Positions 1 to 64,000 of a stretch of DNA of 64,000 nucleotides are shown here, one piece after another. Within the stretch, counting starts at the first letter, position 1. Each line of letters begins with the position of its first letter. Where the stretch lies: the NCBI GenBank assembly GCA_963745235.1, contig CAVUXE010000022.1, positions 1 to 64,000 on the forward strand, written 5' to 3'. The notes beneath the pieces are model-generated. The model searched no databases. It was not told where the DNA came from and saw only the letters and a program-made list of their open reading frames with translations. The translations under genes and the position numbers were made by a program. The DNA is from an uncultured Spirochaetota bacterium (GTDB lineage: Bacteria > Spirochaetota > Spirochaetia > SZUA-6 > Fen-1364).

Positions 1-1568
<1,568 letters not shown>

Positions 1569-1635
1569 ATTTTCCCCCTCACAATTGCTCCTGCAATTGT
1601 GGGGAAGGCTTTGGGCGGCAATCGCTGGAGCGCCG

Positions 1636-1656
1636 AACCCCACGGGATACCGTGGG
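1636..1656. repeat. 21-nt palindromic element in 23S-5S spacer (AACCCCACGGGATACCGTGGG)
   Basis: Reverse-orientation match to the units at 4597-4617 and 4648-4668. Confidence 0.7.
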
Positions 1657-1782
1657 AGGGCGCGAAACAGCGAGAGCGCGACACCCACTGCTGGCCCTTA
1701 TTGGGCATGCTCTTTCCTCTTCGTTCTTTCCCCTTGCCGCGGCCTCCCCACGGGTTGCTGCGGATGACGTTGGCAAAATATT

Positions 1783-1897
<115 letters not shown>

Positions 1898-2015
1898 TTT
1901 TTTGTTTGCCCGGGATGCTGCGCGCTCCGCGGACCCGCTTGACCAGCATGCCTGACAAATGCTGCCATGTCCGCGTGTTGAAAAGGCTCCTTTCTGTCGT
2001 GTTGGCTGGCACGCT

Positions 2016-3650
2016 TTGATCACCGTCAGTAACCTCACGCTCTCCTTCGGCAACAGGATTCTCTTCAAGGATGTCTCTCTGAAGTTTACTCCCGGCAACT
2101 GCTACGGCCTCATCGGGGCAAACGGTTCCGGCAAGACGTCCTTCCTGAAAATACTTTCCGCCGAGCTGGAGCCGGACAAGGGAAGCGTGATTCTCGGCGC
2201 GGGAAAACGCCTTTCGGTTCTCAGCCAGGACCACTTCGCATTCGAGGAACAGAGGGTCATTGATACGGTGATCATGGGTTCCTCCGGCCTGCACGCGGTC
2301 AGCAAGGAGAGGGAAGCCCTGTACGCGAAGAGCGATTTCACGGAAGCGGACGGCATGCGCATAAGCGAGTTGGAAGCCAAATTCGCCGAACTGGGGGGCT
2401 GGGAAGCTGAGGCGCAGGCCGCGGCGCTGCTTGCGGGCCTGGGGATCCCTGGGACTGCGCACGAAAAGCTCATGCGTGACGTTGACGAAGGGGTGAAGGT
2501 CCGCGCGCTCCTGGCGCAGGCCCTGTTCGGCAACCCTGACTTCCTCCTCCTGGACGAGCCGACGAACGGGCTGGACCTGGCATCAATCGCCTGGCTTGAG
2601 GAGTTCCTGATCGAGTTTCCCAACATCGTGATCGTGGTCTCGCATGATCGCCATTTCCTGAACGCCGTATGCACCCATACATGTGACATAGATTTCGGCC
2701 AGGTACGGATGTACGCCGGCAACTACGATTTCTGGTTTCGTATCAACAGGATCCTGGCGCAGCAGCAGAAGGACGAGAGGAAGCGCCGCGAAGAAAAGGT
2801 GAAAGACCTCAAGGAGTTCATCCAGCGCTTTGCGGCCAACGTATCCAAGAGCCGCCAGGCAACGTCCCGAAAGAAGATCCTGGAAAAGCTGGACGTGGAT
2901 GACTACGTCGCATCGAGCCGGCGGGTTCCCTACGTCAGCTTCAAGCCTTCCCGGGCGGTCGGCAACGTGGTCTTGGAAATTGAAAGGCTTTCGAGGTCCC
3001 TTGGCGAACGGCCGCTGTTCACGGCGCTTGATCTCGTCATTCTGCCTGAGGACAAGGTTGCTTTTGTTGGCAGGGAGCATCTGGCCAGGACGGCCTTGTT
3101 CCGCATCATCGCAAACGAAGATGCGCCCGATGAGGGTAGGTTCCTCTGGGGCCAGACGATCTCGTGGTCGTACTTCCCGAAGGAAAACGCGGACCTCTTC
3201 GACAGTGACATGCCCCTGATGAGCTGGCTCGCCCAATACAGCCCTACAGATGATGAGACGTTCGTCCGCTCGTTCCTCGGGCGAATGCTGTTTTCCGGTG
3301 ACGAAGGGCTGAAGCCGGTCCGCGTGCTGTCCGGCGGCGAGCGGGTGCGCTGCATCCTTGCCCGCCTCATGCTGTCGGGCGCCAACTGCCTGATCCTGGA
3401 CGAGCCGACCAATCACCTCGACCTCGAGGCCATCGAGGCCCTGGACGAAGGGCTGGTCGATTTCAGCGGTGTCCTGCTTTTCAGCAGCCATGATCACGAG
3501 TTCGTCACTTCAATTGCCAATCGCATCATCGAGATCTGCCCCGGCGGCGTCATCGATCGCCGGATGCCCTTCGACGACTACCTCGCGGACAAGCTGATCA
3601 CTGAGCTGCGGGACCAGCTATATCATGGGCATGTCCTGGCAGAGATCTGA
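2016..3650 (+). CDS. ABC-F family ribosome-associated ATPase (YbiT/YkpA-like)
   Basis: Two ABC domains (GANGSGKT, LLLDEPTN, LSGGE, LILDEPTNHLD), no TM segments, linker with QATSR; likely TTG start at 2016 (ORF track starts 1959). Confidence 0.93.
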   Translation: MITVSNLTLSFGNRILFKDVSLKFTPGNCYGLIGANGSGKTSFLKILSAELEPDKGSVILGAGKRLSVLSQDHFAFEEQRVIDTVIMGSSGLHAVSKEREALYAKSDFTEADGMRISELEAKFAELGGWEAEAQAAALLAGLGIPGTAHEKLMRDVDEGVKVRALLAQALFGNPDFLLLDEPTNGLDLASIAWLEEFLIEFPNIVIVVSHDRHFLNAVCTHTCDIDFGQVRMYAGNYDFWFRINRILAQQQKDERKRREEKVKDLKEFIQRFAANVSKSRQATSRKKILEKLDVDDYVASSRRVPYVSFKPSRAVGNVVLEIERLSRSLGERPLFTALDLVILPEDKVAFVGREHLARTALFRIIANEDAPDEGRFLWGQTISWSYFPKENADLFDSDMPLMSWLAQYSPTDDETFVRSFLGRMLFSGDEGLKPVRVLSGGERVRCILARLMLSGANCLILDEPTNHLDLEAIEALDEGLVDFSGVLLFSSHDHEFVTSIANRIIEICPGGVIDRRMPFDDYLADKLITELRDQLYHGHVLAEI

Positions 3651-3907
3651 GCCTCGGGCTGTCCACAATAATAAGAAGGCTGGCCACACTGGACAACGAC
3701 CTTGCCAACATTGATTGTCCCTCTGAGAAAGTGTTCGAAGGCCCTCTGTAACGCAGTAGAATCAAAAGGCACAACCTGTGTGATGACAGGTTTCAGCTTC
3801 CCTTCCTCGTACCATAGCACTGCCTGCCTGAGTCCCTCGGCAACCTTCGGCGTCTGACTCTTGGAGAGTGGGTCGGTGCCATGCCTGCCGAGGTCCCCGA
3901 TGACCAT
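3623..3907 (-). pseudogene. C-terminal fragment of a medium-chain (zinc-binding/quinone) oxidoreductase
   Basis: EEGKLKPVITQVVPF...AFEHFLRG...GKVVV matches the MDR C-terminus; no N-terminal part. Confidence 0.7.
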
Positions 3908-3990
3908 CTTCGCCCCACGCCCCTCCACAACCGTTTGTCATGTCTTCCACAGCAAATTGTGTCATTTGAGCCGCAGTGCCAAGCCGGATG

Positions 3991-4150
3991 CTTGGAGGGT
4001 TGGGGCACTTTGCCGCGCAGATCGCCAAGCTTCACGGATTGAAGGTCATTGGTACAGCGCGCAAGCCCAAAACCCTCGAGCTCCTCCGGCAGCTGCAACT
4101 CGATCAGGTCATCGACTACAACAAGCAGAACGTCGTTGAGGAGATCATGG
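3991..4150 (+). pseudogene. Internal fragment of a medium-chain oxidoreductase (nucleotide-binding region)
   Basis: GGLGHFAAQIAKLHGLKVIGTA...DQVIDY. Confidence 0.75.
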
Positions 4151-4335
4151 GAGCAGAGGAGCGACGGAGAAGCGGGTCTCGGCTGCCAAGTCAACTACCA
4201 CCGAAGGCTCGCCCGACATCAGCGCGTACGCACAATGTGACCCGCTGCCGGCGGGGAGCCCCCCACCAGTCCGTCCTTCCAGCCGACCGCGGCGCGCAAG
4301 AGCAGGTTTGTCGCATCCGGCGGTGGTGCTCACCG
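4150..4335 (-). pseudogene. GAF-domain fragment of a sensor protein
   Basis: Minus strand reads LLLRAAVGWKDGLV then, after a frame change, SHCAYALMSGEPSVVVDLAAETRFS, resembling sensor-kinase/GGDEF GAF segments. Confidence 0.55.
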
Positions 4336-4596
4336 CCATCCGGATCAGGCTGATCTTGCCCAAGAGTTCACATCGACGGCAAGGTTTGGGCACCTCGATG
4401 TCGGCTCATCGCATCCGGGGCTGGAGCAGGTCCCAAGGGTTTGGCTGTTCGCCAATTAAAGCGGTACGTGAGCTGGGTTCAGAACGTCGCGAGACAGTTC
4501 GGTCCCTATCTGCCATGGGCGTTGGTTGCTTGAGAGGAGCTGTTCCTAGTACGAGAGGACCGGAATGGACGAACCTCTGGTGTACCTGTTATCGCG

Positions 4597-4617
4597 GCCA
4601 CGGTATTCCGTGGCATT
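4597..4617. repeat. Palindromic element GCCACGGTATTCCGTGGCATT inserted in the 23S copy
   Basis: Absent from the intact 23S at the equivalent site (~1362). Confidence 0.85.
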
Positions 4618-4647
4618 CTCTGCCAAGGGTAGGCGCAGGGTAGCCCT

Positions 4648-4701
<54 letters not shown>

Positions 4702-5005
4702 TGGGAAACCCGCCTCAAGATCAAGCAACCCTGGGAGTTAAACTCCCCAACAGTGACCTGGGAGAGAACCAGGTCGATAGGCTGGAGGTCTGCGTGCGGC
4801 AACGCACTCAGCCGACCAGTACTAATTTACCGTGAGGCTTGACCATATTTCCCCTCTCACAATCTCGGCAGGAGATTGTGGGATAAGGGGCGCCACGGCT
4901 ACGGAGTGGCGACCCGCTAGGGCGTTGCGCCGGGAGCACGACACCCACTGCTGGCCCTTATTGGGCGTGCTCTTTTCTCCTCGTTTCTTTCCTTGTGTGA
5001 ATATT

Positions 5006-5120
5006 GCCTGGTGACTATGGCGCAGGGGAACCACCCGTTCCCATCCCGAGCACGGAAGTTAAGCCCTGCCGCGCAGATGGTACTGCCGCTTGACGGCGGG
5101 AGAATAGGTCGTTGCCAGGC
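5006..5120 (+). rRNA. rrf: Second 5S rRNA copy, divergent (possibly pseudogene)
   Basis: Full length, 4 substitutions versus 1783-1897, including CCGAAC>CCGAGC and GAGAGTAGG>GAGAATAGG. Confidence 0.85.
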
Positions 5121-5203
5121 TTTTTTATTTGCCCAAAAGGCACCTCGGCTCGCAGTACTCCGCGGATTTGGATGGGCCAAACGCCGACTTGAGGCGGCGC
5201 CAC

Positions 5204-7339
5204 CTACTCTTCCAGCATCACGGCTGCTGACTGTGACTCCAGGGTCACCCGTCCATCAGTTTGCCGCCAGCCCTCGTCTTCAACAGTCCGATACCGCAAT
5301 GGTGCCCCACCGCCCTCGAGCTTCACGGAGACGGTCCTGCTCTTGTCCTCCTCGTAGTTGGCGACAACCACCGCGCGCTTCCTGTCGGATATTCTCAGGA
5401 AGACTGAATAAGGGTGGTAAGGCAAACCGTTTTCATCAAGAACCGTTGCGCCCCGTATATCGCGGAACTCGCCGTCCCACAGGTACGCCCGAAGATCTGT
5501 GCGCAGGGCATCCATTTTCCGGCCGTAGCTGATCGTGTCCGGAAAATCGGAAAGCCGGCCTTTGAAGTTGAAGGGCTCGTAGCTCACCACGTAGCGGTAC
5601 AGGAGGCACTGGTTGATCATGTTGCGGTCATTGAAGCCCGTGACTGCAGTCATGATCAGCGCCTCCGGCCGCAGGTAGCGCGTGAGGGGGATGTGCCGAA
5701 CGTTCCAACTCCTGTGATAGGAAAGACTGTAGGTTTCCAGCTCCCAATCGTAGCATGCCTCTCCGGCAAACAGGAAATCTGCCGTCCGCCTGCCTGCCAT
5801 GGCTCGAAGCCGTTGGATCAGGTGACGGTCGTTCGCGTAGACCGGCGCTCCATAGCGGTGCTTGTGCGTCACGTCAAAGCACAGGAGGGCCTGCCCGTGA
5901 TGCTGACACTCATCATAGAGGATACCGTCCGCCCCGAGGTCGAGCACCTTCTGGAACTCCTTCTCGCACAATGAAAGGTACTCTTCCGAAAGGAAGCACA
6001 TCGGAACGAGACGCTTGGTGTTGATATCCAGCAGCTGCGTGCTGGTCTGGTACTGGTACCCGGGATACACGTAGTAGTCCCCGTAGGGGTCCTTGATCGC
6101 CATGCTCTGCAGGTGCATGTGGAAGTCCCTTGTTGCCCTGTCCGCCCAGGTGAACTTGGCGAACAGGACAACCTTCACGCCGAGGGACTGGATCCGGGCA
6201 ATGGCCTTTCTCAGCTCGTCCGTCGTGCCTAGACGCGGATCAGGGTCATGGGAAGGATTGCCCTGGTCCTGCCCGCCGTCGTTCCACCCCACGAGCTGGA
6301 TTGCCCGCACCCCGTGTTTCGCGCACTCTTCCCCGATCTCCACGAGGTTGTTGAAGCTCCGCCGCAGCTCGTCCTCCGGGGAGTTGATGTGGATTTGTTG
6401 CCAGGAATGTGGCTCTCGGGCCCATGCAGGAGTTGCCGGTTTTCCCGTCCACGTGTCGCGCCACGCGCGGTAGATGTCCGCGCCGCTGTGCCAGGAGCCG
6501 GTGAAAGCTCGGCACATGATTGGCGTCAGCTCGCGGGACTCACCCGGCGCGACAAACGGCACGTGGACGGCGGCAAACCTGACGGCCACGTCCTTTCCTG
6601 CGATCGTCCCCGTTGCAGGAACCCGACTGTCCATGGAGCTTGCGTATCCCGGGTGAAGCTCAGTCTGCCAGGCCACCAGCTCAGCGCTAGGGCGGCCCAC
6701 CCCTACGTACAGGCCTTCCAGCGGCGAGCCCAGGAGGATGAACGGAGACATGGGAGCGCCGCAGTACGCTACGCCTTCGCTCACCTGGACAGGGTAGTCC
6801 ATTCCGTAGTAGCCCCGGAGGTTGTCGTAGGTGGGCCGCAGGCCCCACTGCTGGGCCGTGCCATAATGGTAGAGGAAAGTCCTGATGGCCGCTCTTGGAT
6901 CCTCCTGCGGCGCGACGTCGCCGATCCAGGGATAGAAGGCGTTTTCCACGAAGTACCGGGAGTTGTTTTCAATCGTCATGGAAAAAACAAGATCTTGTTC
7001 GTTCGCATCCACCCGGCAGGTAAGGCGAATCGGCACCAGCTCGCTCGTGGAGAGCTGCAGCCGGTCCCATTCGAAAGTGGCGGTCCTGCCTCTCTCCTCA
7101 CTGACGCGAGGGGGAGACTGGTGCAGCCCGTCTGCGTAGACATTGCGCCTGCCCGCAGCGTGCCAGTCCTCAGCCGTCCGCGTGGGGACAAGAAGCCGGA
7201 AGGAAAGGCCAACCGAGCGTCGATCCAAGACGCGCCAGCCCGTCAGGAGGGATTCCAGGCGGACAAGAGCGCCGGTGGAGGCGTCGAATCCGGCCTGCAG
7301 GTTGGCGTTTCCGATGGTGATCACGGTGGAAGATTTCAT
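5204..7339 (-). CDS. Putative glycoside hydrolase (DUF6259-like)
   Basis: 711 aa, beta-rich N-terminus and barrel-like core (LVGWNDGGQDQGNP, GADGILYDE); last gene of a sugar ABC operon. Confidence 0.65.
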   Translation of the reverse strand: MKSSTVITIGNANLQAGFDASTGALVRLESLLTGWRVLDRRSVGLSFRLLVPTRTAEDWHAAGRRNVYADGLHQSPPRVSEERGRTATFEWDRLQLSTSELVPIRLTCRVDANEQDLVFSMTIENNSRYFVENAFYPWIGDVAPQEDPRAAIRTFLYHYGTAQQWGLRPTYDNLRGYYGMDYPVQVSEGVAYCGAPMSPFILLGSPLEGLYVGVGRPSAELVAWQTELHPGYASSMDSRVPATGTIAGKDVAVRFAAVHVPFVAPGESRELTPIMCRAFTGSWHSGADIYRAWRDTWTGKPATPAWAREPHSWQQIHINSPEDELRRSFNNLVEIGEECAKHGVRAIQLVGWNDGGQDQGNPSHDPDPRLGTTDELRKAIARIQSLGVKVVLFAKFTWADRATRDFHMHLQSMAIKDPYGDYYVYPGYQYQTSTQLLDINTKRLVPMCFLSEEYLSLCEKEFQKVLDLGADGILYDECQHHGQALLCFDVTHKHRYGAPVYANDRHLIQRLRAMAGRRTADFLFAGEACYDWELETYSLSYHRSWNVRHIPLTRYLRPEALIMTAVTGFNDRNMINQCLLYRYVVSYEPFNFKGRLSDFPDTISYGRKMDALRTDLRAYLWDGEFRDIRGATVLDENGLPYHPYSVFLRISDRKRAVVVANYEEDKSRTVSVKLEGGGAPLRYRTVEDEGWRQTDGRVTLESQSAAVMLEE

Positions 7340-7413
7340 GCAACCCCTCCAATCAAGTCACAGTTTCAAGTGCGGTTCACGTTCACGGCTTCAGCGGTCC
7401 CGCCGTTTCAGGC

Positions 7414-8244
7414 TCACATCTTCAAAGCCCCTGCCGTCAGTCCGCTGATGAACTGCCTCTGGAAGACAGCGTACAGCGCGATGACAGGCACGTTGATGAT
7501 GACCAGCGCGGCAAACAGTCGGGGAAAATCCGTCATGCCCCACTGCTGGCTGAATGCCATGAGCCCGAGGGTCACCGTCTGCAGGGACGGGCTCTGAAGA
7601 AGCACCAAGGGGAGGAAGTACTGGTTCCAGACGCTGAAAGACTGGAAGACGATGACGGTTGCCAGCCCCGGCCGTGACAGAGGAAGGATGATGGACCTGA
7701 TGATCGTGATTCGCCGGCAGCCGTCAACGAACGCGGACTCCTCCAGCTCGAACGGGACGGTCTTGAGAAAGGCCGTCAGGAGAAAGATGGAGAACGGGAT
7801 GCCGCCAGCCACGTACGGGAGAATGAGCCCGAGCCGGGAATTGAGGATGCCCAGCGAAGATTCCAGGGTATAGAGCGGGATGATGATAACCTGGGAGGGA
7901 AACAGCATGGTCCCCACCAGGACGATCATGATCAGATTGCTCCCGGGAAACTTGATCCTGGCCTGCGCGTAAGCGGCAAAATAGCAGAGGACGAGGATCA
8001 GGATCACGGAGGCCGCCGTCAGGACGAAGGTGTTATACATCGTGAGGGCCACATTCCCGACAGTCCATGCCAGGGGATAGTTCGACCATTCGAAGACGTG
8101 GGGCGGACCCCACACCAGCGTGTACATCTCCCGCTGGTTCTTCAGGGACAGAAAGATCATCCACACAAGCGGGTAGACGACGATAAGCGCGAGGACGAGA
8201 AGCGCCGCATGGACCAGGGCGCGCGAAGCTGCACTAGAGCGCAC
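7414..8244 (-). CDS. Carbohydrate ABC transporter permease (MalG-type)
   Basis: Hydrophobic, EAA-like motif ELEESAFVDG. Confidence 0.93.
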   Translation of the reverse strand: MRSSAASRALVHAALLVLALIVVYPLVWMIFLSLKNQREMYTLVWGPPHVFEWSNYPLAWTVGNVALTMYNTFVLTAASVILILVLCYFAAYAQARIKFPGSNLIMIVLVGTMLFPSQVIIIPLYTLESSLGILNSRLGLILPYVAGGIPFSIFLLTAFLKTVPFELEESAFVDGCRRITIIRSIILPLSRPGLATVIVFQSFSVWNQYFLPLVLLQSPSLQTVTLGLMAFSQQWGMTDFPRLFAALVIINVPVIALYAVFQRQFISGLTAGALKM

Positions 8245-8283
8245 CGCCGGCCTCCTTTTTCGTCCGTAGTGAAAACTGCCGTG

Positions 8284-9156
8284 TCACAGCTTCTCCCTCG
8301 TGAAGCGCTGCTGCCACAGAGAGATCAGGATGACGATGACGAAAAGCACCACCACCATCGCCGTCCCGTACCCCAGCTCCTGCTGTTGGAAGGTGCGAAG
8401 ATACATGTATGTGAGAAGCACCTCGGAGGAGTTGTAGGGTCCGCCGCCGGTGATCACGTACACAGGATCAAAGACGCTGAACGCGCCCATCAGGGCGATG
8501 GTGAGGTTGATGACTGATATCTGGCGGATACCGGGCAGGGTGATGCTCATGATCCGCCGCAGAAAGGACGCGCCGTCCACCACGGCCGCCTCGTACAGCT
8601 CGTTGGGGATGGTCTGGAGGCCGGCCAGGAAAATGACGGTGTGGTAGCCGGTCCATTTCCAGACGTCCACGATCACGACCGACCACAGGGCGATCTGCGG
8701 ATTCGACAGCCAGCCCACCGGGCTGTGCGTGAGGCCGCTTGCCTGCAGGAGGAAGTCGAAGAGACCGAAAACGGGATTGTAGATCCACCTCCAGAGCAAC
8801 CCCACTGCGACGAACGACATGACGACAGGAGTGAAATACAGGGTTCTGTAGACAGTCATGCCGCGGATCCTGGCATTCAGGAGCAACGCAAAAATGAACC
8901 CCAGCGCTATCTTTCCGACAACGCTGCCCAGCGCATACAACACGTTGTGCCAGAGGGAGGCGAGGAAGCGGGGATCCGATGCCAGATGGACGTAGTTCCC
9001 GAGCCCGAGGAACTGGCGCTGGGAAACACCGTTCCATCGGTAGAGTGAGATGACGATCCCGGAGAGGAACGGGTACAGCATGAAAGCCACATAGACCAGA
9101 AGGGCAGGGAGAAGGAAACCGTAGGCAACATACACATCGCTCTTCGTTCGCGTCAT
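8284..9156 (-). CDS. Carbohydrate ABC transporter permease (MalF-type)
   Basis: LAGLQTIPNELYEAAVVDGA; likely ATG at 9156. Confidence 0.93.
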   Translation of the reverse strand: MTRTKSDVYVAYGFLLPALLVYVAFMLYPFLSGIVISLYRWNGVSQRQFLGLGNYVHLASDPRFLASLWHNVLYALGSVVGKIALGFIFALLLNARIRGMTVYRTLYFTPVVMSFVAVGLLWRWIYNPVFGLFDFLLQASGLTHSPVGWLSNPQIALWSVVIVDVWKWTGYHTVIFLAGLQTIPNELYEAAVVDGASFLRRIMSITLPGIRQISVINLTIALMGAFSVFDPVYVITGGGPYNSSEVLLTYMYLRTFQQQELGYGTAMVVVLFVIVILISLWQQRFTREKL

Positions 9157-9238
9157 CTTTGCATCCAAGGGACGGGACGCCCCGGGGGAGCGTTGGCCCA
9201 ACCTTGTCAGGCCGCACCATCCGGGCGCCGGGCGTCTC

Positions 9239-10534
9239 CTATTTGAACATGTAGCCTCCTGCGACGAGGTCCTGGTACGTCTTCTGGACAGCATCCATAG
9301 CCGCCTGGGGCGTCTTCTGTTGCCCGACAACAGCCTGGATCTGCTCCTGGAAGGCATTCACGATTTTCTGCGGCCAGGTCCAGTCAAGGAAAGTCACCGT
9401 GTGCGGAAGGAATTCGCTTCTCAACTGCTGCGCAAGGGGATCCGCGTTGGGTATCTGGACGTTGACGTTGACCGCGAGCGGGTTGTGCGCCTGGATGCAG
9501 TATGCCTGGTCGAACGAATCATTTGTGACAAAATCGATGAACTTTTCCGCCAGGGAAAGGCGGGACGGGTCGATGGCTGCATAGATGGTGGCCGCATTGC
9601 CGCTTCCACCCGTCATCTGGACCGGCAGGCTGCTGCCCGTGAGCTTCGGGAACGGAAGAACGCCAAGTTGATCAGCCGTCATTCCAGCCTGCCGGAAGCC
9701 TGCAATTTCCCACGTGCCTCCGTAGAACATCGCAGCCTTGCCTGATGTGAAAATTGCCTGTGCGCCGCCGCGATCGTCCACGCCGTTCACGTCCGGCTCG
9801 AATACGCCATCCTTGCCGAGATTGGCGAGCGCCTGCATTGCGTCCAGGTACGCGGGATCGGTGAAGGTCGTCTTCCCCTGCAGTGTCTGCCGCGTCAATT
9901 CCTCGGACTGGTTGTTGGCGGTCTGAGCGAACGTCTGGAAGAACCACATGGGCCACATGTAAATGGTGCTGCCGCCCATGGCGATGCCGTAGACCCCCTG
10001 CTCCTTCAGTGCCTTCACCACCGCGACGAGGTCATCATATGTCTTGGGAGGCGCGAGGTTGTATTTTGCAAAGATCTGCTTGTTGTAGTACAAGGCGCTG
10101 GTATTCATTGCTCCGTAGGGAATTGCATAGAGGTGGCCCTCGACGGCGTAGGGCGTAAGAGAGGTCGGAACGAACCTGTCCTTGTACGTGACGACGTCAG
10201 TCAGATTTTTCAGTAGGCCATCGAGCGCCATCCAGCGCACGTCCTGCCCGTTCTGGGTCAGCGCATCGATCTGGGATTTTGCCTGAACCGCCGCAATGAA
10301 CTTTTCATGGAAGTTTTCAGACGGCACTGTTGCAATCTGGATGTCCACATTGTTCTGCTGCTCAAAAGGCTTGTACTGGTCGGCAAACCATTGCGCGAAG
10401 CTGGTATCAATGTTCCAGACGATCATGGTCTGCTTTGCACCCGGAGAGGGCGCCCCCTTTTCCTTCGTTCCCGTGGCGAATCCCGCCGCTGCAACCAGAA
10501 GAAAGATTACTCCGATCCCGAATCGAGTTCTCAT
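9239..10534 (-). CDS. Sugar ABC transporter substrate-binding protein
   Basis: Signal peptide, LYAIPY...LYYNKQIF, FTSGKAAM. Confidence 0.93.
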   Translation of the reverse strand: MRTRFGIGVIFLLVAAAGFATGTKEKGAPSPGAKQTMIVWNIDTSFAQWFADQYKPFEQQNNVDIQIATVPSENFHEKFIAAVQAKSQIDALTQNGQDVRWMALDGLLKNLTDVVTYKDRFVPTSLTPYAVEGHLYAIPYGAMNTSALYYNKQIFAKYNLAPPKTYDDLVAVVKALKEQGVYGIAMGGSTIYMWPMWFFQTFAQTANNQSEELTRQTLQGKTTFTDPAYLDAMQALANLGKDGVFEPDVNGVDDRGGAQAIFTSGKAAMFYGGTWEIAGFRQAGMTADQLGVLPFPKLTGSSLPVQMTGGSGNAATIYAAIDPSRLSLAEKFIDFVTNDSFDQAYCIQAHNPLAVNVNVQIPNADPLAQQLRSEFLPHTVTFLDWTWPQKIVNAFQEQIQAVVGQQKTPQAAMDAVQKTYQDLVAGGYMFK

Positions 10535-10619
10535 CGTTCTCCTCCTCGGATTTGACGCTATCCGGTGGAAGTGCCCACCGCCTGATACAAAAGTACTTGA
10601 ACGCGGAGCCGGCAGCCCA

Positions 10620-11708
10620 TCACCTCCTTTCCAGGGATGAATCCGGCGGCGCGCGCGGGGGTTCCGCAGCCTCCGGCTTCTTCAATGACCGGGTGGAGTC
10701 CCGGATGACCAGTTCCGGCTTGAACGTGAGCGCCTGTCTTCCATCCGTTTTCTCATCCCGGATTTCGAAGAGCAGTTCCACGGCCCTTCTCGCCATTTCC
10801 TTGATGGGCTGGTTGACCGTGGTCAGCCGCGGATTGCAGAACTCTGACTGAACCAGATTGTCCATTCCAACCACGGAGATCTGCTCCGGGACCCTGACTC
10901 CTTTTCGCTGCAGCTCGCTCATTGCCCCGATTGCCATGAGATCGTTCTGGGCCCAGATGGCAGTCACGCGAATGCCGTTTTCGACGATGGCCCGGGCGGC
11001 CGCTCGCCCCGAAGCGAACTCGAAGTCCCCTTTGAATATCTGGCGCTCCTCCAGACTGATGGAGGCATGGGAGAGCGCGTCCCGGAAACCCCGGAGGCGC
11101 TCCTGACTGACAAATTGGTTCCAGGGGCCAGTGACGCAGAAACACTGCCGGTGCCCAAGGGCAGCCAGGTGTTCGCCTGCCAGCCTGCCGGCCTCACAGT
11201 CGTCCAGCAAGACCCGGCAGGAGTCCTGGGAGTCCTGGTAGCAGTCGAAAAGCACCAGAGGGAGGGTTGAATCTCGTATCGTGTGGAACATCTGCTCGTT
11301 GACGAACGGCGACAAGAGGATCAATCCGTCGATTTTTCTCCCAAGCAGCTTGTGAACAACGCGCGTCTCTGTTTCCGGGCTCAACCCTTTCGTGTTGGCC
11401 AGGATGAGAGTGAACCCGTGTCTTGAGGTGTAATCTTCCACGTAATTGATGACGCTGGAGAAGAACTCATGGGATATCTCCGTCAGCACCAAACCGATGA
11501 ATCCGCCGCTCTTCTCCTTCAGTCCCCTGGCAAGGAGATTGGGAACATAATTCAGCTCTCGGATGACTTTCAGGACTCGCTCTTTGGTGTCCTTTTCAAC
11601 AGTTGCAGAATTGGTGACAACGCGAGAGACGGTTGCGATTGAAACGCCCGCCTTACGGGCAACTTCCTTGATTGACGGCAGTGGCGATGAAGGCAACGGA
11701 ACCTCCAT
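10620..11708 (-). CDS. LacI family transcriptional regulator
   Basis: SIKEVARKAGVSIATVSRV HTH, YVPNLLARGL, PRLTTVNQP. Confidence 0.96.
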   Translation of the reverse strand: MEVPLPSSPLPSIKEVARKAGVSIATVSRVVTNSATVEKDTKERVLKVIRELNYVPNLLARGLKEKSGGFIGLVLTEISHEFFSSVINYVEDYTSRHGFTLILANTKGLSPETETRVVHKLLGRKIDGLILLSPFVNEQMFHTIRDSTLPLVLFDCYQDSQDSCRVLLDDCEAGRLAGEHLAALGHRQCFCVTGPWNQFVSQERLRGFRDALSHASISLEERQIFKGDFEFASGRAAARAIVENGIRVTAIWAQNDLMAIGAMSELQRKGVRVPEQISVVGMDNLVQSEFCNPRLTTVNQPIKEMARRAVELLFEIRDEKTDGRQALTFKPELVIRDSTRSLKKPEAAEPPRAPPDSSLERR

Positions 11709-11735
11709 GTAAACGTATACGAATACGTTTACATG
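11706..11735. promoter_or_regulatory. Perfect 13-bp inverted repeat / tandem LacI-type operators
   Basis: CATGTAAACGTAT-ACGA-ATACGTTTACATG overlapping the LacI start; each half resembles the TGTAAACG...TACA LacI-family site. Confidence 0.75.
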
Positions 11736-11781
11736 ACGAAAATGTAAGCCAGAAAGTCAATCATGTCAATAAGGGGACGTT

Positions 11782-12110
11782 ATGGTGTCAGCAGGAGTCG
11801 GCATCATCAACGGGCTACTCGTCACGCGCGCAAAGATCAACTCCTTCAGCGCGACCCTCGGGACGGGCACGTTGATCTACGGCGTGTCAAACCTGTACGC
11901 AGGGGGTGCTCAGGTGACCGGTGCGCTGCCGGATGCCTTTGTGGCAATATCCTCGGCCCCGCTGGGAATCCCGCTTCCTGCGGTCTACGTGGTCGTACTC
12001 GGGACGGCTCTGTGGATCGTAGAGGAGTATCGCCCCCTGGGCCGCTGCCTCTATGTGCTGGGCGCGAATCCCCGGGCAGCGCTCCTCACCGGCATTCCGG
12101 AATGGAGTCG
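11782..12110 (+). pseudogene. Internal fragment of an RbsC-type sugar ABC permease
   Basis: GIINGLLVTRAKINSFSATLG...GRCLYVLGANPRAALLTGI; both ends missing. Confidence 0.75.
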
Positions 12111-12263
12111 CCGCCAGCGGGCTGTGAAAGGGCGGTTCGGAAGCGGGTCTGCAGCGCGTGGTGAGCCCGTCTACCGTGCTATCGGCGGGCATGCCGGAGA
12201 TCGCCGACCTCGCTGAACGTCAAGGCGACACGAGTGTTCAAGTCGTCGATACGGACAAATTCA

Positions 12264-12291
12264 TTGACAGATCACTGAAACAGCATAGACT
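12264..12291 (+). promoter_or_regulatory. Putative sigma70 promoter of the cyclase gene
   Basis: TTGACA-16 nt-TAGACT, with AAAGGA RBS before ATG 12322. Confidence 0.55.
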
Positions 12292-12321
12292 CACGTCAAG
12301 ATCAATTCAAAGGATTTCAGA

Positions 12322-13839
12322 ATGACCACAAACCCACGCGCAAGCACTTCTGTTGCTACTGAACATCCGCAGCGTCCTTCCCTCGAGCGTATTGTTGAAG
12401 CAGCCGACCGGCCACTATTGGTGCTCGCACTTGGAGCGGTCGCCTTGTATCTTTTGGAATTGAGGGGAGTCATCGCTCCAACAGGACCGGCGACGGTTGT
12501 CTCGGCCGTTCTTGATGCACTTTTCGTTACTGATGTCCTGGTCAAAATTGCAGTCATGCGCGGGCGCTACTTCCGCTCTGCCTGGATTGTTACTGATGTG
12601 TTGAGCTGTTTGCCGGGCATTTCACTTTTGGCAAACGTACCATGGCTGATGGCGGTGCAGTTCACGCGGATGTTCCGCGTACTGAGGGTGCTCCGTGGAC
12701 TTCGTGTGCTCCGCTCGCTTCAGTTCATGCCCTCGCTCGCGAGGATTGCTACCGAGCAAGATGAGGAGGGAGAACGGTTTAGAATTGGGATGAATCTTGG
12801 CGTCGCCTTCTATGCCGCCGCGTTCTTGGCAGTGTTGGTCTGGCTGCATGGCGAACTCTCTTCAGTGCCAATGGTCCTGGAAAGGGCGGAGTTCTTTCTT
12901 GTGGTGGGAGCTCTCTTATCGACAGCACTTTTCCTTTTCCTGATTCACATCGAAGTGCATGAATCCTCCTATAACCAGCTCAAAGGCCTCTTGAACATCG
13001 CTCTTCCAAAACAAGTAGCAGAGCACTTTCTGCATAATCCTGGAGCGTACCACGAACGGCATCGGGCGCCTGCAACTACGCTCTTCATTGACTTTGTAGG
13101 TTTTTCATCGACTGCCGAAAAACTGCGCGCCGATGTGCAGGCACTCGCATACCATCTCGAACGCGTGATGGATGTGGTGGTCGAAAGGCTTGTCGCTCAT
13201 GATCTCATTATTGACAAGTTCATTGGCGATGCAGTGATGGCATTCCGTGGTGGTCCCCTTGTAAAGGGAGATGAATCTGATCATGCGAAGGCGGTAGTCC
13301 GTGCAGCTCTGGAAGCAGCAGCCGCACTTACCGAAATGAATGATCCCTATTTTTCGCGAGTAAAGATCGGAGGCGCCTCCGATGAATGTCTCATTGGCGC
13401 GTTCGGCACGAGCAGGAGGCTGTCATATACGGCTTTGGGTGATGGAGTGAATCTCGCGGCCCGCTTGGAGCCGGCAAGCGCGCAATGCAAGGCGCATGCT
13501 TTGTTTTGCGACGCGACGCGACGGTTGTGTGGTGAGATGCCTGGAATTGAATGGCGACGCTGGGGAACGATTCGTGTCAAGGGAAAGGCTGACCCGCAGG
13601 TTGTATGGGAAGCTTTGGATGCCTCACAGCCACATGACTACTCATTCATAGCCCTGTACGAACGAGGGCGGCAGATTTTTGAAAACGAGGGACCGGCGCA
13701 AGCTCGGCCGCATTTTGAGGAAGCTAATGCAATTCGCCCCGGGGGTGATCCTCCGAGCCAGTTTCACCTCGATTGGTGCGATGAGCTGCAAAAAAACGGC
13801 AACACTGTGAGAGATACTTCGCTTTCTGTGTCAAAGTAG
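12322..13839 (+). CDS. Class III adenylyl cyclase with N-terminal voltage-sensor-like (Ion_trans S1-S4) membrane domain
   Basis: S4-like RMFRVLRVLRGLRVLR; cyclase motifs LFIDFVGFS, DKFIGDAVMA, YTALGDGVNLAARLE; TPR-like tail. Confidence 0.85.
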   Translation: MTTNPRASTSVATEHPQRPSLERIVEAADRPLLVLALGAVALYLLELRGVIAPTGPATVVSAVLDALFVTDVLVKIAVMRGRYFRSAWIVTDVLSCLPGISLLANVPWLMAVQFTRMFRVLRVLRGLRVLRSLQFMPSLARIATEQDEEGERFRIGMNLGVAFYAAAFLAVLVWLHGELSSVPMVLERAEFFLVVGALLSTALFLFLIHIEVHESSYNQLKGLLNIALPKQVAEHFLHNPGAYHERHRAPATTLFIDFVGFSSTAEKLRADVQALAYHLERVMDVVVERLVAHDLIIDKFIGDAVMAFRGGPLVKGDESDHAKAVVRAALEAAAALTEMNDPYFSRVKIGGASDECLIGAFGTSRRLSYTALGDGVNLAARLEPASAQCKAHALFCDATRRLCGEMPGIEWRRWGTIRVKGKADPQVVWEALDASQPHDYSFIALYERGRQIFENEGPAQARPHFEEANAIRPGGDPPSQFHLDWCDELQKNGNTVRDTSLSVSK

Positions 13840-13875
13840 ATCCAACGGATTGACGCCGATGTAATTCGAAGTTGG

Positions 13876-14661
13876 CTATTCCTTGACGTCCAGCACCACA
13901 TAGACAGGGAAGTGATCACTCTCGTTTTTGCGTGATCCAATGTAATCAGTCGTCCAATAGTCCACGTCAGCCTTTTCCAGCCTCGATCGAATAGCCGCCG
14001 GAATGAACATGTGGTCATAGAAGTGATCCGGTCCATGGGCACCGATGGTGGTTCCTTCAGGTGGAATGACGTCGTTGACTCCCTGATTCGTCAAAGAAAA
14101 GAAATCTCCTGCCTTGTCTTCATTAAAATCACCCACGACGATCGTGTCCCCTTTGTTTTGTGACAGGCCATCAAAATAGCGGTAGACTTCATCGAGATGC
14201 GCGATTTCGGCCACCCGTTGCTTCTCGCTCTTGCCATAAACGATGTGACAAGCAACGAGGTTGAAGGTGAAGCCTGTCGACCTCACTCTGAATTGCACGC
14301 CATAAGGAGGACGGAAGAACTCGTGTGCCTGGGGATACTCGCCAAGGTCGCGACTGAGCTCTACCTTGTTGTCGTAATAGAACCCGAAGTGCTCTTGGTA
14401 ACGATTTGAGCCTTCCCCCTGTGCGCTCGTAAAATCAGCCCACGTTGTTCCGAGTTGTGCGAGCACGTCCGCCATGCCCTGTGCGTTCATAACCTCCTCC
14501 GCAGCCACGACATCGAAGCCAGCTATTACTTTGGCAAGCGTCGCGTAGTCCTTATGATTCTGGCCGAGGCGCTCCATATTATATGAGGCGACACTGAGCT
14601 CTTGCCCGATAAGAGCAAGAGAAACAAATGAAAACACAACAATGATGAATTGCTTCTTCAT
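13876..14661 (-). CDS. Secreted endonuclease/exonuclease/phosphatase (DNase I-like)
   Basis: Signal peptide, ASYN, EE, VVGDFN, YDH, SDHFPV motifs. Confidence 0.9.
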   Translation of the reverse strand: MKKQFIIVVFSFVSLALIGQELSVASYNMERLGQNHKDYATLAKVIAGFDVVAAEEVMNAQGMADVLAQLGTTWADFTSAQGEGSNRYQEHFGFYYDNKVELSRDLGEYPQAHEFFRPPYGVQFRVRSTGFTFNLVACHIVYGKSEKQRVAEIAHLDEVYRYFDGLSQNKGDTIVVGDFNEDKAGDFFSLTNQGVNDVIPPEGTTIGAHGPDHFYDHMFIPAAIRSRLEKADVDYWTTDYIGSRKNESDHFPVYVVLDVKE

Positions 14662-15031
14662 ACAGATACGCTATCAGAAAGAGGCCCTGAGCAAAAGGAT
14701 TACCGCCAACTGCCCATGCGTGCCAGTTCCTTTCCGGGGACTCACAGGATACGGCGCATGCTACGCAGGGCTAGCTGCCGAGCTGGTTGCGCAGTGGACC
14801 ACGTTTGACCCTCGGGGCCACAGGCTGATTGCAAGGAGACGAACGTCGCCAGCCATTCGCGGCAGAGACGCTTTCCCTTACTTGGATTTCTGGATAGGCT
14901 CTGAGCTCGACGCGAGCGGAGAACGCCGCCTTCAAGCACTTTGGCTTTTGGGTCGGCAAGCCAGCGGAGACTCGAACAGGCGGCGTGGTTCCTGGCTTCA
15001 GCGGACGTGCGCCACGGGAGAGGGAGATGCC

Positions 15032-15208
15032 ATGCCAGAGCGAATAGGCGACTACATGATCAGGACGGGTGTGATGACTCAGTCCCAGGTGGACGAGGTC
15101 GCGCGCGCAAAAACGGGCGGCGACCCGCGCCACTTCGGTGAGATCGCGGTCTCGCTGGGCTTCATCAAGGCTGCTGATGTCGAAAGGTTCCTCGCCGCCC
15201 AGAAGTAG
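15032..15208 (+). CDS. Small stand-alone MshEN-like protein (58 aa)
   Basis: RIGDYMIRTGVMT...RHFGEIAVSLGFI: two RLG-type half motifs; GGGAG RBS upstream. Confidence 0.65.
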   Translation: MPERIGDYMIRTGVMTQSQVDEVARAKTGGDPRHFGEIAVSLGFIKAADVERFLAAQK

Positions 15209-15295
15209 AGTCTTGTGAAGCTCGAGCGCCGGATGGGTGAGCCTCTCCCGCTTCGTGGATGGACTTGCAGATTGTCCAGGGATAGACTTGGTGAG

Positions 15296-15628
15296 ATGGC
15301 AAAAGCATCTGCACTCGACCAGCGCTGGCTCCGGGGTGTGGTACAAACGATCGTTCGGCGCTACAAACCGATTCGCATTGTCCTGTTCGGATCGTATGCC
15401 CGCGGAGACTACAACGCGGCGAGTGATCTCGATCTTTTCCTTCTTGTACCAGACGCGGCGGACTGGTTCGAGCGTGCGCTGGAGTTCAAGCGGCTGATCC
15501 CCGAGGAGCGGCTTCCCGTTGAGGCGCACATCTACACCGCCCAGGAGTACGCTCGCATGAAGGCAGCTGACAACCCGCTTGTTCTGCAGATAGAGGCCGA
15601 AGGGAAGGTCCTGTACGAACAACAATGA
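15296..15628 (+). CDS. Minimal nucleotidyltransferase (MNT) antitoxin-like
   Basis: IVLFGSYARGD...SDLDL motif. Confidence 0.9.
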   Translation: MAKASALDQRWLRGVVQTIVRRYKPIRIVLFGSYARGDYNAASDLDLFLLVPDAADWFERALEFKRLIPEERLPVEAHIYTAQEYARMKAADNPLVLQIEAEGKVLYEQQ

Positions 15629-16028
15629 ACGGGAAGCACTCCGCTGGTACCGCCAGGGGAGGCGGGACGGAGAGACTGCGGCCAGGAATGCTGCCTCGGG
15701 CGATCACGAGGTGGCCTGTTTTCTCTACCAGCAGGGCGCAGAAAAACTTCTGAAGGCAGTGCTGTATCTCAAGGGCGAGCGTCCCGTGGTTGGTCATGCC
15801 GCAACGCATCTGGCGGCGCGCTGCGCGGAGTATGAACCTGGATTCGAGGGTCTGCTCGAGGCGTGCAGGGAACTGGACGTTTTCTACATTCCCACCCGAT
15901 ATCCGAATGGCCTACCGGATGGCGCCCCGTACGAGTTTTTTGGGCCGCGACATTCCGAGCGGGGTGCCGGCGCTTACAACAAGGTTTCGGAGAAGGTTGC
16001 GCTCCTCTTCGCGCGTATTGGCGAATGA
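15615..16028 (+). CDS. HEPN domain protein (partner of MNT)
   Basis: ACFLYQQGAEKLLKA, GH, YIPTRYP motifs; family-like N-terminus (EALRWYRQG) extends upstream of the GTG at 15711 to an ACG at 15615. Confidence 0.85.
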   Translation, partial: TNNNEREALRWYRQGRRDGETAARNAASGDHEVACFLYQQGAEKLLKAVLYLKGERPVVGHAATHLAARCAEYEPGFEGLLEACRELDVFYIPTRYPNGLPDGAPYEFFGPRHSERGAGAYNKVSEKVALLFARIGE

Positions 16029-16094
16029 TAGCCGAAGGATAGCGCCGCTGCGATAGGTACAGCCGTGCCATCGGTCGGGGAAAGTGGACCCGGG

Positions 16095-16277
16095 ATGACC
16101 TCCACGAGCGATAGAGTTTTTCTCGACACCAACGTCTTTCTCGTCCTGACGCGAAAGATTTCCCAACCCCTTTCCATCCCGGAGGCGATCACCGTCGCGC
16201 AAGGTGTCGGGAAGCTCGATGTGGTGGAGATAGGATTGCTCGCCGTGGCTGCTCGATTCTTTTATCCGAAGACATGA
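16095..16277 (+). pseudogene. PIN/VapC toxin remnant
   Basis: RVFLDTNVF joined directly to VLTRKISQPLSIPEA, implying an internal deletion. Confidence 0.5.
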
Positions 16278-16636
16278 GCGCCGGGCAGACGTTGGATACG
16301 GTCACTATTACAAACCCCTTCACCTGAGCTCGACAAGCTGCTGAAACGCGGCTCGGACTCTGCCTGTACAATTTTGGAACAGCGCGGGGATCCCGTGAAG
16401 CAAATTGTCACACCACTTTCCATGAAACGGGAAACTCGAGGGCGTCGCCTGACCTCAGAATTCCGCGCTTTTCGGCTGTTTTTCCGGGGTTTCCGGGAGC
16501 CGCTTGGGTATTCGAGAGGTTGGTCTCTTTCTTGCTTGGATGCAGGCACGAGCCGTAGCCACCAATCTGATGCGGCCCAAATCAATCGGTTTCGGAAGGT
16601 GCCTTTTCCTGTCACGAAACCGCAAGGAGGTGCCGC

Positions 16637-17176
16637 ATGGCACAGTTCAAAGCTTTCTCAGCGAACGTCGAGGTGAACGGTGAAACCGTTCTCTCTATCG
16701 TTGACGGCATGGGAGCCATGAAGACCATGGCTTCGAAGATCCTCGAAGAAGCAGGGATCAAGGACCCGAAGCCGGGACAGTGGTTCAAACAACAGGCCTG
16801 GCTGGACGCTTTTCGGAAGATCAGCGCCACAGTCGGTCCCAACACGCTCTCGCAGATCGGGCAGAAGATTCCCGAAAACGCGCAGTTCCCGCCGGCCATC
16901 GACAGCATCGAAAAGGCTCTCGGGGCAATCGAGGTGGCGTACCACATGAACCACAGGGGCGGGGAAATCGGCCATTACAACTTCTCCCTGAAGGGCAGCA
17001 ATCAGGGGACAATGGAGTGCGCGAATCCCTATCCCTGTGATTTCGACCGGGGCATCATCGTTTCCATGGCACGGCGCTTTGCTCCGAAGAGCGCAAGCGT
17101 GCGGGTCGCCCACGACGACTCCAAGCCCTGCCGCAAGACGGGCGCCGAGTCCTGCACGTACCACGTGAACTGGTAG
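16637..17176 (+). CDS. V4R-like small-ligand-binding protein
   Basis: C-x-NPYPCDFDRGII...CRKTGAESCTY cysteine pattern; GGAGG RBS. Confidence 0.7.
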   Translation: MAQFKAFSANVEVNGETVLSIVDGMGAMKTMASKILEEAGIKDPKPGQWFKQQAWLDAFRKISATVGPNTLSQIGQKIPENAQFPPAIDSIEKALGAIEVAYHMNHRGGEIGHYNFSLKGSNQGTMECANPYPCDFDRGIIVSMARRFAPKSASVRVAHDDSKPCRKTGAESCTYHVNW

Positions 17177-17425
17177 GAGCACGCTCCGTGATGGGGGCGC
17201 CTGGCAGGTGCCAGCGCCCTCGTGCTTATCCCCCGCCCGGATTCTTTTCGCTGTCGGCGTTCTTCATGACGCAATTGATGGAGTAGCGACTAAGCCGAGA
17301 CTTCCACAGCCTTGCCAGGGACGGACGAAGGGGATACACCCTTCCCAGGCTCGGCAGGTGGACCACGGGTAACCTCTTGCGCCGCGTTTTCGCGGCGGCG
17401 TTGAGCGGGGGAAAGGAGGCTCGGA

Positions 17426-18643
17426 ATGAAGGCTGACATCGTCATCAGGAACGCCCTCCTGAGAGGCGAGAGAGGCGGGCACTTCGACATCGCCATTGCG
17501 GGCGGTGAGATCCTGGCCATCGAGCCCTCCATCAAGGGGGACGCGGCTGAGACCATCGATGCCGGCGGGAACCTCGTCACAGAGTCGTTCGTCAACGGGC
17601 ACCTGCACCTGTGCAAGGTCTACACCCTCGAAATGGCGGGCATGGACGCGCTCTCCTCCTACACGCGCGGCTCCATGGGCGGAGCCATGACGGCAATCGA
17701 GCAGGCGGCCAGGATCAAGGCCAAATACGACGAGCGGTGGATCATCCAGAACGTGCGCAAGGCCCTGGACCTCGCCGTCCGGTTCGGCAACACGCACATC
17801 CGCGCATTCGCAGACACGGACACCAAGGCCCGGCTGGAGGGAGTCAAGGCTCTCCTGAAGGCCCGCGAAGAGTACAAGGACCGGGTGGAGCTCCAGGTCG
17901 TGGCTTTCCCTCAGGACGGGGTGGTGCGGGATCCGGGGGCCGAAGATTACGTGCGCCAGGCCCTCGAGCTCGGGGCGGACGTTGTCGGCGGCATACCCTG
18001 GATCGAGTACACTGACGAGGACGCGCGCCAGCACATCGACCGGATGTTCGCTCTCGCCAGGGGGTACGGCAAGGACGTGTCCATGCTGGTCGACGACGCC
18101 GGCGACCCCGGCCTCAGGACCCTCGAGATGCTCGCCGTGAAGACCATCAAGGAGGGCTGGCAGGGACGGGTCACATGCCAGCACGCCCGCGCCATGGCTC
18201 TGTACCCTGAGCCCTACTACCGCAAGATCGAGCACCTCCTCAAGGAGGCTCGGATCGGCCTGGTAAGCGATCCGCAGACGGGGCCCCTGTACGCACGGGT
18301 GCGCAGCCTCTATGAGGCCGGCGTGGCCGTGGCCCTCGGCCAGGACGATATAGCCGACGCTTATTACCCCTTCGGGCGGAACAACATGCTGGAAGTCGCC
18401 TTCCTGGCGGCGCACCTCATGGGGATGACCACCTTCGACGACATGAAGCTGCTCTACGACCTGGTCACCACGAGCGCCGCGAAGGCGCTGGGGCTCCGGA
18501 AGCACGGCCTCGCTGTCGGCAACAACGCCGACCTCGTCGTCCTGAACGCGAAGAGCGAGTGGGAGGCCATCTGGAACCACGAGGCGCCGCGCCGCGTCAT
18601 CCGCAAGGGAAGGGACATCACGTTGCCGGAAAGGCCCGGGTGA
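17426..18643 (+). CDS. Metal-dependent amidohydrolase (cytosine deaminase-like)
   Basis: GHLHL, VVAFPQDG, VVGGIP, GQDD..D.YYPFG motifs. Confidence 0.88.
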   Translation: MKADIVIRNALLRGERGGHFDIAIAGGEILAIEPSIKGDAAETIDAGGNLVTESFVNGHLHLCKVYTLEMAGMDALSSYTRGSMGGAMTAIEQAARIKAKYDERWIIQNVRKALDLAVRFGNTHIRAFADTDTKARLEGVKALLKAREEYKDRVELQVVAFPQDGVVRDPGAEDYVRQALELGADVVGGIPWIEYTDEDARQHIDRMFALARGYGKDVSMLVDDAGDPGLRTLEMLAVKTIKEGWQGRVTCQHARAMALYPEPYYRKIEHLLKEARIGLVSDPQTGPLYARVRSLYEAGVAVALGQDDIADAYYPFGRNNMLEVAFLAAHLMGMTTFDDMKLLYDLVTTSAAKALGLRKHGLAVGNNADLVVLNAKSEWEAIWNHEAPRRVIRKGRDITLPERPG

Positions 18644-18910
18644 CCGGCGGGGCCGCCCCGTTCATGGGGATCGCGGCGATGGCAACTTTTTCATTTGCTT
18701 TTTGCTGGGAATGCTGTACTATGTCGCGGCGAGCTTGAGATGGTACGCAACAGTCCTGGCGCATCACTTTGCACATGCTTGTGCGGCATCGCCCCAACCC
18801 CGTTTCAGGGGTTTTTTTCTTTCCAGCCGGGACGGGAGGGAGGTGACAGGAAAAACAAGCCTCGTCTCGTGGCTTTCGGTGAATCAACTCTGGACCAAGG
18901 AGGAAGGAAC

Positions 18911-20647
18911 ATGAAAAGACTGACAGTGGCCGTCTTTCTCGCGGCGGCGCTCGTTCTTGTCGCGGGTGTATCGGCTCAGACCCTGAAGGAGGTCCCCCGC
19001 AATCAGACCCTGGTGCTCGGCTGGAGCATCGCCTCTCCCATCGGCGTGACCAACCCGTGGGCCGTACCGGGCTACACCCACCAGGAAGGCAACGTCTTCA
19101 TGTGGGAAGCCCTGTATTACTTTGCCATCTTTGCGGACAAGGAGATCCCCTGGCTTGCTCAGAGCATGAAGTACACACAAGGACTTCACCGAGCTCACCA
19201 TCAAGATGAACCCCAAGGCCATGTGGAGCGACGGCGTCCCCGTGACCTCCAAGGACGTGGCCTTCACCTTCGAAGGGCAGATGAAGAATGACAAGCTCCC
19301 GTACCACGGCAGTTTGTGGAGTTCGTCAAGAGCGTCCGGGCGCCCGACAGATCCACCGTCATAGTCACATTCAAGGTGCCGCAACCCCGGTTCATGTTCG
19401 AGGTGCTGGAGCTGAAGTTCGATACCGGCATCCCCATCGTTCCTGCCCACGTCCTTTCGAAGCAGGCGGACTGGAACGCTTTCCCGGGCGGCCTCGACAT
19501 GCCGCATTCCGGACCGTACAACCTCGTGAGCTGGGACAAGAACCAGAAGATCTTCGACCTGCGGGCCAACTGGTGGGCAGTGAAGGCCGGCCTGATCAAG
19601 ACTCCCGAGGTCAAGAGGATCGTCATGGTCGGCCTCGGCGGCCAGATCGGCCAGAACATGGACCTCGTCGCCCAGCGGATCGTGAACAATGAGTTTGACT
19701 GTGCCCTCGACATGAGAAGCTCGCTCATCAAGAGCATCGTGCAGCGCAACCCCAAGGTGACCACGTACACCGGGGACCAGTCTCCATACGGCTACCTGGA
19801 CTGGTGGCCCAACTCGCTATGGATGAACGACCAGCTTCCCCCCTACAGCGACCCGAACATCCGCAGGGCCATGGCGCTGACGATCGACCGGGACACCATC
19901 AACAGCGTGATCTATGAGGGCGCCCAGATCGCGACGATCTATCCTTTCCCGCTGTACCCCGGGCTCGTGAAGTTCGCGAACAGCCCGGCGGTCAAGGCCC
20001 TGGAAGACAAGTACCAGCCGGGCAAGTTCGACCTGGATGAGAGCGCAAAGCTCATGCAGGATGCCGGCTACACCCTGAACAACGACAAGCTGTGGGAGAA
20101 GGATGGGAAGACGATTTCCGCGGTCATCAACGCCTTTGAGGGAATCCACAGCGACATCGCGCCCGTTCTCGTCGAGATGCTGCGCAAGGGCGGATTCGAC
20201 GCTTCCGTGAACTTCGGCAACGATGCATTCCAGAACATGATGGACGGGAAGGCGGGCCTGTACATGTGGGGCCACGGCGCAAGCCTCAGAGATCCGTACG
20301 CGGCTCTCGAGCTGTTCCACGGCAAGTACAGCGCGACGATCGGAACTACCGCGGGATCCAACAGGTGGTCGCGTTACAAGAACCCGGAATATGACAAGTT
20401 GATCGACGCGATGGCTCCGCTCCCTTCCGACGATCCGAAGTTCCAAGAGTACGCGACGCAGGCCATCGGGATCTACTGGAGGGACACCATCGACATCCCC
20501 GTCATCCAGTGGCTGCACAGGATTCCCTACAACCAGACCTACTGGACCAACTGGCCCACGAAGGACAACCTTGCTGCCGGCACCAACGGGGCTTTCTGGG
20601 CACAGACGGGCATGCTTGTCGTCACGGGTCTCAAGGCCGCTCAGTAA
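18911..20647 (+). CDS. Family 5 (Opp/Dpp-type) ABC substrate-binding protein; two frameshifts (~19175, ~19308)
   Basis: Signal peptide at 18911; the middle frame reads KDFTELTIKMNPKAMWSDGVPVTSKDVAFTF and joins ORF 19316-20647. Confidence 0.85.
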
Positions 20648-20670
20648 CTGCACAAGAGTGACGTCGTAAC

Positions 20671-20704
20671 ACGGTTGCCGGCGTTCTGCCGGCAACTGTC
20701 ATTT
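20671..20704 (+). terminator. Hairpin after the binding-protein gene (terminator or mRNA stabiliser)
   Basis: ACGGTTGCCGGC-GTTCT-GCCGGCAACTGT then CATTTT. Confidence 0.6.
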
Positions 20705-20727
20705 TGAGCGCAGGAGGCACACGCACC

Positions 20728-21732
20728 GTGAGGATCACGACAATTTTGCGGAAGCTGGGATTTCTCATTCTGGTGATCTGGGCCGCGTCGACAATAACGT
20801 TTCTCATTCCGCGCATTTCTCCGCGCAATCCCGTCCGGGAGAGGTTCGGGGAGCTTGCCAGGATGGGGGGATTCACCCCGACGGACCTCGAGAAGATCGT
20901 CGCCTCGTACAGCGCAAAGTTCGGATTGAACAAGCCCCTGTGGCAGCAGTACCTCGACTATATCGGGTCAGTGGCCCGGCTGGACCTGGGCGTCTCCATG
21001 AACAAGTTCCCCAAGACTGTCTGGCAATTGCTCCTGGAGTCGCTTCCCTGGACCATCGGGCTGCTGTTCGTCGCCACCGTTTTTTCATTCATCCTAGGAA
21101 ATCTTCTGGGCGCGCTTGCCGCGTGGCCGCGCTCCCCTCGATGGGTCAAGGGACTCGCGACCCCTTTTGTCCTGCTCATGGGTGTGCCGCCGGTGCTCAT
21201 GGCGGTCTTTCTCATGTTCTTTGTCGCGTTCCGCCTCAAGCTCCTGCCAATGGGAAATGCATACTCGATCGGCGTCATCCCCAACTGGTCGTCCATCCGT
21301 TTCATCCTCGACGTGTTGAAGCACCAGATCCTCCCCGCGCTGTCTCTCATCCTGGGGACGGTGGGGAGCTGGGTCCTGTCGATGCGCGGCATGGGGGTCA
21401 CGATCCAGGGTGAGGACTACGTGCTCTTTGCCGAGCACAAGGGTCTCGGCGGGACCGCGATCTTCCGCGACTACTACCTGCGCAACGCCCTCCTTCCCCA
21501 GGTCACCGGCCTGGCCCTCGCCGTTGGAACAATGGTGACATCCGGCATCGTCATCGAGCAATTCTTCGGGCTGCCTGGCATCGGGTCGATGCTGTACGAT
21601 GCGATCAAGGTGAACGACTTCCTCGTGATCTATGGCATCGTGCTGTTTATCGTCATTGCCATAGCCGTTCTCATGATCGTGGTGGAAATGCTCTACCCGC
21701 TCCTGGACCCGCGGGTGCGCACCCAGAAGTGA
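20728..21732 (+). CDS. ABC permease (DppB/OppB-type)
   Basis: FGLNKPLWQQY, RNALLPQVT, LLDPRVR. Confidence 0.93.
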   Translation: MRITTILRKLGFLILVIWAASTITFLIPRISPRNPVRERFGELARMGGFTPTDLEKIVASYSAKFGLNKPLWQQYLDYIGSVARLDLGVSMNKFPKTVWQLLLESLPWTIGLLFVATVFSFILGNLLGALAAWPRSPRWVKGLATPFVLLMGVPPVLMAVFLMFFVAFRLKLLPMGNAYSIGVIPNWSSIRFILDVLKHQILPALSLILGTVGSWVLSMRGMGVTIQGEDYVLFAEHKGLGGTAIFRDYYLRNALLPQVTGLALAVGTMVTSGIVIEQFFGLPGIGSMLYDAIKVNDFLVIYGIVLFIVIAIAVLMIVVEMLYPLLDPRVRTQK

Positions 21733-21739
21733 GGGAGAA

Positions 21740-22639
21740 ATGTCGACTGTCCTGACCTCTGAAGACCTGGTGCAAGCCCCCGGAGGCTTCGCGCTCACCC
21801 TGCGCTACCTGCGTCGCAACAGGAGCCTCGCCGTCGGCCTCCTCATCGTCCTGTTGCTCATGGCGTTCACGGTGATCGGGATGCTGACCATCGACGTGAG
21901 CCACGCGTATCCCCTGGCGGTCAAGCCAAAGCAGCCGCCGGGCGCCAGGTATCTCCTCGGAACCGACTTCTTCGGGAGAGACCTCCTATCGGAAATGGTT
22001 GTCGGCATGTGGCAGACGGCCCTGATCGGCGTGCTGGCCGGGGGCCTCGGCACGCTGATCGGCGTTTTCCTGGGGTTCGTCTCTGCTTACTTCGGGGGGG
22101 CGGTGGACACGATCATCAAGGGGACCTGCCAGATCCTCACTCCCATACCGGTCTTCCTGATCCAGGTAGTCATCGCCGGGTCCCTCGACAAGCGGGACGT
22201 CACCATCTACACCATGGCGTTCATCGTGCTGGCACTGGGTTGGATGTGGCCGACGCTCGTGATACGGTCCCAGGTCCTGACCATGAAGGAAAGGCAGTTC
22301 GTCTCCGTGGCGAAGCTTTCCGGGCGCAATGACCTCGGGATCATCTTTGCGGAGATCATGCCGAACCTGCTTCCGTTCATTGCGGCTTCGTTCGTCTCCC
22401 AGGTCTTCTCAGCAGTGTTCGCCTCTTTCTATCTCGCCGTCGTCGGACTGGGACCCCTGCGGGAGCCCCTCCTTGGCAACATCATCTGGTCCGCCCAGGG
22501 GCAGGGCGCGTTCTTCAACGGCTGGTGGTGGTGGCCCATCTGGCCTGCCATCGGCATGGTCCTGATCCTGGGGTCCCTGGCGCTCATCAACATGGGGTTG
22601 GACGAGCTGGCAAACCCGCGCGTGCGAAGGACGGAGTGA
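21740..22639 (+). CDS. ABC permease (DppC/OppC-type)
   Basis: LLGTDFFGRD, IMPNLLP, ANPRVR. Confidence 0.93.
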   Translation: MSTVLTSEDLVQAPGGFALTLRYLRRNRSLAVGLLIVLLLMAFTVIGMLTIDVSHAYPLAVKPKQPPGARYLLGTDFFGRDLLSEMVVGMWQTALIGVLAGGLGTLIGVFLGFVSAYFGGAVDTIIKGTCQILTPIPVFLIQVVIAGSLDKRDVTIYTMAFIVLALGWMWPTLVIRSQVLTMKERQFVSVAKLSGRNDLGIIFAEIMPNLLPFIAASFVSQVFSAVFASFYLAVVGLGPLREPLLGNIIWSAQGQGAFFNGWWWWPIWPAIGMVLILGSLALINMGLDELANPRVRRTE

Positions 22640-22643
22640 GTCC

Positions 22644-23615
22644 ATGGCGGCCCCCGTTCTCGAGGTGACGGATCTTCGGGTCTCCTACTACACGGATGCC
22701 GGACGGGCAATCGCCCTGGACGGTGTCAACCTGACGCTTTCCGCCGGGGAAAAGCTGGGGCTCGTCGGTGAGTCAGGAAGCGGAAAAAGCACGATGGCCC
22801 TCGCCATGATGCGCATGATCAAGCCGCCCGGGCGCATCGAAAACGGCAGAGTGGTGGTGGCCGGAACGGACCTGACGGCCCTGAGCGATGAGCAGATGCT
22901 CAAGGCGCGCCTCAGCAAGATCGCTTACATTCCCCAGGGCGCCATGAACTCGCTGAACCCTGTCACGCGCATCGGCGCGCAGATGGTGGACGCCATCAAG
23001 GCGCACGAGCCGCGCGCTTCCAAGGCAGACATGCAGGACCGCAGTCGGCGGACGCTGGAGTCCGTGGACCTGAAGCCGGACGTGTTCGACATGTACGCCC
23101 ACGAGCTGAGCGGCGGCATGAAGCAGCGGGTGTGCATCGCCATCGACATATTATTGAGGCCGCAGCTCATCATCGCGGATGAGCCCACCAGCGCGCTGGA
23201 CGTCGTGACCCAGAGGCAGGTCATGGAGACGATCAACCGAGTGCAGAAGAGCATCGGGGCAGCAGTCATCCTGATCGGCCACGACATGGGCCTGATGGCC
23301 CAGTTCGTGGACAAGGTTGCCGTGATGTACACGGGACGCCTTGTGGAGCTGAGCAGCGTGCGGGACATTTTCACCAGGCCCCTGCATCCCTACGCACAGG
23401 CGCTGATTTCCAGCCTCCCCCGGCTGGAAAACAAGGGCGTGTTCCAGGGCATTCCCGGGCTTGCCCCCTCCCTCCTGCGGCTGCCCGGCGGCTGCGCGTT
23501 CCATCCCCGCTGCCAGCATGTCATGGAGGTCTGCCGAACGGTCCGCCCGGACCTGCTGCGGCAGGACGGAGGCCGCAGCGTCGCGTGCCACCTCTACACC
23601 GGGGAGGCCACCTGA
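22644..23615 (+). CDS. ABC ATP-binding protein (DppD-type)
   Basis: GESGSGKST, LSGGMKQR, GCAFHPRC. Confidence 0.95.
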   Translation: MAAPVLEVTDLRVSYYTDAGRAIALDGVNLTLSAGEKLGLVGESGSGKSTMALAMMRMIKPPGRIENGRVVVAGTDLTALSDEQMLKARLSKIAYIPQGAMNSLNPVTRIGAQMVDAIKAHEPRASKADMQDRSRRTLESVDLKPDVFDMYAHELSGGMKQRVCIAIDILLRPQLIIADEPTSALDVVTQRQVMETINRVQKSIGAAVILIGHDMGLMAQFVDKVAVMYTGRLVELSSVRDIFTRPLHPYAQALISSLPRLENKGVFQGIPGLAPSLLRLPGGCAFHPRCQHVMEVCRTVRPDLLRQDGGRSVACHLYTGEAT

Positions 23616-24625
23616 TGCCGGCCCTGATGGAGCTTCGGGGGGTGACCAAGGTCTACACGCGCGGGCTGGTCGCGCGGGCAAGCACGGTAGCCCTGAGAGA
23701 TGTGTCCATAACGCTGAAGGAAGAAGAGCCCACCATCATGACGGTTGCGGGAGAAAGCGGGAGCGGGAAAACCACCCTCGCCATGCTGCTTCTGGGCTTC
23801 ATCCAGCCGACGTCCGGCTCCATCCATTACAAGGGGAAGGATATCAGCCGGCTCGCGGGAGAAGAGAAGGTCACCTTCCGCCGCGAGGTCCAGGCCGTCT
23901 TCCAGGATCCGTTCGCGGTCTTCAACCCGTTCTACACGGTGGACCACCTCCTGTCGGTGCCCATCCGACGGTTCCACCTGGCTCGCACGCGAAGCCAGGC
24001 CAGGGACAGGATGGTGGAGGCGCTCACCGCGGTGGGTCTCCACCCGGATGATATCCTGGGCAGGTTTCCTCACCAGCTGTCCGGCGGGCAGCGGCAGCGG
24101 ATCAACGTGGCACGCGCGCTGGTCCTGAAGCCGCGCCTTCTGGTTGCTGACGAGCCTGTCTCCATGGTGGACGCCTCGCTTCGAGCGAGCATCCTGGAGA
24201 CGCTGCGCGGCCTCCAGCGGGATCATGGCGTTTCCATCCTCTATATCACCCACGACCTGACCACTGCCTACCACATTTCGAAGTCCATCATCGTGCTGTA
24301 CCGCGGGTCCGTGATGGAAGCAGGGGACACGGACAGCGTCATCACCAGCCCGCAGCATCCCTACACCCGCCTCCTGATAGATTCCATACCGTGGCCGGAT
24401 GTCGACCGGCGCTGGGGTGAGACCGAGATCAAGGCAAAGGAAGCAGAGGCGGGAGATCATTCGCCCGGATGCAAGTTCTATTCCCGCTGCCCGTTTGCCA
24501 TGGACAAGTGCCGCGTGTCCCCGCCGCTTTTCCGTTTGGCGGAGCACCACGCCGCCTCCTGCTATCTCCTGGAAAAGCATCCTGCAGTGGAATCCGCGCG
24601 ACTGTCCGACCTCCTGCCCATGTGA
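23615..24625 (+). CDS. ABC ATP-binding protein (DppF-type)
   Basis: GESGSGKTT, FPHQLSGGQRQR, GCKFYSRC. Confidence 0.95.
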   Translation: MPALMELRGVTKVYTRGLVARASTVALRDVSITLKEEEPTIMTVAGESGSGKTTLAMLLLGFIQPTSGSIHYKGKDISRLAGEEKVTFRREVQAVFQDPFAVFNPFYTVDHLLSVPIRRFHLARTRSQARDRMVEALTAVGLHPDDILGRFPHQLSGGQRQRINVARALVLKPRLLVADEPVSMVDASLRASILETLRGLQRDHGVSILYITHDLTTAYHISKSIIVLYRGSVMEAGDTDSVITSPQHPYTRLLIDSIPWPDVDRRWGETEIKAKEAEAGDHSPGCKFYSRCPFAMDKCRVSPPLFRLAEHHAASCYLLEKHPAVESARLSDLLPM

Positions 24626-24652
24626 CTATCTTTGCCCTCGAAGGTGAGGGCA

Positions 24653-27600
24653 ATGGAGGGCGCAGCATCGGTCTGGGAAGAAGAGGTCATCATCCCCACG
24701 TACCCGGTCGGGGAGCCTGAGCGCAATCCGATCTTTCTGGAAAACCGGGTCTACCAGGGATCCTCCGGCGCGGTGTATCCCCTGCCGGTCATCGAGAGGC
24801 TGAATGACGAAAAGGAGGACCGGACTTACCACGCGGTTTTTCTGGAAAACGAATACCTGAAGGTCATGATCCTTCCCGAGTTGGGCGGCAGGGTCCAGAT
24901 GGCCTACGCCAAGACCCTGGACTATCACTTTGTCTACTACAACCGGGTGATCAAGCCGGCTCTTGTGGGCCTGGCCGGGCCGTGGATCTCCGGGGGAATC
25001 GAGTTCAACTGGCCGCAGCATCACCGGCCCAGCACGTTCATGCCGGTGGATCATGTCATTGAAAAGGCGGAGGAGGGTCGGGCGACCGTATGGCTTGCAG
25101 AGACAGACCGCATGCGCGGAAGCCGCAGCGTTGCCGGGCTTTCCCTGTACCCGGGAAAAGCGTACCTGGAAGTTTCCGTGCGACTGTCGAATCCCACGCT
25201 CTTTCCCCAGACCTTTCTCTGGTGGGCGAATCCCGCCGTGCCAGTCAACGACCAGTACCAGTCCGTCTTTCCGCCGGACGTCAATGCCGTCTTCGATCAT
25301 GGAAAACGGGATGTCTCCCGGTTTCCCATAGCAACCGGGACATACTACAAGGTGGACTATTCAGCCGGCGTGGACATTTCCTGGTACCGGAACATCCCGG
25401 TGCCTACCTCGTACATGGCCTATCACTCGGACTTCGACTTCGTGGGCGGCTACGATCACGGGAGGAACGCGGGGATCCTGCATGTGGCCGACCACCACGT
25501 TTCCCCGGGGAAAAAGTTGTGGACATGGGGAAACGGGGAGTTCGGCAAGGCGTGGGAAAGGAACCTGACGGACGCGGATGGTCCCTACATCGAGCTGATG
25601 ACAGGGGTGTTCACGGACAACCAGCCGGACTTCTCATGGCTGGAGCCGGGAGAGCAGAAGCATTTCATCCAGAGCTTTCTCCCGTACGCGGGGATCGGAA
25701 TGGTGAAGAACGCTTCCCGCGACGCGGCGATTTCCCTGGACCTTGCCGATGGGATGGCGCGTGTAGGGGCGTGCTCCACGGCGCGGCGCAAGTACCACGT
25801 GGTCCTGGGGAACGGGGCACCTGCAGCGGGAACGCCCGCCGGGGGGCCGGCCGGAGGAACGCCCTCCGGGGGGCCAACAGGAGGAGCGCCCGCGGGGGGC
25901 GCGCTTCTGGATGCCACCGCGGAGATCAGTCCCGAGGCTCCCTACGTATTCAGCGTGCCTCTGCCGCCCGGATCCGCCCAAGGTCTGACCTTGTCCCTGC
26001 AATCTCTTGACGGCGAGGTAAGCATTTCCTACAGCCCGCAGAAGCTCGGTGAATCTGCGGTGCCCGACCCTGCGAGTCCCGCACCTCCGCCATCCGATGT
26101 GGGAACGCAGGAGGAGCTGTACCTGATTGGCATCCACCTGGAGCAATACCGGCACGCCACGTTCCGTCCGGAGGACTACTACGCAGAGGCGCTGCACCGG
26201 GACCCCGGCGACTCGCGATGCGCACTCGCCATGGGGCTGCTCCTTCTGCGCCGCGGCGACTTTGCGGGAAGCGAGCAGTACTTTCGAACCGCCATCAGGC
26301 GAGTCACGACAAGGAACCCCAACCCGCAGGATGGGGCGTCATTCCTGTACCTCGGGACCTCGTTGGAGATGCAGGACAAGCTGAGCGGGGCGGAAGACGC
26401 ATACTCCAAAGCCGCCTGGAGCGCGGGAAGCCGGGCGGCCGCGCATGCCGGCCTTGCCCGATGCGCCATGAAGCAGGGCAATTTTGCAGCGGCGCTTGCG
26501 CGCGCGGAGGAGTCCCTGGCCGCTTATCCGCGGGATGTCGAGACTCGGTGCATGAAGGCGATTGCCCTGCGCCGGCTCGGCAGATTCGGGGAGGCAGAGG
26601 CCGCCGCCGAGTCGGCCCTCGCCGAGGATCCTTTGTGCTTCCTGGCAGCCAATGAAAGGGAGCTTGCCCGCTCTTCTTGCCTCGCGCCCGCGGCCCGGCC
26701 AAGCACGGGCTTCCGGCGGGATCGTCGCAGCATGGGAGATCCTGCCCATACAGCAAAAGAGGTCGCTTCCCGGTACGTATTGTGCGGGCTCTTCCCAGAG
26801 GCGATCTCGGTGCTCCTGGCGGCCGAAGCGCCGGACAATCCGCTTCTCTGCTTCTGCCTGGGGTATTGCTTCGCGCGGCACGGAGATCGGGAGGCCGGCA
26901 TCTCCTGGATCAAGCAGGCAGACTCTCTTCCCCAGGGGGCCTCTTTTGCCGGAAGCCTCCTGGACGTCCCGGTTCTGGAGCTTGCAGGCAGCCTTTTTCC
27001 CGAAGGCGCCCGGGCCTGGTACCATCTCGGGAATCTCCTGTATGCGAACCGGCTTTTCTCCCGAGCCATCGAGGCATGGGAGCGGGCAAAGCAGCGGGAT
27101 TTGGCCTTCCCAACGGTTCGGCGCAACCTCGCCCTCGCTGCATTCAACAAGCTCGGCGACGCCCGGCGCGCTCGCGCCGAGCTCGAACAGGCCTTCCTGC
27201 TCGATCCAACGGACGCCCGTGTGTTGATGGAGCTTCACCAGCTCTTGAAGCGCCTGGCCGTGGATCCGGCTGAGCGCTTCCACCTGCTCAGCCGTCACAG
27301 GGAGCTGGTCTTCTCCCGGGATGACCTGTCGGTGGAGTGGGTTTCGCTTCTGACACTGCGGGGAGACTATCGCGAGGCGCTCGAGATCTTGGAAGGAAGG
27401 AAGTTCCATCCTTGGGAAGGCGGAGAGGGGAGGGCAACCGGGCAGTACACGGCCGCGCTCCTGGGTCTGTGCAAGACGCGTCTGCTGGCGGGAGACGCAG
27501 TGGAGGCCGCGGACCTGGCACGACGAGCCCTTCAGTTTCCACCGAATCTCGGGGAAGGGCGGCTCCCCGGCGCGGTCCCCAATGACGTCTGGTACTATCT

Positions 27601-28054
27601 CGGGTGCGCCCAGGAAGCCGCGGGGGACATGGCGGGGTCCAGGGACTCGCTGGGCCGCGCATCCGCCGGGGAAAAGTCACCCGCAATTTCCCTGTACTAC
27701 AACGATCAGCCCGCGGACTTGATATTCTTCCAGGGGCTTGCCCTGGCGCTGCTCGGCCGAAAGGAGGAAGCGCAGGGAAGGTTCACCTGCCTCTTCGACT
27801 ATGGAGAGCGAAACAGGGACCGGCCCGTGGAGATCGATTATTTTGCGGTCTCTCTGCCGGACATGCTGATTTTCGATGACGATCTTTCGCGTCGCGCCCG
27901 GGTCTTCTGCGCGTACCTGCAGGCGCTCGGCACCCTCGGCATGGGGGACGCGCCGCGAGCCCGCGCTCTTCTTTCGAAAGTCAGGGCAGAGGAACCTTCG
28001 CACGCTGGGGCCTGCGAAACCCTGCGCGACATGGACAACCGTTGGAAGTTTTGA
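24653..28054 (+). CDS. DUF5107 domain plus TPR-repeat protein
   Basis: RVYQGSSGAVYP, LENEYLKVMILPELGGR, WISGGIEFNWP, FHPWEGGEG; many TPR-like helices. Confidence 0.88.
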   Translation: MEGAASVWEEEVIIPTYPVGEPERNPIFLENRVYQGSSGAVYPLPVIERLNDEKEDRTYHAVFLENEYLKVMILPELGGRVQMAYAKTLDYHFVYYNRVIKPALVGLAGPWISGGIEFNWPQHHRPSTFMPVDHVIEKAEEGRATVWLAETDRMRGSRSVAGLSLYPGKAYLEVSVRLSNPTLFPQTFLWWANPAVPVNDQYQSVFPPDVNAVFDHGKRDVSRFPIATGTYYKVDYSAGVDISWYRNIPVPTSYMAYHSDFDFVGGYDHGRNAGILHVADHHVSPGKKLWTWGNGEFGKAWERNLTDADGPYIELMTGVFTDNQPDFSWLEPGEQKHFIQSFLPYAGIGMVKNASRDAAISLDLADGMARVGACSTARRKYHVVLGNGAPAAGTPAGGPAGGTPSGGPTGGAPAGGALLDATAEISPEAPYVFSVPLPPGSAQGLTLSLQSLDGEVSISYSPQKLGESAVPDPASPAPPPSDVGTQEELYLIGIHLEQYRHATFRPEDYYAEALHRDPGDSRCALAMGLLLLRRGDFAGSEQYFRTAIRRVTTRNPNPQDGASFLYLGTSLEMQDKLSGAEDAYSKAAWSAGSRAAAHAGLARCAMKQGNFAAALARAEESLAAYPRDVETRCMKAIALRRLGRFGEAEAAAESALAEDPLCFLAANERELARSSCLAPAARPSTGFRRDRRSMGDPAHTAKEVASRYVLCGLFPEAISVLLAAEAPDNPLLCFCLGYCFARHGDREAGISWIKQADSLPQGASFAGSLLDVPVLELAGSLFPEGARAWYHLGNLLYANRLFSRAIEAWERAKQRDLAFPTVRRNLALAAFNKLGDARRARAELEQAFLLDPTDARVLMELHQLLKRLAVDPAERFHLLSRHRELVFSRDDLSVEWVSLLTLRGDYREALEILEGRKFHPWEGGEGRATGQYTAALLGLCKTRLLAGDAVEAADLARRALQFPPNLGEGRLPGAVPNDVWYYLGCAQEAAGDMAGSRDSLGRASAGEKSPAISLYYNDQPADLIFFQGLALALLGRKEEAQGRFTCLFDYGERNRDRPVEIDYFAVSLPDMLIFDDDLSRRARVFCAYLQALGTLGMGDAPRARALLSKVRAEEPSHAGACETLRDMDNRWKF
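25813..25900 (+). repeat. Low-complexity Gly/Pro/Ala tandem repeat within the DUF5107 gene
   Basis: Encodes GAPAAGTPAGGPAGGTPSGGPTGGAPAGG. Confidence 0.7.
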
Positions 28055-28060
28055 AAAAGG

Positions 28061-28092
28061 AGGGCTGTTTAAGGGAAGGGCCGTTTAAGGGA
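28061..28092. repeat. 16-bp tandem direct repeat (1 mismatch)
   Basis: AGGGCTGTTTAAGGGA / AGGGCCGTTTAAGGGA upstream of the next operon. Confidence 0.7.
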
Positions 28093-28268
28093 ATTTAACC
28101 CGGCCGCAATCGATCCTGAACACGATTTTCGTACGTTCAGACCTGAAGCCTGACGGTTGGACATTATGGCGCCTGCAGATTTCTGGTCTTCAAGCCTTTC
28201 GTTTCATGTCGCGCAATTCCATACAAACAAAGCATTCGAACCAATTTCACTCGACGCGAGGAGGTTCT

Positions 28269-29384
28269 ATGAAGCGATTCTTTATGGTTTTCTCCCTGCT
28301 GTTGGCAGCAGGCTCTTATGCCTTTGCCAGCGGCGCAATGGAGCGGCCGAAGCCGTCCCCATATTTCATTGGTCTTGATACAAAAACTGTAACCAATTCG
28401 TGGGAGTCGTATTTCCAGGACAGCTTCGAGTGGTACTCCCAGGACAACCACTGGAAGTGGATCACCAACGAAGCCGGAGGAGATCCGGCCGCTCAGATCA
28501 CGCAGTGCCGGCAGATGCTCAATTCCGGCGTCAAGGGATTGATCGTATCTGCTCAGGACAAGGAAGCGGCGAAGCCCATCGTGGATTTCGCAACCGCCGC
28601 CAAGGTCCCGGTCTTCACCGCGGATGCGGATATCGATTCGCCGAACGTCAAAATGTACGTCGGGTTCTCCGGTGAGCGCGCCGGCGCGGAGCTCGCGCAG
28701 CACCTGGTCGACTTTCTGAAGTCAACGCACAACGGCCACGTCCGCGGGACTGTGCTGGAGATGCTTGGTCCCCTGGGGGGCGCATCATCCATCGACAGAA
28801 GCAAGGGGTTCCATGATGTGATCGACCAGTACAAGGATGTCAGGGTCATCCAGGCCGTCGGGGACTTCCAGGAGGCGCCGGCAAAGACTGCGGCGGAAAA
28901 CGTGCTGCGGGCACATCCGCGCGTCGATGCCTGCTACTCCGCCAACGGCCCCATGGCCACCGGCGCAGTCGAGGCGATGAAGGATCTGAACATCGACCCC
29001 ACCAAAGTGTACACGGTCACGATTGACGCTACTCCGGGCGTCCTGACCCTCATCAAGAACGGCGACATTCGGATGGCGCTGGACCAGGCCCCCGCATTCT
29101 ACACGGCCATTGCCGCGCACTACCTGGTCGCATATCTCAAGAACGGCGATGCCGCTCTGCCGAAAGTCGGGGACACGATCAACGCCCAGGATCTGAAGCT
29201 TTCCACGGGCGTCAAGCATGCCGGCACGGATGTCTGGGCCGACAACTCAGCATGGGCGCCTGCAAAGGTCGTGAAGGGTTTGGCCGGGCACCTGTGGTTC
29301 CAGACCGGCGCGGTCCTGGTGACCAAGGACAACGCTGACGCGCCCTATCTCTGGGCAAACGTCAAGTTGCCGGGAAAGGCCTGA
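28269..29384 (+). CDS. Sugar ABC substrate-binding protein (RbsB-like)
   Basis: Signal peptide, KVPVFTAD, DRSKGF, ANGPMATGA. Confidence 0.9.
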   Translation: MKRFFMVFSLLLAAGSYAFASGAMERPKPSPYFIGLDTKTVTNSWESYFQDSFEWYSQDNHWKWITNEAGGDPAAQITQCRQMLNSGVKGLIVSAQDKEAAKPIVDFATAAKVPVFTADADIDSPNVKMYVGFSGERAGAELAQHLVDFLKSTHNGHVRGTVLEMLGPLGGASSIDRSKGFHDVIDQYKDVRVIQAVGDFQEAPAKTAAENVLRAHPRVDACYSANGPMATGAVEAMKDLNIDPTKVYTVTIDATPGVLTLIKNGDIRMALDQAPAFYTAIAAHYLVAYLKNGDAALPKVGDTINAQDLKLSTGVKHAGTDVWADNSAWAPAKVVKGLAGHLWFQTGAVLVTKDNADAPYLWANVKLPGKA

Positions 29385-29387
29385 GAC

Positions 29388-30485
29388 TTGAAAAAGATGC
29401 GTTTCTCGCGGTTGCTCCCGGGAGCGTTGCTCCCGGGAGCGGCCGTCGAGGCGCTGAGCGAAGGATCGACGCCTGCCGCAGGCGTTCGCCGAAGCGCGGG
29501 GCAAAAGGTCCGTCTCTTCATCGTCAGGAACCTGATCTGGGCTATCCTTCTGTTCGTCTTTCTTGTCTTCTCCCTCACGCTTCCGAACTTCTTCACGCTG
29601 CAGAACATTCACTTCATCCTGTACGTCGCTTCAGCGATCGGCTTGCTCGTATTTGCCGAATCCCTTGTTCTCATCAGCGGCAGCATGGACCTGTCCATCG
29701 CCCACATCGCCGGGCTGTCCTCCATGCTCACGGGGGCCGTCACCATCCAGTGGCTGCCGTTCCTTCCCGGCTGGATGGGCATTGTCTTCATCGTGGTGGC
29801 AGGCGCGATGCTGGGCTCGGTCAACGGGTTTTTCGTCGGCAGAGTGGGAATAAACCCCTTCCTTGTCACCCTCTCCACGTTCCTCATGTACAACTGGCTC
29901 ACGTTCTCCATCAATCGCGGGGCCATCTCGAACGTCTCCCCGGCGCTCGTGTTTCCGGGCGGCGGGCGGGTGTTCGGCGTGTTCTTCGCGATTCCAGTGA
30001 TGCTGGCAGCCTGCCTCTTCCTCGGGTTCGTTCTCACCCGCACGAGGTTCGGCGGGTACGTGCACGCAATGGGTGGAAACCCGGACGCCGCCCGGATGTT
30101 GGGCATCAGCCTGCCGCGGATGAACTTCCGGGTGTTCACCATCGCAGGGGCGCTCGCCGGGCTTTCCGGCCTGCTGTACGTCGGCTATTTGAAATCCATC
30201 CCCAGCACGATCGCGGGAGGGGACGACATCTTCCTTGCCTTTGCCGGCGCCATCATCGGCGGGGTCAGCCTGAAAGGCGGAGAGGGATCCATGGCGGGCG
30301 CGCTTGGCGGCGTGCTCCTCCTTGGCGTCATCGACACCGGAACGGCGATGACACTCATCGATCCCGCTCTGCGCGGATTTCTGAACGGGCTCATCCTCCT
30401 GGGAGCGATCCTGATCAACAAGTACCGAGTCAAGCTGCGCGACAGGATCCTCATCCCCACGGGCTCGCCGGAGGCAACGGCGTGA
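29388..30485 (+). CDS. Sugar ABC permease (RbsC-like)
   Basis: SGSMDLSI, INPFLVTL, GGNPDAA, IIGGVSLKGG. Confidence 0.92.
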   Translation: MKKMRFSRLLPGALLPGAAVEALSEGSTPAAGVRRSAGQKVRLFIVRNLIWAILLFVFLVFSLTLPNFFTLQNIHFILYVASAIGLLVFAESLVLISGSMDLSIAHIAGLSSMLTGAVTIQWLPFLPGWMGIVFIVVAGAMLGSVNGFFVGRVGINPFLVTLSTFLMYNWLTFSINRGAISNVSPALVFPGGGRVFGVFFAIPVMLAACLFLGFVLTRTRFGGYVHAMGGNPDAARMLGISLPRMNFRVFTIAGALAGLSGLLYVGYLKSIPSTIAGGDDIFLAFAGAIIGGVSLKGGEGSMAGALGGVLLLGVIDTGTAMTLIDPALRGFLNGLILLGAILINKYRVKLRDRILIPTGSPEATA

Positions 30486-31273
30486 GCAATCCCGACAGTG
30501 CACGGCCGGCGCCTCTGCTCGCGCTGAAATCGGTGGAGAAGTGGTACGGTGAGGTCCACGCCCTTCGCGCCGTGACTCTGGAGGTCGACCTCGATGAGAT
30601 CGTTGGTCTCATAGGCGACAACGGGGCGGGGAAATCCACGCTGATCAAGGTCATTTCCGGGGTCACCTCGCGTGATGGCGGGGAGATCACCTGGAAGGGG
30701 AGGAAGGTCACCCTCGGCTCCGTGCGGGAAGCGCAAGCCCTGGGAATCGAGACCGTCCACCAGGACCGCGCAGTGGTCGGGAACATGAGCGTCGCACGCA
30801 ACATCTTCCTCGGCAGGGAGCCGACGCGCGGGATCGGGCCCTTCCGTGTGATCGACCGCAAGGTGATGACCGAGGATGCGCAAAGGCTTCTCACGGGCCT
30901 GCGGCTGCACATCTCCTCAGTGGACCAGGAGGCACGGTTCTGCTCAGGGGGAGAAATGCAGGGAATCGCGATCTCCCGGGCCATGTACTTCAGGGCCTCC
31001 CTTGTGATCCTGGATGAGCCGACGACGGCTCTCGCCGTGACGGGCGCGCAGACGGTGCTGGGGTTCATCCGCAAGCTCAAGGAGGACCACATCTCGTGCA
31101 TCTTTGTCACCCACAACCTTCACGATGTGTATGCAGTGGCTGACCGATTTATCGTCATGGTCCGCGGCACCGTCGCGGCCAACGTGAGCCGGAATGACGT
31201 CACGGTGGAGGACCTCGTCCGGCTGCAGGTTGGCCAGGGAAGGCACGCCGGCGGCAGAGCCAACGGCGGATAG
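30482..31273 (+). CDS. Sugar ABC ATP-binding protein (single domain)
   Basis: GDNGAGKST, SGGE, ILDEPT; GTG start overlaps the permease stop. Confidence 0.92.
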   Translation: MSNPDSARPAPLLALKSVEKWYGEVHALRAVTLEVDLDEIVGLIGDNGAGKSTLIKVISGVTSRDGGEITWKGRKVTLGSVREAQALGIETVHQDRAVVGNMSVARNIFLGREPTRGIGPFRVIDRKVMTEDAQRLLTGLRLHISSVDQEARFCSGGEMQGIAISRAMYFRASLVILDEPTTALAVTGAQTVLGFIRKLKEDHISCIFVTHNLHDVYAVADRFIVMVRGTVAANVSRNDVTVEDLVRLQVGQGRHAGGRANGG

Positions 31274-31356
31274 CCAGGCCGACGTCCGGTGGTCGCCCTG
31301 TCTGGATTAGGATTTTCTCGGCGGTCTCTCACTGCCGCCGATGAATGGAGGTTTCT

Positions 31357-32148
31357 ATGTTCAACTATCGGTGGATGCTGGCGCCTGCCATCGTTGCAAG
31401 CGGAATGCTCGTGGCGGCAACCAGCTCATTCGGTTTGAGCCAGACCCAGCTCATGGAGTACGGGTCTCCTTCTGCAGTGGAGGCTGCGATCAAAGGGAAA
31501 GCAAGCGTCGAAACCCGTGACAAGGACGGCGCAACCCCCCTGATGATTGCCGCCGGGTTCAACCAGGATCCGAAAGTCATTTCCGCGCTGCTGAATGCAG
31601 GGGCCAAAGTGGACGACCAGGCCAGGGGGAATGTGACTCCGCTCATGTATGCCGCGCTCAACCGCGATCCCCGGATCGCCTCGGCGCTTCTGAAAGCAGG
31701 AGCGAACGTCAACGCGCGCGAATGGGACGGGGAGACTCCCCTCATGATCGCGTCCGCTTACAACCAGAACCCGGACGTCGTTTCAACCCTTCTGAAGGCG
31801 GGAGCGGGAGTCGGCCAGCGCGACTCTCATGGAATGACTCCGCTGATGTTCGCCGCGCTGAATCCCAATCCCGCCATCATTCCCGAGCTGATCCGCGCGG
31901 GGGCCAGGGTCGCTGACCAGGACAACAACGGCAGGACTCCCCTCATGTGGGCCGCCATGGATGGCCAGCATCCGCGGGCCGTCTCCGTCCTCCTGGCAGC
32001 AGGCGCGACGGGACAGCTCACCTCGAAGGACGGGAAGACCGCTTATGACTACGCGGCTATGAATCCCGACCTGAAGGGAACAAAGCAGCTGCAAGAGCTG
32101 AAGACCGCCGCCCAGACGGCCCATGGTCAAGTCGGCCAGCGGGCATAG
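31357..32148 (+). CDS. Ankyrin-repeat protein with signal peptide
   Basis: Five to six TPLM-type ankyrin repeats (GATPLMIAA, GETPLMIAS, GMTPLMFAA, GRTPLMWAA). Confidence 0.92.
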   Translation: MFNYRWMLAPAIVASGMLVAATSSFGLSQTQLMEYGSPSAVEAAIKGKASVETRDKDGATPLMIAAGFNQDPKVISALLNAGAKVDDQARGNVTPLMYAALNRDPRIASALLKAGANVNAREWDGETPLMIASAYNQNPDVVSTLLKAGAGVGQRDSHGMTPLMFAALNPNPAIIPELIRAGARVADQDNNGRTPLMWAAMDGQHPRAVSVLLAAGATGQLTSKDGKTAYDYAAMNPDLKGTKQLQELKTAAQTAHGQVGQRA

Positions 32149-32334
32149 AGGAGACAGCAGCGGCGGAGGACTGCTGAAGCCGGGGGGAGCGTGGATTGGC
32201 GCTCCCCCCATACTGGCTCCACAGCGGCGGTCATTCACCACCCTGTGCCTGCGCGCCGACCCGAACGCTACTTTTGGACATGTGTCCTGATTGCGCGCGG
32301 CCGGTTCGTCATTGATGGCATGGAGGCAGGAACC

Positions 32335-32683
32335 ATGAAGGAATATCTATTCTTTTTCCGCGGCGGGCTGGACTTCCGCACGGCGTCCCCCGAGCAGCTT
32401 CAGAAGGCCACGCAGAAATGGCAGGTCTGGCTGGACAAGCTCGCCAAGGAGGGGAGGCTCTCATCTTCGGGCAACCGGCTCTACGGGCACCGGCTCCGTG
32501 ATCAAGGGCGAAAAGAAGCAGGTCTTTGAGGGGCCCTACGTCGAGGGGAGGGAAATCGTGGGCGGGTATATCGGAGTGAAGGCGAAAGACCTGAGCGAGG
32601 CAGTCGAGATCGGCAAGGAATGCCCCATCTTCGACTTCGGCGGCTCCACCGAGGTCAGGGAAATTGCCGCCACGGGCCCTTGA
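32335..32683 (+). CDS. YciI/DGPF family protein, frameshift ~32482
   Basis: MKEYLFFFRGG... joined to ...EGPYVEGREIVGGY...AVEIGKECP...EVREI. Confidence 0.8.
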
Positions 32684-32696
32684 GAGGAGCCCGGGA

Positions 32697-33978
32697 GTGC
32701 TGCCGAACGGCGTCGAAGGAAACGTCGGCGGCCTGGTGGACCATCTTTTTCGCCGTGAGGCGGGAAAGATGGTCTCGGCCCTGACGAGGATTCTCGGAAC
32801 GGAAAATCTGGAAACCGCGGAAGACGTCGTTCAGGAGACTCTCTTGCGGGCCATGGAGGTCTGGCCCTATCAGGGCGTGCCTGACAAGCCGTCCGCCTGG
32901 CTCTTCAGCGTGGCGAGGAACAAGGCCATCGACGTTCTCCGCCGAACCCGTCGCGTGATCCATGTGGACTTTGACAATGAAAGTGTTCCCGACTCGCGTG
33001 GGAGCGGCGGCATGGACGCCGAGGGAGACATGCTGAGAATGATGTTCGCCTGCTGTTCCCCCGGGATCTCCGAAGCAAGCCAGATCGCCATCATCCTGAA
33101 GACTCTCTGCGGGTTCGGGACTGCCGAAATTGCCAGGGCGTTCGTCATACCCGAGGAGACGGTTTCCAAGAGACTGTTCCGCGCCAGGGAGTTCTTCCGG
33201 GAGGAGCCGGTGCGCCTGGAGATCCCGGTGGGAGAGGAGGCCAGGAGACGCATCGATGCGGTCTTGAATGCGATCTACCTCCTGTTCAACGAAGGCTGCA
33301 ATTCGACCAGCTCCGAGGAGCTGATCAGGGGCGACCTGATCGAGGAGGCCATGAGGCTCTGTGGTCTGCTTGCAGAAAATCCCAACACGCAAAGGCCAGA
33401 GGTGTTTGCCCTGATGGCGCTCATGTGCTTTCATTCCTCGCGGATGGAAAGCCGGCTCGACGACCGAGGGAGAGATCATCCTGCTCCCCGACCAGGACCG
33501 AAGCAGGTGGAGCAGGGGGCTCATCGCAGAAGGCAACGCGTACATGAACAGGGCGGCGTTCGGCGATTCGCTCACACGGTACCACCTCGAGGCTGCCATC
33601 GCTTACGAGCACTGCGCAGCGGGGAGTTTTTCGACGACCGACTGGGAGAGGATCCTCCAGTTGTACGGATTGCTGCGGGAGATTTCCCCGTCACCGTTCG
33701 TCGAATTGAACATGGCAGTGGCCATTCTCTGCGCCCGCGGGCCGGCTGCCGCGGCCGAAGCCCTGCAGGGCATCGAGGACAAGCGCAAGCTGGAGAGCTA
33801 CCATCTCTACCACAGTCTTCTCGGGGAGATCGATCTGAGAATGAACCGGGGCGCTCAGGCGGCGCACCATTTTGCCGCGGCCCGGGACATGACGAAATCC
33901 GAGCCGGAAAGGCGGCTCTTGACGATGAAAATTGCCGCGGCAGCTGCCCAGGCGCTCCCCGAAACGCGAAAAATGTGA
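32697..33978 (+). CDS. ECF sigma-70 factor with C-terminal TPR-like extension (ECF42-like), frameshift ~33468
   Basis: AEDVVQE, AWLFSVARNKAID, LRMMFACC, IYLLFNEG; second frame YHLEAAIA...PSPFVELN; adjacent YciI gene. Confidence 0.85.
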
Positions 33979-34006
33979 GATTGTCTTTCACGTAAAAGGA
34001 CGGGAC

Positions 34007-34645
34007 ATGGAACATTTATCTTTCGACATCCTCGTGAGGGCGCGGCGATCCTGCAGGAGCTTCCAGGATGGTCTCCTGGATGAAGCTGCCGTAGCGTCCA
34101 TCCTCGAGGCGGGCTGGCTGGCACCACACGCTGGTGCAACCGGCGTTGCGCTCGCCAACAAGCGGAGGTTTTTCGTCATCAGGCGCGCCAGCGCCGCCCA
34201 CGATCGCATCTACGCCCTCGCTCTTGCGAGAGTCAGGGCAAATCGACATCGTCTCATGATCGCGGGGCGTTTCGTGCCCGGCCTGGCAAAAAAGACCGCC
34301 AGCTTCATGAAAAGGCTGGACGCTTTCGACCGAGACGGCATCAGGACGCTCCAGGAAGCGCCGGTCTGGATCATTGTGGCGGAAAGAAAGGGCTTCCCGC
34401 CGGCGGAGGCCAAGTCGATCGCGCACGTGATGCAGAATATGTGGCTCAAAGCCACCGAGTTGGGAGTTGGCTTCATGCTGCTCAGCCTTACCGGGATGCT
34501 CTCCGGGGATGCAGCAATTGCGTCTGCGCTTGGACTCGCACGGGGGGAATGGGAGCTTGACGGCTGCCTCGTCGGGTTGCCTGCAAGACCGTCCGAGCCA
34601 AGCGCCGAACATCTTCCGAAGGATGCGGTGTCGTGGCTGGACTGA
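34007..34645 (+). CDS. Nitroreductase family protein
   Basis: RRSCRSF, LEAGWLAP, QNMWLKATELGVG. Confidence 0.85.
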   Translation: MEHLSFDILVRARRSCRSFQDGLLDEAAVASILEAGWLAPHAGATGVALANKRRFFVIRRASAAHDRIYALALARVRANRHRLMIAGRFVPGLAKKTASFMKRLDAFDRDGIRTLQEAPVWIIVAERKGFPPAEAKSIAHVMQNMWLKATELGVGFMLLSLTGMLSGDAAIASALGLARGEWELDGCLVGLPARPSEPSAEHLPKDAVSWLD

Positions 34646-34653
34646 ACAACCGA

Positions 34654-35754
34654 CTAGATCGCCGCGGCCTTCGACTTTGAGATGCTGATGATCTCATCCG
34701 CGCTGACCTCGCACCCGCGGCCGTCGGATATGTAGATTCCTTCCTGGATCATCATGGAGCGAAGCGCTATCTCCGCGGTGTTGATGAGCTTCACCTTCCC
34801 CTGGAGCGCGGCAATCCAGTGCTTCTGGGACGAGTCGTAGGCGGATTCCAGGGGGTTGACCCGGTGCCACCTCTCGTCCACCCCGTCCATATCGGGTCGA
34901 GACGTCATTTCGATGTCGTCCATGCTCGACATGTAGCTGAACGGATACAGCCGTATTCCCCCGAGGGTGCCCACCACTGAGCTTCCCTCGAACTGGTCCA
35001 GGTGGATGGCCCAGGCTTCGATCACCTCCAGAATAGCGGCGTTTGTGAACCTGACCAGGCCAAGACCCAGCTCCTCGACGTTGTAGCCGCTCGCGAGCTT
35101 TCGATCCTCGTACATCTCCATGGTCTGGAATGTCTTTCCGCTCACACGGGCCACTTCGGGAAGCCCCATCAGGAAGAGCACCTGGGTGAGCCGATAGACG
35201 CCCATGTCGAAGATGGCCCCCCCGCCGGTAAGCTCCTTCTTCACGAAGGAGGGTGAACCGTAACCGTCCACGAAAGGCCTGCCCCGCCGGCGGTAACCCG
35301 AGGCGCGGCCCAGGTAGATGTTCCCGAGCCTGCCACCGTCTATGAGGCGTTTTGCGAGCTTTGTCTCCCGATCGTAGAGCATGCTCAACTGGATGTGAAG
35401 CTTCTTGCCGGTTTCCCGAGCGGCATCCAGCATCATCTTCCCGTCCGCATATGTTCCGGCAATCGGCTTTTCGCAGTAGACGTTTTTCCCCGCTCGAAGG
35501 GCCGCGATGGTGGCAGGCGCATGAAAGTTGTTGTGCAGGCAGACGTCCACGGCGTCCAGGTCATCTCGCTCCAGCATTTTCCTGAAATCGCTGTACCGAT
35601 GGGGTATTCCGTACTTCTCGGATACCGCGTTCAGCTCGCCCTCGTCGATGTCCGCGGCCGCGACGACCTCGGCCTCGGGGATGTCCCTGTAGAAATCGAG
35701 GTGCATCTTCGCGATCTGCCCCACACCGATCATGCCGACCCTGATCTTTTCCAT
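34654..35754 (-). CDS. Gfo/Idh/MocA family oxidoreductase
   Basis: IGVGQI, NVYCEKP, GGGAIFDMGVY. Confidence 0.93.
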   Translation of the reverse strand: MEKIRVGMIGVGQIAKMHLDFYRDIPEAEVVAAADIDEGELNAVSEKYGIPHRYSDFRKMLERDDLDAVDVCLHNNFHAPATIAALRAGKNVYCEKPIAGTYADGKMMLDAARETGKKLHIQLSMLYDRETKLAKRLIDGGRLGNIYLGRASGYRRRGRPFVDGYGSPSFVKKELTGGGAIFDMGVYRLTQVLFLMGLPEVARVSGKTFQTMEMYEDRKLASGYNVEELGLGLVRFTNAAILEVIEAWAIHLDQFEGSSVVGTLGGIRLYPFSYMSSMDDIEMTSRPDMDGVDERWHRVNPLESAYDSSQKHWIAALQGKVKLINTAEIALRSMMIQEGIYISDGRGCEVSADEIISISKSKAAAI

Positions 35755-35767
35755 CCCTTCTCCTGTT

Positions 35768-38394
35768 CTATGGTCGCTGCCTGCTGAGGAGGCAAGCAAG
35801 AGTCCGCAGATAGACTGAGCGGTTGTCTCCCAGGAGGCTGACGATCAGCGCGCCTTTTCCCACCGCCGTCTCGAAGAACATGCCCGGGTACGTCAGCGCG
35901 GACCAGGCGTTGTTGCAGACGCCGTACCATCGCAGGGGGGGACCTCCGCCAGGGCCGCCCTCCATGTAGGCAGAGGTGGAGCCGAAGTAGGAGATCGGTG
36001 AGCGACCGACATCCCGGTAGCCTCTCATGATGGGATGGCCTCGATCCACTACCTTCGCGCTCGCGTGCTGGCAGACATTGAAGGAAATCTGCCCGGGCAG
36101 CCGGGATGCGTCGAGCAAAGCGCAGTCAGGATCGTTCAGAAGGACTGCCCCCCGGCTTCCACGAAGCTCATGAGCCTCGCGGAGTTTGCATTGAAAAAGG
36201 CGGTTGCGTAGCGATCTATTACGACCGCCCTGCTTTTGTTGAGGGCCTGGTCCGCTTCTGCTTCAGCGGGGACGTCATGGCGGAGAAAGAGCTGACGCAG
36301 GTACTCGGAGGAAGCACCCGCTCCGAGAACCGCCAGGTCGGTCTCCGATTCACACCAACGGCAGATGCCGTATGCTGCTTCAATGTCGTCGATCAGCGCC
36401 CCGAGATCGGGCGAGCTCCACGGGAAGCCTTGATCGTAGTACACGTGCCTGCTGTCCCCTGACGACGCGGGCAGGCGCGCGTTGGCATCCCTCATCTCTT
36501 CCCCGCCGGTCCGCAGGGAGTCCAGCATCCGCTCTCTCTGGGCGCTGTCTGGCTGCAAAGCGGAGAGAGCCTTCAAGGCGAAGAAGGCTTTTGTGAATCC
36601 TCGCCAGAGCCGGCCGTAGTGGAGGTTGCGCTCCAAATGCCCCGTGATCAGATCCCTGTCAGGCTTCGAGAACCTGTCCTCGATGGCCCTGAAATCCAGG
36701 AGCATCTCTTCCGCCGTGGAGACCCCGCGATCCTTTTCCGCGACGATGCCCTGGATCGACTGGAGGTCCACCCGCTGCTCGAGGTCGGGGAAGAAGGCTC
36801 CGCTGTCATAGCGCACGTAGACCGACTCCCATGTGCGCAGGTCGTACTCGAGATGGCTATGCCCGTTGAACTTCACGTCACGAACGTACAGGTAGTCCTT
36901 CTTGCAGTCCCAGGACCGTGCCAGGATGGGCGCGAGGGCAGCGCCGCCTCTTCCGAACTCCCGTTCGCAGAAGGTCTTCTCGATCACCACCGGATCAGCG
37001 TCCGGGTTCCAGCACAGCTCACCGTAGGCGCGGAAGTTGACAGCGTTGATGCGGTCTTCAAGATTTCCTTCCACGGCAAAAAAGCCCTTCAGCTTCTTCT
37101 GCTGGAACAGGCGGACCCTGTCTGACATGTGGCGCACGATCCAGTCCGGCACCTTGCCCCAGCCCCGATATTCGGGCCAGAGCTGGAACCCCGCGATCTG
37201 GTTCCGATAGCGCCCGATCTGGGGGTGCGGTGGATGTCCCATGCAGAAGTCACCCGCGGTTTCCCAGGTCGCCATGATGATGTTCTCATGCGCGTCGATA
37301 TACTCGAACGAGTCGTCCCAGAACGAATTGTAGCCCGGCCGCGCGGACAACCCCCCGGGCAACCAGTCGAAAATGACAAGGCGTTTCCCGAGCGCCTGGA
37401 CCGTTTCGTTGGTCCGAATGATCGCATCCCGATACCGCTGGCCGTAGGAATAGCTCGCGCACCGTGCGCAGCCGCAGCCCAGCGGGTTGCCGTCATAGAA
37501 AGACAACGCGAGCCCGCTCAGCTCAGGATGCACGGAAAAGAACTCCTCCAGGGCGCTTTGCCAGATCTTCCAGAGTCCCGGCTGCGAAGGACAATATTTC
37601 GGCCTTTCCTGCCACTCGTAGGGAGGCCAGTCAGAAGAGCCCTTGAAACCACGCGCCAGAAGCTCGGAGTGATGCTCCACGATGTGCTCGAAGACGTACT
37701 CCGGAAAGTCCATCAGGTCCCAGCCCGCGTACACGGCCAGGCCCTGCGCGCGGGAGGCGGTGATGAAGCGATGCAGGTCCTCCCTCTCCGCCAGAATCTT
37801 CGCGGCGTGCTCCCGAAACGGGCGCGCGCGGCCGGGGAACGCGTCATCCAGAAACACCTGCGGCCCCACGGTGCCCTTTGCGAAAGTGCCGTACATGACC
37901 GTGTTGAGCCTGAAATCCTGGGCGAGACTCGGCAGGACGTCGCGGCACACGGTGTCAACCGAGCTCGCTACGCCGTAATACAGCCATGACCGAATCTCGT
38001 AAGCTGGAGACTCGCGCACCTCCTCGTCCCACTCCAGTCCATCGGAGGTCTCCCGTACCGTGGTCGTGAACCTTCTGGCTGCATACAGCAGTCCTCTCCC
38101 ATTCTCCGCGGTCAGCGCGAATGACTTGTCCTTCGGCAGCGCACGGATGCAAAAACCGTCCGGCAGTGTCCGTGGCCGTTCCCTGAGCATCCGCGCCGCA
38201 TCCGGACTGTCCGCGCCGCAAAGGATCATGGCAGAGTCTTCCGCCAGGTCGCGGCGGATGCGCGGAGTCCCCGGCACAGCGGGGGCCGCGCTGAGCGCGC
38301 TCAGCCGGTGCACTACCAGCCGGAGCGCTTGCTCCCGCGGGCCGTCGTCCCCGGTGCCGACGTGAATCGAGATTCCTTCATAGGCAAGCTTCAT
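35768..38394 (-). CDS. Uncharacterised putative glycoside hydrolase (GH67/GH20-like N-domain plus barrel), probable frameshift ~36145
   Basis: DGFCIR...GRGLLYAA...ESPAYEIR N-domain pattern, EYRGWGKVP; the G-run near 36150 could join ORF 35768-36118. Confidence 0.55.
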
Positions 38395-38417
38395 GGCACG
38401 GTCCCTTCCCTTCCGGA

Positions 38418-39251
38418 TCAACCCTTGAGCGCACCCGTCTCGATCCCCCTCAGGTATTGCTTTGAAATCAGCAGGTACACGATGATCATGGGCAGCGAAG
38501 CCAGGGAAAGCGCGGCGAATACGAGCCCGAAGTCCGTCTGGTACTGGCCGAAGAGGTTGGCCGTTGCCAGCGGGAATGTCTTCTTCGTGTCTGAGCTGAT
38601 CAGGATCAGGGGAAACCAGAAGTCATTCCAGATCGGGAGCGCGTTGATGATTGCCGCGGCGGCGATTGCGGGTCTCAGATTGGGCACGATGATGCGTCCG
38701 AAGATGCTGTATTCGCTGGCCCCATCCATTCTTGCCGCGTTGCTCAGCTCTTCGGGGATCTCCCTGATGAAGCCGGTGAAAATCAGAACGCCGTACGGAA
38801 TGCCGATGGCCGCATAGACAACGATCAGGGCGAGCAGCGAGTCCGTAAGAGACAACCAGTTCATGGTCCGCACAATGTTCAGGGTCCCCAGCCTCAGGGG
38901 AATCATCATGCCTGCCAGAAGGTACAGGTAGACGAGACTGCTTCCTCGGAACTTCAGCTTGGCGATGACGTACGAGGGCAGCAGGGACAAGCCCAGGATG
39001 ACCGTGATGGACGCCGCGGTAACGATCAAGCTGTTGGCGTAGTAGCGCAGATAGCTGCTTTGCGTGATGATGGCGGTATAGTTTCCCGTTACCCAGGTTT
39101 TCGGAAGGCTGTACGGGTGGGTGAAGATCTCGTTGTTGGTCTTCACGGACGTCAGGACCATGAGAACTATGGGATACAGCGCGATAAAGGCCTGGACCGC
39201 GAGAACCGTGTAGAGAGCTATTCTCAGCGGGATGCGCCCGGAGCCGCGCAC
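38418..39251 (-). CDS. Carbohydrate ABC permease (MalG-type)
   Basis: IPEELSNAARMDGA, WNDFWFPL. Confidence 0.93.
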   Translation of the reverse strand: MRGSGRIPLRIALYTVLAVQAFIALYPIVLMVLTSVKTNNEIFTHPYSLPKTWVTGNYTAIITQSSYLRYYANSLIVTAASITVILGLSLLPSYVIAKLKFRGSSLVYLYLLAGMMIPLRLGTLNIVRTMNWLSLTDSLLALIVVYAAIGIPYGVLIFTGFIREIPEELSNAARMDGASEYSIFGRIIVPNLRPAIAAAAIINALPIWNDFWFPLILISSDTKKTFPLATANLFGQYQTDFGLVFAALSLASLPMIIVYLLISKQYLRGIETGALKG

Positions 39252-40174
39252 TACGCGGCTCCTCTTCGCCGCGTGAATCTGAGCACGAGGATCTCACCGA
39301 CAAGCACAATGACGAACATCACGCTGGCAAGCGCCGCGGCCAGACCAAGGTCGGACGTGATACCGGTGTTGTTTGCCCCGAACAACGAGCGATAAAACAG
39401 GGTCCCGAACACGTCCGTGTGATACGCCGGGTCCCCCCAGGCATTTGCCGCGGAATAGATCAGGTCGAACTGGGTGATGTTCCCGATCAGGGCGAGTGTC
39501 GTGACAATTCCGAAGACCGGCAGGAGAAGCGGAATGATGATCCGCCGGGTGACGGCAATCTCTCCGGCTCCGTCAATCCGCGCCGCTTCGATCATTTCGT
39601 GGTCGACGCTGTTGATTCCCGCGAGGAACAGGACAAACGGCAGGCCGAAGTAGACCCAACCCCCAATCAGCGCAATGACCGGGATGGCAAGGTGGGCATC
39701 TCCGAGCCAGGGCCGGACCAGGAGCCCGAGATGGATGAACCGAAGGGCCTTGTCCAGGACTCCCCACACCGGGTTGAGAATCATCTTGAAAAGGAAGCCC
39801 ACCACGATCAGGGGCACCAGGGAAGGAATGAAGAACACGACGCGGAAGAAGGAAGCAAAGCGGACCCGGGAAATAATGACGGCGAAAACGAGCGGGATCG
39901 TGTTCTGGATGGCCGCAAGGATCACGAAAAGCTCTATGGTGTTCCTGAAAGCATTGAAAAACGCCGTATTGAAGGGTGGTACGAAGAACAACCTGTGGAA
40001 GTTTGCGAGGCCGACGAAACGATCGATCCGCAGGAGCTTCCCCGAGTACAGGCTCAACCGAAGGGAGTCGAACACAGGGAGGATGAGGAAGGCCGTATAG
40101 AAAAGAAGGGTCGGCGCAAGGAAAAGGAGAATGACGTGAAGGTTTCCTCTCAGCGCACGCTGTCCTCTCCGCAA
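39251..40174 (-). CDS. Carbohydrate ABC permease (MalF-type)
   Basis: EMIEAARIDGA, PWLGD. Confidence 0.93.
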   Translation of the reverse strand: MRRGQRALRGNLHVILLFLAPTLLFYTAFLILPVFDSLRLSLYSGKLLRIDRFVGLANFHRLFFVPPFNTAFFNAFRNTIELFVILAAIQNTIPLVFAVIISRVRFASFFRVVFFIPSLVPLIVVGFLFKMILNPVWGVLDKALRFIHLGLLVRPWLGDAHLAIPVIALIGGWVYFGLPFVLFLAGINSVDHEMIEAARIDGAGEIAVTRRIIIPLLLPVFGIVTTLALIGNITQFDLIYSAANAWGDPAYHTDVFGTLFYRSLFGANNTGITSDLGLAAALASVMFVIVLVGEILVLRFTRRRGAA

Positions 40175-40224
40175 CTTTCACCCTCCTTCACGACGCCCTT
40201 GGAAATCGGTGGGTCACAAGAATC

Positions 40225-40261
40225 GACCTGGCCGGGCCGTCGAAACCGCCCCGGCCAGGTC
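40225..40261 (-). terminator. Hairpin after the binding-protein gene
   Basis: GACCTGGCCGGG...CCGGCCAGGTC inverted repeat. Confidence 0.55.
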
Positions 40262-40273
40262 ATCTGTCACAGT

Positions 40274-41560
40274 CTACTTGAACGGAAACCAGGTCGCGAG
40301 CCCTTTCTGGACATAATCCGCGGCCTGCTCAGGGGTGAACTCCCCGAGAACCACTTTCACGGAGGCGTCATCCAGCAGGTCAGTTCCCGTGGGGGCCTTG
40401 TCGGAGAGCTTCTGCGCCATCAATCGCTCCGTCAGCACCGAGCCCTGAACGGCCTTGAGGATGGAGGTGGCCGCAGGGTCGAGCGTGTAGTTGCCGGGCA
40501 TGTAGCTGAAGAAGCCCGGGATGTTCGTCATGAAAAGCTGGGCGAACTCCGGCGTGGAAACCCAGTTGAGATACGTCGCGGCCGCCTCGGTGTTCTTCGA
40601 GTACCTGGAAAGGCTGTACCCCAGGTCGCTCAGGAAGCACAGCTGCTCCTTGTCCCCCGCATTCTGGACGGGCGGCGGGAACCAGCCGAAGTTCACCCCC
40701 GCGGCCTTGAACCCGGCGAGCTCCCAGGAGCCGCCGCAGATCATCATGGCCGCCTGGCCTGTCTTGAACAGCTGCTGCATTGCCACGTAGTCGATGGACT
40801 GGTAGCCGGGAACGAAGTACTGCACAAGGGATTTCATGACCTCGAACGTCTTCACGAACCGAGGGTCCGTGAACTTGATGTCACCGGCCATCAGGGCCTG
40901 CCGGGTCGCCTCCCCTCCGTAAAAGTTGGCGCCCCAGTTCGGGAATCCGCCCTCTCCCAGGGTCCACTTGTCCACCGCGCCCTGTGCGATCACGTTCACG
41001 CCGGCCTGCTTGAGGGTGTCGCAGATCGAGATGAGCTCCACCCAGGTCTGGGGCACCTTCAGGTTGTACTTCGCGAAGATGTCCTTGTTGTAGTAGATGC
41101 CGTGCGCCACGGCTGCCACGGGGACCGCCACCACCGAGCCTCCCGCGGAGTACTTGTCCAGGACGGCCTGAGGAAGGTTGGAGAGATTCTTTACCAGGCC
41201 GTTCAGAGGCTGAATGTAGCCGTTCTTGTTGTAGTTCTCCACCCAGCCGAAGGGGAACACGCCGATCACGTCGTAGCGGTCGGACTTCGTCTCCAGCGCC
41301 GTCTGAAGCTGGGCGGAATACTCGGTGTTCTTGATCGGGTCAAACTTCACGGTGATATTCGGATACTTCTTCATGAAAACCGCGTTGATCGCGTTCACGG
41401 CAGCGATGTCTTCGGTACGCCAGCTGGTCACGACGATGGTTGTCTGCGTCTGCGCCGGCGCTGCCTCTTTGCTCCCCCCTGCGAATGCGCAGGCCAGGGA
41501 AATTGTCAGAAACACCAGGAGAAAGACTCCTGTCTTCCTGAAACTCAGGATACCCCTCAT
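40274..41560 (-). CDS. Sugar ABC substrate-binding protein
   Basis: Signal peptide ending FAGG, IYYNKDIF, FKTGQAAM. Confidence 0.93.
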   Translation of the reverse strand: MRGILSFRKTGVFLLVFLTISLACAFAGGSKEAAPAQTQTTIVVTSWRTEDIAAVNAINAVFMKKYPNITVKFDPIKNTEYSAQLQTALETKSDRYDVIGVFPFGWVENYNKNGYIQPLNGLVKNLSNLPQAVLDKYSAGGSVVAVPVAAVAHGIYYNKDIFAKYNLKVPQTWVELISICDTLKQAGVNVIAQGAVDKWTLGEGGFPNWGANFYGGEATRQALMAGDIKFTDPRFVKTFEVMKSLVQYFVPGYQSIDYVAMQQLFKTGQAAMMICGGSWELAGFKAAGVNFGWFPPPVQNAGDKEQLCFLSDLGYSLSRYSKNTEAAATYLNWVSTPEFAQLFMTNIPGFFSYMPGNYTLDPAATSILKAVQGSVLTERLMAQKLSDKAPTGTDLLDDASVKVVLGEFTPEQAADYVQKGLATWFPFK

Positions 41561-41712
41561 GGCGACCTCCATTGTGTCAAAGCGTGTTCCCCCGAGATCT
41601 GCTGGACCGCTCGTGCGGGCAACGACCCGCTGGTGCGCAGATCTCCCCCCTTCATTCCCATGCTCACTTCCCGTGGAGCACGTCGTCAGCCTTCCTTTCC
41701 TTCATCCTCCTT

Positions 41713-41739
41713 TCAGCCGAATCAGCCGAATCAGCCGAA
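41713..41739. repeat. 9-bp tandem repeat x3 (TCAGCCGAA) triplicating a stop codon
   Basis: Minus strand reads TTCGGCTGA three times at the end of 41731-42870. Confidence 0.85.
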
Positions 41740-42870
41740 CCTCGTGACCGCGGTCTGTTTTCCGTCGGCCATGGCAGATTCATGGGCGTGGATTCCCGGC
41801 GCGGTCCATCGCGCGGCGGTGACGGCATCCACGGCCGGCTTTCGTCCTTCGACGATGCTGGAGACGAACTCGTGCGCCAGGTAGGGATGGGAACCGCTGT
41901 GCCAGGCCTTCACGAGGACAGGCTCCGAGCCGGGTCGCAGTCGGAGCTCGCTGTCCCTGGCGAAAGCCGACACCTCGGGAGGCAGGAGCTCCGTCCAGTC
42001 AGGAGGCTCGAAGGTCCGTTCCCGGCATTTGCGTCCCCGTGAGCCCTCTTCGAGGGGAAGGAGCTCGAAGGTGGAAAGCGGACCTCCCTCGTGCTCAGGC
42101 CACTCCACCCCCATTGCATCGCCGTAGACGGAGAACCCTTCCAGGAAGCTCCGGGCGGTCTGGAAGAACGACATTGTCACGTCCGCAATCACCTCCGAGC
42201 CCTGGAGCCGGAAAAGCCCGACTTCCAGGGGAAAGAGGTTGTCGTAATCACCCACCCTGTCCGGGGTCAGGCGCCCGGAGCCTGTGCACGTCACGCTCTC
42301 CACCCCGGTGTCCAGCAGCGCCAGAAGGGGGGAAAGTGCATGCGTGACATAGGCCATTGGCGGATAGCCGAGCCAGTAGCGTGGGAAGCCGTCGAGGTTC
42401 TGGATGTGGAATCCCCGGTAGAACGTGATCCGACCCAGAGAGCCTTTTCTGTACAGGTCCCGCACAGCAAGGAACTCCCTCCCGTAGACCGACGTCTCCA
42501 TCATCATGTAATTCTTTGCGGAGGACCGCTCTGCCGCGATGACTGCCTGCAGATCGGGAATCCCCGTTGCCATGGGGACGGCGCATGCGCAGTGCCTGCC
42601 CGAGCTGAGGACCGCGATGGACTGCCGGGCATGGTTGGCCACGGGACTGAGGATGTGCACCGCATCGATCCGTTTGTCATTCAGCGCCTGCTCGAGGCTC
42701 TCGAAGCGATCCTCGATGCCGTACCTGTCCCCGACTGACCTGCGGCGCTCCTCGTCAGGCTCGACAATTGCAACATGCGCCACGCGCGGGTGGCGGAGGT
42801 AGATGGGAAGGAACTGCTCCCCGAAGTTCAACCCGACAACCGCCATTCCGATCCCGTCTGTGCCGCTCAC
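41731..42870 (-). CDS. Gfo/Idh/MocA family oxidoreductase
   Basis: VVGLNFG, HCACAVPMA, YMMMET, HSGSHPYLAHEF. Confidence 0.88.
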   Translation of the reverse strand: MSGTDGIGMAVVGLNFGEQFLPIYLRHPRVAHVAIVEPDEERRRSVGDRYGIEDRFESLEQALNDKRIDAVHILSPVANHARQSIAVLSSGRHCACAVPMATGIPDLQAVIAAERSSAKNYMMMETSVYGREFLAVRDLYRKGSLGRITFYRGFHIQNLDGFPRYWLGYPPMAYVTHALSPLLALLDTGVESVTCTGSGRLTPDRVGDYDNLFPLEVGLFRLQGSEVIADVTMSFFQTARSFLEGFSVYGDAMGVEWPEHEGGPLSTFELLPLEEGSRGRKCRERTFEPPDWTELLPPEVSAFARDSELRLRPGSEPVLVKAWHSGSHPYLAHEFVSSIVEGRKPAVDAVTAARWTAPGIHAHESAMADGKQTAVTRFG

Positions 42871-43181
42871 AGCTGGATTTCTTCCTCGAAGCCTGAGACG
42901 AACGTGACATCCCGCGGGGCGAAGTTGGCGAGGTCATCCCGCGCCGCGCGGCCTTCGGGAGAATCAAGGATGCGCTGCATGGCCTCCTTGCTCGTCGCGT
43001 AAAGGTCCGCGATCATGTGATACGGGCGGACCGAGCCGTCATCCGGATTTATGATCGGGGTGATGGTCCACCGGGTGAGGCCCGGCATCCTTCTGGCAAG
43101 CGGGATGTGAAAGCGTCGGTAGTACGCATCGAAGGCAGCAGGGTCCTGCGGGACCCCGTAAAGAACGCTGAGGCGATACAT
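42867..43181 (-). CDS. EthD family protein
   Basis: LYGVPQDPAAFDAYY...HIPLA...SPEGRA..DDLANF. Confidence 0.85.
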   Translation of the reverse strand: MYRLSVLYGVPQDPAAFDAYYRRFHIPLARRMPGLTRWTITPIINPDDGSVRPYHMIADLYATSKEAMQRILDSPEGRAARDDLANFAPRDVTFVSGFEEEIQL

Positions 43182-43186
43182 GCCCC

Positions 43187-44032
43187 TCATCCTTTCTCGC
43201 GGCGTTGCGCGCCCATCGTCAGCCTGGTGAAGCTTTGCATGTGGTCGACCATGGCAACTTCCGTCGGAAGCCGCTCCATGCTGGAGGCGCCCAGGAAGCC
43301 GTGAATCCCGGGCACCGCGGAGAAGACCGTCGCAACCTCGTGCGGCCCCGCGATCGGACCACCGTGGCAAAGGACGATCATGTCTGGATCCGCGCTGACG
43401 GCAACCGCGTGCATGCGGGTGAGCGTTTTGATTGCGCTCTCGAGCGACATGGCCGTCTTCGCTCCGATCATTCCCTGCGTCGTCAACCCCATATGCAGCA
43501 CGATGACGTCCGCACCCGCCTTCATCATTGCGGTCACCTCGGCGTCGTTGGCCACGTATGCCACGGTCAGCAGATCGAGGGCGTGCGCCTGGCGGATCAT
43601 GTCTACCTCACGGTCGAACCCAAGCCCGGTTTCCTCCAGGTTCGCCCGTATGATTCCATCGAACAGGCAGACAGTCGGGAAGTTCTGGACACCCGTGAAC
43701 CCGACGTCCTTCACCTGGCGGAGGAAATGCGGCATGACACGGAAAGGATCCGTGCCGCACACCCCCGCGACGACGGGGATCCGGGTGACCACGGGAAGGA
43801 TTTCCCCGCTCATCTCCATGACGATGGCGTTGGCGTCCCCGTACGGCATGAGACCCGCCATGGAGCTGCGCCCGGCCATGCGGTAGCGTCCCGAGTTGTA
43901 CACCACAATGAAATCCAGCCCCGCCGCCTCCGCGCACTTGGCGGAAAGGCCGGTGCCGGCCCCTCCCCCGATCACGGGATTCCCACGACGGATCTTGTCT
44001 CTGAGGGCCCCGAGGACCTCGCCACGATTCAT
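43187..44032 (-). CDS. PEP-hydrolase-like TIM-barrel protein (TIM-barrel signal transduction family)
   Basis: GGGAGTGLSAK, YNSGRYRMAG, GVQNFPTV, LCHGGPI, GASSMERLP. Confidence 0.92.
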   Translation of the reverse strand: MNRGEVLGALRDKIRRGNPVIGGGAGTGLSAKCAEAAGLDFIVVYNSGRYRMAGRSSMAGLMPYGDANAIVMEMSGEILPVVTRIPVVAGVCGTDPFRVMPHFLRQVKDVGFTGVQNFPTVCLFDGIIRANLEETGLGFDREVDMIRQAHALDLLTVAYVANDAEVTAMMKAGADVIVLHMGLTTQGMIGAKTAMSLESAIKTLTRMHAVAVSADPDMIVLCHGGPIAGPHEVATVFSAVPGIHGFLGASSMERLPTEVAMVDHMQSFTRLTMGAQRREKG

Positions 44033-45321
44033 GTGACCATCATCTCCCTTCTTCGCTCGAGCCATCCGGCGATGAGATCTGCCGCCGCGCCGGAAATCCG
44101 CGGATCGTTGATGTCGGCATCGAACTCCCTGACTTCTATGGACCCTCCGAGGCTGGACAGGAGTGACTCGAAAAGCGCTTCATCCGCCGCGGGGTCGTAA
44201 AAGGGCTGGCCGGCCACGGAGATCTGGGAAAGGCCCCGGCGCGGCACCAGGACAGCCACGGCACCGCGGGAGGCGTTGAGCTTCCGCGAGATGCGCCGAC
44301 CGAGCTCCGCGCATTCTTCCGGGGAGGTTCGCATGAGGGTGACGTTGGGGTTGTGCTGATGGAACAGTCGGTGAGCGAACCGCTCGGGCACCGTCTCCGG
44401 GGGACCGAAGTTCACCATGTCCAGCGCCCCGAGGCTCACGACCTGCGGAATCCCCACACTGGCAGCGGCGGTCAACCGCTCGGGGCCGGCCGAGCATACT
44501 CCGCCCACCAGGTCATCTGCCAGCTCCGTGGTCGTGATGTCCGCCACCGCCTGGATGTGTCCCGAGCGGATCAACGCCTCCATGCTGCGGCCGCCCACCC
44601 CGGTCGCGTGGAACGTGAGCGGCTCGATCTCCTTCAGGGCCAGGCGATCCCGGATTGCCGTACAGCATTGTGTGGTCACGCCGAACATCGAAATCCCCAC
44701 GACCGGCTTGTCCGCTTCGCTGTCCACGCCCGGCGCACGCGCCATGCCCGCGCACGCGGCCGCCGCGTTGGCAAGGACTTTGCGGGAGATCCTGTTCAGT
44801 CCGCTGATGTCGACGATGGGGTACACCAGGGTCATATCCGTGGCCCCGACGTACGCTCTGGTGTCTCCTGAGACGATGGTGGACACGAGCACCTTGGGAA
44901 GGCCCACGGGGAGCGCCGCCGCCACCGCGGACATCACGAACGCCGCGTTGGAGCCTCCCAACCCCATGACGGCATCCAGATTCCCCTCCTGGTGCAGGCG
45001 TCTGGCGATATTCGCGGCGCCGGCAGCCATGGCCGACATGGCCGCACCGCGATCAGCGTCCTCCTTCAGCCGGGAGAGGTCGGCGCCGCCCGCCCGGGCA
45101 ACTTCCTCACGCGTCACGTCGGCGGCGCCGCGCGGGCCGCCCAGGACACCCGTGTCCGCCACGATAACCTTGCAGCCTGCCTCCCGGAGGAGCTGGGCCA
45201 CGTAGCCGTACTCCTCCCCCTTGGTATCCAGCGCGCCAAACAGGCAGACGGAAGGTTGACGGGGGGGCGCCCCCCGGACGCCCCGGGATCCAGGCAAAGC
45301 TCGCCTATTTGATCGCGCCAA
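44029..45321 (-). CDS. Tm-1-like ATP-binding protein (UPF0261)
   Basis: LDTKGEE, LPVGLPKVLVST, MFGVTT, FHATGVGG, GALDMVNFG. Confidence 0.92.
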   Translation of the reverse strand: MARSNRRALPGSRGVRGAPPRQPSVCLFGALDTKGEEYGYVAQLLREAGCKVIVADTGVLGGPRGAADVTREEVARAGGADLSRLKEDADRGAAMSAMAAGAANIARRLHQEGNLDAVMGLGGSNAAFVMSAVAAALPVGLPKVLVSTIVSGDTRAYVGATDMTLVYPIVDISGLNRISRKVLANAAAACAGMARAPGVDSEADKPVVGISMFGVTTQCCTAIRDRLALKEIEPLTFHATGVGGRSMEALIRSGHIQAVADITTTELADDLVGGVCSAGPERLTAAASVGIPQVVSLGALDMVNFGPPETVPERFAHRLFHQHNPNVTLMRTSPEECAELGRRISRKLNASRGAVAVLVPRRGLSQISVAGQPFYDPAADEALFESLLSSLGGSIEVREFDADINDPRISGAAADLIAGWLERRREMMVT

Positions 45322-45521
45322 CGGAAAGCCCCCTCACCAACTGCCTCTGGAAGACTGCAGGAGCGGCAACGATGTCAGGAAAGCCAGGGCCATATTGGTG
45401 AAGAAACTAGCATTTGTGTCGACAGTCAAGTAATAAATGACATATTCCAACAGATTTATCGCTTAAGGCTCGGGGAGTCGTCTTAAATAACGCTATATTT
45501 AGTGCTTCATCGTCGCATTTA

Positions 45522-45551
45522 TTGACAATGACACCATAATTGGGGTAGCTT
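45522..45551 (+). promoter_or_regulatory. Putative promoter in the AT-rich divergent region
   Basis: TTGACA-18 nt-TAGCTT upstream of the ROK gene. Confidence 0.35.
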
Positions 45552-45560
45552 CCCTATCGA

Positions 45561-46790
45561 ATGAGCAAGAAGCACGTTCGTCCCCTTGTGACATGGAGCT
45601 TGAAGGATTCTCCTGGAATGTCTCGACGCGACGGCGCAGGAGAAGTGCTGGAGCTGATCCGCAAGGGCCGGGCCGAGAAGATCGGAGATATCGCAACCGC
45701 CATGGGGATGGCGCGCTCCACGGTTGCCCTCCGGGTGGACCGGCTCGTCCGCAAGGGGCTGGTCGTATCCGCCCGCGGAGAGTCAGCCTCCCGCCGCGGA
45801 AGGCGGGCCGTCGTCCTGAGGTTCAATCACGGAGGCGGGATCATCCTTTCGGCCCACATGGGAATGACGGGCGCCCGGGTGGCGGCAACAGACCTCGCCG
45901 GCACCATCCTGGAGCGAAGATCTCTGGGCTTCTCCATTGGCTCGGGTCCCGAGGCTGTGGTGGCGAAGCTCGAAGAGAGTTTCCGGGAGCTCCTGGCCGT
46001 GGTCACGAAGAATGGCGCGCGACTCATGGGGATCGGCATCGGCATTCCGAGCCTGGTAGAGTTGTTCACGGCTCGACAGCCTCTGGTTCACGCCTGGGAC
46101 AACTTTTCCATTGCCGACCGCTTGAGCGCTTCCTTCGGGGCGCGCACCCTGGTTGATCATGATGTCTCACTCATGGCGCTCGCCGAGCAGCGTCTCGTCT
46201 GGCCTGACGCTGAAGTCTTCCTGTGCGTCAAGGTAGGGACCGTCATCGGGTGCGGTGTTGTTGTCGGAGGCCACGTTGTGCGGGGCGCGCAGGGGATGGC
46301 AGGGGAGATCGGTCACGTGCAGGTGAGCGGAAAGGACGCCCCCTGCTGGTGCGGAAATGCAGGATGCCTCGACGCCGTGGCCGGCGGGGGAGTCCTCGCT
46401 TCCGCATTGGGCGCTCGCGGGTTGCCCTGTTCATCCGCGAAAGACCTGGCCACCCTGGCTGCCGCCGGCGTGCCGGAAGCCGTCCAGGCGGTCCGCACGG
46501 CGGGACGCGACATCGGGGAGGTGCTATCGAGCTCAATAAACCTGCTGAACCCGAGCGTGATCGGCTTCTGGGGTTACCTCGCGGAGGCTGAAGAGCCGTT
46601 GTTCGCCGGCTTGCGGGAAACCATCTACCAGCGTTCCCTGCCCGCCGCAACCCGAAACCTGCAGCTCGTCCGCTCCCATCTCGGTGACGATGCCGGGACC
46701 ATCGGGGCTGCACGGATGGCCATCGAGGAAGTCCTGAAAGAGGAGATGGCGGAAGAACCGTCCGCCGCGGTGTCCGAGCCGCCCGCCTGA
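45561..46790 (+). CDS. ROK family transcriptional regulator
   Basis: N-terminal HTH, GxxGEIGH, CWCGNAGCL; alternative start at 45618. Confidence 0.93.
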   Translation: MSKKHVRPLVTWSLKDSPGMSRRDGAGEVLELIRKGRAEKIGDIATAMGMARSTVALRVDRLVRKGLVVSARGESASRRGRRAVVLRFNHGGGIILSAHMGMTGARVAATDLAGTILERRSLGFSIGSGPEAVVAKLEESFRELLAVVTKNGARLMGIGIGIPSLVELFTARQPLVHAWDNFSIADRLSASFGARTLVDHDVSLMALAEQRLVWPDAEVFLCVKVGTVIGCGVVVGGHVVRGAQGMAGEIGHVQVSGKDAPCWCGNAGCLDAVAGGGVLASALGARGLPCSSAKDLATLAAAGVPEAVQAVRTAGRDIGEVLSSSINLLNPSVIGFWGYLAEAEEPLFAGLRETIYQRSLPAATRNLQLVRSHLGDDAGTIGAARMAIEEVLKEEMAEEPSAAVSEPPA

Positions 46791-46864
46791 GGGGAAGAGG
46801 CCCTGGGCTGATGAGGACCGCCGCTTCGTGGTAGACTCGGTGGGGAGATCAGGAGAGAGGAGCC

Positions 46865-49800
46865 TTGGCGGATACCATCGAGACGCTGCAGGCGGAGCCC
46901 GCACCGCCTGGCCTGGCTGAAGAGGCCATCCTCACCACCCACCGCATCCTTGCGGCGTTCGGCCGCGACAGCCGTACCTTGGACGTCCTCCACGCTGACC
47001 TGTTCGACTCCCGGTCCGCCGTCGCCCTCTCCGCCCTCGAGGCGGTGAGCGCAATTGCGGACCGCCGCAGCTTCGTGTACGTGGCGCGCCTGTTCAACCA
47101 CCCGGACCCGTCCATCGTTTGCGCTGCCGTGCAGGCGGCGGGAACCATAGCCCTGCCGGAAGGGCTTCCCCTTCTCCTTTCGCTTTCTACCAATACCCGG
47201 GATGAGACTGTGAAGCTGGAAGTCCTCCGCGCGCTCGTCCGCGGCTTTCCGAGCTCACCAGAGACCCGCCAGCTTGCTCTGACGCTGTCCCTTTCAGTGG
47301 CCGTTCAACCTGAGATCCGCACCGCGTGCCTCGAGATGCTTGCCCAGATTCCGGGAACGGGAAGCCCCGTGGAGCTGGCCGCGCAGCACCCCGATATTCT
47401 GCCCTTCCTTCTCAAGAAAGCCAAGAAAGACGACAGCCTCTGCCAGGCGCTCCTTGCCGCATATGAAAGCACCCATGCGCAGAACCCGGTGGCTCTCCGG
47501 GCGGCGCTTGTCTCCCTTGCCGCATCCTTTTCCTCGAAGCCGGCGCTTTCCATCTTCCTCGAATCTCTGCAGGGGGAGAATCCCACCGTGCGGCGGGAGT
47601 GCTACCGCCATCTCGGAGCCCACCCGGGCCAGATACCCGGCTTCGATGCTGTTTGCGCCGTGCTGGTCGGGACGGTGGAAAGCGATCCATCGATGGAGGA
47701 AGAGGCCCTGGCGGCCATCGATTCGATGGAATCCTCCCTGCAGACGGCCGGATCGACCCCTTCCCTGCCGTCCCTCGCCGGCTTGTCCGCGGTCATCGGC
47801 GGATCGTTCGATGAGCTGCGCTCTGCCGTGCGCGCGGATCTTGACACTTCCCACGAGATGGGCCAGCAGATCGCGAGCGCCAAGGAATACCTGGAGTTCA
47901 ATCTCAGTGAGGAGATAAAGAAGGTATTTCTCCAGTCCATCAGGAGCGGAGCAGGCCAGCACTTGAGGCGTGAGTGCGCCCTCGCGTTGAAGGATTCCGC
48001 GGTGCGGCTCGAACCGCGCCATGTCGAGGGATACAAGATCATGGTTTCCCTGCTCGGAGATCCGGGCCGCGCCGGTGTCGCGCTTTTCATGAGGAACCTC
48101 GTGCACGCAGACACCGGCAAGCGAAACATTCTCTGTCGGCTCAAGCGGTCACTCGCCCTGGCGCGACTGGCGCCTCCCGCCGAGTCCAAAGAGCTGTTCC
48201 TCTCTCTTCTGGAGTGGGCGCGGACCATGAAGCTCTTCCGCCTGGCAGAGCTTGCACTGTTCGCCCTGCACCGCGTGGATCCCTCCGCGGCCCTCACCGT
48301 CTGCCGCGAGTTCATGACCCCGCCCGTGGCCAACAAGTTCCTCGCCACCGCGGCCTTCGATCTCCTGAAGGAAATGGACCTCGCGGCAATGGAGCCGGCG
48401 ATAATCGGACTGCTGCACGAGAACGACCGATACATCCGCCTCCTGCTCCTGGAATCCCTCGCCTCCGTGGAGACCTTGCCCGGGCGTGAATCTTTCCCGC
48501 GCCCTCCTTCAGCTCTTCTGCACGGAAGCGGACACGGAGATCACCTCCAAGCTCGTCGATCTTCTGGGAGCGAGGGGAGACGAGGTGGTCGCACGGGCGC
48601 TCACCGAGGTCTATGACCGGCTCGACCCGTGGAAGAAGACGCTCGCGATTTCCCTTCTCAGCCGCATCGCGCAGAGAACGGGTGCGGACAGCAGACCCAT
48701 CCTCACCGAGTTCCTCTACCGTGTCCTCCGCGCCGACTCACCGCCGGTCCTCGCGCGGGTGCCGTCAGCGCTGATCGCCCTGGGGGACGACTACGCTCCC
48801 AACGTGCTGCGCGACCTGCTTCCGCGCCTCGGCGCGGCGGAGCAAGCCACCCTGGTGAGGGACCTGCGGGACACCCTGCGGCCCGCGGTGATAGCCGTGA
48901 TCTGGTCACTCCTGCGGGAAAAGGATCCGGGCCTGCAACAGACCCTCCGTGAGATTCTGCCCCGCACCTCGGATCCCCGCGCTCAGCAACTGCTCGTCAG
49001 CATGGTGCGCACCCTGCGCACGAACATCAGCGAGGTCGAGCCGGAGAAAACAGAGGCAGCCGTGCAGGAGGCCGCCCGTCTTTCTTCGGAGAAAGAGACG
49101 TACCGCTTCGAACGGGAGCACACCATCGAGTGCGCGGTGCTGTTCACCGACATCCAGGACTACTCCGTCAAGGCGCAGGAGATCTCCGCGCTGGAGTTGG
49201 GCGCCCTGCTCCAGGAGTACGAGGGGATCCTCCTTCCCATCCTGGATGCCCACGAAGGGACCCTGGTGAAAAGGATGGGAGACGGACACCTGTTCGTCTT
49301 CCGCAAGCGGCTTTCCGCGGTGCTGGCCGCAATCCGGCTGCAGAAAGCCCTGCGGCGCTACAACCGTTTCCGCCCGGAGAAACAGCGGGTGCAGGTCAGG
49401 ATCGGCATCCACTGGGGGGAGGTGGTCGAAAGACCCGGCGACGTGCTTGGCAACACGGTGAACATAGCCTCCCGTTTGCAGTCCGTGGCATTGGGCGGTT
49501 CCACCTGCATGTCGCACGAGGTGTACAGCAAGGTGGCGGACTGGATTCATGCGAACGATCTGGGTACGCTCAAGATCAAAGGCATCCGGGACCCGATCCG
49601 GGCCTGGGAGCCCACGGAGGCCGCCCTTGGCATGCCTGCGGACCTGGATCCGCTCAAGCGGGGCGGCCCCCGGGACGCTGCGTCCCGCATCAACAGCCTC
49701 GACGGCACCTTTTCCCGCTCTCACGATGATGTGCTGGTGGCAGTCCTTTCGCAGACCTTCCAGCACCTCCAAGCCGTCAGCCGCAAGAGCGCCCGCAGCG

Positions 49801-49919
49801 GAGAAGAGGCCGTTATCGATGACGAGTTCCTCAAGGCGTGGGAGACTCTCCAGTCCCTGTTCCCCTCGATTGCGGACAGCGACAATCAGCCAGGCTCGAC
49901 GGAACCTCAGAACGAATGA
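46865..49919 (+). CDS. HEAT-repeat protein with C-terminal class III adenylyl cyclase, frameshift ~48483
   Basis: Helical HEAT-like repeats; AVLFTDIQDYS, VKRMGDG, DVLGNTVNIASRLQ; ORFs 46865-48616 and 48486-49919 join at CCCGGG. Confidence 0.8.
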
Positions 49920-49933
49920 TCAAGGAGAGACGC

Positions 49934-50632
49934 ATGCGTGAACCAGCGGCAGAGGTGCGCTCCGAACCGCTCTTTCTGGCGGGCGCAATTGCGGCGCTCG
50001 TGACCCTTGTCATGACGATCGTTCCTCTTGCCCTCGTATTCAGCGTGCCGCAGCCTCCGCTCAGCGGCGGCGCAGAGCTTCTGAGGTACATCGGCTCCAA
50101 CAAGGCCGTCTACATCCTCGAGCTTGCAACTTTTGCCGGCCTGGGCCTCCCGGCGCTGGTTGTGTTCCTTTCACTTGCCGTGGCGCTGAAAGACAGGGAC
50201 AGGACCCTTGCCGTGGTGGGAGGGGTCATCGGCGTCGGTTCGGAAATCATCGCGCTGGCCGTCAACAGCAGCCCGCCGTCGCTCCACGCCGGCCTCGTGG
50301 TCCTGAGCGACCAGTTTGCCGCCGCCGCGACGGAGGCGGGGCGGGCCGCACTTGCCGCCGCGGCAGACGGCCTTATGGCCATCGCAAACACGGTCACTCC
50401 GGCAGGCATCATGACGGCACTCGCGATTCTGCTCCTGTCGATCGCCATGGTGAGGGGGCCTTTTCCGAAATGGTTCGCATGGGTCGGCGTTGTGACGGGC
50501 GCCCTTGGAGCCTTTTCCGAAGCGCTTCGCAACCTGATAGGCGCGGCGTACGCCCTCTATGGGCTTCTCCTCCTGGTCTGGTTTGCAGGTGTCGGCCTGG
50601 TGCTGTTCAGGTTGTCAAGGACAGGACCGTAA
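49934..50632 (+). CDS. Membrane protein (DUF4386-like)
   Basis: About six hydrophobic segments, FPKWFAWVG; AGGAG RBS. Confidence 0.65.
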   Translation: MREPAAEVRSEPLFLAGAIAALVTLVMTIVPLALVFSVPQPPLSGGAELLRYIGSNKAVYILELATFAGLGLPALVVFLSLAVALKDRDRTLAVVGGVIGVGSEIIALAVNSSPPSLHAGLVVLSDQFAAAATEAGRAALAAAADGLMAIANTVTPAGIMTALAILLLSIAMVRGPFPKWFAWVGVVTGALGAFSEALRNLIGAAYALYGLLLLVWFAGVGLVLFRLSRTGP

Positions 50633-50646
50633 CAGCCCGCTGCACC

Positions 50647-50967
50647 CTACTGCAGGATTGACCACGCGGCCGGGCTGAGGTCCGTCACGACAATCGATGA
50701 AGAATCGAGGACCGAGTCTATCCGGGGAGCGATCACGTTCTTCCACTGGTCGCTCTCGTAGACCTTGCGATACTGGCGTTTCCTTTCCGCCTCGTTCTTG
50801 AATCGTCTGAGCCACACGTAGAGATCCTTCTCCTTCGGAGCGGTGAACCCCGCGGGAATTACCATTCCCTGGGAAGCCTGGAACGGTACGATCTGCTCCT
50901 CCATCAGCTTCATCCACTGCTTCATCTTGCCTTTCTTCACCCGGTACTGTCGAAGCTCGTATATCAC
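50647..50967 (-). CDS. NIPSNAP family protein
   Basis: IYELRQYRVKKGK...YVWLRRF. Confidence 0.85.
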   Translation of the reverse strand: MIYELRQYRVKKGKMKQWMKLMEEQIVPFQASQGMVIPAGFTAPKEKDLYVWLRRFKNEAERKRQYRKVYESDQWKNVIAPRIDSVLDSSSIVVTDLSPAAWSILQ

Positions 50968-51079
50968 TGCCCTCTCCTTTCCCAGTCGAAAATGCTTGAA
51001 TTGTCAGCCGATCCGTGATAGCCTACGATTATCGTAGAAAGTGTGGCTGTTGTCTACACTTTTCGTAGGAGGTGGTCGA

Positions 51080-52192
51080 ATGAAGGTCGGCTGCGTCAAG
51101 GAAATCAAGAAGCACGAGTATCGGGTGGGCATGACTCCGCACTGCGTACAGTCGTACGTCGCCCACGGTCACCAGGTAGTCATCCAGGCAGGGGCGGGAA
51201 CGGATGCCGGGTTCGAGGATGCCGAATACGAGACGGCTGGCGCGCGGATCGAGGCTGACCGAAAGAAGATCTTCGCCGGCAGCGACATGATCATCAAGGT
51301 CAAGGAGCCCCAACCCGAGGAATACCCGATGCTGCGCGAGGGACAGGTCCTCTTCACCTATCTTCACCTTGCGGCGGACGAGCAGCAAACCCGGGCTCTG
51401 CTGGGACGCAAGATCAAGGGCGTTGCATATGAGACCATCCGTTTGCCGGATGGGACGCTGCCCTGCCTCAAGCCAATGAGCGAAATTGCGGGCCGCTTGA
51501 GCGTGCAGGAGGGGGCAAAATACCTGGAGAAGCCGTTCGGGGGGCGCGGTGTGCTCCTGGGAGGCGTGCCCGGCGTGGCGCGCGGCCGCGTGGGCATCCT
51601 GGGCGGCGGAGTGGTGGGCATGAACGCGGCAAAGGTGGCTGTCGGTTTCGGAGCCGACGTGACCGTTCTGGATGTGAACCCGAATCGACTTGCCTACCTG
51701 GACGATATTTTCCGCGGCGAGCTGGCCACACTGTATTCCACGGAGAAGAACATCCGGGACGTGGTGGCTGAGAGCGACCTGGTCATCGGGGCGGTGCTCA
51801 TTCCCGGCACCCAGGCTCCCCGGCTCATCCGGCGCGAGCACCTGCGGCTGATGAAAAAGAGGTCCGTCATCGTCGATGTGGCCGTGGACCAGGGCGGCTG
51901 CGTCGAGACCACCCATCCCACGACGCATGACGATCCGGTCTACGAAGTGGATGGAGTCGTTCACTACTGCGTCGCCAACATGCCGGGGGCTGTCGCCTTG
52001 ACGAGCACCCTCGCGTTGACCAGCAGCACCCTGTTCTACGGGTTGACCATCGCGGATCTTGGGCTGGAGGAGGCGTGCCGCAGGAACCCTGACCTGATGC
52101 AGGGCCTCAACATCTACGAAGGCAACTGCACGTACCAGGGCGTGGCGAAAGCCTTCGACCTTGCCTTCACGTCTCCTGGCACGCTCCTGTAA
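51080..52192 (+). CDS. ald: Alanine dehydrogenase
   Basis: KEIKKHEYRVG, KVKEP, FTYLHLA, PMSEIAGR, VDVAVDQGGC, HYCVANMPGAV. Confidence 0.97.
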   Translation: MKVGCVKEIKKHEYRVGMTPHCVQSYVAHGHQVVIQAGAGTDAGFEDAEYETAGARIEADRKKIFAGSDMIIKVKEPQPEEYPMLREGQVLFTYLHLAADEQQTRALLGRKIKGVAYETIRLPDGTLPCLKPMSEIAGRLSVQEGAKYLEKPFGGRGVLLGGVPGVARGRVGILGGGVVGMNAAKVAVGFGADVTVLDVNPNRLAYLDDIFRGELATLYSTEKNIRDVVAESDLVIGAVLIPGTQAPRLIRREHLRLMKKRSVIVDVAVDQGGCVETTHPTTHDDPVYEVDGVVHYCVANMPGAVALTSTLALTSSTLFYGLTIADLGLEEACRRNPDLMQGLNIYEGNCTYQGVAKAFDLAFTSPGTLL

Positions 52193-52199
52193 GGGACCG

Positions 52200-52634
52200 A
52201 TGCAGCCAGACGACACGGACTGGAAGATCATCTCCATTCTCAAGACGGGCGCCGTTCCCAACAACACGATCGCCCGCAAGCTCGGAGTTTCGGAAGGAAC
52301 CGTGAGGGCCCGCCTCAAGCGTCTCAAGGAGGCGGGCATCCTCCAGATCCGGGCGCTCATCAACCCGGACGTTCTCTCGAACAAGCAGCTTGTCATCGTT
52401 GCCGTCCGCGTGGCGGAGTCCAAGCTCCTGGAGCGGAAAGCCGAGGAGCTTGCGCGGCTGGAGAACGTCCTGTCCGTGTCCATTGCCTCCGGGCGCTACG
52501 ACCTGATCGCGGAGGTGCTCCTGGACTCCAACCGGGGGCTCGTGCGCTTTCTGACAGAGGAGCTTTCTTCCATAGAAGGCATCCTTGCCTCGGAAAGCTT
52601 CATCATGCTGAAGAACTACAACAAGTACGTGTGA
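52200..52634 (+). CDS. Lrp/AsnC family regulator
   Basis: DDTDWKII, IARKLGVSEGTVRARLKRL, SGRYDL. Confidence 0.92.
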   Translation: MQPDDTDWKIISILKTGAVPNNTIARKLGVSEGTVRARLKRLKEAGILQIRALINPDVLSNKQLVIVAVRVAESKLLERKAEELARLENVLSVSIASGRYDLIAEVLLDSNRGLVRFLTEELSSIEGILASESFIMLKNYNKYV

Positions 52635-52664
52635 AAAACGGGCGTGGAGCTGTTCGCCGCGGAG

Positions 52665-52673
52665 TGCTACACT
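52665..52673 (+). promoter_or_regulatory. Extended -10 element 6 nt before ATG 52680 (leaderless-type)
   Basis: TGcTACACT-GGCGAA-ATG. Confidence 0.45.
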
Positions 52674-52682
52674 GGCGAAATG

Positions 52683-54627
52683 GTGCGTCGTGAAAGCCGT
52701 ACCGTTCCAGCGGATGAAAGTTCCGCCCGGGTAAGCGTCGGAGCGCCCGGTAGCAGGGTCCAGTCAGAGGCCGAAATGTCTCTGACCGAGCGGACCGACA
52801 AAAGCCTCCAAGGAGGAAGCAACACAGCGGGCCGCAACGCGAGTGAACGCCGAGCAAGCCTCGTCAGAGTATCAGCCGAAAGGTGTTCAGGGTGGCCGAG
52901 CCGATCATGCCACGGCGAAGGCAACAGACAACGGACCGAATCCGAAGTGGACGTTGGACGCCCTCGGGGTATTGGCGGCGGCACGTTGTGACGGAATGGT
53001 AGGGAACACGAGAGGCCCTCCCTGGCGGCCCACGTCGGGCAAAGACCACGCGTATAAGGGGGAGACCGAAAGCGCGCGGAGTCAGGAGGGAGTCCGAGGG
53101 GTTCGTAGTACCTGAGAAGGCGGTGAGAAGCCGCTGGAGGGAAGGGACCCTGCTTTGAGTGTGCTGGGGCGTGGAGGTAAGCGCGAGGGCATGGTCGAAA
53201 GACCCAACAACCCCGAAGAAAAAGTGCGAGAACTCCAGCGACGGCTATGGACATGTGCCAAGCGGAGCAGGAGCCGACGTTTTCACGCGCTGTATGACCG
53301 GATCTGGCGGGGTGACGTCCTGCTGGAGGCGTGGAGACGGGTGAAGGCGAACGGAGGTGCCGCGGGGGTGGATGAGGTGTCCATCCGCGACATCGAAGAG
53401 CGAGGGGCGGGAGAGTATCTGAAGGAGATACAGAACGTCCTGAAGGCAGGCAGGTATCGACCGTCACCGGTGAGACGGCGATACATCCCCAAGGGGGACG
53501 GGAGGCAGAGGCCGCTGGGGATACCGACGGTGAGGGATCGCGTGGTGCAGATGGCAACCAAGCTGGTGATCGAACCCATATTTGAAGCCGACTTTCAACC
53601 GTGCAGTTGGGGGTTTCGACCGAGAAGGGGAGCGACGCAGGCAATGGAAGTCATTCGCGAGGCGGGCAACCGAGGGCATAACTGGGTGCTGGACGCCGAT
53701 ATTCGGGATTACTTCGGAAGCATCGACCATGGGAAGCTCATGGTGTTGGTGAAGGAGCGGATCTCGGACAGGCGAGTCCTGAAACTGATCGGTCAGTGGC
53801 TGGCGGCGGGCGTGATGGAAGATGGGACGGTGAGGGAAACGCTTGCGGGAACCCCGCAAGGCGGAGTGATCTCGCCGCTGTTGTCCAACATCTACCTTGG
53901 CTTTCTGGATCGCATCTGGGAGAGCAAGTGCAAACACCTTGGAATCCTGGTGCGTTACGCTGACGACTTCGTGGTGCTGTGCAAGAACAAGTCGCAGTGC
54001 AAGGAAGCCCTCAGGCGCGTAAAGATTGTGATGGAACGCCTGGGGCTGGAAATGCATCCCGAGAAAACGCGCGTAGTGAATCTGGCACTGGGTAAGGAGG
54101 GCTTTACGTTTCTTGGGTGGACGGTGCGCAAGTGCAGGAGCATTCAACGCAACCCACGCTGGCATTTCGTGCAGCGCTGGCCGTCGCCGAAGGCTATGAA
54201 GCGAATCCGATCCCGCGTGCATGAGATCACTGAGGCGCGAGGAAGGCAAGCGAAGGGCATAGGGGAGCTGATCGACAAGCTAAACCCGGTGCTTCGTGGA
54301 TGGGGCAACTACTTCCGAACGGGCAACGCGGACCGAGAGTTCAACCGAGTGGATGACTACGTGTACGGCCGTGTGCTCCAATGGCAGTGGCGACGGGGCG
54401 GACAGCGAACGCGCTTCCGTTTCGACCGATGGCCCCAGAAACGCCTGTACGAGATGGGCCTGCAGCGACTGAGGGGGACTACGCGATATCCCCAGGCAGC
54501 CACTCCGCGCAAGCACGGTCAGGAGAACTCATCGGTAAGCTGTGTGCCGGAAAACGGCACGCACAGTTTGAAAGGAGGTGCTGGGAACGGGTCGCTCTGA
54601 GCGATACCGCACCAGCTATCGACCAAT
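52683..54627 (+). mobile_element. Group II intron with RT/maturase ORF
   Basis: 5' GTGCG; domain V AAGCTGTGTGCCGGAAAACGGCACGCACAGTTT (54537-54569); domain VI stem; 3' end ...CCAAT; boundaries uncertain by 1 nt. Confidence 0.92.
53191..54600 (+). CDS. ltrA: Group II intron reverse transcriptase/maturase, no endonuclease domain
   Basis: RPLGIPTVRDR, GTPQGGVISPLLSN, RYADD, FLG, X-domain LRGWGNYF. Confidence 0.96.
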   Translation: MVERPNNPEEKVRELQRRLWTCAKRSRSRRFHALYDRIWRGDVLLEAWRRVKANGGAAGVDEVSIRDIEERGAGEYLKEIQNVLKAGRYRPSPVRRRYIPKGDGRQRPLGIPTVRDRVVQMATKLVIEPIFEADFQPCSWGFRPRRGATQAMEVIREAGNRGHNWVLDADIRDYFGSIDHGKLMVLVKERISDRRVLKLIGQWLAAGVMEDGTVRETLAGTPQGGVISPLLSNIYLGFLDRIWESKCKHLGILVRYADDFVVLCKNKSQCKEALRRVKIVMERLGLEMHPEKTRVVNLALGKEGFTFLGWTVRKCRSIQRNPRWHFVQRWPSPKAMKRIRSRVHEITEARGRQAKGIGELIDKLNPVLRGWGNYFRTGNADREFNRVDDYVYGRVLQWQWRRGGQRTRFRFDRWPQKRLYEMGLQRLRGTTRYPQAATPRKHGQENSSVSCVPENGTHSLKGGAGNGSL

Positions 54628-55639
54628 GAAAGCCCTCTTTATCGGCGGCACCGGCCTCATCAGCTCAGCGGTTTCCCGGCTGGCCGTGGAGCGCGGGGTG
54701 GAGCTCACGCTCCTCAACCGCGGCCAGAAGGGAGAGTTCTTCCCTCGCGGCGCCCGGCAGATCGTCGCTGATCACCGGGACCCCGAGGCCGTGCGGAAAG
54801 CGCTCCAGGGACAGACCTTCGACATCGTGGCGGACTGGATAGCTTTCACGCCGGAGCAGGCCGCCCGGGATGTCGAGCTTTTCTCCGGCCGCGCGGGACA
54901 GTTCATCTTCATCAGCTCCGCGAGCGTCTACCAGAAGCCGCCGTCCAACTACCTGATCACGGAATCCACGCCCCTTGCAAACCCGTACTGGCAGTACAGC
55001 CGGGACAAGATCGCGTGCGAGGACCTGCTGATGCAGGAGCACCGCGCGAGCGGGTTCCCGCTGACCATCGTCCGTCCGAGCCACACCTACGGCGTCACCC
55101 AGATCCCCGCCGCCGTGAGCAGCTGGGGCCACCCCTGGACCCTCGTTGACCGCATGAGGCGCGGGCGGAAGGTCGTCGTGCCGGGAGACGGGACCTCCCT
55201 ATGGACGTTGACGCACAATTCAGACTTCGCGAAGGGATTCGTCGGGCTGATGGGGAACATCAGGGCCATTGGCCACGCCTTCCATATCACCTCCGACGAA
55301 GTCCTGACCTGGAACCAGGTCTACCGCCTCATTGGCGCGGCAGCAGGGGCGCAGCCGGACATCGTTCACCTCAGCTCGGATTTCATCGGGGCGTTCGACG
55401 CCGAACAGGCGGCGGGCCTCATCGGGGACAAGGCCAATTGCGGGGTGTTCGACAACGCGAAGATCCGCGCCTTTGTGCCCGGTTACGTTGCCACGGTCCC
55501 GTTTTCCGAAGGTATTCGGGAGACGGTGCAGTGGCTCGAAAAGCATCCTGAACGCTGCACCATCGACGAGGCCTTCAACGCCGTCTGTGACCGCATGATC
55601 CGGGCGAACGAAGCGGCGCTCAGGGCAGCCGGGAGCTGA
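54626..55639 (+). CDS. NAD-dependent epimerase/dehydratase (extended SDR); intron host gene
   Basis: MKALFIGGTGLIS, FISSASVY, YSRDK. Confidence 0.92.
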   Translation: MKALFIGGTGLISSAVSRLAVERGVELTLLNRGQKGEFFPRGARQIVADHRDPEAVRKALQGQTFDIVADWIAFTPEQAARDVELFSGRAGQFIFISSASVYQKPPSNYLITESTPLANPYWQYSRDKIACEDLLMQEHRASGFPLTIVRPSHTYGVTQIPAAVSSWGHPWTLVDRMRRGRKVVVPGDGTSLWTLTHNSDFAKGFVGLMGNIRAIGHAFHITSDEVLTWNQVYRLIGAAAGAQPDIVHLSSDFIGAFDAEQAAGLIGDKANCGVFDNAKIRAFVPGYVATVPFSEGIRETVQWLEKHPERCTIDEAFNAVCDRMIRANEAALRAAGS

Positions 55640-55648
55640 GCGCCTTTC

Positions 55649-56847
55649 TCACCGGACCTCGGCGCCCCGGCGCGCGGCGGTCTCCTGGTTGACGTGAACC
55701 ACCTTTGCCGGCGGAAAGCCGTTGAAGTACGTCGCGGAGGCGTGGCTGTATGCGCCGATCATGTCGCTGTACACGAGATCCCCGCGGCGCAGCGACGGGA
55801 GATTCTCCGCCATGGAGATCACGTCCAGCGCGTCGCAGGTTGGACCGAACACCGCGCTTATCTGCGTCGGGCCGCTCGTGAATGCTTTCACGGGGTACTG
55901 GCAGTGGTCGAAGATGATGCCCGAGTAGGTGTGGTAGACCCCGTCGTTGATGTAGTAGCACTTCTTGCCGTCCCGAACGGCGGTCCCGATCACCTCCGAG
56001 ATGGCATACCCCGAGGAGGCAACGAGAAAACGGCCGGGCTCCGCGAGGACCTCGATATCCTTCGGAAAGAGCCGGTCCAGCTCGGAGTTGATGATGGCGG
56101 CAAGCTCGTGGAAGGGCTTGACCGTTTCGTTGTACGCGACGGGGAAGCCGCCGCCGATGTCGATGAGGTTCATGGCCGTATATCCGCGGTCCCGAGCCTC
56201 CTGGAAAACGTTCGCGCTGAGAGTCAGCGCCTGCACGTAGTTGCCGAAGTTGGTGGTCTGGCTGCCCACGTGGAAGCTGATGCCCTCAACGGTCAGCCCG
56301 GCGCGCTCGGCCTCCAGGATGAGATCCACCGCTTCCCCCGGGGAAGCGCCGAACTTTGATGACAGCTCCACCATTGCCCCCGTGTTCGGGACACGCAGCC
56401 GGAGGGCGAGCCCCGCATGGGGCGCAAACTCCTTGATCTTCTGGATCTCGTCCGCGTTGTCGAAGGTGACCAGCGGCTTGTATTGGTCCAGCTCCGCCAG
56501 GGTCTGCGGCGTCTTGGTCGGGTTGGCGTAGATGATCTTGTCCCAGATCCAGTCCTGCCGCTCCCTGGCAGGCATCTTTGCGATGTTGTCATAGACGATC
56601 ATGAACTCCGGCATGGATGCCACGTCGAAGCTTCCCCCTCCTGGAAAAGGGTGCGCACGATCTCCGGGTCAGGGTTCGCCTTGACGGCGAAATAGGCCTG
56701 GACGCGCGGCAGATGCTGCCGGAAAGTGCGATAGCTCGCGCGGATCTCGTCATGATCAACGACGAACAAGGGTGTCCCGTACTCGCGGGCGAGTCCCTGC
56801 AGGCGGTCCAGAGAGATCAAGAAAAGGCTCCTGTTTTGATCACTCAC
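55649..56847 (-). CDS. Ornithine decarboxylase (fold-type III PLP), frameshift ~56635
   Basis: FAVKANP, FDVAS across the shift, SFHVGSQ, DIGGGF, EPGRF, GPTCD. Confidence 0.88.
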
Positions 56848-58297
56848 CCTCCCTGATGAGAAAGTTCCTGAATTGCCACGGGTCCGCGAGGTCGAAGTCC
56901 GGGTTGTTGTATCCCTCGAAAGTCCTGGGAATCTCCTGCAGAGGGGTCCAGTCCGACGGGGTGGAGATGAACCGCCCCAGATACGGACGGGCAATATCCA
57001 GGACGAAGTCATGGGGCAGGTCCTCCGGCACCATCACGCCCTTGCGGGGATTCTGGATCATCCAGCTCGCCGCCGCGACCACGGAAATAGCCACCTGCAT
57101 CGTGGTTGCGTTGTGGTGGGGCAGCAGCCGGCGCGACTCTTCGACGCTCAAGTCGCTTCCGATCCACCAGGAGGTGAACGGATGGCCCATGAGCAGCGCG
57201 CCCAGGGCGTCGCTCCCCGTCGTTACCTCGTCGGAGACGATCCGCTGCCGGGACTGCAGCGTGTAGTTGTTGCCGCGCAGCTCCGTCAACGAGGCAATTG
57301 CGCTGTCGCAGGGGCAGTAGGCGTAGTGGACGGTGGGACGATAGGCTGGCCTGCCATTTTCCGTAACAGTCAGCCGCTCCGAGAGGGTGAATGCCTCTCC
57401 ATGGCGAATGACCATGCCGTGGATTGGCCCCGAGGGGACCCAGGACCGCACCCAGGTATTGATGCCCATGCGGGCCAGGCAAATCTGGTTGCGCGGGCCC
57501 TCCGCATGCTGGAAGGCAAGCGGCGGGAGCCGCTTTTCGTGGGTGCCCCATCCCATTTCGGCGGTGGTGGTGCCTTCCTCGTGGAACCCCTCGACGCTCC
57601 ACGTGTTGACGAACTCATCCACCGCCTTCGGAACGCTCGAAAGCTGCGTGTCCCGCTCGCTGACGTGAATGACCTTGACGCCAAGCGACCGGGCGAGGTG
57701 GTTGAAGCTTCGGGACTCCAGGTGCTGCCGGAGGGCATCACCGGCCTTCCCGTTCACCTTGCCGTCGGACAGCGCGGCCTCCGCGATGTCGATGAGACCC
57801 TGCTTGGTGAAATGGCTGATCAGCCCCGGGTTGGCTCCATGCTCCAGCACGGCAGTCGGGCCCGGCTCCGCCCAGCGCGCAAGCCTCTCGCGGAGCTTCA
57901 TGTGACGCCAGTACAACGTCCTCTCCGTCGGGGGCGTGGCGCCGCTGACGGCATAGGGATCCCACACTTCCGTGGAGGTGTTGACGTACAGGACGCCGTG
58001 GTCGTGGCACCATTGCAGGATCTCACCCGCATCGATGTTCCATGCAAGGTCGACAACCAGGTCACCCTGCGAGACATGCTTCCCCAGGAGCGCGCCGAGG
58101 TTGTCCGGCGTCACCCGGCTCTGCACCACGGTTGCCCCCTTTGCGGTCCATTCCCGCAGGCGGGGGGCCCGATCCTCGAAGTCGATGACCGTGAGCTTCC
58201 CGGGAGCGGTGTCCAGGTGACGGAAGAGGATGGGGAGCGTGCATTCGGCAACGGCGCCATACCCGAGGAAAAGAATTCTGTTTGGGAAATGAGTCAT
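56840..58297 (-). CDS. hss: Homospermidine synthase
   Basis: LGYGAV, HGANPGLISHF, NTWSVEGF, HGEA, YRPTVHYAYCP, NATTMQV. Confidence 0.88.
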   Translation of the reverse strand: MTHFPNRILFLGYGAVAECTLPILFRHLDTAPGKLTVIDFEDRAPRLREWTAKGATVVQSRVTPDNLGALLGKHVSQGDLVVDLAWNIDAGEILQWCHDHGVLYVNTSTEVWDPYAVSGATPPTERTLYWRHMKLRERLARWAEPGPTAVLEHGANPGLISHFTKQGLIDIAEAALSDGKVNGKAGDALRQHLESRSFNHLARSLGVKVIHVSERDTQLSSVPKAVDEFVNTWSVEGFHEEGTTTAEMGWGTHEKRLPPLAFQHAEGPRNQICLARMGINTWVRSWVPSGPIHGMVIRHGEAFTLSERLTVTENGRPAYRPTVHYAYCPCDSAIASLTELRGNNYTLQSRQRIVSDEVTTGSDALGALLMGHPFTSWWIGSDLSVEESRRLLPHHNATTMQVAISVVAAASWMIQNPRKGVMVPEDLPHDFVLDIARPYLGRFISTPSDWTPLQEIPRTFEGYNNPDFDLADPWQFRNFLIREGE

Positions 58298-58354
58298 GAT
58301 ACGCGGCTGCCCCCTCTCCTGCGCTGCTCGTGTCTCACGGCTTATCAGTGACGC

Positions 58355-58383
58355 ACTATAGGAACATTCACGGGGCTTTGCAA
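58355..58383 (-). promoter_or_regulatory. Putative sigma70 promoter of hss-odc
   Basis: Minus strand TTGCAA-17 nt-TATAGT. Confidence 0.6.
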
Positions 58384-58425
58384 TAGGGAAGGAACTGTCT
58401 TCACAGGACCGGGCGCGACCCGCCG

Positions 58426-60873
58426 TCAGTACGTGTCGCGCAGGTGCATGACGGACAGCGCGCGCCTGAGCTTCTCCAGCGTGACGGCCTTGCGCGGCGT
58501 GAACTCAATGACCCGCGGCGCGGAGGGCAGGAGAACAAAACAGTTGTCGGAGAACTCTCCGGGGATGCCGCGAGCCGTGAGCGCAACATGGAATGCCGGC
58601 CTGTCAGCAGCAAGTCGGACGGAGAATCCGTCCTCCGTGGTCCCGAAGCAGTCCATCGTCACCTTTGCCCGCGCCAGATCGCAGCGCTTCGGCTCGGTCA
58701 GGAACAGCTCGCTTTCGACCTCGGTTGATCCCTGCACGAGGGAGACGTGCATGAACGCCTTCTCTGGAGCGGCGCCCAGGTCCGCCAGCCTGTGGCTCTT
58801 CACGAGCTTTGCGCTTCCCGCGGGCGCCCGGACGGTCTTCTCTTCCCGACGAATGACATTCCCTTGGAAGTCGAGGAGGGAAATGACGGCCATGCCGACC
58901 GCTTCCGTCGGAAGGTCGTTCGTAATCCAGGTCTCCACCGTTTCATGCAGCAGATGCGCGGAGACAAGCACGGGAGCGAAGAACCGCTTTGCCGCGTAGT
59001 GCAGGAGCTTCCAGGAGCCGTCGTATTCGATGGAAGACCACGAGCAGACGGGCCAGGTGTCGTTGAGCTGCCAGTACAGCGTGCCCATGCAGGTGGGCCG
59101 CATGCTCCGCCAGTACTCCACCGCGGTCCTGATGGCCACCGCCTGCTGCACCTGGCTGAGGTACACGAAACTTTCGAATCCTTCGGGCATCCGGAAATAG
59201 CGCGTGAACATCTCCGTGATGATCGAATTGCCCCGGGGATGACGCTGGTGATGCTCCATCACGGGGGAGGTGACGTTCAGGTCCCCGGGTGCCGCGTACG
59301 AGCGGATGGTGTCAATGGAGGGAAAGGACTGGTAGCCGAACTCGGAGCAGAATCGCGGAGTGACCTCGAGGAAGGCGCTGAAAGGCTTTCCCTCGTGCCA
59401 GACGCTCCAGAAGTGCATGTCGCCGCGCCTGTCATCGTGCCAGTTGTCCGAGTAGTCTCCCCGGCCCGCGGACGGGGAGCTGGGCCAGAAGGTCCGGGCG
59501 GGATCGCACTCGTCCACTGTCCGGCCGATGGCCCCCTCGTTGAGCCTGTCGTAGTCCACGAGGTAGCGGTCACGGTCCTGGCGCGACTCGGGAAACCACG
59601 TGAGGGCGCCGACGTCCTCGTTGTTCCCGCACCACAGGGCGATGCAGGGATGGTCGCGGAGGCGCTTCACCTGGTGGCGGATCTCCCCTTCCACGCTCGC
59701 AAGGAACTCCCGGGTTGCCGGATACAGCGCGCAGGAGAACATCATGTCCTGCCAGATGAGGATCCCTTTCTCGTCGCACAGGGAATAGAAGTCGTCGCTC
59801 TCGTACTTCCCGCCTCCCCAGACGCGGAGCATGTTCATGTGGGCGGCCGCGGCGCTGGAGAGCAGGTGCTCCAGCCGGTCGCGAGACTCGCGCTGGGGCA
59901 GGGCATCCTGGGGGATCCAGTTTGCGCCCTTGCAGAAGATGTCCACGCCGTTCACGCGGAAGGTCATGGAGAGCCCCTGGGCGTCCTCCCGGTTGACGAG
60001 TCGGAGGCTCCGAAGGCCGATGCGCTTCCAGACGGAATCGCCGCCCAGGCGGACCGACAGCTCGTAGAGGGATTGCGGCCCGTAGCCGTTGGGCCACCAC
60101 AAGGCCGGATTTTCGAGGGTGATGTCCAGGCTCGGGCTGTTGGAACCCCGGCTCAGCATCACCTTTCGGGAGGCTCTTTTCTCCCCGAGGGCCACCTCCA
60201 GCGTGTATGGACCTTCCCGTGCCGCGGTGCATTCAGCGAAGACCCGGACCGTGCATTTCCCTTTGCCGTGCTTCTGTTCGGTCGCGACGTAGTCTATCCT
60301 CACGTCGGAGAATGCCCCCAGGGAAATCTCACCCGCGATGCCGGCAACCATGAGGCAGGGCCCCCAATCCCACCCGCTGTGGCACTGGACCTTTCGGACA
60401 AGGTTCCGGTTCGGTGACTGCACGGGGTTTCTGACGTGGGGGACGGGGTAGGGGAGGCGCGCGGCCCGCTCGGTTGCCGTTCTCTCCGACGAGGCGAAGG
60501 GGACCCTGATGGTGTTCGCGCCGCTGCGGAGAAACGGCTTCGCATCGAAACAGAGCCGGGTGAACATGTTGTCAGAGCTGCCGATTTTCTTCCCGTTCAG
60601 GAAAACCTCGGCCACCGTGTCCAGGGAATCACAGGACAGGAAGACCTGGTCTTCCAACAGGAACGCGACGTCCACCTGGAATGACCTCTCGTAGGACCAG
60701 TCCTCCCGGCCGACCCACTGCACGGAAAGCTCGTTCATCCCGACGTAGGGGTCCGGAATCCTGCCGGCAGCCAGGAGCGCGGAGTGCGTGTCCCCCGGGA
60801 CGAGCGCCGGCACTCCTTCCTTCGTTCCAGCTCTCAGGAGCTGCCATTCTCCCGCCAGGTCGATTCTTCTCAA
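58426..60873 (-). CDS. Beta-mannosidase (GH2)
   Basis: GWDWGP, KGANWIP, NMLRVWGGG, WCGNNE, RFCSEFG, YWQLND. Confidence 0.93.
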   Translation of the reverse strand: MRRIDLAGEWQLLRAGTKEGVPALVPGDTHSALLAAGRIPDPYVGMNELSVQWVGREDWSYERSFQVDVAFLLEDQVFLSCDSLDTVAEVFLNGKKIGSSDNMFTRLCFDAKPFLRSGANTIRVPFASSERTATERAARLPYPVPHVRNPVQSPNRNLVRKVQCHSGWDWGPCLMVAGIAGEISLGAFSDVRIDYVATEQKHGKGKCTVRVFAECTAAREGPYTLEVALGEKRASRKVMLSRGSNSPSLDITLENPALWWPNGYGPQSLYELSVRLGGDSVWKRIGLRSLRLVNREDAQGLSMTFRVNGVDIFCKGANWIPQDALPQRESRDRLEHLLSSAAAAHMNMLRVWGGGKYESDDFYSLCDEKGILIWQDMMFSCALYPATREFLASVEGEIRHQVKRLRDHPCIALWCGNNEDVGALTWFPESRQDRDRYLVDYDRLNEGAIGRTVDECDPARTFWPSSPSAGRGDYSDNWHDDRRGDMHFWSVWHEGKPFSAFLEVTPRFCSEFGYQSFPSIDTIRSYAAPGDLNVTSPVMEHHQRHPRGNSIITEMFTRYFRMPEGFESFVYLSQVQQAVAIRTAVEYWRSMRPTCMGTLYWQLNDTWPVCSWSSIEYDGSWKLLHYAAKRFFAPVLVSAHLLHETVETWITNDLPTEAVGMAVISLLDFQGNVIRREEKTVRAPAGSAKLVKSHRLADLGAAPEKAFMHVSLVQGSTEVESELFLTEPKRCDLARAKVTMDCFGTTEDGFSVRLAADRPAFHVALTARGIPGEFSDNCFVLLPSAPRVIEFTPRKAVTLEKLRRALSVMHLRDTY

Positions 60874-61532
60874 TGGCCATGTCCCCGCGCGGCCGCCCAG
60901 CGCAGTCCCCGCGCAAGAACATCGCGGTAGCCCGAATGGGAAAGCACTTCTTCCCTGTGCCCGGGGGTGAAGCAGAAGACCCTGCCTCTGCCTGCCGTGT
61001 GGGCCCAGGCGGCCGCCGAGCTGCCATAGTCCGGCGAAAAGGATTCCAGGAGCACGGTGGTCTCCGCGGAGTCGATTCGCACGAAATACATTTCATCACG
61101 GATGGAAAACTCTTCGACGTCCCGCGATGATCTCGTGACGCGCAGGGGCGAGGCGCAGCCTGAACTCGGGATGCTCCACGGGATGGTTGATGAAGCTTCC
61201 ATGGATTGTGCGGCCGTAGTCCCCGTCGTGACCATACGAGGCAAGCCCGGCGTGAAGCGCCACCAGCGCCCCGCCGGAATGAACGAAGGACGCGAGAGCC
61301 TTCTGGTGATCATCCGTGAACCAGACCTTCGGGTCCGGGGGCGAATCCTGCCCTCTCGCGCCATGACGATCGCGTTCCACCGCGAGATCTCCTTCCAGGG
61401 CACTCCACGCGGGTCCGTGAAGACATCCATGGTGGCGTCCAAGTCTCGAATCACCGTTTCGAGGGCCCGACGCTGGGCATCCGGCGTGTGATAGAAGTCC
61501 CCCAGGAGCGAGAGAATTTGAATCTCCGGCAC
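60870..61532 (-). CDS. ThuA-like domain protein; two compensating frameshifts (~61340, ~61120)
   Basis: GDFYH; alternate frame FVHSGGALVALHAG...FINHP; then DEMYF, GRVFCFTPGH. Confidence 0.75.
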   Translation of the reverse strand: MPEIQILSLLGDFYHTPDAQRRALETVIRDLDATMDVFTDPRGVPWKEISRWNAIVMAREGRIRPRTRRSGSRMITRRLSRPSFIPAGRWWRFTPGLPRMVTTGTTAAQSMEASSTIPWSIPSSGCASPLRVTRSSRDVEEFSIRDEMYFVRIDSAETTVLLESFSPDYGSSAAAWAHTAGRGRVFCFTPGHREEVLSHSGYRDVLARGLRWAAARGHGH

Positions 61533-61544
61533 CCTGCCCGCTCC

Positions 61545-62315
61545 CTATGATTCCTGCGACCGCGCCAGGTAGTCCCAGCTTGCGCGAAGTGATTCCAGGG
61601 GATCCCCGGTTGTCCAGTGGTCGTCCTGCTCCACGATCAGCCACCGGCAGCCGACTTTCCAGGCAGCCGAGAGGATCCCGTCCCAGTCGAGGTTCCCCGC
61701 CCCGATCTCCTTGAACTTCGGCTTGCCCTCCGGGTCCACGCCATAGTCCTTGATGTGGAGCAGCTCTTCTCTTTGCGCGCAGCTCTCGATCCATCGCGCC
61801 GGGTCGACGCCGCCCGCCTGGAGCCAGTACGTGTCCAGCTCCACCTGCAGGAGCTTCGGATCCGTCCGCTCGAGGATCGTCTGCAGGATGGTCTTGCCGC
61901 CCAGTTTCTGCAGCTCGAGGTTGTGATTGTGGTAGGAGAAGATGATCCCCTCCGCCGCGAAGACCGCGCCGGCGCTCGACAGGAGGCTGCACAGGCGCGC
62001 GACTCCCTCGGGGCTCGAGAGATCCTGGTTCCGCGGGTAGGGATAGACGGCAGAGGCGCAGCCGAGGGTATGGAGGGTTGCTGCCACCGCGCCCGGGTCC
62101 CGCAGGATCAGCTCCGCGTCCGCGTGCGCGGCGCATGCCGCAATCCCAGTGTCATCCAGGATGCGCCTCACGTCGGCCGGGGGGATGGCCGCGAGGCCGG
62201 CAAGCTCCACGGCGTTGTAGCCGATCGAGCGCAGGGCCATGAGGGTGGAGGCAAGACCGCGCGCGTCCCCGCAGAGGGAGCGGACCGTCCAGAGCTGGGC
62301 TGCAAAGTTTTCCAT
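61545..62315 (-). CDS. Sugar phosphate isomerase/epimerase (xylose-isomerase-like TIM barrel)
   Basis: AQLWTVR, YHNH, ELDTYW, LHIKD, IVEQD. Confidence 0.92.
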   Translation of the reverse strand: MENFAAQLWTVRSLCGDARGLASTLMALRSIGYNAVELAGLAAIPPADVRRILDDTGIAACAAHADAELILRDPGAVAATLHTLGCASAVYPYPRNQDLSSPEGVARLCSLLSSAGAVFAAEGIIFSYHNHNLELQKLGGKTILQTILERTDPKLLQVELDTYWLQAGGVDPARWIESCAQREELLHIKDYGVDPEGKPKFKEIGAGNLDWDGILSAAWKVGCRWLIVEQDDHWTTGDPLESLRASWDYLARSQES

Positions 62316-62464
62316 AGCAGCACGGTAATGTCATTTTCCCGAACGGGTCAAGGTTGCGGATACAGGCCTGCAGAGAGCGACTTGCCGGCCCGAGGCACGG
62401 GCCGCCATTTTGTTGACCGGGCTTCGCGAGTGCTGTACCGTGCAGTGCAGGGGGAGGATCGAAG

Positions 62465-62920
62465 GTGAAGAAGAACATCCTCGGAACGAGCGCCGTCACG
62501 CAGATAGGGATTCTCGTGCGTGACATCGAAAAGGCCGCGCAGGTCTATGCCGACCTCCTCGGGGTGGACAAGCCCGAGATACGGACCACGGATGGCCCGG
62601 AAAAGTCCCAGGCCCGGTTCAAGGGAAAGCCCACCGCGGCCCGCGCGAAGCTTGCGTTCTTCGATATTGGCCCGTCCCTGCAGCTGGAGCTGATCCAGCC
62701 CGACGACCAGCGCAGCACGTGGAGGGAAGACCTCAGCCGCGCGGGGGAGGGTGTTCATCATATCGCATTCCAGATCAAAGGGATGAAGGAAAAGATCGAG
62801 GCGCTGGGAGCAGAGGGTCTTCCCCTCCTGCAGACGGGAGAGTACGCAGGCGGCCGTTATGCCTACCTGGATGGATCGAAAGACCTCAAGGTGACGATCG
62901 AGCTCCTGGAGAACGACTGA
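62465..62920 (+). CDS. VOC/glyoxalase family protein
   Basis: QIGILVRDIE, LELIQP, GEGVHHIAF, IELLE. Confidence 0.9.
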   Translation: MKKNILGTSAVTQIGILVRDIEKAAQVYADLLGVDKPEIRTTDGPEKSQARFKGKPTAARAKLAFFDIGPSLQLELIQPDDQRSTWREDLSRAGEGVHHIAFQIKGMKEKIEALGAEGLPLLQTGEYAGGRYAYLDGSKDLKVTIELLEND

Positions 62921-62981
62921 ACCGCGGTATTTTGTTATATTAGCCTGTGCATATTCGGCTTTCCTTATACGGAGGTGACTG

Positions 62982-64000
62982 ATGCGACACAAATCATCCA
63001 TTGTCCTTGCCCTCCTGGGCGCTGGTCTCCTTCTGCTGTCGGTCCCCGCATTCGCCGCCGGCCCGACCACGCTGCGCGTCACTTTTGCGTGGCCGAACGT
63101 CATCGACCCGGCAATCGGGAACGACTACGCCAGCTCCTCTTCCATCGTGAATCTCTATGACACGCTGGTATTCCCGAACGCGAAGGGAGGGGTGGACCCC
63201 TGGCTGGCCACATCCTGGAACGTCTCCGCGGACGGCCGGACCTACACCTTCCATCTGCGCAGCGGCGTGCGCTTTCATGATGGCACTCTCCTCAAGGCAA
63301 GCGACGTCGTAGCCAGCTACAACCGGCTTTCGACAATCGGCCGGGGCTTCGCGTACCTGCTGACTCCGAACATCGCGGAGGTCAGAGCGCCGAACGCACG
63401 CACGGTGGTGATCACGCTGAAGGAGCCCAGCGCGCTGTTCCTGCCCAGCCTTGTCCGCCTGTACGTTGCGGATGAGGCGCTCATCAAGAAGAACACGAAG
63501 GCCGAAGGCCCGTACGGGGCAAACGGAGACTACGGGACCACGTGGCTCCAGACCCATGACGCCGGCTCGGGCCCCTACATGGTGAAGGAGTTCCCGCTGG
63601 AGCAGTACCTCCTGATGGCGAAGAACACCCGGTGGTGGGGAAAGTTCAACCCGAATGCGGCTGACACGGTCCGATTCATCGGCACCACGGAGGGCGTCAC
63701 CGTGCGGACCCTGATGCAGAACAAACAGCTGGAGATCACGGACCAGTGGCAGAGCTTCGAGGCCTACCAGGCCCTGGAGAAGATGGACGGCGTGAAGGTG
63801 GCGGCATTGCCATCCATGACGTCGTTCTATTACATGGTGAACACGAAGAAGGCCCCCACGGACGACCTGCATTTCCGCCTGGCCATGGAGTACGCCTTCG
63901 ACTACGACGCCGCCGTCGGGCTTGAAATGGCCGGGCACGAAGCAGATGGTCGGCCCTGTACCGGCCTCCCTGGCGGGGCATGACCCGAATGTCCTTGTCT
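62982..64000 (+). CDS. Family 5 ABC substrate-binding protein; frameshift ~63926, runs off window
   Basis: Signal peptide, LYDTLV, YTFHLRSGVRFHDG, GSGPY; continues WPGTKQMVGP in another frame. Confidence 0.9.

Follow-up and report, generated by a model that had tools for sequence, protein, structure and literature searches.

A predicted spirochaete adenylyl cyclase with a pore-less voltage-sensor domain

Introduction

In alveolates, adenylyl cyclase (AC) fusions with a channel-like membrane part have been described by Weber et al. 2004 and Schultz et al. 1992, as cited in PMC10651576, PMC12414865 and PMC3283738. According to the citing papers, cAMP production in Paramecium is tied to the membrane potential, by hyperpolarisation. 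[quoted passage not shown] 2005).

A 2025 viewpoint (PMC12414865) describes channel-cyclases as restricted to protozoans and S4-type helices as absent from membrane cyclases, and it takes up again the old question of voltage sensing by adenylyl cyclase membrane domains. No bacterial enzyme is listed in a 2023 voltage-sensor review (PMC10651576) or in a 2024 review (PMC13095418), and the word 'cyclase' does not occur in the latter. Our full-text search of the literature outside subscription journals turned up no account of a voltage-sensor cyclase in bacteria.

Here we analyse a gene of an uncultured Spirochaetota bacterium whose product appears to combine the two parts. Its homologues carry automatic database labels ('adenylate/guanylate cyclase domain-containing protein' or 'ion transporter'), and the architecture is visible to any observer because the databases already label both domains automatically. 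The novelty is the recognition and the function of the architecture, not the domain labels.

Results

Gene, expression signals and domain architecture

The window (the whole stretch of DNA analysed, 64,000 nucleotides of contig CAVUXE010000022.1) contains an open reading frame at 12322-13839 for a protein of 505 residues, referred to as P0001. An original prediction, made from the letters of the sequence, saw in this frame six hydrophobic segments ahead of a complete class III cyclase, the first four of them resembling a voltage-sensing domain (VSD). The features are as follows (residue numbers refer to P0001).

12264..12291, + strand: sigma-70-like promoter candidate (TTGACA, 16 nt spacer, TAGACT; consensus match 10/12)
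12309..12314, + strand: Shine-Dalgarno-like AAAGGA with the ATG 7 nt downstream (direct sequence reading)
12322..13839, + strand: CDS of the predicted voltage-sensor-domain adenylyl cyclase P0001, 505 aa (ORF list, translation, Pfam Ion_trans and Guanylate_cyc)
12412..12468, + strand: S1, residues ~31-49, acidic residue at 46 near the outer end (hydropathy peak)
12493..12558, + strand: S2, residues ~58-79, with D65, F68, D71 and K75 (F-x-x-D-x-x-x-K)
12577..12633, + strand: S3, residues ~86-104, with W88, D92 and P98
12649..12723, + strand: S4, residues ~110-134, with Arg at every third position (116, 119, 122, 125, 128, 131)
12724..12786, + strand: acidic, amphipathic cytoplasmic segment resembling an S4-S5 linker, residues 135-155 (3 K/R, 5 D/E; between S4 and the next hydropathy peak)
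12787..12849, + strand: TM5, residues ~156-176 (hydropathy peak, maximal Kyte-Doolittle value 2.07; beyond the Pfam Ion_trans match)
12850..12885, + strand: short periplasmic TM5-TM6 loop, no pore loop or selectivity filter
12886..12954, + strand: TM6, residues ~189-211 (hydropathy peak, maximal Kyte-Doolittle value 2.48)
12955..13059, + strand: helical linker resembling a cyclase-transducer element, residues 212-246 (includes LLNIALPKQVA)
13069..13599, + strand: class III cyclase catalytic domain, residues 250-426 (Pfam PF00211)
13627..13836, + strand: C-terminal tail, residues 436-505, conserved, with a single TPR-like helix hairpin ahead of a G-D-P-P-S ... C motif

The consensus scan behind the promoter candidate returned 5 promoter-pattern sites in 11600-14800 compared with 1.7 expected from shuffles, each site being a pattern match only.

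The hydropathy scan and Pfam together bear out the six segments ahead of a complete cyclase. Kyte-Doolittle peaks (19-residue scan) were found at residues of about 24-54, 54-81, 86-114, 153-187 and 184-215, with the amphipathic S4 (mean 0.44) lying below the other segments. A Pfam scan, which had been proposed as a check along with the prediction, placed both expected domains above their cut-offs: Ion_trans (PF00520) at residues 55-138 (E 4.2e-10; 39.7 bits, cut-off 25), where the match covers only the S2-S4 portion of the profile, and Guanylate_cyc (PF00211) at residues 250-426 (E 8.2e-10; 39 bits, cut-off 21.9). The NCBIfam scan of P0001 matched no family. The S2-S3 loop contains three Lys or Arg residues and the S1-S2 and S3-S4 loops contain none, a distribution of charges consistent with a predicted N-in topology and a cytoplasmic cyclase.

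A voltage-sensor domain homologous to those of channels

We compared P0001 with solved structures using a profile of 17 sequences for the N-terminal part, searched against PDB sequences. This profile matched 177 PDB sequences at E<=0.01 (best E 7.6e-25); the 60 matches listed are all voltage-gated cation channels and include solved sensors of Nav, Cav, HCN, Kv and CatSper. Profile positions 3-119, which correspond to S1-S4, aligned in one stretch to VSD-IV of NavPaS, and P0001 alone as the query still matched a Nav VSD-IV (E 3.7e-4). S1 of P0001 aligns with S1 of the NavPaS VSD-IV, and F68, D71 and K75 of S2 align with F, E and K of its S2. In S3, W88 and D92 fall on the W and D of Nav channels, and the S4 segment lines up with its counterparts in Nav, Cav and HCN sensors. 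Judged from these alignments, the N-terminus of P0001 is homologous to S1-S4 voltage-sensor domains. The Pfam match and this homology to channel S1-S4 domains agree with the predicted voltage-sensing character of the N-terminus.

Conservation was counted over 115 family members, reaching down to about 40% identity. In S1, Y43 is kept in 110/115 and position 46 is D or E in 103/115. The S2 and S3 motifs lie where they had been placed (LFVTDVLVK at residues 67-75, WIVTDVLSCLP at residues 88-98); D71 is present in 115/115, D65 and K75 in 114/115 each and F68 in 112/115, and W88, D92 and P98 are each present in all 115. The six arginines reported at every third residue within nt 12661-12726 (residues 114-135) are found at 116-131. 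Their conservation in homologues had been named beforehand as one point on which the prediction could fail, and R116, R119, R122, R125 and R128 are Arg in every one of the 115 homologues, R131 in 110. Many homologues have additional S4 arginines at position 113 (86/115) or position 134 (75/115). According to the same alignment the charge-transfer centre (for the concept see PMC13095418) is complete, consisting of aromatic F68 and acidic D71 in S2 and acidic D92 in S3, which align with F, E and D of NavPaS VSD-IV.

Two further helices and the absence of a pore

The segment between S4 and TM5 (residues 135-155) would act as a coupling element. TM5 and TM6 had been described as separated by only about 14 residues with no GYG, and this is what we observe: the loop has about 12-14 residues (GELSSVPMVLER) and contains no GYG. 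Loop lengths in the family fall into 4-17 residues (34/115) and 49-73 residues (81/115). E190 in TM6 is kept in 115/115 homologues and G196 in 112/115.

The statement that no pore is evident holds for the family as well. A G[YF]G filter in the TM5-TM6 interval is missing from all 115 members, and the pore half of Ion_trans goes unmatched in the proteins scanned, whose matches stop at 108-120 of the 241 profile positions (120 in P0001, <=117 in all six remote members scanned). Pfam at E<=10 found no match on the piece from TM5 to the linker, and G-x-G after TM6 is absent in residues 212-250 of P0001. By contrast, the true channel of the same genome has TIGYGD and matches Ion_trans positions 3-237 of 241.

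Two channel types were considered as identities for P0001 and rejected. A full voltage-gated cation channel (sensor plus pore) fails on the pore, the Ion_trans match stopping at 120/241. The S4 signature of Hv1, a stand-alone VSD, is R-x-W-R-x-x-R. An Hv1-type proton channel does not fit P0001, whose S4 (FTRMFRVLRVLRGLRVLRSLQ) has no Trp and whose VSD is part of a longer chain with two further helices and an enzyme.

Linker, catalytic domain and C-terminal tail

The cyclase-transducer-like LLNIALPKQVA was recovered at residues 223-233. The linker aligns with the pre-catalytic segments of Cya (5o5k, 7yzi; from residue 212), AC9 (from 215), GC-A (from 220) and Cya2 (6fht; from 228), and L224, L228 and P229 are invariant in 29 sequences. 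The cyclase-transducer element (CTE) was reportedly described by Ziegler in 2017. The CTE concept and its -FGRY- motif are given in PMC5995499; the match of the P0001 linker is positional, because -FGRY- as such is absent (AEHF instead).

The catalytic domain aligns residue for residue with CyaB of P. aeruginosa (3r5g) at six catalytic positions. In class III cyclases, the residues corresponding to D257 and D303 bind metal, those corresponding to K299 and T370 specify adenine, and those corresponding to N377 and R381 act on the transition state. The two metal Asp residues, the Lys/Thr pair for ATP and the Asn/Arg pair had all been recognized in advance, and each of the six is identical in 115/115 homologues. 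The closest solved cyclase relatives are CyaB (3r5g, E 2.7e-15), Cya2 (2w01/6fht, E 1.7e-14) and CyaC (1wc0, E 1.2e-11). We predict from these residues a competent, class IIIb-like and adenylyl-specific cyclase.

The tail is conserved across the family and is also common to CHASE2-type cyclases. Its presence stands as predicted; the TPR label does so weakly, with no Pfam match on the tail at E<=10 and only weak matches (E 0.004-0.03) of a 17-sequence tail profile to the TPR regions of PEX5 and STIP1 in the PDB. The original prediction also cites a C-terminal TPR region in the ciliate and apicomplexan cyclases. All features named in the original prediction are thus present in the open reading frame at 12322-13839, the TPR-like tail being the weakest, and its interpretation is supported, at the level of sequence, wherever in-silico checks were possible.

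Family, distribution and genomic context

Homologue searches covered near-length and longer proteins. Both domains occur in 114 of the 120 homologues listed, and the family spans Spirochaetota, Planctomycetota and Myxococcota, with intact homologues at 77-84% identity on other contigs. In a quick tree the VSD-cyclases form one clade apart from three CHASE2-type cyclases (SH-aLRT 100); the tree has SH-aLRT support only, a midpoint root and long-branch warnings, and no donor or direction is drawn from it.

Within the window's own order the distribution is patchy (2/20 other genomes of the same genus, 0/20 genomes of other genera), and in both same-genus copies (G023 and G028) the match is split over two frames. 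The gene is thus possibly dispensable as well as patchy. Its GC3 is 0.54 vs 0.72-0.82 for four other genes of the window; from this low GC3, the gene was possibly acquired recently. The neighbouring Exo_endo_phos gene also has a low GC3 (0.58). Upstream lies an ABC-permease fragment covering only profile positions 65-176 of 269. All-against-all BLAST of the ORFs in 17 loci found no conserved neighbour genes; the only second cluster consists of antisense shadow ORFs.

A genome-wide domain search of the gene's own genome returned at least 23 Guanylate_cyc and at least 23 cNMP_binding matches, and both counts are lower bounds because the PF00211 search missed the focal gene despite its Pfam score above the cut-off. 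By these matches, cAMP signalling in the host genome appears extensive. The genome also encodes, elsewhere, a cAMP-gated K+ channel of the SthK/LliK type. Coupling of the cyclase to such a channel as a general rule was considered and dropped: an SthK/LliK-like channel (E<=1e-20) was found in 2/16 cyclase-carrying genomes, one of them partial.

Discussion

Proposed mechanism

We consider it probable that P0001 is a homodimeric, membrane-bound class IIIb adenylyl cyclase whose sensor is a pore-less S1-S4 VSD and whose activity is controlled by S4. The domain identities, the conserved residues, the topology and the absence of a pore are the observed frame for this proposal; the dimer state, the voltage dependence and the coupling path are what we infer within it. 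Each chain would start in the cytoplasm and cross the membrane six times, S1-S4 forming a canonical VSD and TM5/TM6 a pair lacking a P-loop; TM6 would lead through the helical, cyclase-transducer-type linker to the catalytic domain and the TPR-like tail. A homodimer with two symmetric ATP sites is expected because class III cyclases are dimeric and the chain has all six catalytic residues. A change of the membrane potential would move the arginine-rich S4 through the charge-transfer centre (F68/D71/D92), and its displacement would travel along the S4-S5 segment and through TM5 and TM6 before reaching the coiled-coil linker. By re-orienting the catalytic dimer, this linker would alter cAMP synthesis; either depolarisation or hyperpolarisation could be the activating change. 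The electrical part of the proton-motive force would in this way reach the cAMP receptors, which are numerous in the genome.

The VSD is placed where sensors sit, the module of TM6, linker, cyclase and tail being shared with CHASE2-sensor cyclases. We note that S4 charges can also be retained because they form structural salt bridges, even where voltage has no physiological part in gating. At the strongly negative resting potentials of bacteria, a sensor with six arginines might stay trapped in a single state if it lacked a shifted midpoint.

Other readings of the architecture

The VSD-like bundle may instead serve as a membrane anchor or as a receptor for something other than voltage (lipid, ion or pH), with the arginines needed for folding or ligand binding and cAMP production independent of the potential, bicarbonate/CO2 possibly being the main input. 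We regard this as rather unlikely. With T370 as its adenine-specifying Thr, P0001 bears the mark of class IIIb, a group that includes bicarbonate-responsive enzymes, and CyaB and CyaC are among the closest solved relatives. The membrane anchors of class III cyclases have been proposed as ligand receptors (PMC12414865, PMC4821796), and the 49-73-residue periplasmic insert between TM5 and TM6 of 81/115 members could bind a ligand. Against this, P0001 itself has no evident periplasmic ligand site because its outer loop has only ~12 residues, and the invariance over three phyla of F68, D71, D92 and five to six arginines at every third position exceeds the needs of a plain anchor. A bifunctional channel-cyclase of the kind proposed for Paramecium, passing ions through a TM5/TM6 assembly or by an Hv1-like omega or proton path within the VSD, with the conductance coupled to the cyclase, is in our view improbable. 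An intrinsic K+ conductance is reported for the Paramecium cyclase (cited in PMC10651576, PMC12414865 and PMC3283738), the alveolate fusions likewise do without a canonical S5-S6 pore loop and have a GXG motif after TMD6 (PMC3283738), and TM6 has an invariant E190 near its outer face. P0001, however, has no G-x-G after TM6, the Ion_trans pore half is unmatched in it and in 6/6 remote members scanned, and the TM5-TM6 interval contains G[YF]G in 0/115 members; a four-fold pore is not what a cyclase dimer would give, and S4 has no Trp, so that the Hv1 pattern is lacking.

The fusion may also be real as a family and yet have no physiological role in this host, the gene being horizontally acquired and decaying or non-functional; we think this very improbable. 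It would accord with the low GC3 of the gene and of the adjoining Exo_endo_phos gene, with the truncated ABC-permease upstream and with the two copies broken over two frames in the same genus. The copy in the window, however, is open over its full length, retains all of the conserved residues and is preceded by a promoter-like site and a ribosome-binding site, and its 77-84% identical homologues on other contigs are intact.

Significance of a possible voltage-controlled cyclase

Returning to the S4-controlled cyclase, we tentatively propose, giving it somewhat less than an even chance, that the family represents the first prokaryotic voltage-controlled enzyme, in which a pore-less S4 sensor sets cAMP synthesis from the membrane potential throughout Spirochaetota, Planctomycetota and Myxococcota; that the alveolate channel-cyclases have in it their bacterial counterpart and possibly their source; and that in this spirochaete it may form an electro-chemical loop with the SthK/LliK-type cAMP-gated K+ channel encoded elsewhere in the genome. 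In such a loop voltage could set cAMP, cAMP the K+ conductance, and this conductance in turn the voltage. If the proposal is right, membrane voltage would be turned directly into a chemical signal in a bacterium, which has never been shown in bacteria, and bacterial electrophysiology would gain a molecule that ties membrane potential to a second messenger. Members of the family are small (about 500 aa) single-chain proteins that should express in bacteria and that would join a voltage sensor to an easily assayed enzymatic output. Electromechanical coupling to a non-channel effector would become directly testable, and the proteins may offer a scaffold for voltage-to-cAMP tools.

Comparison with known systems

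The output module of P0001 has its nearest relatives in the CHASE2-sensor class IIIb cyclases (Synechocystis Cya2, 2w01/6fht; the catalytic domain of P. aeruginosa CyaB, 3r5g). Last helix, CTE, catalytic domain and G-D-P-P-S tail align at 28-30% identity over 340-510 residues, and the periplasmic CHASE2 sensor of these enzymes has the VSD in its place in P0001. Cya2, a guanylate cyclase (PMC5995499), has IDEFMGD (with Glu; 2w01) where P0001 has IDKFIGD (with Lys299). Mycobacterial Cya/Rv1625c (5o5k, 7yzi, 7yzk) and mammalian AC9 (6r3q) resemble P0001 in having six helices per catalytic domain and in the path from TM6 through a helical domain/CTE to the catalytic domain, the alignment running from residues 212-215 on. 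Mammalian membrane cyclases lack an S4-type helix (PMC12414865), whereas the first four helices of P0001 form a predicted VSD.

In SLC9C1, the sperm Na+/H+ exchanger, the protein under the control of a VSD is likewise not a channel (PMC10620092, PMC6052114); unlike P0001 it is eukaryotic and a transporter, with the VSD C-terminal to the transport domain. The alveolate AC fusions (Paramecium AC, Plasmodium/Toxoplasma AC-alpha) share with P0001 an N-terminal six-helix S4-type module followed by one class III cyclase, and their helices 5 and 6 are likewise not joined by a canonical pore loop. They differ in being eukaryotic, much larger and credited with K+ conduction; they have the GXG pore-like motif after TMD6 (PMC3283738), and P0001 does not. 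A search of longer proteins with residues 25-250 gave one match, a eukaryotic PKD/Ion_trans channel, and 0/120 longer proteins listed for the family profile carry PF00520; neither search returned an alveolate sequence, and both results are weak evidence. At the level of architecture only, P0001 has the S4-type six-helix module and the class III cyclase by which the alveolate AC-alpha type is recognized. With Ci-VSP (Murata et al. 2005) P0001 would share a pore-less S1-S4 sensor controlling a cytoplasmic enzyme; in the eukaryotic Ci-VSP a PTEN-like lipid phosphatase comes right after S4, whereas in P0001 two more helices and a coiled-coil linker lead to an enzyme that is expected to dimerise.

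Domain architecture of the sensor-cyclase fusion

The original prediction described the focal gene product as a voltage sensor joined to a class III cyclase, and all the motifs it quoted were found where it had placed them. Both domains score above the curated Pfam cut-offs.

Gene, signals and domains of the window protein
12264-12291, + strand: sigma-70-like promoter candidate, TTGACA-16-TAGACT (pattern match)
7 nt ahead of the ATG of the cyclase gene, + strand: Shine-Dalgarno-like AAAGGA (sequence read)
12322..13839, + strand: CDS of the window protein, 505 aa (ORF list, translation)
Residues 55-138: Ion_trans (PF00520), Pfam E 4.2e-10
Residues 250-426: Guanylate_cyc (PF00211), Pfam E 8.2e-10

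No NCBIfam model was found for the protein, and its Ion_trans match is limited to positions 33-120 of the 241 in the profile. Hydropathy shows five strong peaks in addition to an amphipathic S4, which together with the Lys/Arg counts of the loops (three in S2-S3, none in S1-S2 or S3-S4) fit an N-in topology with six helices and a cytoplasmic cyclase.

Identity and conservation of the voltage sensor

With residues 1-221 alone as query, the top PDB match was to an insect sodium channel, at its fourth sensor (E 3.7e-4), and behind it came further chains of the Nav, Cav, NavAb and CatSper types. An N-terminal profile (126 residues, built from the window protein and 16 full-length relatives from species genomes) matched 177 different sequences in PDB at E<=0.01 (best 7.6e-25), and each of the best 60 is a voltage-gated cation channel (Nav, Cav, HCN, Kv2.1, CatSper, NavAb chimeras). 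In NavPaS sensor IV one stretch aligns with profile positions 3-119, i.e. S1 to S4, and the window protein's S2 residues F68, D71 and K75 and S3 residues W88 and D92 align with its F, E, K, W and D, positions that a passage of a review (PMC13095418) assigns to the gating-charge transfer centre. Together with the Pfam match, both searches argue for the proposed S1-S4 voltage sensor.

A word-indexed homologue search (8000 scored) gave 847 proteins at E<=1e-3. Among the best 120 of these, PF00520 and PF00211 occur together in 114; PF00211 alone is found in five, all C-terminal fragments, and PF00520 alone in one. Our alignment of 115 sequences comprises the window protein and 114 of the best 120, from which the five fragments and the identical protein P0002 were left out. 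The six predicted S4 arginines, at every third residue, occupy residues 116-131 (within nt 12661-12726), and they are kept across the family, so S4 conservation, one of the points that the original prediction had named as able to refute it, does not do so.

Conserved sensor positions in the 115-sequence alignment
R116, R119, R122, R125, R128: Arg in 115/115
R131: 110/115
Additional Arg at positions 113 and 134: 86/115 and 75/115
D71, W88, D92, Y83, P98: each 115/115
F68: 112/115
D65, K75: each 114/115
S1 position 46, acidic: 103/115

Cyclase output module

The closest PDB entries to the catalytic domain are P. aeruginosa CyaB (2.7e-15), Synechocystis Cya2 (1.7e-14) and Spirulina CyaC (1.2e-11). 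D257, D303, K299, T370, N377 and R381 align with CyaB and are each present in 115/115, the complete ATP-type class III set that had been proposed; we take D257 and D303 to serve the metal, K299 and T370 the base, and N377 and R381 the transition state. The Lys and Thr pair (K299, T370) indicates ATP as the probable substrate and, with it, the class IIIb group. Residues 212-246 align with the pre-catalytic helical segment of Cya, AC9, GC-A and Cya2, where a passage of PMC5995499 describes the cyclase transducer element, in agreement with the predicted transducer-like linker. The predicted TPR-like tail is borne out as a tail, the last 70 residues of the protein being conserved in the family; the TPR label found no match in Pfam and weak profile matches to TPR proteins in PDB (PEX5 0.005, STIP1 0.03). 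The last membrane helix, linker, catalytic domain and tail are shared at 28-30% identity with CHASE2-sensor cyclases, so the VSD takes the place that the periplasmic sensor has in these nearest relatives.

Family and distribution

An exhaustive search of representatives gave 45 clusters at E<=1e-30. When each species was represented by a single genome, 80 loci were kept. Of these, 16 are full-length and belong to Rectinemataceae, Isosphaeraceae/Singulisphaera (two complete genomes), Myxococcota and a small number of MAGs whose labels are doubtful. A quick ML tree (43 rows) separates 40 VSD-cyclases from three CHASE2 cyclases (SH-aLRT 100); the VSD-cyclases comprise a Myxococcota-rich group and a group uniting planctomycete and spirochaete clades; given the midpoint root and long-branch warnings, no direction is drawn from it. 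Cyclase genes from this search also occur in MAGs whose records bear the names Enterobacteriaceae, Klebsiella pneumoniae and Akkermansia muciniphila (loci L014, L016 and also L052); the tree places L014 and L016 with sequences of Myxococcota, and these labels look doubtful. Across 17 loci there is no conserved neighbour gene.

Proposed mechanism and alternatives

As read from the sequence, one chain combines a canonical sensor, its gating charges invariant, with two pore-less helices, a linker of the transducer type and a catalytic domain that is complete and ATP-specific. Class III cyclases are generally dimeric. The protein would form a homodimer in which S4 displacement is relayed via the S4-S5 segment and TM5/TM6 into a coiled-coil linker, which would alter the catalytic dimer.

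The VSD might instead be a non-voltage receptor or an anchor, bicarbonate then being the chief input. Another alternative, a channel-cyclase resembling the Paramecium enzyme, turns on the pore, and none is apparent in the sequences, as originally predicted: the Ion_trans match stops at position 120 for the window protein and at 108-117 for six remote members of the family, leaving the pore half unmatched, and G[YF]G occurs between TM5 and TM6 in 0/115 family members. In contrast, a true channel in the same genome matches positions 3-237 and carries TIGYGD and a cyclic-nucleotide-binding domain. In 34/115 sequences the TM5-TM6 loop has 4-17 residues, the window protein having about 12. In 81/115 it has 49-73, and the long-loop sequences cluster with the planctomycete group in the tree sample. 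Long-loop members (P0034-P0107 etc.; L002, L005, L010) have a conserved periplasmic insert of 66-69 residues without a filter motif, which could be an extra sensory element.

The gene might also be a recent acquisition without a role in this organism. It is rare around the window's organism: 2 of 20 other same-genus genomes have it, the match being divided between two frames each time, and none of 4 same-family or 16 same-order genomes do. The split copies (G028:C193:3736-5218 and G023:C1:193059-194544) lie in overlapping frames, covering query residues 9-172 and 171-505 in one and 11-251 and 249-505 in the other, and are either frameshifted pseudogenes or MAG assembly errors. GC3 is 0.54 in the cyclase gene vs 0.72-0.82 in four other window genes; with a convergent Exo_endo_phos gene (13876-14661, GC3 0.58) it forms a low-GC3 islet (12322-14661), which is suggestive of horizontal acquisition. 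Rarity and low GC3 together point to horizontal spread.

Genomic context

The window's genome (5.85 Mb, 104 contigs, 85.7% complete) has at least 23 Guanylate_cyc and at least 23 cNMP_binding matches; these are lower bounds, since the first-look search passes over divergent Guanylate_cyc members and overlooked the focal gene itself, which is above the Pfam cut-off. cAMP signalling is thus very large for a genome of this size. The channel (476 aa, TIGYGD filter, G000:C44:86240-87670; L081:940-2370, - strand) is a cyclic-nucleotide-gated K+ channel closest to LliK (5v4s, 1.3e-78) and SthK (1.7e-77). Its sequence similarity makes it a candidate downstream target of cAMP, and a loop from voltage through cAMP to K+ conductance is conceivable in this organism. 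Of 16 other genomes with a VSD-cyclase, just 2 have a similar channel, which rules it out as a general partner.

A second class III cyclase of 477 aa lies at 48486-49919 (+ strand; Guanylate_cyc E 1.2e-15) and is unrelated to the VSD type; its N-terminal region is HEAT-like with a score below cut-off, and a 583-aa ORF (46865-48616) precedes it. Directly upstream of the focal gene, a 144-aa ORF (11782-12216, + strand; BPD_transp_2 positions 65-176 of 269, E 1.1e-8) looks like a truncated ABC permease remnant; LacI regulator and sugar-binding protein genes (9239-11708) adjoin it. An NTP_transf_2 gene (15215-15628, + strand, E 1e-11) adjoins a HEPN gene (15711-16028, + strand, E 2.3e-13), the usual MNT-HEPN toxin-antitoxin arrangement.

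Comparison with known systems

Database pipelines had already tagged both domains of the family proteins. In the full-text literature, with most subscription journals outside the scope, no bacterial voltage-sensor cyclase was found. The word "cyclase" is absent throughout the 2024 voltage-sensor review (PMC13095418), and passages of a 2025 viewpoint (PMC12414865) describe dual-function cyclases as apparently limited to protozoans and membrane cyclases as being without S4-type sequences. The interest of the voltage-sensor cyclase family is high because it is directly testable; already known are voltage-controlled enzymes (VSP) and the S4-cyclase fusions of protozoa.
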